DNA from: a virus | Lineage: Duplodnaviria; Heunggongvirae; Uroviricota; Caudoviricetes | Virus record (IMG/VR): IMGVR_UViG_2728369187_000001 | Length of the DNA stretch: 16,925 nucleotides | Direction: 5' to 3' (one strand) | Part shown: positions 1 to 16,925 of the stretch, piece after piece | Layout: the number at the start of each line of letters is the position of its first letter | How positions within the stretch are numbered: the stretch's first letter is position 1 | The notes under the pieces: generated by a model | What the model was told of the DNA's origin: nothing | Seen by the model: only the letters and a program-made list of their open reading frames with translations | Database searches by the model: none | Program-made: the position numbers and the translations under genes

Positions 1-546
1 GTTGCCCCACAATTGAGCAGTAACACCAGCATAAGCGGTTCCCTGTGTGTTTAATGTCATGGTTGACCCATGATTGGCATATTTGATCTGTAATGTGTCG
101 GTGTAATTAAATTTAATAAGCGCGTTACTTCCACGCTTGCTGTATGACATAAGGCAGTTACCCATTTTGAGGTATCCGCTGTCACCGGGAAAAATCATCG
201 TACCGCCATAAAGGTTGGTAAAGTCCCAGCAAATGTTTGTCCCGTTATCGTTCAGGTTAAGGCGCGCCATTGCGTTACCTGGACTGTCTATCCATTTTTT
301 GAGGTATAGTTCGCAATACGCATCCTCAACACCTGCCGTCCTGTGAGTTGAGCGGAGTTTTCTCCCAAATATAGCTCCGCTAGTTGGCAATACCTGCTGA
401 TACCATGAAGCAGACCAGTCACCAACGATTTCATCTTTGCTGTCTACATATAATTTTGTTGCGTAGCTTCCTTGATCGTTTTTTAATTTGCTAACGTCGG
501 ATTTTAGCGTTTTGATGTCATCAGGAATTACTGTCGATGTAGCCAT
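1..546 (-). CDS. Hypothetical protein, N-terminal 182 codons only (gene continues beyond window start); function unknown, possibly tail-fibre-associated or a moron
   Basis: ATG at 546-544 preceded by a GAGGAAG Shine-Dalgarno ~5 nt upstream; hand translation of the minus strand stays open for all 182 codons to position 1 (MATSTVIPDDIKTLKSDVSKLKNDQGSYATKLYVDSKDEIVGDWSASWYQQ...TAQLWGN). Absent from the supplied ORF track because no stop lies in the window. Starts 9 nt after the stop of the upstream ORF. Confidence 0.55.
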   Translation of the reverse strand, partial: MATSTVIPDDIKTLKSDVSKLKNDQGSYATKLYVDSKDEIVGDWSASWYQQVLPTSGAIFGRKLRSTHRTAGVEDAYCELYLKKWIDSPGNAMARLNLNDNGTNICWDFTNLYGGTMIFPGDSGYLKMGNCLMSYSKRGSNALIKFNYTDTLQIKYANHGSTMTLNTQGTAYAGVTAQLWGN

Positions 547-555
547 TTTTCTTCC

Positions 556-837
556 TCACATCCAGCCACGAAGTTGATGCTCAACAGCAACCACGTATTC
601 ATCGAATAATGATGATATTTGCGAATCATTAATGATGCGCACGTTTACAAAATATCCGTCTTCCTTAACACATACCGGTTCGCCATCTTCAGTCAGTTCT
701 CCGGTTTCTTTGTACACGTTACCTATCACGTCAATAAGAATATCATCCTGCATCGACTCGTCATCATAATAGCCAATACTCTCCATAAAGGCCGAAAAGT
801 CGGCCCTGTCGGCAAATTTGAGTGTTAAATCTTTCAT
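556..837 (-). CDS. Small highly acidic protein (93 aa), translationally coupled to the tail fibre gene; candidate tail-fibre chaperone, function unknown
   Basis: ORF track 556..837. Its ATG (837-835) overlaps the TAA stop of the upstream fibre gene (TAATG). About 21 Asp/Glu against ~7 Lys/Arg, no signal peptide or hydrophobic segment. I recognise no family; it does not resemble lambda Tfa. Confidence 0.6.
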   Translation of the reverse strand: MKDLTLKFADRADFSAFMESIGYYDDESMQDDILIDVIGNVYKETGELTEDGEPVCVKEDGYFVNVRIINDSQISSLFDEYVVAVEHQLRGWM

Positions 838-3680
838 TAGATTGACTCCCCCACCTGAGCATCAGTCAATGCCTTGTGCCATATTCTGAAATTCCTGACA
901 TGACCAAATAAATGACGTAACCCGGCTGTAGTCTGGCCTCCAATACGGATAATTGCGGTGTTCTGAATACAGGACCATGTGGTTTTTGTTTCGCTGGATA
1001 TATGCCCGTTACTTACTGAGCACGTAGACTGCTCTGACTTTACACGCATCCCCATAACCATTTTTTCAAGCGATGCGTTTTCGTTTACCCGTCTGTTAGC
1101 TCCTCCAATATCGCAATAAGGAAATCCGTCGTAATCTGTTGAACGACCGAAACCAAGAATAATAGCCGCTCCGGTTTGATGACCGCCGGTATCAAAAACA
1201 CGTGGCGCTGCATTTGGCGTTTTATACCAGTTCTTATGTACCTCACAAAGAACCGTAAAAGGAAGATTATAAAGATTATTCTTAATTGGAACTGTAACTA
1301 TATCGCTTGCGCGGGTCGCCGCCGTCGCTCCTGATATAATAAAAGATGATACACAAGGCCCATCTTCTACTTGTGGGGTGGCCAGATAAATATAGTCACC
1401 AGATACGGTTGCCCCGCTCTGCTTAGGAGAATACTGTATCTGAGAGCCTATTTTTAACTCCCCATCAATTGCCTGAATTGTTGCCTCTGCAAAAATCCAT
1501 CCGGTAGCTTCGTCCTTTCTGACTCTCGCTGTAATCCTTGAGGCAGCACCGCCTGTCATATTAATTTCAAGCGTTTGTGTATCAATATACGCATCACCAA
1601 GAAAAGTTGTTGCGCTACCGTCATATTTATCAAACCGGATACGCAACCTTACCTGCAGTTCTGTTTTAAAACGACATGAGGTTGTCACGTGTTTATTATC
1701 GCCTGAGACATCAACTGACTTTGTTGCAGCAATTGATGCCATATTAATGGCTGAGGTTTGCCCAATCAGAGAATCGTTGCAGACAAACTTTCCATAGGTA
1801 AAACCAAAATTATCCGTCCCTGTTTCGGGCACATCCATATTTGACGATCGCCCCCAACTGGCAGGGCTTTCCGAATTGAGCATGTAGTTTGTTCTTTGCC
1901 CCTCAATAAGCAGGCCATCACGTTCAAATCGTGGCTCGTCAATGGCAGCCTCTGTCAGCACACCAGATTTGTTAATATAGGTTGCTTTCGATGCACGTTT
2001 AAACTTAACAATCTTGTCGCCAGGCATCGTTATTTCATCGTCACCAATAACAATTTTTTTATATGATGGCGAAAAGCCCGTAATCATATCCAGCGAATCG
2101 TTAAATGGTATCCACACATCAGGCAGCGGCTGTAAGACATATTTATACGGCTCCGCAGCCTGGCTTGCGTACTCTCTGGCTGCATCTTCGCTTGCTTTAG
2201 CTGCCGTCTGGCTTGCTGCCGATGCTTTCGCTGAGTTCGCAGCCGCTGTTTCGCTCACCTTTGCGTTGGTTTCACTGGTTTTTGCTGCTTTTTGACTGTT
2301 AGCTGATGCAGTAGCAGAAGCAGCCGCCGCGCTTGCAGAACTGGCTGCGGCACTCTCGCTTTGGGCCGCTGCATCCTGACTGCTTTTCGCCGCAGTTTCA
2401 CTGGCTTTGGCATTCGTTTCGCTGGTCTTCGCTGCCGTCTGGCTGGACTTTGCGTTAGTTTCACTCGTCTTCGCAGCTTTCTGGCTGTTAGCCGCAGCAG
2501 TTGCTGATCCAGCTGCTGAAGTCGCAGAACCGGCTGCCGCGCTCTCGCTTTGGGCTGCTGCAACCTGGCTGTTTTTTGCTGCAGTTTCACTGGCTTTAGC
2601 ATTCGTTTCGCTGGTCTTCGCTGCCGTCTGGCTGGACTTTGCGTTGGTTTCGCTCGTCTTTGCGGCTGTCTCGCTATTTTTCGCGTTGGTTTCTGATTTT
2701 TTAGCTGCTGTTGCGGAGTTTGCCGATGCAGTCTGCGAGGCCGCTGCCGCCTGTGCGCTGTTAGCTGCATTCGTTTCTGAGGTTTTCGCCGCGTTCTTCG
2801 ATGATGCCGCTGCAGTTTCGNNNNNNNNNNACCAGCTGCTGAAGTCGCAGAACCGGCTGCCGCGCTCTCGCTTTCAGCTGCTGCAGCCTGGCTGTTTTTT
2901 GCCGCAGTTTCACTGGCTTTAGCATTCGTTTCGCTGGTTTTCGCTGCCGTCTGGCTGGACTTTGCGTTGGTTTCGCTCGTCTTTGCGGCTGTCTCACTGT
3001 TTTTCGCGTTGGTTTCTGATTTTTTGGCTGCTGTCGCGGAGTTTGCCGATGCAGTCTTTGAGGTCGCTGCCGCCTGTGCACTATTAGCTGCATTCGTTTC
3101 TGAGGTTTTCGCCGCGTTCTTCGATGATGCCGCTGCAGTTTCGGATTTCTTTGCCGCCGCTGCGCTCTGAGAGGCGGCTTCGGCGTTGCGTGCCACTTCT
3201 TCCACCATTGCCTCAAAACGACGCAATGCCTCCGGCATGACATCATCTTCCGTCATGGCACCGAGAAAATCATTCAGCGTACCTGGTCTGGAACCTTCAT
3301 AGACGGTAATGGTTCCGGCATGTGAAGGCGGAAAACCTTCAACAAGCAGGATAACGCTGTACTGGCCATACTCAACATCCATGCTGTAACGCCCGGCTTC
3401 ATCCGGATTTTCAGAGGCCACCGTGTTCACNNNNNNNNNNGCCTTCATAGACGGTAATGGTCCCGGCATGTGAAGGCGGAAAACCTTCAACCAGCAGGAT
3501 GACGCTGTACTGGCCATGCTCAACATCCATGCTGTAACGCCCGGCTTCATCCGGATTTTCAGAGGCCACCGTGTTCACCAGTACCGTGGTGCTGTTACGC
3601 TTTGCCTTCAGTTGAATAGTGCAGTTCTGTATTGGTTTTCCCGCACCATCTTTCAGCACACCTGAAATCTGTACTGCCAT
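837..3680 (-). CDS. stf: Side tail fibre protein (Stf-like): lambda-Stf-type N-terminus, long Ala/Ser/Thr/Lys/Glu repeat shaft, lectin-like (LamG/ConA-type) C-terminal domain; reading frame broken by two N10 gaps
   Basis: N-terminus MAVQISGVLKDGAGKPIQNCTIQLKAKRNSTTVLVNTVASENPDEAGRYSMDVE.GQYSVILLVEGFPPSHAGTITVYEG matches my recollection of the lambda Stf N-terminus. ATG at 3680-3678 with GGAG 6 nt upstream (the track start at 3686 is a GTG). Track ORFs 3411..3686, 2255..3550 and 837..2258 are pieces of one gene: hand translation shows the 837..2258 frame is open upstream of the GTG at 2258 (...ANSQKAAKTSETNAKVSETAAANSAK...), so that GTG is an internal Val. Frame changes occur only at the N-runs. 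C-terminus ends ...GLRHLFGHVRNFRIWHKALTDAQVGESI. Confidence 0.8.
2821..2830. other. Assembly gap (10 N) inside stf repeat region
   Basis: Run of n; flanked on both sides by ~310-nt near-identical copies (2509..2820 and 2832..3143). Confidence 0.95.
3431..3440. other. Assembly gap (10 N) inside stf 5' region
   Basis: Run of n; flanked by ~150-nt near-identical copies encoding VNTVASENPDEAGRYSMDVE[H/Y]GQYSVILLVEGFPPSHAGTITVYEG. Confidence 0.95.
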
Positions 3681-3691
3681 ACTCACTCCAC

Positions 3692-3719
3692 AAATAAAAA
3701 AGGCGCCATTTCTGGCGCC
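3692..3719 (-). terminator. Intrinsic (rho-independent) terminator between J and stf, comparable in position to a post-J terminator
   Basis: Minus-strand RNA: GGCGCC-AGAAAU-GGCGCC followed by UUUUUUAUUU (plus strand aaataaaaaaggcgccatttctggcgcc). 6-bp GC stem, 6-nt loop, 7-U tract, sited 20-50 nt after the J stop (3741) and just before the stf RBS. Confidence 0.6.
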
Positions 3720-3740
3720 CGTATTGGGGTTATAAATATT

Positions 3741-6700
3741 TCAACGGATACTGATACCGGAAGCAGCTTTTTTGGTCACAATCACCGTACAGTCTGTGAT
3801 GTTACCTGCGCCCTGATTGCCTTTCTGGAAAATCTTAAACTCCAGAGTGACGTTACCACCACCACTCGGCATATCAATAACCGCACTGTAACTACCGGGA
3901 ATGGCTCCTTTAGTTTCTCTGGATGCGATTAATACGCCATTTTTGCGAACTTCAAAACCATAACCCGTGTATCGCGTACCTCCCGGGTTATTACCGCTCC
4001 CCGGATCGTCATACGCCACACCGTTAAAAATAATGGGCGGAATAATGATTTGGCGGTCAAAGTTATGATCATCGTAAATGGTGACTGTAACCGTCCCGTT
4101 TGGTGTTTCCGTGTTACCCCACGTACCAGCCTTTTTCGGGAATGATTTGGATACAGTTTTAACGAAGTCACCTCTGACCTGGTTCGCCTCCAGCATGCCC
4201 TTAATCGTACAGTTTTCATTTACCGTGACATTATTGAGCGTCCCGGAGTTCGCATTCACGTTACCGCTGATATCGGCATTTCTCGCCGTCAGCCGCCCGT
4301 CCGGTGTCAGGGAAAATGCCGGAGGATTACCGCCGCTGGTAATGGTGGGAGCCGTCAGATACTTCAGGAACACTTCGTTCATGAATATCTGGTTGCCCTG
4401 CGCCACAAACATCGGCGTTTCATTCCCGTTTGCCGGGTCAATAAACGCGATACGGTTAGCGGCAACCAGGAACTGGCTCAGTTTGCCTTCCTCCGTATCC
4501 TCCATGCTGAGGCCAAGCCCCGCGACATAATGTTTGCCGTCTTTGGTCTGCTCAATTTTGACGCCCCACATGGCATTCCATTTATCGTTGGCGTCCTTCC
4601 ACTCTTTCGAAAACTCCTCCAGTCTGCTGGCGTTATCCTCCGTCAGCTCGACTTTTTCCAGCAGCTCCTTGCCGAGATGGGATTCGGTTATCTTGCCTTT
4701 GAAAAAATCCAGGTAACCTTCCGCATCATCGCTCGCCCGACCGACGGCCTCCACGAATGCCGATTTGCCAACGGTGTTCACACTGCGGATATAAAAGTAA
4801 TAATCATGGCCCGGTTTGATATTGATACTGGCGGCTATCCAGTACAGCGCCGTACCAAGATAGCGGGCTGTGGTTTCAACCTGCCTGATATCGGTAATCC
4901 GCTTTTCCGAGAACCAGAACTCAAACTGTACCGTCGGATCATAAATCGCAAGATGCGGCGTGGCGGTTATCTGAAAATAGCCCGGCGTCAGCTCAATCCT
5001 CGACGGTGCTGCCGGTGCGGCAATCCGGAACGATACCGATGCCGGATCGCCCTGCTGTCCCCACGCATTTACCGCCCGGACCGTCAGCGTGTAACGCCCC
5101 AGCGCCAGTTGCCTGAAGCGGTATGTGGTTTCCGTCGTCCGGGCCGTGCTGACCAGCCGCTCACTGCCGTCGTCCGCTGCCACGGTCAGGCGAAGCATAA
5201 AGCTCACGCCCTTCACCACCTTCGGCGTGTCCCAGCGTGCCAGCACCTGATATTCCCCGCTGTCTGCGGTGACTTCGGCAGTCAGGTGCTGCACCGCTGG
5301 CGGCGTGACACCATTCACCGTGCCGCTCTGGTCGCCGTCAAAGTGCGCCCCGTTATCCACGATGGCCTCTTTCTCCGGCACATGCTGCACGGCGGTGATG
5401 GCATACGTGCCGTCATCGTTCTCACGGATACTCACGCAGCGGAACAGGCGCTGGCGCAGCGTCGGCAGCTTCAGCCCCCACACGCTGTATTCAGCAACAC
5501 CGTCAGGAACACGGCTCACTTTTACCTTCACGCCATCGGTGACAGACTGAACCTCCACGCTGACCGGATTGCCATTTCCGTCAACCAGGCTTATCAGCGT
5601 GGTGCCGGAGGATGGCAGCATGATTTCACGGTCGAGCGTCAGTGTCCGGGTCTGGCTGTTCACCGCCAGCACGCGACCACCGGTGCTGATACCGGCATAG
5701 TCANNNNNNNNNNNNNNNNNNNNNNNNNNNNNNNNNNNNNNNNNNNNNNNNNNNNNNNNNNNNNNNNNNNNNNNNNNNNNNNNNNNNNNNNNNNNNNNNN
5801 NNNNNNNNNNNNNNNNNNNNNNNNNNNNNNNNNNNNNNNNNNNNNNNNNNNNNNNNGTTACGACAGTAACGGGCAATGGCCTGCGTGTCCTCCACAAGCT
5901 CTGTCGCCGTCTCCCAGCCGTTATCCGGGTCAATCCAGTTCACCTCAACGGCATTATGGCGGTCCTTCAGGGCGCTGAAGCTGTAGCGGAACGGCGCGCC
6001 ATCATCCGGCATCACCACATTACTGCGGTTATAGGTCCACACCTTATCCGACGGTCGGTCCTGCACGAACGTCAGCGTCTGCCCGTTCCATACCGGCATA
6101 CAGCGCATCGCCGAGCAGAAATCACTGAGAACATCCCACGCCTTACGCTGTGTGGTCAGGTAGGCATTACAGGAAATGCGCGGCTCCGTGCCACCAAAAC
6201 CGTCCGGCACCGACTGGTCGCAATTCTGGCCGATGACATACAGCGCCCATTTGTCCACATCCGCCGCACCAAGACGTTTACCCATGCCGTAGCGCGGGTG
6301 GGTCAGCATATCCCACAGACACCAGGCCATGTTGTTGCTGTATGCTGGCTTAAACGTTCCGTCCCAGATACCGCTGTATTGCCGCGTCTGCGGGTTATAG
6401 TTCGACGGCACCTGCAGAATGCGCCCGCGAAGATGATAATTACGGCTCACCTGCTGGCTGCCGAACTGTTCCGAGTCCACCTGCACGCCGACCAGTGCCG
6501 TGTTCGGGTAGCACTGTTTCACATCGATGATTTCGGTGTATGACGACCAGAGCGTTTTGTTCTGCAGCTGGTCTGTGGTGCTGTCCGGTGTCATCCTGCG
6601 CATCCGGATATTAAACGGGCGCGGCGGCAGGTTACCCACCACCACCGATGCCAGATACTGTGAGGTGGTTTTGCCTTTAATGGTGATGTCTTTTTCCGTC

Positions 6701-7147
6701 ACCCAGCCACCGTTACGCTGTATCTGAACCAGCAGGCGGACTTCCGACGGATTCCGGTCCCCCTTTGAGGTGGTTTCCACCAGTGCCTGCACACCGAAGG
6801 TAAAGCGCAGACGGTCGATGTTTGCAGACGTGATGGTCCGGGTGATCGGCGTGTCGTATTTCACTTCCGTACCCAGCACCGTCTCGGAGCCGGAGGATTC
6901 AAATCCCTCCGGCGGTGTCTGCTCCTGCTCACCTGCCCGGAAAACCACCGTGACACCGGAGATATTGGTATTCCCCTCACTGTCCAGCACTGGCGTACTG
7001 TTCAGCAGCACACTTTTTAATCCGTCCACCGGACCTTCAATCGGCCCTTCACTGATGGCGTCTATCACGCTCAGCATCTGCGTGGACTTCAGGTTGTCCT
7101 TCGCTTCGCGCGGGGTATGCCCCTTACTGCTGCCTTTNNNNNNNNNN
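3741..7147 (-). CDS. J: Host specificity / central tail fibre protein J (tail tip); start codon lies in an N-run, internal 153-N gap, divergent C-terminal receptor-binding region
   Basis: Track ORFs 5701..7209 (frame valid after the 7138-7147 gap: [41 protein letters not shown]...) and 3741..5933 (...[27 protein letters not shown]...) match lambda gpJ over ~1000 aa by recollection. The two pieces are in different frames because the N-run length is arbitrary. Stop TGA at 3743-3741. Confidence 0.9.
5704..5856. other. Assembly gap (153 N) inside J
   Basis: Run of n. From the lambda J alignment it replaces roughly 55 codons between ...ARYCRN and DYAGIS... Confidence 0.95.
7138..7147. other. Assembly gap (10 N) covering the J start codon
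   Basis: Run of n immediately 5' of codons KGSSKGHT; a GGAG lies ~10 nt upstream of the expected ATG. Confidence 0.95.
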
Positions 7148-7167
7148 CTCACACTCCAGAAACGACA

Positions 7168-7187
7168 AAACCGCCCTGAGGCGGTTT
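7168..7187 (-). promoter_or_regulatory. Intercistronic hairpin between I and J (8-bp stem, 4-nt loop), possible attenuator or mRNA structure
   Basis: Plus strand aaaccgcc-ctga-ggcggttt is a perfect inverted repeat. On minus-strand RNA it is followed by UGUCGUUUCUGGAG (interrupted U-rich stretch, then the J Shine-Dalgarno). Confidence 0.35.
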
Positions 7188-7205
7188 CACATAAAACGTT
7201 TTTCA

Positions 7206-7853
7206 TCAACGACCAATCACCACAACCTGACCACCGTCCCCCTCGTCTGCCGTGCTGATCTCCTGAGAAGCCACCCGCGACCCCACGCGCATTTCACCGT
7301 ACAGAACAGGCAGAACATTGCCCTGGGCAACCATGTTATCCAGTGATGAGAAATAGGTGTTCTGCTTACCGTTATCCGTGCTGGTCGCTGTGGGCGTCCG
7401 GGCTTTCGGTGCCAGCATCTGGGCCACACCACCCAGGATCATACTGGCCCCTGCCGCATACATGCCCGATACAGCCGCGGCACCCAGCCAGCCCACAGGG
7501 TTCCACCATGCCACCGCAATCAGCGCCGCCCCCAGCACCACCTGAAACACACCGCCACTTTTAGCTCCCGCCAGACGCGGCACGATGTGGATCACGGCAC
7601 CATTTGCCAGCGGCTCATTAAGACGGGCAGATAATTCGGTTTCACCTGCATCACGCCCGGCAATGCGCACCTGATACCAGCCGTCATTCAGTTTCTGACG
7701 AAACGCCGGGAGCTGTGTGGACAACGCCCGGATGGCTTCAGCCCCCGTTTTTACACGAAGGTCGATGCGGCGGCCAAATCGTTGTAAATCCCCGTAAAGG
7801 CAGATGCGTGCCATGCCCGGTGACGCCAGAGGGAGTGTGTGCGTCGCTGCCAT
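7206..7853 (-). CDS. I: Tail tip assembly protein I
   Basis: Track ORF 7206..7853, 215 aa: MAATHTLPLASPGMARICLYGDLQRFGRRIDLRVKTGAEAIRAL...TYFSSLDNMVAQGNVLPVLYGEMRVGSRVASQEISTADEGDGGQVVVIGR, essentially lambda gpI by recollection. Overlaps the 3' end of K by ~100 nt as in lambda. Confidence 0.9.
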   Translation of the reverse strand: MAATHTLPLASPGMARICLYGDLQRFGRRIDLRVKTGAEAIRALSTQLPAFRQKLNDGWYQVRIAGRDAGETELSARLNEPLANGAVIHIVPRLAGAKSGGVFQVVLGAALIAVAWWNPVGWLGAAAVSGMYAAGASMILGGVAQMLAPKARTPTATSTDNGKQNTYFSSLDNMVAQGNVLPVLYGEMRVGSRVASQEISTADEGDGGQVVVIGR

Positions 7854-8427
7854 TTGTCGGTATACCTCTCTCGTTTGCTCAGTTGTTCAGGAATATGGTG
7901 CAACAGCTCACCGTCGCCGCAGTAAATGGCGGCATGATTCGGCACCGATGAACCAAAACAGCACAGCAGCACATCGCCCGGTTGTGCTGATGACAACGGC
8001 ACCTGATACAACCCTGTGGCCTCCAGATTATCCAGATAGAGATTCTGACCGTGACGCCACCAGTCATCCTCGCGATGAAAATCCGGCATCTCAATCCCCG
8101 CCAGATGGTAAGCATCCCGGAACAGCGTGTAACAGTCCGTCACCCCGTGCTCAAAGCGCCGCCCGGAAAGATGTGGCACACAGCGGAACTTGTGAATCGC
8201 CCCCCGGCAGACCAGCCACCACGGCAAATCACTCTGCNNNNNNNNNNNNNNNNCTCTGCCCGCAGCCAGTCCTCCGGCGACATCCGGAAATACTCCTCCG
8301 GCTCACCGGAGATATTCACGCAGGGAAAATATCTTTCCCCCTCCGGTGTTCTCACCACGAAGCCGCACGACTCCGCTGGCGCACATCGCCGGGCGTGCGC
8401 CAGAATCGCTGATTCTGTCTGTGTCAT
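7751..8427 (-). CDS. K: Tail tip assembly protein K (N-terminal MPN/JAMM-type domain plus C-terminal NlpC/P60-type domain), interrupted by a 16-N gap
   Basis: Track ORFs 8140..8436 (MNPMTQTESAILAHARRCAPAESCGFVV...SPEDWLRAE) and 7751..8227 (PWWLVCRGAIHKFRCVPHLSGRRFEHGVTDCYTLFRDAYH...) match lambda gpK by recollection. Start taken at the MTQTESA Met (8427); an upstream ATG at 8436 is also possible. Confidence 0.85.
8238..8253. other. Assembly gap (16 N) inside K
   Basis: Run of n flanked by the same hexamer ctctgc on both sides. By comparison with lambda K it replaces ~28 codons, including the region expected to carry the HSHPGG metal-binding motif. Confidence 0.95.
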
Positions 8428-8432
8428 GGGAT

Positions 8433-9131
8433 TCACTGCGAAAGTTTGTTAATGGAAAGGAAGCCGCCAAAGTTGCCGACGTTATTGCGAAACTTACAGC
8501 CACTCAGGCATTTGCTGCATTTATCCTTCGTGATATCGGACGTTGGCTGGTCATATTCATCCGCGACAGCTGGACCGTGATAACCGCACTCATCACCGCG
8601 ATAGGTCCAGGTGCAGGTGTTGGCCAGCATGATACGTCCCGGAAAAACAGCGCCGTCCGTTTCCGTCGGCGTGGACAGTACAAAGGAGGCACTCACCGCG
8701 CTCAGTTCGCTGCACTGCTCGATGCGCCAGCGGCTGATCACCTCCTGCTCCGGATCGGCGTCTCTGTTTCCGTTGACGAAGTTCACCGCATCCAGAAAAC
8801 GGGCGTAAACCTTACGCCGGACCACCGTTCCGCCGACCAGACTCTGCAGATCTTCCGCCATCCCGGTGACCATGCCGTACAGATTAGAGACTTTCAGCGT
8901 TGGCCTTGCACTGGCTCCTTTGCCGTTCATCTCAAATCCGCTTCCCTGAATGGGATAGGCCTGATACTGCCGCCCCTGCCAGGTGACTGGTTCACCTTTT
9001 TCGTTCTGCTCATTACAGAAGAAATAACGATCTCCGCCGACCTCTGTCAGATCAATTTCCCAGAGCACGACCAGCGCGGATTGCTCCGTTTTAGTGCACT
9101 CATTGAGTGTTTCCTGCTGTATATCCTGCAT
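8433..9131 (-). CDS. L: Minor tail protein L (tail tip)
   Basis: Track ORF 8433..9131, 232 aa: MQDIQQETLNECTKTEQSALVVLWEIDLTEVGGDRYFFCNEQNEKGEPVTWQGRQYQAYPIQGSGFEMNGKG..., near-identical to lambda gpL by recollection. Its ATG overlaps the M stop. Confidence 0.9.
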   Translation of the reverse strand: MQDIQQETLNECTKTEQSALVVLWEIDLTEVGGDRYFFCNEQNEKGEPVTWQGRQYQAYPIQGSGFEMNGKGASARPTLKVSNLYGMVTGMAEDLQSLVGGTVVRRKVYARFLDAVNFVNGNRDADPEQEVISRWRIEQCSELSAVSASFVLSTPTETDGAVFPGRIMLANTCTWTYRGDECGYHGPAVADEYDQPTSDITKDKCSKCLSGCKFRNNVGNFGGFLSINKLSQ

Positions 9132-9487
9132 CAGTGAGTGACCTCTTCAAAGGTACAGTTAAAATCGGTATACATGGCATTATCCGAAATGCTCCACTCC
9201 CTGCAGACAACCCGGACAGTCCTGTTGTGTTTTGGCGGACGCCACAAAAAAGCACGAATCCCGGCATGACGGGATAAAAAACTGTCCAGCGCGGCACGGG
9301 AATATTCATCTGTGACACGAAATACCGGTTTAAACGTTTTCAGATCCGCATTCAGACCACCAGCCCGTCGCTGTTCATATCCGTCACCAAACTTTACCGT
9401 AATAACTGATGGCTTTCGTGTCGTCTCCATCCCCTCACGGGGGATCCAGTTAAAAACTTCAGGCTCAGGCACTGTACAATCCTCCAT
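9131..9487 (-). CDS. M: Minor tail protein M
   Basis: Track ORF 9131..9517. The segment WIPREGMETTRKPSVITVKFGDGYEQRRAGGLNADLKTFKPV aligns with lambda gpM (W.V.PGMD...VRFGDGYSQRAPAGLNANLKTY). Start placed at the ATG 9487-9485 (MEDCTV...), 23 nt before the H stop; the start is uncertain and ATGs at 9517 or 9430 are alternatives. Confidence 0.75.
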   Translation of the reverse strand: MEDCTVPEPEVFNWIPREGMETTRKPSVITVKFGDGYEQRRAGGLNADLKTFKPVFRVTDEYSRAALDSFLSRHAGIRAFLWRPPKHNRTVRVVCREWSISDNAMYTDFNCTFEEVTH

Positions 9488-12400
9488 CCCGACGCGATGA
9501 CTGCATAATTGACACAACCCTGCTGTCGATCAGATCCACCAGTCCCCTGGCTGAGCGCGCATCTATCTCGCCATTGCTCCCTTGATTCTGAATGCTGATG
9601 TGATACACGGGAGAATAAACAAATCCACCGCCACCATTCACATTGCCAATGACTCTGACCCCAAGAGAGCCGTCCGCTGCCCGTGTCAGTGGCATGATAG
9701 CTTCAGGCCCGGCCTCGCCCATCAGCCCGGCACCTTTCGCAAAAGCAAAATACGTCGGTGTATCCACAATAGTGTTACTGTAAGCACTCAGATTTGCCGA
9801 TGTGTAAACACCACCTTTTGCGTTTGCCACTGCCCCCGAAATCCATCCGCCGACCGTACCAAGCCCCCCTCCGGCACCGGAGAGTGATTTCAGTCCGTTA
9901 ACAATGGCTGCATTCATCAGAATTTTTGAAACTTCCCGGAGAACTGAACTCCCCCAGTTCCTCCAGTCCACAACATTCCCGGCCAGTGCATCGGAAATAT
10001 TTGATACCAGCCCGTCCATCGTGGAAACGACAGCATCTGCCGCCTGTGAAGCATAATCGGTGGCACTGTCTGCCCAGTTGGTCAGTCCCTCCTGGAGTCC
10101 GGCATTCCAGTTATTACGTAAAGCATCGGCCTTTGCATAATAATCCAGCTGATCGCTGAGACGCTCTTCCAGATATTTTTTATTCAGTTCTTTCTCCTGT
10201 TTCCACAGGGCTTCTTCAATTTCTCCGGCCTGATACTGTCTCAGCAGCTCGTTATTTTTCTGCTCAAACGCCTGCCGGATACTCCACATTTCCTGGAGTC
10301 GTTCACGCATCCGTGAGCCTTCACCATATCCCAGCAACTGCGCTTCGTCAGATGCCCGGGCACTGGCATTACTGTCCGCCAGACTGCTCTCATACGCAGC
10401 AAGCTGCTCACGAATCTTTTTCTGGTCAATGAGTGCTGCATTCTGCAAAAGCGTTTTTTTCTGCGCTTCTGACAGGGTTGATAATTCGCCCTGACTGACC
10501 TGATATTTCATCTTAGCCAGTTCAGTATTCTGCCCTGCCAGTGCTATTTGTTCTTTTTGCTGTTTAATCAGCCGTTTATAAATATCTTCTGTTTTTTCCG
10601 CTTCGGTCTTTTTATGCGCTTTGGGTTTATTTGCCTGATTATTTCGCCAGGCATCCAGTGAGTTATTGATATAATTCTGTCTGGCTGTCTGATACGCCTC
10701 TCCCACAAAGCCGAGATCATCCGCAGCATAACCCAGGCGGGCACGCTCACGGGCTTCCCCCTTCAGGCGGGACAGAGCCAGTTCGCGCTCGCTGTTATTC
10801 AGTGCGGTCTGCTGTTTATCATCCAGGGTTGCCTGTGGTAGCCGTAACGGTACATTCACCAGCCCCTGTCGCTGCTGAAGTAATTCATTACCGAGCCCGA
10901 GAAGGCGATTAAACTCGGTATGCTGCCCATTCATGATCAACAGGGACTGATACGCTTTGTTTTGTTCCGCGGCCTGTTGACGGATCAACGCCACCCGTCG
11001 CTCCTCCAGCCCGGCAAGCACATCCTGAATGGATTGCGCTTTGCCCTGCATTTGTGTGAGACGGGACTGTTCAACTGCCAGTTGATTTGTTGCTTCTGCA
11101 AGCCCTTCTGTGACAGTTTTTACCGACGTCATGTGGTTAATCATAAAACCGTTATCGGTTGTCCAGCCCGGGTTTGCCAGCACATACTGATAGCCAGCAA
11201 TTTTTTCCTGTAAGGATTTAATCTTACTTTTCTGCTCGTCAATTAACCTGTTTTGTTCATCAAGTGCCTGCCGCGTCTTTTCCTCATTATCTGACGCTTC
11301 AGGAAGCGACATTGCCGACGTTTTCTGGCGAATTTCGTCGATTGTTGCGGCATACTGGCGTGCAGATTCTCTGGCCTGCTCCTGATTCTGATACATCGTG
11401 TACCAGGCCGTCGCCCCCAGCATGACGAGTCCCGGCACACCACCAACCACCCCCAGCGCACCACTTAACAGACGACTCCCCACTGACGTGACAGTATTCA
11501 GCGTTGTCTGTGCCGCTGTTCTGGCCGCAATATTACGGGTAAGTGACGCCTGGGCAGCTGTCAGCTTCGCTTCTGCTGCGGCCTGCCTTTCGGTACCGCG
11601 AGCAGCAACAACCGCCTGTTGCGCACGATAAACCGCCGCACGCGCCCTGGCGGTTGCTATCTGTGTCCCCCGAAGTTGCGCTTCAGCAAGAGCCACTTCG
11701 TTTCTGGCTGCAGTAATTAATCCGGCAGTTGCAGATCCAGCAGACGACGCCATATTGCCAAAATATCGGGCTACCCCGACGGCAACCAGTGCGCCAGCTG
11801 CAGCAGCCACGGTATCAATATTGTCTGCAACACCATTCAACACCCCGGTGAGTGTCTTTGTCACTCCGCTTGCCTCGTTCGCACCACCAACCCAGGCCAT
11901 AAAGGCGTTTTCAACTTTGGTTGCAGAGGATGAAACAGTATCAGGCATTGCTGCATATTCATCACGCAACGCCCCAAGCTGACTAATCAGTGCAGGAACA
12001 ACCTTATCGGCGGTCAGTTTTCCGTTATCCGCCATGGCCTTCAGATCCTTACGGGCAACACCCATTCCCGCAGCCAGCGCACGAATAACACGATCGCCGT
12101 TCTCATTCACAGAGTTAAATTCTTCACCGCGCAGCACTCCCTGCGCCAGTGCCTGACTGAACTGCGTGATCACCGAACTGGCTTCTGCTGTACTGGCACC
12201 GGATAATTTCAGGCCCGTGGAGATCGCCTCGGTGACTTTCAGTACCTCCTCAGAACTGTAGCCATACTCCCGCATGGAAGCTGCAGAGCGGGCAAAAAGG
12301 CTGGCGTTATCAGAAAACGCCGTTCCCGTTCTCTGGCTGATTGCCATTAATTCACGTTGTGATACCTGAAAATCATCACTGGACTGTGAAGCCTGCTTCA

Positions 12401-12698
12401 GACGGGCATTTACTGAATTCCACTCATCGGCGAGAGAAATAAGATGACCGGTAGCAAAAGCTCCGGCAAATGCCCCCGCCATATTCAGTGCCGAAGATTT
12501 AGCTGTATTTATCTGATCCGTCACTTCTGCCAGTGCACGCCGCATTTCACGGGATGCAGCAGCGGACTGCCGGCCTCCGTTCTGCATGGTACGGTAGTAA
12601 TCCTGCCCCATACGCGAAGCCCGGGAGATCTCTGACTGGAATGACCGGGAATTTGCCGAGATTTTAATAATCAGTTCACGTAATGTCGCCACACTCAT
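9465..12698 (-). CDS. H: Tail tape measure protein (lambda-H-like C-terminus), 1077 aa
   Basis: Track ORF 9465..12698. Long Ala/Gln/Leu/Glu-rich, coiled-coil-like composition; C-terminal ...GGVYTSANLSAYSNTIVDTPTYFAFAKGAGLMGEAGPEAIMPLTRAADGSLGV resembles the conserved lambda gpH C-terminal block. Lies between the G/T chaperones and M. Confidence 0.9.
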   Translation of the reverse strand: MSVATLRELIIKISANSRSFQSEISRASRMGQDYYRTMQNGGRQSAAASREMRRALAEVTDQINTAKSSALNMAGAFAGAFATGHLISLADEWNSVNARLKQASQSSDDFQVSQRELMAISQRTGTAFSDNASLFARSAASMREYGYSSEEVLKVTEAISTGLKLSGASTAEASSVITQFSQALAQGVLRGEEFNSVNENGDRVIRALAAGMGVARKDLKAMADNGKLTADKVVPALISQLGALRDEYAAMPDTVSSSATKVENAFMAWVGGANEASGVTKTLTGVLNGVADNIDTVAAAAGALVAVGVARYFGNMASSAGSATAGLITAARNEVALAEAQLRGTQIATARARAAVYRAQQAVVAARGTERQAAAEAKLTAAQASLTRNIAARTAAQTTLNTVTSVGSRLLSGALGVVGGVPGLVMLGATAWYTMYQNQEQARESARQYAATIDEIRQKTSAMSLPEASDNEEKTRQALDEQNRLIDEQKSKIKSLQEKIAGYQYVLANPGWTTDNGFMINHMTSVKTVTEGLAEATNQLAVEQSRLTQMQGKAQSIQDVLAGLEERRVALIRQQAAEQNKAYQSLLIMNGQHTEFNRLLGLGNELLQQRQGLVNVPLRLPQATLDDKQQTALNNSERELALSRLKGEARERARLGYAADDLGFVGEAYQTARQNYINNSLDAWRNNQANKPKAHKKTEAEKTEDIYKRLIKQQKEQIALAGQNTELAKMKYQVSQGELSTLSEAQKKTLLQNAALIDQKKIREQLAAYESSLADSNASARASDEAQLLGYGEGSRMRERLQEMWSIRQAFEQKNNELLRQYQAGEIEEALWKQEKELNKKYLEERLSDQLDYYAKADALRNNWNAGLQEGLTNWADSATDYASQAADAVVSTMDGLVSNISDALAGNVVDWRNWGSSVLREVSKILMNAAIVNGLKSLSGAGGGLGTVGGWISGAVANAKGGVYTSANLSAYSNTIVDTPTYFAFAKGAGLMGEAGPEAIMPLTRAADGSLGVRVIGNVNGGGGFVYSPVYHISIQNQGSNGEIDARSARGLVDLIDSRVVSIMQSSRRDGGLYSA

Positions 12699-12707
12699 TC
12701 TCCGGAC

Positions 12708-12729
12708 GAAAAAAACCGCCGAAGCGGTT
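12708..12729 (-). terminator. Terminator-like hairpin with UUCG tetraloop and 7-U tract between the T frame and H
   Basis: Minus-strand RNA: AACCGC-UUCG-GCGGUU followed by UUUUUC, then GUCCGGAGAAUG (H start). Sits between the T stop (12740-12738) and the H ATG (12698). Confidence 0.4.
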
Positions 12730-12737
12730 ATGTTGAC

Positions 12738-13049
12738 TCACTGAGACACTATTAAAAGCGCGTTTTCCAGTCCGGCAAATGGATCTGAGACGCCTTCTGT
12801 CTGCTCTTGTTCCCACTGAAGAAGCGCATCATTCAGTGGGACTTTGACACCCTGCGCACCGTAAACCGCAGAAACTATCTGGGCAGCCCGGATATCAGCC
12901 CGCTCGTCACCCAGCGGGCTGAACCTGTCAAATTCTGCCCACATCATGATTTCTGATGCGGACATTTCCCGGCGTAACTCTGACAATGTGCGCCCCATCC
13001 TGAGCGCCAGCATCATCAGAAAACGCATCCCCGGAAGCTCTACTTTTTT
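12738..13049 (-). CDS. T: Tail assembly chaperone, T-frame extension; expected to be made only as a G-T fusion by -1 frameshifting
   Basis: Track ORF 12738..13028 (MRFLMMLALRMGRTLSELRREMSASEIMMWAEFDRFSPLGDERADIRAAQIVSAVYGAQ...). The same frame is open upstream to the slippery site (codons AAA AAA GUA GAG CUU CCG GGG AUG) and is the -1 frame relative to G. It shares the conserved G/GT position between major tail and tape measure genes. Confidence 0.7.
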   Translation of the reverse strand, partial: KKVELPGMRFLMMLALRMGRTLSELRREMSASEIMMWAEFDRFSPLGDERADIRAAQIVSAVYGAQGVKVPLNDALLQWEQEQTEGVSDPFAGLENALLIVSQ

Positions 13050-13426
13050 TTAACCTCGCCGGCATCACTGATCAGTTCCAGAGACTGCCGAAGAAGCCGC
13101 GCATGCACCGGGCCATACACGGCAATCACCTGTTCACGATCATCCTCTGAAAATACAGGTTGCAGTCCGGTATCACACAGAACATCAATGAACAGTTCAA
13201 CATCTGCCTCCAGATTTCGGCGGGCGCGCTCCGCAACGGATAACGGTGTCTCATCATCTTTTGCTTTAACGATCTCCTGCCAGCGCAACCAGGCTTCTGC
13301 AGAAGGTTCCCGTAATACAACCGTTGCCCCTTCCCATTCAGGCACATCAACAGTTTTATGGCGAAACCCCGACATCGTTGCCAGTGCCAGATTGCGGATA
13401 TTTTTAGTCATCACATCTATCCTCAT
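13040..13426 (-). CDS. G: Tail assembly chaperone (gpG-like)
   Basis: Track ORF 13040..13426, 128 aa, acidic, ending ...DAGEVKKK-stop. Sits immediately after the major tail gene (TAATG overlap at 13426). A GAGGA precedes an internal ATG at 13411 (MTKNIRN...), which may be the true start. Confidence 0.8.
   Translation of the reverse strand: MRIDVMTKNIRNLALATMSGFRHKTVDVPEWEGATVVLREPSAEAWLRWQEIVKAKDDETPLSVAERARRNLEADVELFIDVLCDTGLQPVFSEDDREQVIAVYGPVHARLLRQSLELISDAGEVKKK
13043..13049 (-). promoter_or_regulatory. Programmed -1 ribosomal frameshift slippery heptamer A_AAA_AAG (G to G-T)
   Basis: Minus-strand mRNA ...GAG GUU AAA AAA AAG UAG; the heptamer A AAA AAG occupies the last three sense codons of G. 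A -1 slip continues into the open T frame (..KK VELPGMRFLMML..). The -1 frame carries a UAA just 5' of the heptamer (13052-13050), so the T frame is only reachable by shifting here. Confidence 0.7.
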
Positions 13427-14130
13427 TAACTGACGGTAACAGTGCAGGAAGTGGAGGTCACCTTGTTAACAGGGCTTGCTGAATCAGAAATCTCGCAGGT
13501 ATACGCACCGGCATCACCTGATGCTGCTGATGCCTTACTGAATGTTGCCGCCGTCTGTCCGGAAACAGGAGAACTACCTTTCTTCCAGACATAAGAATAA
13601 GGCGGCACACCACCGGCAGCCTCAACCACCATTTCGAGTTTCGCTCCGGCAGAAACCTGCAGCGTGCTGTTTAAATCGACCTTCACTTTCAGCGGCTCTG
13701 TCGTCAGCACAGGTTTACCTTTCAGGCGCAGGGAAAACGTTGCAGCCACAACACCATTAGTTCCTACAGACCAGGTATGCTGACGCACCTCTGCCATAAA
13801 GGTAAATCCGTTGCCTGACGGAAAAATAACTTTAAAGCCATACGTGGTGTCATTGTCATAGGCACTGCGCAACGCGTTCTGGGCAGCATTGAGGTAAAAG
13901 TTGCCTGACATGGAAATCTCTGACGCGGCACCAAGGCCGTTAATATTTTCCTGCTCAACAGAACACAGCGTGGTGACATCAATATCCTGCTTTTGTCCTG
14001 CGGTAAACTGCACCTCTTTGATTGTACAGCTCAGGCCAAGATAGCTGGCAGAATCCAGGGTTTCTGCTGTTACCGGTGCAGACGAAATCATAATTTTCGT
14101 CAGTTGCGAACGCTCAAAATTAGAGGACAT
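13426..14130 (-). CDS. Major tail (tube) protein with C-terminal Ig-like (Big_2-type) domain
   Basis: Track ORF 13426..14181. The better start is the ATG at 14130-14128 (MSSNFERSQLTK...), which has an AGGAGA Shine-Dalgarno 7 nt upstream; the track start at 14181 would read through the upstream hairpin. C-terminal ~90 aa (...VKVDLNSTLQVSAGAKLEMVVEAAGGVPPYSYVWKKGSSPVSGQTAATFSKASAASGDAGAYTCEISD...) has Ig-like character. Confidence 0.85.
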   Translation of the reverse strand: MSSNFERSQLTKIMISSAPVTAETLDSASYLGLSCTIKEVQFTAGQKQDIDVTTLCSVEQENINGLGAASEISMSGNFYLNAAQNALRSAYDNDTTYGFKVIFPSGNGFTFMAEVRQHTWSVGTNGVVAATFSLRLKGKPVLTTEPLKVKVDLNSTLQVSAGAKLEMVVEAAGGVPPYSYVWKKGSSPVSGQTAATFSKASAASGDAGAYTCEISDSASPVNKVTSTSCTVTVS

Positions 14131-14141
14131 ACTCGTCTCCT

Positions 14142-14169
14142 GAAAATAAAAAACCCGCCAGCGGCGGGT
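14142..14169 (-). terminator. Terminator-like hairpin immediately upstream of the major tail gene
   Basis: Minus-strand RNA: ACCCGCC-GCU-GGCGGGU followed by UUUUUUAUUUU, then CAGGAGACGAGUAUG (major tail RBS and start). Located between the stop of the tail terminator gene (14190) and the major tail ATG (14130). Confidence 0.45.
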
Positions 14170-14189
14170 GGGTAAAATCATTAACGACC

Positions 14190-14534
14190 TCAGGCTATTA
14201 CCTGAAATTCAAGCGTGGCTCTGCTCAGACGGGAATCAGGATCATAACCCTGAGTTTTAGAAATAACGGAGGGTGCAAGTTGCCTTACCGCATCAAGCGC
14301 CTGCTCACGGATATCATCTGCGTCATCAGGTACTGTTGCCCAGACATCGATCTGCACGGTAATTCTGGATTCAGCCTGACCATCAAGCACATCAGACGCA
14401 GTGTCAGACACCACAGAAAACACCAGCCATGGCGGAGATACCGCAGGCTTTCCCTCCGTCAGCGGGACCACATAAGGATAAACCTGTCCTCCGGCCAGTT
14501 GAGACAGCAGGGAATACAGTGTGGTCTCTCTCAT
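14190..14534 (-). CDS. Tail terminator / tail completion protein (gpU-like position)
   Basis: Track ORF 14190..14534, 114 aa, directly upstream of the major tail gene; 4-nt ATGA overlap with the preceding gene. Function assigned from gene order and size, not from a motif I can name. Confidence 0.65.
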   Translation of the reverse strand: MRETTLYSLLSQLAGGQVYPYVVPLTEGKPAVSPPWLVFSVVSDTASDVLDGQAESRITVQIDVWATVPDDADDIREQALDAVRQLAPSVISKTQGYDPDSRLSRATLEFQVIA

Positions 14535-14980
14535 TTACTTAAGACCTCATCAATAGCCTGATTCATTCGCTGTATGGCAATCTGTGCTGCCAGTTCCTCT
14601 GTCGTATCGAAAGCCGGGCGAATGAACGGATGCGCGGGCATGTTTATCGTTCCCAGCTCCACAAAGCGCCAGTAAAACGCATTTCGGAGATCACTGGCTT
14701 TCATGCTGTTATCACTGTTTCCGGTTCGCAGGTTCCGTCCACGAATGTGGACACCCGAGATAATTTCCCCCCGACGCTTTGAACGCTGAGTGAGAACAAC
14801 CACATTTTTCTTCAGTTTCCCGGTTCGCTCCGGCGCACGTTCAACAACTGCATCCCGCATAACTTCAGCACCGGCACGGGTGGCATCGCGCAGTACCTTA
14901 TTGTTTTCTGCCCTGCTGAGCGTCTCCAGATCCCGTGCAATATCCGCCAGACCTGAAAAATCAAGACTGAAATCCATCAC
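14531..14980 (-). CDS. HK97 gp10-like head-tail joining / tail completion protein
   Basis: Track ORF 14531..14980, 149 aa (MMDFSLDFSGLADIARDLETLSRAENNKVLRDATRAGAEV...FYWRFVELGTINMPAHPFIRPAFD...); resembles the HK97 gp10 family by recollection. Start overlaps the stop of the upstream gene. Confidence 0.7.
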   Translation of the reverse strand: MMDFSLDFSGLADIARDLETLSRAENNKVLRDATRAGAEVMRDAVVERAPERTGKLKKNVVVLTQRSKRRGEIISGVHIRGRNLRTGNSDNSMKASDLRNAFYWRFVELGTINMPAHPFIRPAFDTTEELAAQIAIQRMNQAIDEVLSK

Positions 14981-15315
14981 ACATTCCCCTTCTGAGAACA
15001 GAGTATCTCAAGCCGTGTGGCACGAGCATCCGGTATCGGCGGACCGTCTATACTCAGAATCGCGCCTTTGAATGCACCAGTCAGCACTTTCAGACATGAA
15101 GTTGCTGTTACATCTCGCCGGAATCTCATCCAGACCCTCACTGTAGCCTGAGCAGTTTCTGCGCCTCCGGATATTCTCTCCCTGCCACTGATCCCCTTAA
15201 CTTCTGCCCATATGGTTGCCCCCTCCGTCATTGTTTCCACAGGGTGCCCTGACGGAGACCGAACGGTGGTGGCATTCAGAATAACCACACGATCACGTAA
15301 TCTTCCTGCCTGCAT
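14977..15315 (-). CDS. Head closure / head-tail adaptor protein (SPP1 gp16 / lambda FII-like role)
   Basis: Track ORF 14977..15315, 112 aa, MQAGRLRDRVVILNATTV...; the N-terminal G-R-L-R-x-R-V pattern is typical of the phage head-tail joining family. Position between connector and gp10-like genes. Confidence 0.7.
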   Translation of the reverse strand: MQAGRLRDRVVILNATTVRSPSGHPVETMTEGATIWAEVKGISGRERISGGAETAQATVRVWMRFRRDVTATSCLKVLTGAFKGAILSIDGPPIPDARATRLEILCSQKGNV

Positions 15316-15323
15316 GAATCCTC

Positions 15324-15629
15324 CTATGTTCCGGGATGAAATCGATACATCCGCAGTCCGGTATAGAAAAAATCAGGCACTGCATCCTGCATTTCCCTGT
15401 TCTCGTACCAGTAGCCAACCAGTTGCATAAGACGCAGTTTTATCAGAGGTGTTATTACAAGCCCGGTCGTATCCTGCTCAGAAACAGTTTCATCGTAAAG
15501 CGTCCGGTTTAAAAACTTTTCAGCCTCTTCCCTGGCAGCAGCCAGATACATCATAAGAAGAGAATTCTCCTGTTCATTGTCATCATCAATCCGGCACTGA
15601 ACACGAAGCTCTTCCAGAGTGGGCATCAT
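15324..15629 (-). CDS. gp6-like head-tail connector protein
   Basis: Track ORF 15324..15629, 101 aa: MMPTLEELRVQCRIDDDNEQENSLLMMYLAAAREEAEKFL..., the characteristic N-terminus of the gp6-like connector family. Confidence 0.75.
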   Translation of the reverse strand: MMPTLEELRVQCRIDDDNEQENSLLMMYLAAAREEAEKFLNRTLYDETVSEQDTTGLVITPLIKLRLMQLVGYWYENREMQDAVPDFFYTGLRMYRFHPGT

Positions 15630-15640
15630 TTGGGCAACCT

Positions 15641-15829
15641 CTATGAATGCTGTTTTTTAGACTTATCAGCCCCCCGCGCAACAGGTGTTCTCTTATCAGA
15701 GACAATCCCAGCTGCAGTGGCAATTTCTCGTACCCGTTCGGGTAATTCTTTATCTTCATACTCACCGGCCCGAATAATCTCAACACGCATACCGTCCGGT
15801 GACCATTTCAGATCTTGTTTCAGGATCAT
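15641..15829 (-). CDS. Small hypothetical protein (62 aa) between capsid and connector genes
   Basis: ATG 15829-15827 with AGGTGA Shine-Dalgarno ~7 nt upstream; ends 11 nt before the connector start; Lys-rich C-terminus. No family recognised. Confidence 0.5.
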   Translation of the reverse strand: MILKQDLKWSPDGMRVEIIRAGEYEDKELPERVREIATAAGIVSDKRTPVARGADKSKKQHS

Positions 15830-15850
15830 GATTCTTTCACCTGTCAGAAC

Positions 15851-15874
15851 AGGGGGCGCACTTCTGCGCCCCCT
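15851..15874 (-). promoter_or_regulatory. GC-rich hairpin immediately 3' of the major capsid gene (possible mRNA stabiliser or partial terminator)
   Basis: Plus strand a-gggggcgca-cttc-tgcgccccc-t is a perfect 9-bp inverted repeat with a 4-nt loop, starting 7 nt after the capsid stop (15883-15881). On the minus strand it is followed by GUUCUGACAG, so there is no clean U tract. Confidence 0.5.
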
Positions 15875-15880
15875 GAATGA

Positions 15881-16925
15881 TTACGCCGCTGCAATCTTCA
15901 GCAGTTTGATGGCCTGCGAATCGACCAGCATGCCGCCGGTGCGCTTGGTGGTATAAAAACCGACAAACGGTTTATTGGTGTACGGGTCACGCAGAATGCG
16001 GGTACCGATACGGTCAACGATGGTGTAACCTCGTTTGAAGTTACCAAATGCAATGGCTTTCGCATCAGCGGCAATATCCGGCATCTGTTCGTTTTCAGCG
16101 ATAGCGTAACCCGCCAGAGAGGACGGCTGCCCCAGCTCCAGCCCCGGACGCCACAGATAGTTACCCTCGCTGTCTTTCAGCAGACGGATGGCAAACAGAC
16201 TGTTGTTGTTCATCATGAACTTCGCGCCAGTGCGGTGTGCCTTACGCAGCGTGTAAATCAGTTTGATAATGGCATCTGCGGTCACCGCCGTCGCTTCGCC
16301 GGATACAATATGCTGAAGTTTGCCGAACGCCCGGACCTTGTCTGTTTCATCCGTGGACTCATACGCCAGGAACCCTTTCGGCTTCTTGGTACCATCGCCG
16401 GTGGTAAAGGCAATTTCTTCCTGTTCGGCAAATTCGGTTGCCAGCTCGCTGTTGATCCATGCTTCCACGTTGAAAAAGGCATCATCCAGCATTTTCTGGG
16501 TGGCCTGCGGGTTACCGTAGATTTCCCCCATGAAAGGTTCAATCAGGCCCAGTTTTGAGGTGGCAGTCTGGGAGCGCGCTTCAGTCTCGCCAACCCATCC
16601 GGAAGCCGTGCCGCCCAGATTCACCAGTTTTTTGTAGTCGGAACCACCAACGCTGATCACCGTGGCTTCCTGGCGCATCACCACTTCATCTTTCAGCAGG
16701 GTGAGAATGTTGCGATCCAGTGCTTCCGGCACGGCATAGCCGCCGTCTTCATCGGTGCCCACCTGTAATGCCTTGCGCTCCAGATCGCGCAGACCATCTT
16801 CACGGCCTTTACGCAGGAAGCCCACAAACGCTTCTTTATGCTCGGTGGCCAGTTTATTTTGCGCACCACCTGCCGGACGTTTCAGCTCAAGCAGCTCTTT
16901 TTCAAGATCGCTTTTGAGGTTTTCC
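15881..16925 (-). CDS. Major capsid protein, HK97 fold (5' end beyond window)
   Basis: Track ORF 15881..16825 (314 aa, ...GGTASGWVGETEARSQTATSKLGLIEPFMGEIYGNPQATQKMLDDAFFNVEAWINSELATEFAEQEEIAFTTGDGTKKPKGFL...). The track start is a GTG; hand translation shows the frame stays open upstream to the window edge (..KNLKSDLEKELLELKRPAGGAQNKLATEHKEAFVGFLRKG..), consistent with a delta-domain-like N-terminus continuing past 16925. Confidence 0.9.
   Translation of the reverse strand, partial: ENLKSDLEKELLELKRPAGGAQNKLATEHKEAFVGFLRKGREDGLRDLERKALQVGTDEDGGYAVPEALDRNILTLLKDEVVMRQEATVISVGGSDYKKLVNLGGTASGWVGETEARSQTATSKLGLIEPFMGEIYGNPQATQKMLDDAFFNVEAWINSELATEFAEQEEIAFTTGDGTKKPKGFLAYESTDETDKVRAFGKLQHIVSGEATAVTADAIIKLIYTLRKAHRTGAKFMMNNNSLFAIRLLKDSEGNYLWRPGLELGQPSSLAGYAIAENEQMPDIAADAKAIAFGNFKRGYTIVDRIGTRILRDPYTNKPFVGFYTTKRTGGMLVDSQAIKLLKIAAA

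Follow-up and report, generated by a model that had tools for sequence, protein, structure and literature searches.

A small acidic protein family accompanying lectin-tipped tail fibres of coliphages: candidate fibre accessory proteins in a lambda-like E. coli prophage and beyond

Introduction

The closest described counterparts of the gene considered here are proteins that fold or join phage tail fibres. Tfa-type proteins are needed for the folding of fibre tips, and some of them remain on the fibre. The T4 protein gp57A, which acts on trimeric fibres, is a small, acidic and all-helical protein; it serves several fibres and is encoded by a gene that does not lie beside them. T4 gp35, finally, is a non-trimeric joint encoded between the genes for the proximal (gp34) and the distal (gp36/37) half-fibre.

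In this report we analyse a window of 16,925 nucleotides, i.e., the whole stretch of phage DNA in IMG/VR record IMGVR_UViG_2728369187_000001, and focus on an open reading frame (ORF) that codes for an acidic protein of 93 amino acids and directly follows the tail fibre gene stf. The small ORF shares single traits with each of the systems above. Tfa, P2 gpG and Mu U (Caudo_TAP, PF02413) are likewise encoded directly 3' of the fibre that they serve, yet Tfa-type proteins comprise 175-194 aa, adopt another fold, do not match the ORF product in sequence and co-vary with the tip, which the ORF does not. Small size and acidity are shared with gp57A; however, the ORF product is predicted to form a five-stranded sheet with three helices, and the two proteins show no sequence match. 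T4 gp38 is larger, tip-specific and related to the ORF product neither in sequence nor in fold. The position between two fibre genes is that of gp35, but the latter comprises approximately 370 aa and has no similarity to the ORF product; moreover, unlike in the gp35 arrangement, the small ORF occurs also without any distal fibre. A preliminary description of the window had set the protein apart from Tfa-, gp38- and gp57A-type chaperones, and this distinction holds: there is no Pfam or NCBIfam match and no fold relation.

A second RBP that docks by a short, conserved N-terminal peptide or region, comparable to the one at the locus described below, is known from the Klebsiella phages KP32, K11 and KP34 (PMC6872550, PMC13352976) and from LtfA/LtfB of the T5-like phage DT57C (PMC4728585, PMC10713586). 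Docking in these systems, however, involves either a T4gp10-like branching domain or a site on the shaft, a third small protein is absent, and the DT57C locus contains neither a lectin tip nor a gene of phrog_1361, the family to which the small ORF belongs. A homologous module is found in the lateral tail fibre locus Gp22-Gp23-Gp24 of phage IrisVonRoten (BASEL Bas32), where the tip of the proximal fibre Gp22 is 63% identical, Gp23 (92 aa) belongs to the same family as the small ORF (profile-HMM E-value of 5e-33), and Gp24 is a T-shaped distal fibre with the same docking peptide. The distal fibre of the window (346 aa in phage Tritos) differs from Gp24 in being a short fibre with an intramolecular chaperone (IMC) rather than a dual-RBD protein. 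The second BASEL paper describes the C-terminal domain of Gp22 as “galectin-like”, proposes that Gp24 attaches to the proximal fibre and models Gp22 and Gp24 separately; Gp23 is annotated as “tail fiber protein” and neither modelled nor discussed (PMC11990801). A further homologue of the Stf tip, GhsB of RcGTA (Rcc01080; PDB 6tb9), is a head spike fibre of which one subunit stands on a pentameric base (PMC7296036). For mar004NP2, “two genes upstream of ltfB” are mentioned and nothing further is said on them (PMC6563131), and papers on BF23, lambda vectors and lambdoid co-transfer do not mention the ORF. No published function for the ORF family was found in the literature.

The Fibre Locus of the Prophage

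The window represents the minus-strand late operon of a lambda-like E. coli prophage and is 99.7% identical over 2.3 kb to the phages HannyBb, Tritos and PhiR63_1. Its fibre locus comprises the following features:

2259..3680, minus strand: remainder of stf, with a phage_tail_N N-terminus (ATG at about 3680) and a repeat-rich shaft
837..2258, minus strand: C-terminal 473 codons of stf, coding for the end of the Ala/Ser/Thr-rich shaft and a lectin-like tip of approximately 450 aa (GTA head-spike-fibre/LamG type)
846..852, minus strand: Shine-Dalgarno-like GGGGGAG, read from the sequence, within the end of stf and 8 nt 5' of the ATG of the small ORF
835..839, minus strand: TAATG overlap of the stf TAA (839..837) and the ATG of the small ORF (837..835)
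556..837, minus strand, stop codon included: acidic 93-aa ORF, member of phrog_1361
1..546, minus strand: first 182 codons of a distal (second) tail fibre, phrog_4563, running off the window
469..546, minus strand: N-terminal docking peptide of the distal fibre, approximately 26 aa (MATSTVIPDDIKTLKSDVSKLKNDQG), consensus M-x-T-x-T-x-IP-x-DIT-x-LK

The start codon of the small ORF overlaps the stf stop, as the preliminary description had observed; one base is common to both codons, and the coding strand reads CTAATG. Counting also bears out the acidity of the product (21 D/E versus 7 K/R) and the absence of hydrophobic segments from the 93-aa sequence. The protein has a mass of 10.7 kDa, a pI of 4.05, a GRAVY score of -0.23 and a net charge of -14. 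Features beyond this earlier picture are the ORF's own Shine-Dalgarno site, a GAGGA over its stop codon and the nature of the downstream gene, a second tail fibre, whose ATG (546) is found 9 nt past the TGA of the ORF, with the GAGGA overlapping that TGA. The GC content amounts to 41.5% in the ORF, 45.3% in the tip and 43.8% in the distal fibre gene, compared to 52.4% in the window overall; this low-GC fibre-tip module (window 1-2258) is consistent with a horizontally exchanged host-range cassette.

No single stf ORF is listed, because runs of N with duplicated flanks at 2821-2830 and 3431-3440 interrupt the gene; further N runs in the window are located at 5704-5856, 7138-7147 and 8238-8253. 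The N-terminal Stf segment VNTVASENPDEAGRYSMDVE[H/Y]GQYSVILLVEGFPPSHAGTITVYEG is encoded on either side of the gap at 3431-3440, and therefore, the gaps are scaffold joins with duplicated contig ends. A “GTG 2258” start of the fibre ORF is an artefact of this kind, as stf starts near 3680 and is split by scaffold gaps; along with stf, the gene J is cut into artificial ORFs by the N runs of the window. The stf coordinates of Tritos could not be carried over, given 300 mismatches and a differing repeat content. The repeat shaft of Stf (KTSETNAKNSETAAK..., Ala/Ser/Thr/Lys/Glu-rich; window 2255-3550) also gives rise to long ORFs that are spurious, be it on the other strand or in a different frame, e.g., 2407-2922 (plus) and 2761-3246 (minus).

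A Conserved Family of Small Acidic Proteins

The 93-aa ORF is a real late gene under purifying selection. Its residues 1-93 match the phrog_1361 profile over the full length (positions 1-92 of 92) with an E-value of 2.4e-46, and AKFV33 orf136 and naswa_55 likewise match PHROG 1361, which is annotated as “unknown function”. Homologues are present in 181 phage records (tblastn). An exhaustive HMMER scan of 1.8 billion representatives returned 52 clusters, and hence, the family is small and narrow; a single cluster of the ORF at 90% identity is seen on about 700 contigs. The length of the family members is held at 85-110 aa over 25-100% identity. Using the pairwise Nei-Gojobori method, 38 distinct lambdoid alleles gave a mean dS of 0.108, a dN of 0.020 and a dN/dS ratio of 0.19, and the ratio was 0.06 for a pair of rV5-like phages and 0.14 for AKFV33 versus BRET. 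An apparent excess of nonsynonymous change in a naive count of variant codons was rejected, since that count included a metagenomic sequence of 25% identity.

The preliminary description had named poor conservation, together with a lack of expression, as a sign of a spurious ORF, which would here be a non-coding spacer between two fibre genes. Apart from the small size and the lack of named homologues nothing speaks for such a spacer, and the end-to-end family match, the 181 records, dN/dS ratios well under 1 in several lineages, the constant length, the confidently predicted fold and the Shine-Dalgarno site all speak against it. The conservation data exclude this reading, and we consider it extremely improbable.

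The earlier statement that the protein matches nothing stands with respect to annotated domains and structures: Pfam and NCBIfam scans of the 93-aa protein returned zero matches at E<=1, and a PDB sequence search with the ORF-family profile yielded E~1 noise alone. The statement does not stand with respect to catalogued families, in view of phrog_1361. Structure prediction of the single chain, proposed at the time along with the profile search, resulted in an AlphaFold2 model (22-sequence alignment) with a pLDDT of 87 and a pTM of 0.74. The predicted fold follows a beta-alpha-alpha-beta4-alpha order, i.e., a five-stranded sheet plus three helices, with a less ordered C-terminal tail. Structural matches to this model are weak and generic, and a BFVD search returned uncharacterised phage proteins only. 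As modelled, the small acidic alpha/beta fold would resemble those that protein-binding modules typically have. Residues conserved across the family include D3, L6, F8, D36, I38, G39, G61, V64, N65 and R67 as well as the C-terminal end P-x-R-x-W-(A/M/S), and D3, D36, N65, R67, R90 and W92 are among the conserved polar surface residues. The net charge within the family ranges from -4 to -18. The 52 representatives did not include any natural fusion between the ORF and a fibre; two long matches among them represent repeat-protein noise.

The Lectin-Like Tip of the Upstream Fibre

The N-terminus of Stf is of the lambda Stf type (phage_tail_N). Its tip matches the NCBIfam model GTA_spike_fiber (E-value of 1.2e-13), the RcGTA head-spike fibre Rcc01080 (PDB 6tb9; phmmer E-value of 1.2e-7) and, weakly, the Pfam domain Laminin_G_3. 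An AlphaFold monomer of the tip reached a mean pLDDT of 49.8 and is confident only at residues ~90-260; this core of an otherwise poor model resembles the fibre chain of Pa193/E217, CBMs and legume lectins. The model was used solely to confirm a lectin/CBM-like sandwich, and interface reasoning was excluded. The profile and structure matches, together with the lectin-resembling model core, support the notion that the tip is lectin-like, in agreement with what the preliminary description had put forward.

A comparison of 53 distinct tips shows conserved ends (the first ~100 and the last ~40 residues) on either side of a hypervariable middle. Judged from this pattern, the tip termini may form a conserved docking surface for the ORF protein. 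The lectin-tipped Stf has no Tfa gene of its own, a Pfam search revealed no T4gp10-like domain in Stf, and the Peptidase_S74 domain (PF13884) is absent from both Stf and the small ORF and present in the distal fibres.

Linkage of the Small ORF to Lectin-Tipped Fibres

In 80 of 80 IMG/VR prophage loci a small ORF of 94-100% identity is located directly after a homologous tip, the identity of which spans 41 to 100%. The same order, with the ORF directly downstream of a lectin-like fibre tip, is found in approximately 17 annotated phages of seven lineages. Loci in which the fibre is followed by the ORF include:

T1-like: tunus, PeterMerian, BabyEgg
Dhillonvirus: KarlBarth
Seuratvirus: VogelGryff
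Nonagvirus: BRET
T5-like: VSe12, IrisVonRoten, AKFV33
rV5-like: naswa, LL12
Jouyvirus and other lambdoids: D2, ev017, 1H12, PhiR55_1
P2-like prophage: locus L096
Metagenomic contigs: L086 and L087, with ORFs of merely 25-29% identity

Across these lineages the start and stop codons of fibre and ORF overlap by 1-4 nt. Where enterobacterial loci were chosen by the tip rather than the ORF, a family member was present in 7/7; the sole negative among the tip-picked loci is the remote Rhodobacter phage RcWaterboi, where the GhsB-like gene has no family member beside it. By tblastn, the tip domain occurs in 219 phage records compared to 181 for the ORF, and in each of the shortfalls checked (AKFV33, BRET, PhiR55_1) the gene is a family member by HMM. 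In Vequintavirus, the ORF is confined to the subset with a lectin tip; the ORF search returned 36 rV5-like records, and the tip is present in rV5-like records, too. The idea that the gene might always adjoin this fibre type thus holds throughout the enterobacterial loci examined, and the co-occurrence with a homologous lectin-like tip supports its being a dedicated partner of that fibre. On this comparative basis, the ORF is inherited with the lectin tip across at least seven phage lineages and is translationally coupled to the fibre gene.

The P2-like prophage locus L096 (1-3999, GCA_024165985.1) deserves separate mention. Here, the lectin tip recurs (94% identical) at the end of an H-type fibre, which is followed by the small ORF, a 303-aa distal fibre and a Caudo_TAP Tfa gene, such that the locus holds both a Tfa and a small ORF, each after its own fibre. 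In this distal fibre, the docking peptide is joined to H-like shaft repeats, which lead to a P2-type tip. Given this gene order and the shaft repeats on either side, the cassette appears to have been inserted into, and to split, a myovirus P2 H-type fibre gene.

Several loci keep the ORF in the absence of a distal fibre. In the Jouyvirus lambdoids ev017, 1H12 and D2, stf and the ORF precede the gene for a 97-aa membrane protein (phrog_1443), after which comes sitABCD. The gene next to the ORF in rV5-like phages codes for Dit (distal tail protein), and the metagenome locus L087 lacks a distal fibre as well. The RxW tail of the ORF is kept in Jouyvirus and L087, and the rV5-like version is devoid of both the RxW tail and a distal fibre. 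Since the ORF is kept and constrained without a distal fibre, its constant partner is the lectin-tipped fibre.

Some further observations concern these loci. The 97-aa predicted membrane protein of unknown function (L093 3792-4085, L094 3792-4085, L089 5792-6085, L002 5170-5463) lies right after the small ORF and beside the iron/manganese transporter cargo sitABCD in Jouyvirus, and after the distal fibre in Tritos; the two versions are 96% identical. L087 (116-2739) encodes a 467-aa lectin-tipped fibre, a family member, a 73-aa ORF and a second lectin-tipped fibre gene, which suggests that tandem lectin fibres exist in some uncultured phages. Finally, T5-like, rV5-like or lambdoid fibre modules of coliphages occur at up to 98% identity in records labelled “Campylobacter phage” (C11-C15, A116 and others) or “Listeria phage LM 4-...”, which are probably mislabelled or contaminant contigs.

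The Distal Fibre and Its Docking Peptide

The full-length distal fibre of phage Tritos comprises 346 aa and ends in a Peptidase_S74 intramolecular chaperone. Otherwise unrelated distal fibres have only their first ~26 residues in common (M.T.T.IP.DIT.LK), and the fibres that bear this peptide include the short IMC fibre, phiEco32-like fibres, a fibre with a P2-type tip and Tfa, and Gp24 of IrisVonRoten, a T-shaped dual-RBD protein. With the N-terminus of Gp24 as query, residues 27-70 match the interior of single-gene fibres of many phages (e.g., DT57C ltfA, phiKT, Wifcevirus), and residues 1-26 are seen only in phages carrying the module. A docking peptide in a second RBP with a conserved N-terminus characterizes branched-RBP systems and is found here as well; therefore, a role of the small protein as joint or adaptor is a serious rival to that of a chaperone.

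Relatives of the distal fibre gene of the window include L002 5506-6546, and homologues carry the BASEL label “putative lateral tail fiber chaperone”, which is probably a mislabelling of a whole fibre, prompted in all probability by the C-terminal Peptidase_S74 domain. In the record of Salmonella phage VSe12 (L004 6289-7231) a frameshift, due either to a sequencing error or to decay into a pseudogene, splits the distal fibre into a 64-aa N-terminal piece with the docking peptide and a 277-aa product annotated on its own as “tail fiber protein”.

Possible Roles of the Small Protein

As the ORF always directly follows the lectin-tipped fibre, its product is most likely a dedicated helper or a joint piece and not unrelated cargo. 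Our preferred reading, held tentatively and at a little less than an even chance, is that of a dedicated accessory protein or assembly chaperone, which binds the conserved tip base of the lectin-tipped fibre. It is favoured because each distal fibre brings its own chaperone, in the form of an IMC domain or of the Caudo_TAP gene present in the P2-like L096, while the proximal fibre has none save the ORF. According to this proposal, the protein would be made in step with the fibre and would bind the tip base, i.e., the first ~100 and last ~40 residues; these remain constant when the sugar-binding middle is exchanged. Acting as a chaperone or cap, the bound protein would allow the end of the trimeric shaft and the three lectin domains to fold and would keep them soluble. 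Contact would probably be made by the face of D3, D36, N65 and R67 together with the C-terminal R-x-W tail. The protein may also remain bound and help to form the docking site for the distal-fibre peptide, which is not needed for the core claim.

The lambdoid ORF, however, is 94-100% identical while the tips vary from 41 to 100%, and classical fibre chaperones such as Tfa and gp38 co-vary with the tip that they fold. Moreover, the gene order and the lineage-wise co-divergence of ORF and docking peptide fit an adaptor equally well. AlphaFold-Multimer folded the Gp22 tip trimer of IrisVonRoten confidently without a partner (PMC11990801), a model that gives no hint of a missing subunit, yet is silent on folding in vivo.

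A serious rival, though less likely than the chaperone, is a role of the protein as a structural joint or adaptor, a virion protein at the end of the lectin-tipped fibre that receives the conserved N-terminal peptide of its distal counterpart. The tip, the small protein and the docking peptide would in that case make up a portable unit for branching or for a knee, with a function like that of gp35 between the half-fibres of T4. The order proximal fibre, ORF, distal fibre is kept in lambdoid, T1-like, Dhillonvirus, Seuratvirus, Nonagvirus, T5-like and P2-like loci; the ~26-residue peptide is module-specific and residues 27-70 of the distal fibre are a generic shaft segment; together, ORF and peptide make up a conserved stretch that is flanked by two hypervariable cassettes, and they co-diverge by lineage. 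The lack of co-variation with the tips, the joint loss of RxW tail and distal fibre in rV5-like phages, the apparent splitting of the P2 H-type fibre in L096 and the attachment of Gp24 to Gp22, proposed in PMC11990801 and left unmodelled there together with Gp23, point in the same direction. Yet the ORF is intact and under purifying selection in the absence of any peptide-bearing distal fibre in rV5-like phages (dN/dS 0.06), Jouyvirus and L087, the latter two of which even retain the RxW tail. In an extended form of this reading, of similar likelihood, lectin tip, small protein and ~26-aa peptide would be a portable “fibre-splitting” cassette that recombines into almost any sipho- or myovirus fibre gene, adds a glycan-binding tip and re-attaches the distal part non-covalently, with the small protein as the joint subunit. 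Chaperone and joint roles are compatible and not mutually exclusive. Any other tip-linked role is improbable, e.g., that the protein masks the lectin site reversibly or acts as a regulator, which would stop new fibres from sticking to glycans or debris before release. The strict linkage to the lectin tip, the strong acidity (family net charge of -4 to -18) and the conserved polar surface residues would suit a mask; on the other hand, the hypervariable middle of the tip, which presumably binds the ligand, shows no co-variation with the ORF, O-antigen and capsule are absent from the cytoplasm, where fibres fold, and we know of no precedent.

The alternative raised in the preliminary description, a moron such as an anti-restriction DNA mimic, would make the ORF an independently acquired acidic cargo gene that follows stf by chance. 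The product is indeed small and, like DNA mimics, highly negatively charged (net charge -14), the GC content of its gene is 41.5% compared to 52.4% in the window, and the locus lies near the variable end of the prophage, where relatives hold cargo such as sitABCD. The low GC content, however, is common to both flanking fibre genes, no bracketing promoter or terminator above shuffled expectation was detected, and the 1-nt overlap with the stf stop upstream and the 9-nt gap to the fibre gene downstream leave the ORF embedded in a late tail operon, whereas anti-restriction genes are early genes. Pfam scans, which include Ocr and ArdA, gave no match, nor is there a PDB relative, and the gene is found not only in temperate phages but also in strictly virulent T1-like, T5-like, Seuratvirus and rV5-like ones, without exception behind this one type of fibre. 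The moron reading is accordingly rejected as very improbable.

Virion studies touch upon these loci at a depth too shallow to bear on the presence of the small protein in particles. In the study on swan01 and mar004NP2, 5-8 proteins were detected; for mar004NP2 these include MAR004NP2_00160, judged from gene order probably the proximal fibre, but not the small protein and the distal fibre. The AKFV33 study is based on 4 gel bands. One published SDS-PAGE/MS result from AKFV33 concerns ORF137 (784 aa, L090 1954-4575), for which a mass of 83.1 kDa was calculated and 95.8 kDa observed. The family member orf136 (10.1 kDa) adjoins ORF137. The mass excess could be a gel anomaly or an SDS-stable complex.

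Conclusions

The small ORF represents a catalogued yet uncharacterised family, which, as far as gene neighbourhoods tell, is an obligate companion of lectin-tipped fibres. Sequenced coliphages and Salmonella phages with such side or lateral fibres number in the hundreds, and a great many E. coli prophages carry them as well; the fibres are glycan-recognising host-range organelles that phage engineers swap. If the ORF protein folds the tip or hangs a second fibre, chimeric fibres without the ORF would fail or lose one specificity, and annotation pipelines should drop the label “hypothetical”. The protein would then stand for a fibre accessory family unrelated in sequence and fold to Tfa, gp38, gp57A and intramolecular chaperones, and under the “fibre-splitting” reading it would be a new class of fibre connector. 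A role of this kind would also explain how proximal and distal fibres are joined in T5-like, T1-like and lambdoid phages, a question left open by the BASEL analysis.

Follow-up and report, generated by a model that had tools for sequence, protein, structure and literature searches.

The first step of host recognition is set by side and lateral tail fibres. In phage lambda, the side tail fibre Stf has a PF08400 attachment domain and an Ala/Ser-rich shaft and is encoded after J in the genome, three features which recur in the gene described here, and it ends, like T4 gp37, in a Gly/His-rich tip with HxH repeats. The head-spike fibre of the Rhodobacter gene transfer agent (RcGTA), Rcc01080 (GhsB), is built differently: it is a single chain of 325 aa that lacks a LamG domain and uses an (I/L)-G repeat at its N-terminus to anchor on capsid pentons. 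Binding of the tagged Rcc01080 protein to cells depends on the capsule (PMC10218006; PMC7296036). T5-like phages are known to have branched fibres, and genetic work on DT57C demonstrated that the first fibre carries an attached second fibre (PMC4728585); the cryo-EM paper on DT57C resolved only the N-terminus of the first fibre protein, LtfA. Here, we focus on a stf-like gene found in a 16,925-nt stretch of caudovirus DNA (the window) from a lambda-like prophage, in which all genes discussed lie on the minus strand.

The stf-like gene is a single gene that starts at the ATG at 3680 and is split by two 10-N scaffold gaps, each bordered by duplicated sequence. A reading of this DNA from sequence only had described a 473-aa fibre ORF at 837..2258. 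This ORF is present as claimed and constitutes the 3' part of the gene. Its GTG is no real start, as the frame stays open upstream as far as the N-gap at 2821..2830, and the translation of this interval consists of in-frame Ala/Ser-rich shaft repeats. The 5' fragment (3441..3680) encodes the tail-fibre N-terminal attachment domain (PF08400, E 6.6e-41) and borders on the first gap (3431..3440), an assembly artefact with a 60-nt exact repeat common to both flanks. A second, overlapping fragment (2831..3430) holds the rest of the N-terminal domain and Ala/Ser-rich shaft repeats (PF08400, E 1.7e-47), while the second gap falls within these repeats and shifts the apparent reading frame. The remaining shaft (2154..2819), with its Ala/Ser-rich "SETNAK.." repeats similar to those of lambda orf-401, is in frame with the ORF. 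Since the three pieces of the window align, over stretches that overlap one another, with phage Tritos gp19, an intact protein of 790 aa, with 99% identity for 3441-3683, 97% for 2831-3430 and 100% for 837-2819, they are assigned to one gene.

The N-terminus and shaft had been described as lambda Stf-like, and the intact protein bears this out: its N-terminus matches PF08400 in Pfam with E 1.8e-67, and over residues 1-342 it shares 58% identity with lambda orf-401 (E 3e-79). It was equally correct that the tip is not of the lambda or gp37 type. HxH motifs number zero in the ORF versus eight in orf-314, the His content is 1.6% in the last 438 aa versus 5.1% in orf-314, and BLASTP detected no similarity between these 438 aa and orf-314 (best E 2.7). 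The extent of the foreign part, put at ~470 aa, had to be revised, as the first 35 aa still belong to the shaft and are followed by a connector and two domains, which together we call the module. The connector (module aa 1-45, 2019..2153) carries a PLPDVWxPxNDS motif that stands out as conserved in the conservation profile.

Shaft and module meet at a recombination junction at about 2132-2174, and it is within this interval that DNA matches to T1-like phages, Seuratvirus and other unrelated phages begin. The GC content is 0.51-0.59 across 2101-3000 versus 0.39-0.50 across 1-2100, with a step at the junction from 0.54 (2101-2250) to 0.39 (1951-2100). The proposal that the tip was acquired by module exchange is well supported by this drop, the common junction, a relic of Tfa described below and the spread of the module across at least five phage groups. 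Comparison of these sequences thus gives good support to a mosaic gene in which a lambda-type attachment domain and a trimeric shaft would bear a foreign 438-aa tip.

The larger of the two domains, domain A (module aa 46-285, 1299..2018), is a CBM-cenC-like beta-sandwich homologous to Rcc01080. It passes NCBIfam NF048003 with 50.5 bits (cutoff 36) and matches Rcc01080 (PDB 6tb9_F3) with E 1.2e-7 as a single sequence and 2.1e-33 as a profile. The larger domain thus belongs with the GTA head-spike fibre and is not LamG. The homology covers residues 45-277 of Rcc01080, nearly the whole protein, and both proteins have the conserved motifs EPRFE..GLLxE..TN and Q.E.G..SS.I.T...TRA.D. Unlike Rcc01080, however, domain A is placed on a tail, behind a lambda-type fibre shaft, and is followed by a LamG-type domain. 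No (I/L)-G repeat of the IALGLGLGL type was found before domain A, where the Stf shaft and the PLPDVW connector are located instead. Because this repeat is missing and the gene lies in the post-J tail module, domain A should be viewed as a domain relative of the head spike and not as a head spike. Other profile matches were obtained with Pa193 gp46, E217 gp45, Sf11 gp17 and one CBM-cenC protein. In the three phage proteins, the related CBM-like domain is part of wedge or distal-tail proteins rather than of fibre tips, and neither a LamG domain nor the conserved segment at the start of domain A is present in them. Pa193 gp46 and E217 gp45 are the baseplate-wedge relatives, and the Pa193 paper is silent on sugar or carbohydrate binding.

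Domain B (module aa 286-438, 840..1298) is a ConA-like jelly roll of the LamG/pentraxin/CBM40 type. Such a fold had been predicted for the extreme C-terminus from a peptide (ORF residues 446-469, window 852-923) that lies within domain B, and a two-sheet antiparallel beta-sandwich is indeed found there. The Pfam match of the protein itself to Laminin_G_3 (PF13385) is weak, covering residues 417-469 and profile positions 98-150 of 151 with E 0.007 and 16.9-17.2 bits (gathering cutoff 27.6). Aligned homologues do exceed the cutoff (P0160, 44.8 bits; P0222, 35.3 bits; P0244, 30.2 bits), with matches that cover the last ~120-150 residues up to the C-terminus, and 34 of 54 members match Laminin_G_3 at E<=0.01. 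When aligned to AbnA domain 4, the model of the whole tip matches over 188 residues versus 142 for domain B alone, and these ~45 additional residues suggest that the sandwich is enlarged by strands from other parts of the tip. ConA-like and LamG folds also serve protein-protein contacts, as in neurexin, laminin and BoNT HCN. Such protein-contacting folds, along with the occurrence of domain A relatives in baseplate wedges, were counted against a glycan-binding tip.

In the sequence-only reading, the new tip was thought to explain why no Tfa-type chaperone gene follows. The absence itself stands, as no Tfa- or gp38-type gene lies directly downstream of the stf-like gene in the window; the argument that no chaperone is needed overlooks orf93, which is tightly linked to the module and coupled to it in translation, and a second short fibre (fibre 2); these two genes occupy this place. 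All that survives of tfa in relatives is a C-terminal relic of 36-39 aa, with no intact tfa. This 3' relic of lambda Tfa (aa 156-194, 90% identical) was found downstream in 60 or more related loci, with an identical breakpoint throughout. A Peptidase_S74 domain is likewise absent from the stf-like protein (Pfam), and in relatives only fibre 2 has one.

The first of the two downstream genes, orf93 (556..837), encodes an acidic protein of 93 aa (pI 4.05, PHROG 1361); its start codon and the stop codon of stf overlap in the sequence TAATG. Of the 94 loci with room for an orf93 homologue, 92 have one that begins 0-4 nt downstream of the module, although this and the other linkage counts are higher than the number of truly independent cases, because the sampled loci, scanned in both directions, are mostly closely related E. 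coli prophages. The viral-contig search for related loci returned relatives that were all at least 76% identical, and distant synteny was taken from GenBank phages and a species-level genome set. Loci with both genes include phage 21, the T5-like AKFV33, rV5-like phages and distant Enterobacteriaceae prophages. Homologues of orf93 (120 listed of 304 found) are almost all 93 aa long (89-114), the named ones being "hypothetical" or "prophage protein", and none of the 120 carries a fused second domain. In its main text, the rV5 proteomics study makes no mention of the small ORF.

Could orf93 then be an unrelated moron or regulator, neither chaperone nor adaptor, that hitch-hikes beside a recombination-prone fibre tip? 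The protein has no family assignment in Pfam or NCBIfam and is labelled "unknown function" in PHROGs, which would fit such a gene, as would the loci L057-L062, where the module differs by 22% and orf93 is nearly identical, so that recombination must have occurred within the cassette. Against this, the linkage persists in other genera at a module identity of 26-31%, always at 0-4 nt with overlapping stop and start. The divergence of orf93 also parallels that of the module, at 54% identity where the module has 70% (phage 21) and 24% (E 3e-8) where it has 37% (AKFV33). Moreover, morons of such kind are not normally kept across virulent T5-, T1- and rV5-type phages. We therefore think a hitch-hiking orf93 very unlikely.

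The second downstream gene, fibre 2, is represented in the window by its first 182 codons (1..546) before it runs off the end; relatives have 346 aa. It begins with a conserved N-terminal peptide, MATSTVIPDDIKTLK, and intact relatives end in a Peptidase_S74 intramolecular (self-cleaving) chaperone of the T5 pb1/endosialidase type (52.8 bits, cutoff 22), a region that falls outside the window. The motif M.T.T.IP.DI..LK is present downstream of orf93 in 69 of 91 loci and is carried by at least six unrelated fibre 2 bodies. Scanning in reverse from this motif, orf93 was found upstream at 114 of 114 sites and the module at 101 of 101. Phages of the lambda, T5, T1 and Seuratvirus types, which share only the module and orf93, all have the N-terminal peptide in unvaried form. 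From this synteny, fibre 2 probably docks onto the tip, and the module is therefore perhaps not the sole or outermost receptor-binding element.

This arrangement invites comparison with the T5-like phages. The genes orf137-orf136-orf135 of AKFV33 are truly homologous to the cassette, and the fibre 2 among them shares its N-terminal peptide. In DT57C, the LtfA tip is of the intramolecular-chaperone type, unlike the module tip, and the proposed docking region of LtfA/LtfB is related to phiEco32 gp14/gp15, whereas module and fibre 2 have no similarity to either. As the origin of the docking system, an idea prompted by the DT57C literature, phiEco32 gp14/gp15 was rejected, as BLASTP detected no similarity of the first fibre to gp14 or of the N-terminus of the second to gp15 (E 0.40 and 2.5).

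If fibre 2 does dock, the module might be mainly a branching hub, in which the conserved framework, alone or together with orf93, serves to dock fibre 2, with fibre 2 as the real receptor binder and the lectin-like sandwiches as scaffolding. The invariant peptide shared by unrelated fibre bodies, the strict co-occurrence in the reverse scan and the branched fibres of T5-like phages (PMC4728585) all agree with this. Yet module and orf93 are kept without fibre 2 in 22 of the 91 loci, in phage 21 and in rV5-type phages, and the domain A homologue in RcGTA is itself a binder (PMC10218006). The conservation profile has its framework segments at module aa 11-20, 51-90, 261-290 and 411-430, with the bodies of both sandwiches variable, a pattern as expected of receptor-contact loops if these are what the bodies form; such hypervariable bodies would be easier to reconcile with contacts to host glycans that vary than with a docking surface that stays the same. 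On balance, a mere hub appears unlikely. We consider it highly improbable that the tip degrades O-antigen or capsule in the manner of a tailspike, with the activity of a ConA-like superfamily hydrolase or lyase acting on glycans.

The explanation we favour as a whole, and regard as probably correct, is a mosaic fibre with a glycan-binding tip of two sandwiches, delivered as a portable cassette with orf93 as its partner and in most cases branched by fibre 2. Fold and homology suggest that the tip binds carbohydrate. Its two sandwich domains would contact surface glycans (O-antigen, LPS core, capsule or ECA) through hypervariable loops, giving fast and reversible primary adsorption before J engages a protein receptor. 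The lower-GC cassette, consisting of the tip, orf93, the short fibre 2 and orf97, would have displaced the ancestral lambda-type C-terminal half of Stf and most of tfa. Co-translated orf93 may be a dedicated assembly factor or adaptor on which the tip depends or with which it works. In most carriers, the tip would hold a fibre 2 that is plugged in by its invariant N-terminal peptide and folded by its own self-cleaving chaperone, which would make the whole fibre branched and give it two specificities. Synteny is the basis of what is proposed here on how the tip oligomerises, what orf93 does and where fibre 2 docks. Several carriers of the module were isolated on K-12, which has no O-antigen, so that the tip is perhaps dispensable on this host or binds something else. 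More tentatively, tip, orf93 and fibre 2 might form a self-contained, portable "branched fibre" cassette suitable for grafting onto the fibre shaft of any phage. Here, orf93 would represent a novel type of small acidic assembly factor or adaptor that is specific to the tip and unrelated to Tfa, gp38 and gp57A, and M.T.T.IP.DI..LK would be a universal plug for interchangeable short fibres; we hold this to be possible, though somewhat doubtful.

The module itself is ordinary, widespread and already in public databases, and what is modestly new is the conserved cassette of three genes; no specific or functional study of the module was found in the literature. It occurs in 219 phage records of the lambda, T5, T1, rV5, Dhillonvirus and Queuovirinae types, and further carriers are phage 21, Seuratvirus-type phages and phages of the BASEL collection. 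At least 80% of window positions 1-2300, a stretch that runs from the first part of fibre 2 through orf93 and the module, is present in 391 of 5,426 complete E. coli genomes (~7%). This tip type is thus among the commonest in E. coli. A two-domain module of glycan-binding type with defined recombination boundaries, a small partner and a plug-in second fibre could provide rules for predicting host range, and the same architecture could yield practical rules for swapping fibre tips in engineered phages, while orf93 could prove to be a new fibre assembly factor.

Every gene of the window is on the minus strand. Together they make up a lambda-like tail module (tape measure, M, L, K, I and J) with the fibre region after it. 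The 16.9-kb sequence contains five runs of N (2821-2830, 3431-3440, 5704-5856, 7138-7147 and 8238-8253) and is a scaffolded or patched assembly; its apparent frameshifts and 'GTG starts' are therefore artefacts. J (3741..7209, minus strand) is broken in the assembly, as is another tail gene. The two 10-N gaps at 2821-2830 and 3431-3440 fall within stf and have duplicated flanks (60-nt exact repeats). ORF 837..2258 (minus strand; 473 aa with a 'GTG start') is therefore no independent gene but the 3' part of a longer one. Upstream of it the frame stays open up to the gap, coding for Ala/Ser-rich shaft repeats. The intact 790-aa protein of phage Tritos matches three window pieces, 3441-3683, 2831-3430 and 837-2819, at 99%, 97% and 100% identity, and these map to overlapping parts of it. 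The real start of the stf-like gene is the ATG at 3680, 60 nt past the J stop. The spacer between them (3681-3740) carries a GC hairpin and a T-run; lom is missing here, as it is in Tritos. In a prophage of E. coli WP4-S18-ESBL-07 that is nearly identical in other respects, an Ail/Lom gene occupies this position (4425-5024 of that locus). Long antisense or out-of-frame ORFs also cover the shaft repeats (2407-2922 and 2014-2295, plus strand; 2761-3246, minus strand); they are by-products of repeat composition, and lambda likewise has an annotated antisense orf206b inside orf-401.

The sequence-only reading had described a fibre with a lambda-Stf-like N-terminus and shaft and a C-terminus lacking the HxH motifs of the lambda Stf tip, and this observation is correct in both parts. 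The N-terminus belongs to PF08400, the prophage tail-fibre N-terminal domain (E 1.8e-67), and over residues 1-342 the identity to lambda orf-401, the N-half of Stf, is 58% (E 3e-79). The last 438 aa, hereafter the tip, have no similarity to orf-314, the C-half (best E 2.7); orf-314 contains eight HxH motifs whereas ORF 837..2258 contains none.

The same reading had proposed a lectin-like, concanavalin A-type tip from the peptide GLRHLFGHVRNFRIWHKALTDAQV (aa 446-469, window 852-923). This peptide falls inside a weak Pfam match to Laminin_G_3 that spans the last third of the model (E 0.007; 16.9 bits, under the gathering score of 27.6). The tip divides into two domains, of which domain A (about tip aa 46-285) is homologous to Rcc01080, the head-spike fibre of the Rhodobacter capsulatus gene transfer agent. 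Domain A scores 50.5 bits against NCBIfam NF048003 (cutoff 36), and its PDB sequence match to Rcc01080 has an E-value of 1.2e-7 with a single sequence and 2.1e-33 with a profile. The experimental structure of Rcc01080 covers no more than residues 2-10 (PMC7296036). More distant matches are Pa193 gp46, E217 gp45, Sf11 gp17 and a CBM-cenC protein. In Foldseek searches of predicted viral structures, the whole two-domain arrangement recurs at TM 0.6-0.7 and 14-21% identity, in many uncultured phages and under the label 'Concanavalin A-like'. The proposed fold is correct, and a two-domain lectin-type tip is shown. The tip is of a common type, and RefSeq already annotates it as 'phage head spike fiber domain-containing'. 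In some family members part of the tip is duplicated internally, or several domain A-like units stand in tandem; examples are P0061 (765 aa) and P0226 (4244 aa, six matched stretches).

The fibre is shown to be a mosaic. GC content is 0.51-0.59 over window 2101-3000 against 0.39-0.50 over 1-2100, and DNA matches to the unrelated phages ESCO3, tunus and VogelGryff start at 2132-2174, the shaft/tip boundary. By tblastn the tip occurs in 219 phage records; its carriers include the lambda-like phages 21, HannyBb, Tritos and 2G7b as well as T5-like (AKFV33), Drexlerviridae, Dhillonvirus, Queuovirinae and rV5-like phages. Among 5,426 complete E. coli genomes, 391 carry DNA that spans 80% or more of window 1-2300, a stretch holding the tip, orf93 and the beginning of fibre 2. 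E. coli-type tips (45-80% identity; C13 80% at the DNA level) also appear in records, some very short, named 'Campylobacter phage' (MG065692, C13; MG065652, C11; MG065666, A12a) or 'Listeria phage' (OR849447, OR848352, OR847733); coliphage contamination or a wrong host label would seem to account for these records.

Beyond the downstream end of the cassette, relatives retain a remnant of 36-39 aa that matches the end of lambda Tfa (aa 156-194) with about 90% identity, at 9151-9258 in Tritos, 9151-9267 in the WP4-S18-ESBL-07 prophage and in 60+ other loci. More than 60 loci share one breakpoint, at aa 156; the remnant is the scar of one replacement, in which the C-half of a lambda-type Stf was lost along with most of tfa. 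Together with the GC drop, the junction and the spread across phage groups, this relic gives good support to the earlier suggestion of module exchange. Beyond the relic, Tritos has a PinR-type invertase gene (9359-9949), a hint of a decayed invertible fibre segment. Between fibre 2 and the relic in Tritos lies a 97-aa ORF of PHROG 1443 (8838-9131; 5108-5401 in locus L083). In phage 21 a 97-aa ORF at the equivalent position directly follows orf93 and is annotated as a membrane protein (signal sequence, two TM segments). A role in lysogenic conversion or exclusion is possible for the 97-aa ORF, which would then travel along with the fibre cassette.

The further suggestion that a lectin tip accounts for the missing chaperone gene is undermined by a conserved partner gene. 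orf93 (556..837, minus strand; 93 aa) starts across the stf stop (TAATG); its product is acidic (pI 4.05), falls in PHROG 1361 (unknown function) and found no match in Pfam or NCBIfam searches. Among 120 listed homologues nearly all are 93 aa long, and those with a name are annotated as 'hypothetical' or 'prophage protein'. In 92 of the 94 loci with room for it, a homologue sits 0-4 nt past the tip, none being detected after the tip in two alpha- or gamma-proteobacterial relatives. Identity is 54% in phage 21 and 24% in AKFV33 (E 3e-8); orf93 also follows the tip in rV5-like, Drexlerviridae and Seuratvirus phages, and in Silvania, Leclercia, Buttiauxella and Atlantibacter prophages whose tips are just 26-31% identical. 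Next comes fibre 2, a second short fibre gene (starting at 546, minus strand; 346 aa in relatives, where it ends in a Peptidase_S74 intramolecular chaperone domain). The peptide at its N-terminus, M.T.T.IP.DI..LK, is invariant over four phage groups, precedes at least six unrelated fibre bodies and comes after orf93 in 69 of 91 loci; in a reverse IMG/VR scan, orf93 lay upstream at 114/114 sites and the tip at 101/101. Related E. coli prophages dominate these counts; the independent evidence comes from the cross-family cases. A small gene strictly linked to the tip is shown, with a frequent second fibre. For the conserved tip-orf93-fibre 2 cassette we found no description in the literature, and this one point is apparently new.

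orf93 persists without fibre 2 and is therefore tied to the tip; it may be a tip-specific assembly factor or adaptor, and that it is a mere hitch-hiker seems very improbable. Fibre 2 would plug into the tip-orf93 complex by means of its invariant peptide. The branched fibre so formed would resemble the T5-like LtfA/LtfB arrangement (PMC4728585). The phiEco32-type docking proposed for DT57C has no similarity to this system and is unrelated. The tip might instead be purely a branching hub, which we consider unlikely; that it is an enzyme is very improbable. Tagged Rcc01080 binds R. capsulatus cells in a capsule-dependent manner (PMC10218006). In the tip, aa 11-20, 51-90, 261-290 and 411-430 form a conserved framework, the main body of each beta-sandwich domain being variable. 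Glycan binding by the tip is plausible, and surface glycans bound through the variable loops would provide reversible primary adsorption.

Follow-up and report, generated by a model that had tools for sequence, protein, structure and literature searches.

A lambda-type tail tip protein J with a C-terminal receptor-binding domain of the phage 434 class in an Escherichia coli prophage

Upon adsorption, phage lambda inserts four distal loops of the receptor-binding domain of its protein J (gpJ), termed L1–L4, into LamB. The loops enter the extracellular mouth of the trimeric porin. Binding triggers a spreading of the three domains, a twist in the beta-prism fibre, a flip of the helical shaft, and the opening of the tail tip (PMC11101478). 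[quoted passage not shown] Point mutations in J can open OmpF to lambda, an evolved receptor use (PMC6646904), and natural J C-termini grafted onto the protein have been shown experimentally to retarget lambda particles from LamB to OmpC (Eligo preprint). One such chimera carries the C-terminus of A8 gpJ, for which structures in the closed state (9wca) and with OmpC of E. coli EDL933 (9wcb) exist; since the A8 class of J is OmpC-specific, porin switching by swapping of this domain is established. The chimeras containing the A8 and 1A2 domains tell the OmpC of strain MG1655 from that of EDL933 (Eligo preprint). Another OmpC-using J is that of Gifsy-1, whose C-terminus is only 18% identical to that of lambda, and a receptor-prediction preprint covers GpJ of the Drexlerviridae in an alignment that does not include lambda. 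Phage 434 uses OmpC, and lambda equipped with the 434 tail fibre gene binds OmpC, according to summaries in two papers (PMC11101478, PMC3509688). A hybrid of both phages, lambda h434 imm21, has been sequenced (OM418627; PMC9119081).

The stretch of DNA analysed here (hereafter the window; 16,925 nucleotides, IMG/VR record IMGVR_UViG_2728369187_000001) represents the late region of an E. coli prophage, with head and tail genes on the minus strand. The closest complete genome, E. coli AR_0089, is 99.4% identical to the whole window. Five runs of undetermined bases (N) occur at positions 2821–2830, 3431–3440, 5704–5856, 7138–7147, and 8238–8253, and these are scaffold joins rather than length-preserving masks. 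The gene of interest encodes J, the tail tip attachment or central tail fibre protein (Table 1). Its stop codon occupies positions 3741–3743, and its start at 7143 was placed within the N run at 7138–7147, so that the start codon and also residues 430–484 are hidden under N runs. The gene appears as two open reading frames (3741–5933 and 5701–7209) whose frames differ by one base across the longest N run. Residues 430–484 are coded by 165 nt, one base of which (position 5703) can still be read, and the homologous J of AR_0089, which matches the window protein at 100% over residues 3–429 and at 99% over residues 485–1137, is a single ORF of 1137 amino acids. Because the AR_0089 gene is intact and the N run stands for 164 nt, the apparent frameshift is regarded as an assembly artefact, and J is, to judge from these sequences, best read as one gene of 1137 codons extending from 7143 to 3741. 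Real frameshifting, with J as a pseudogene, was considered and rejected in favour of a scaffold join on the same grounds. Duplicated flanks were looked for around the gaps in J and K, and none were found there.

Table 1. Features of the prophage window around gene J.
Feature	Position	Strand	Remarks
Start of further “tail fiber domain-containing protein”	1–546	-	phrog_4563 / phrog_19752
93-aa ORF downstream of stf	556–837	-	phrog_1361
stf-like side tail fibre gene following J	837–3686	-	PF08400 at N-terminus
Terminator-like hairpin followed by T run, in the J–stf spacer (3687–3740)	3701–3720	-	
Gene J (tail tip attachment / central tail fibre protein)	3741–7143	-	inferred 1137 aa
Divergent C-terminal block of J, 434-type receptor-binding domain and last fibre strands	3744–4202	-	J residues 985–1137
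Variable region 4, residues 1109–1120	3795–3830	-	+2 and -6 aa vs lambda 1099–1114; pairwise alignment
Variable region 3, residues 1080–1090	3885–3917	-	+1 aa vs lambda at 1078/1079; pairwise alignment
Variable region 2, residues 1044–1062	3969–4025	-	+6 aa vs lambda at 1043/1044; pairwise alignment
Variable region 1, residues 1008–1021	4092–4133	-	+2 aa vs lambda at 1011/1012; pairwise alignment
Mosaic junction, end of DNA similarity to lambda J (residue ~985–990)	4185–4202	-	blastn, sliding DNA identity
153-N run within J	5704–5856	.	stands for 164 nt; apparent frameshift

Most of the J protein closely resembles that of lambda (NC_001416). The identity amounts to 98.1% over residues 3–429 and to 90–100%, determined in windows of 30 residues, from residue 485 to approximately residue 980, where it falls to 23–47%. 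From residue 985 to the end of the protein, 55 of 159 aligned columns are identical (34.6%). The same break is found at the DNA level, as J is 90–100% identical to its lambda counterpart up to position ~4185, and the sliding identity drops from 0.83–1.0 to 0.3–0.6 at residue ~985 (position ~4200). The blastn similarity ends at position 4185, which corresponds to lambda nt 18474 and J residue ~990. The initial annotation had described J as lambda-like with a divergent C-terminus at positions 3741–4200 and had quoted one peptide each from the window protein and lambda J; the coordinates and both peptides were found to be correct, with the break in identity at residues ~985–990. Upstream of the break, positions 4185–9151 align in syntenic order to lambda nt 13409–18474 with 90–94% identity and thus constitute a lambda-like tail tip module of the genes L, K, I, and J. 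According to a blastn comparison of the whole window, DNA similarity to lambda is limited to L, K, I, residues 1 to ~990 of J, and the N-terminus of stf.

Considering that the window was scaffolded across N joins, that the reading frames of J differ across the 153-N run, and that contig ends are duplicated at two 10-N joins in the stf gene, one might suspect that a mis-joined scaffold fused the J genes of two prophages, or that J is a frameshifted pseudogene. Such an artefact is very unlikely. The junction at ~4185–4202 lies inside 2263 uninterrupted bases (3441–5703) and thus does not stem from scaffolding. In addition, the same arrangement of J body and receptor-binding domain, with the same junction, is present in finished genomes and in phage isolates, among them phage Tritos with 99.8% DNA identity in the receptor-binding domain, and the finished AR_0089 genome, nearly identical across the window, carries an intact J of full length.

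The J protein of phage 434 (UMO75362, OL657227) has the same length of 1137 amino acids as the window protein, is collinear with it, possesses a lambda-like body, and departs from lambda where the window protein does, at residue ~985. Of the last 169 residues, 155 are identical in the two proteins (91.7%), and the 14 substitutions are not accompanied by any gap. A total of 34 substitutions separates both proteins over residues 485–1137, and the DNA identity to 434 J dips to 80–88% over residues 925–1025. In lambda h434 imm21, a comparison of mismatches revealed that J equals lambda up to nt 2131 and equals 434 from about nt 2115, which locates the lambda-to-434 crossover at nt 2114–2132 of J (codons ~705–711). 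The C-terminal domain of the hybrid J is identical to that of 434, and residues 985–1137 are the only strongly divergent segment within its 434-derived part. With the crossover at this location, the block is part of the classical h434 host-range allele. Judged by its sequence, the block is the classical h434 host-range module, which has long been known and is sequenced in both 434 and lambda h434 imm21. The primary papers on 434 and OmpC are reportedly those by Fuerst and Bingham from 1978 and by Wang, Hofnung and Charbit from 2000. Downstream of the crossover, lambda h434 imm21 consists of 434-derived DNA throughout, with lom, stf, and the Nle effector morons among its genes. That the hybrid also contains 434 DNA downstream of J means that its composition fits, but does not prove, a role of J as the host-range determinant.

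In the alignment with lambda J, the block shows four variable regions that differ in sequence and length (Table 1). Region 1 coincides with the known indel hot spot at lambda residue 1012, and regions 2, 3, and 4 are located near those at 1049, 1077, and 1107, respectively. The four indel sites plausibly correspond to the lambda loops L1–L4, for which the text of PMC11101478 gives no residue ranges. Between the variable regions, the motifs DDHxFDRQ, DMPxGxGN, and KKxxxGIS are common to the block and the lambda domain. These conserved motifs, together with a shared Pfam family and fold, would be expected if the C-terminus were a LamB binder that had diverged no further than is usual among lambda-type J proteins. 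Across the LamB-binding domain of lambda J (~985–1132, including the four hot spots), however, the identity is as low as 34.6% and indels occur at all four hot spots, the similarity to lambda DNA is lost abruptly instead of gradually, and the near-identical domain of 434 confers the use of OmpC and not of LamB according to the two papers cited above. A diverged LamB binder is therefore extremely unlikely, and the receptor is probably different from that of lambda.

Pfam family PF12421 (Ig_GpJ_C; tip attachment protein J, C-terminal receptor binding domain) matched residues 1001–1136 with 88.9 bits (cut-off, 26.2 bits) when scored on gpJ of AR_0089, whose C-terminal domain is identical to that of the window protein, and the same family is also present in the homologues found. 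The search for homologous proteins returned mostly short partial J fragments, which sufficed for an alignment but not for a census of J classes. The Pfam domains detected on AR_0089 gpJ are Phage-tail_3, Ig_J, FNIII-A_GpJ, Ig_J_second, Phage_Tail_Tip, and Ig_GpJ_C. Among solved structures, a search by sequence retrieved A8 gpJ (9wca, 9wcb) with an E value of 8.5e-38 and lambda gpJ (8xcj, 8xck, 8iyk) with E values of about 1e-26 to 1e-27. In an AlphaFold2 monomer model, the last 169 residues of J adopt an all-beta structure (mean pLDDT 75.4). Confidence is lowest in the second variable region, where the pLDDT is below 50 at residues 1056–1059 and averages 52 over residues 1049–1058, as expected for an exposed loop. 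The top Foldseek matches of this model were 8xcj and 8xck (lambda gpJ with LamB and closed, respectively) as well as 9wca and 9wcb, with E values of 3e-14 to 7e-14 and TM scores of 0.68–0.70. The predicted fold thus matches the solved receptor-binding domains of lambda and A8 gpJ. The lambda domain shares with the block PF12421, the predicted fold, and the position at the tip of a near-identical fibre, but it binds LamB and is only 35% identical in sequence. The A8 domain is of the same family and fold, is experimentally OmpC-specific, and is about 46–50% identical to the block when compared via the PDB entry; it belongs to another class, which is found in many Stx1a and Stx2a phages.

It is highly probable that the window J combines a lambda-type body with a C-terminal module of the 434 class, probably OmpC-binding, that was gained by recombination. 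The hub, the FNIII and Ig domains, the helical shaft, and the beta-prism fibre (residues 1 to ~985) are of lambda type, and homologous recombination would have brought in the block, with a single crossover falling in the conserved part of the fibre directly upstream of it. Since the four variable regions differ from those of lambda in sequence and length and closely match those of 434, the most likely receptor is probably OmpC rather than LamB. By homology with the lambda and A8 structures, three copies of the Ig-like or jelly-roll domain would sit together at the distal end of the central tail fibre as its tip, and this trimeric domain would dock on a trimeric porin in a manner resembling lambda and the complex of A8 gpJ with OmpC (9wcb). 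The fibre upstream of residue 985 is essentially that of lambda, so only the docking specificity should differ, and the trigger mechanism of lambda is presumed to be shared by the window J. The initial annotation holds in two parts, namely a mosaic swap of the C-terminal receptor-binding region and the probable use of a receptor other than LamB. The latter agrees with 35% identity to the lambda domain, the indels at the four hot spots, and 92% identity to the OmpC-using 434; a C-terminus inside the normal variation of LamB-binding J proteins had been named as contradicting a receptor change, and the comparison does not show this. Its further proposal that the domain might be uncharacterised did not stand, because the domain is the h434 module, belongs to PF12421, and is carried by many phage isolates as well as by ~39% of the complete E. 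coli genomes.

The 460 nt of the block were detected, at a coverage of at least 80%, in 2092 of 5426 complete E. coli genomes (~39%), and the module is thus an ordinary one. Its alleles are unevenly distributed, with 45 records at an identity of at least 99% and 2059 records at 90–95%. On the basis of these sequence identities, the window J is assigned to a minor (“Tritos-type”) sub-allele of a very common class. A tblastn search with the last 169 residues of the window J against 50,697 phage records yielded matches that fall into classes. The class with at least 91.7% identity comprises PhiR63_1, PhiR11_1_star, 2851, cdtI, several Stx1a and Stx2c phages, Perceval, and phage 434. Another class of 179 records with less than 60% identity contains many Stx1a and Stx2a phages (about 44–48%) as well as lambda, HK630, and DE3 (39%). 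The last 169 residues are 100% identical in Tritos, PhiR63_1, and AR_0089, and the DNA of the block is 99.8% identical in the phages Tritos and HannyBb. With 99.8–100% identity in the C-terminal domain, Tritos, HannyBb, PhiR63_1, and the AR_0089 prophage show nothing notably different in J. Tritos, which is prophage 3 of the AIEC strain LF82, forms siphovirus particles and plaques on MG1655 hsdR- (PMC9928086). The record of PhiR11_1 (98.9%) names MG1655 as host. Phages with this allele or a near-identical one are therefore viable on K-12, like phage 434. Plaque formation of Tritos on K-12 is compatible with, but not specific for, the use of OmpC. A literature search retrieved no publications on HannyBb and PhiR11_1, and no receptor data for the ECOR prophage collection.

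Of the 14 differences from the 434 domain, six are located within the variable regions (A1009V, N1019D, V1046I, D1050N, Q1110H, and G1115W), and a seventh (I1108V) is found one residue ahead of variable region 4. The latter region thus holds two of the differences, Q1110H and the exchange of glycine and tryptophan at position 1115. Small changes in J can alter the specificity for a porin or a porin allele, as is evident from the A8 and 1A2 chimeras and from the evolved use of OmpF by lambda. Although its domain is of the 434 class, the allele in the window could in this way recognise another porin (OmpF, NmpC, and PhoE would be examples) or be confined to certain variants of OmpC. Substitutions in and beside the variable regions, including the one at position 1115, would agree with this possibility, as would the bimodal allele frequencies, which suggest a distinct sub-lineage, and the precedents of allele-specific OmpC recognition by J chimeras and of J point mutations that open OmpF. 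Another receptor is nevertheless unlikely, as the domain is 92% identical to that of 434, with all its variable regions free of indels, the substitutions are distributed evenly and do not cluster in one loop, and phages with this allele plaque on K-12 like 434 does. It is likewise improbable that the specificity of the Tritos-type allele has shifted to certain OmpC variants or, less likely still, to another porin; if this were true, the allele would represent a natural intermediate in porin switching inside one J domain class.

For annotation, the assignment of the block implies that the central fibre of this prophage is of the 434 class and is probably directed to OmpC, not to LamB. The receptor class of J and the separate side tail fibre together predict the host range of the phage and which resistance mutations would block it. 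The locus also illustrates the modularity of the J C-terminus, a property that has already been used to retarget lambda particles to OmpC. The module itself is already known, since identical sequence is contained in public phage and genome records and the 434 module is one of the longest-known cases of a mosaic J. As the module, the mosaic junction, and the prevalence are all documented, no new question is opened by this locus.

The gene downstream of J encodes a side tail fibre (stf)-like protein. Its pieces are 96–99% identical to a single ORF of 790 amino acids in AR_0089. The DNA flanking each of its two 10-N joins is duplicated (3294–3430 vs 3442–3578, 97% identity; 2509–2808 vs 2832–3131, 95% identity), which explains why the gene seems to be split and to exceed its proper length by about 450 nt. 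Real pseudogenisation of stf was rejected in view of these duplicated flanks at both joins and the single ORF in AR_0089. The duplicated flanks diverge by 3–5%, which points to a joining of contig ends derived from different alleles or copies of the prophage. The stf-like protein contains a long region rich in Ala, Ser, Thr, and Glu with repeats of 21 and 42 nt at the nucleotide level and motifs such as SETNAK and TAAKTSE. Its C-terminal domain of ~470 amino acids (phrog_1419) had no match in Pfam. The protein probably acts as a second determinant of host range. Since another tail fiber gene begins at positions 1–546 (Table 1), at least two fibre-like proteins are encoded besides J.

In phage 434, a lom/Ail gene and then a different, shorter stf come after J, whereas the prophage in the window has the stf-like gene of 790 codons and no lom/Ail gene between J and stf (positions 3687–3740). 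The order of J and stf without an intervening lom is shared with AR_0089 and Tritos, in contrast to lambda and 434, which have lom. The similarity of the window to Tritos is restricted to positions ~1–9134, i.e., to the L-K-I-J-stf module, and does not include the head or tail-shaft genes; there is therefore another mosaic junction near the start of gene L. At this second boundary (~9134–9151), the DNA similarities to lambda and to Tritos both stop. Upstream of gene L, a gene for a tape measure protein of 1077 amino acids, the tail shaft genes, and head genes of the HK97/P27 type match other phages such as phi467 and vB_EcoM-606R7. The near-identical prophage of AR_0089 likewise carries head genes of the HK97 and P27 type.
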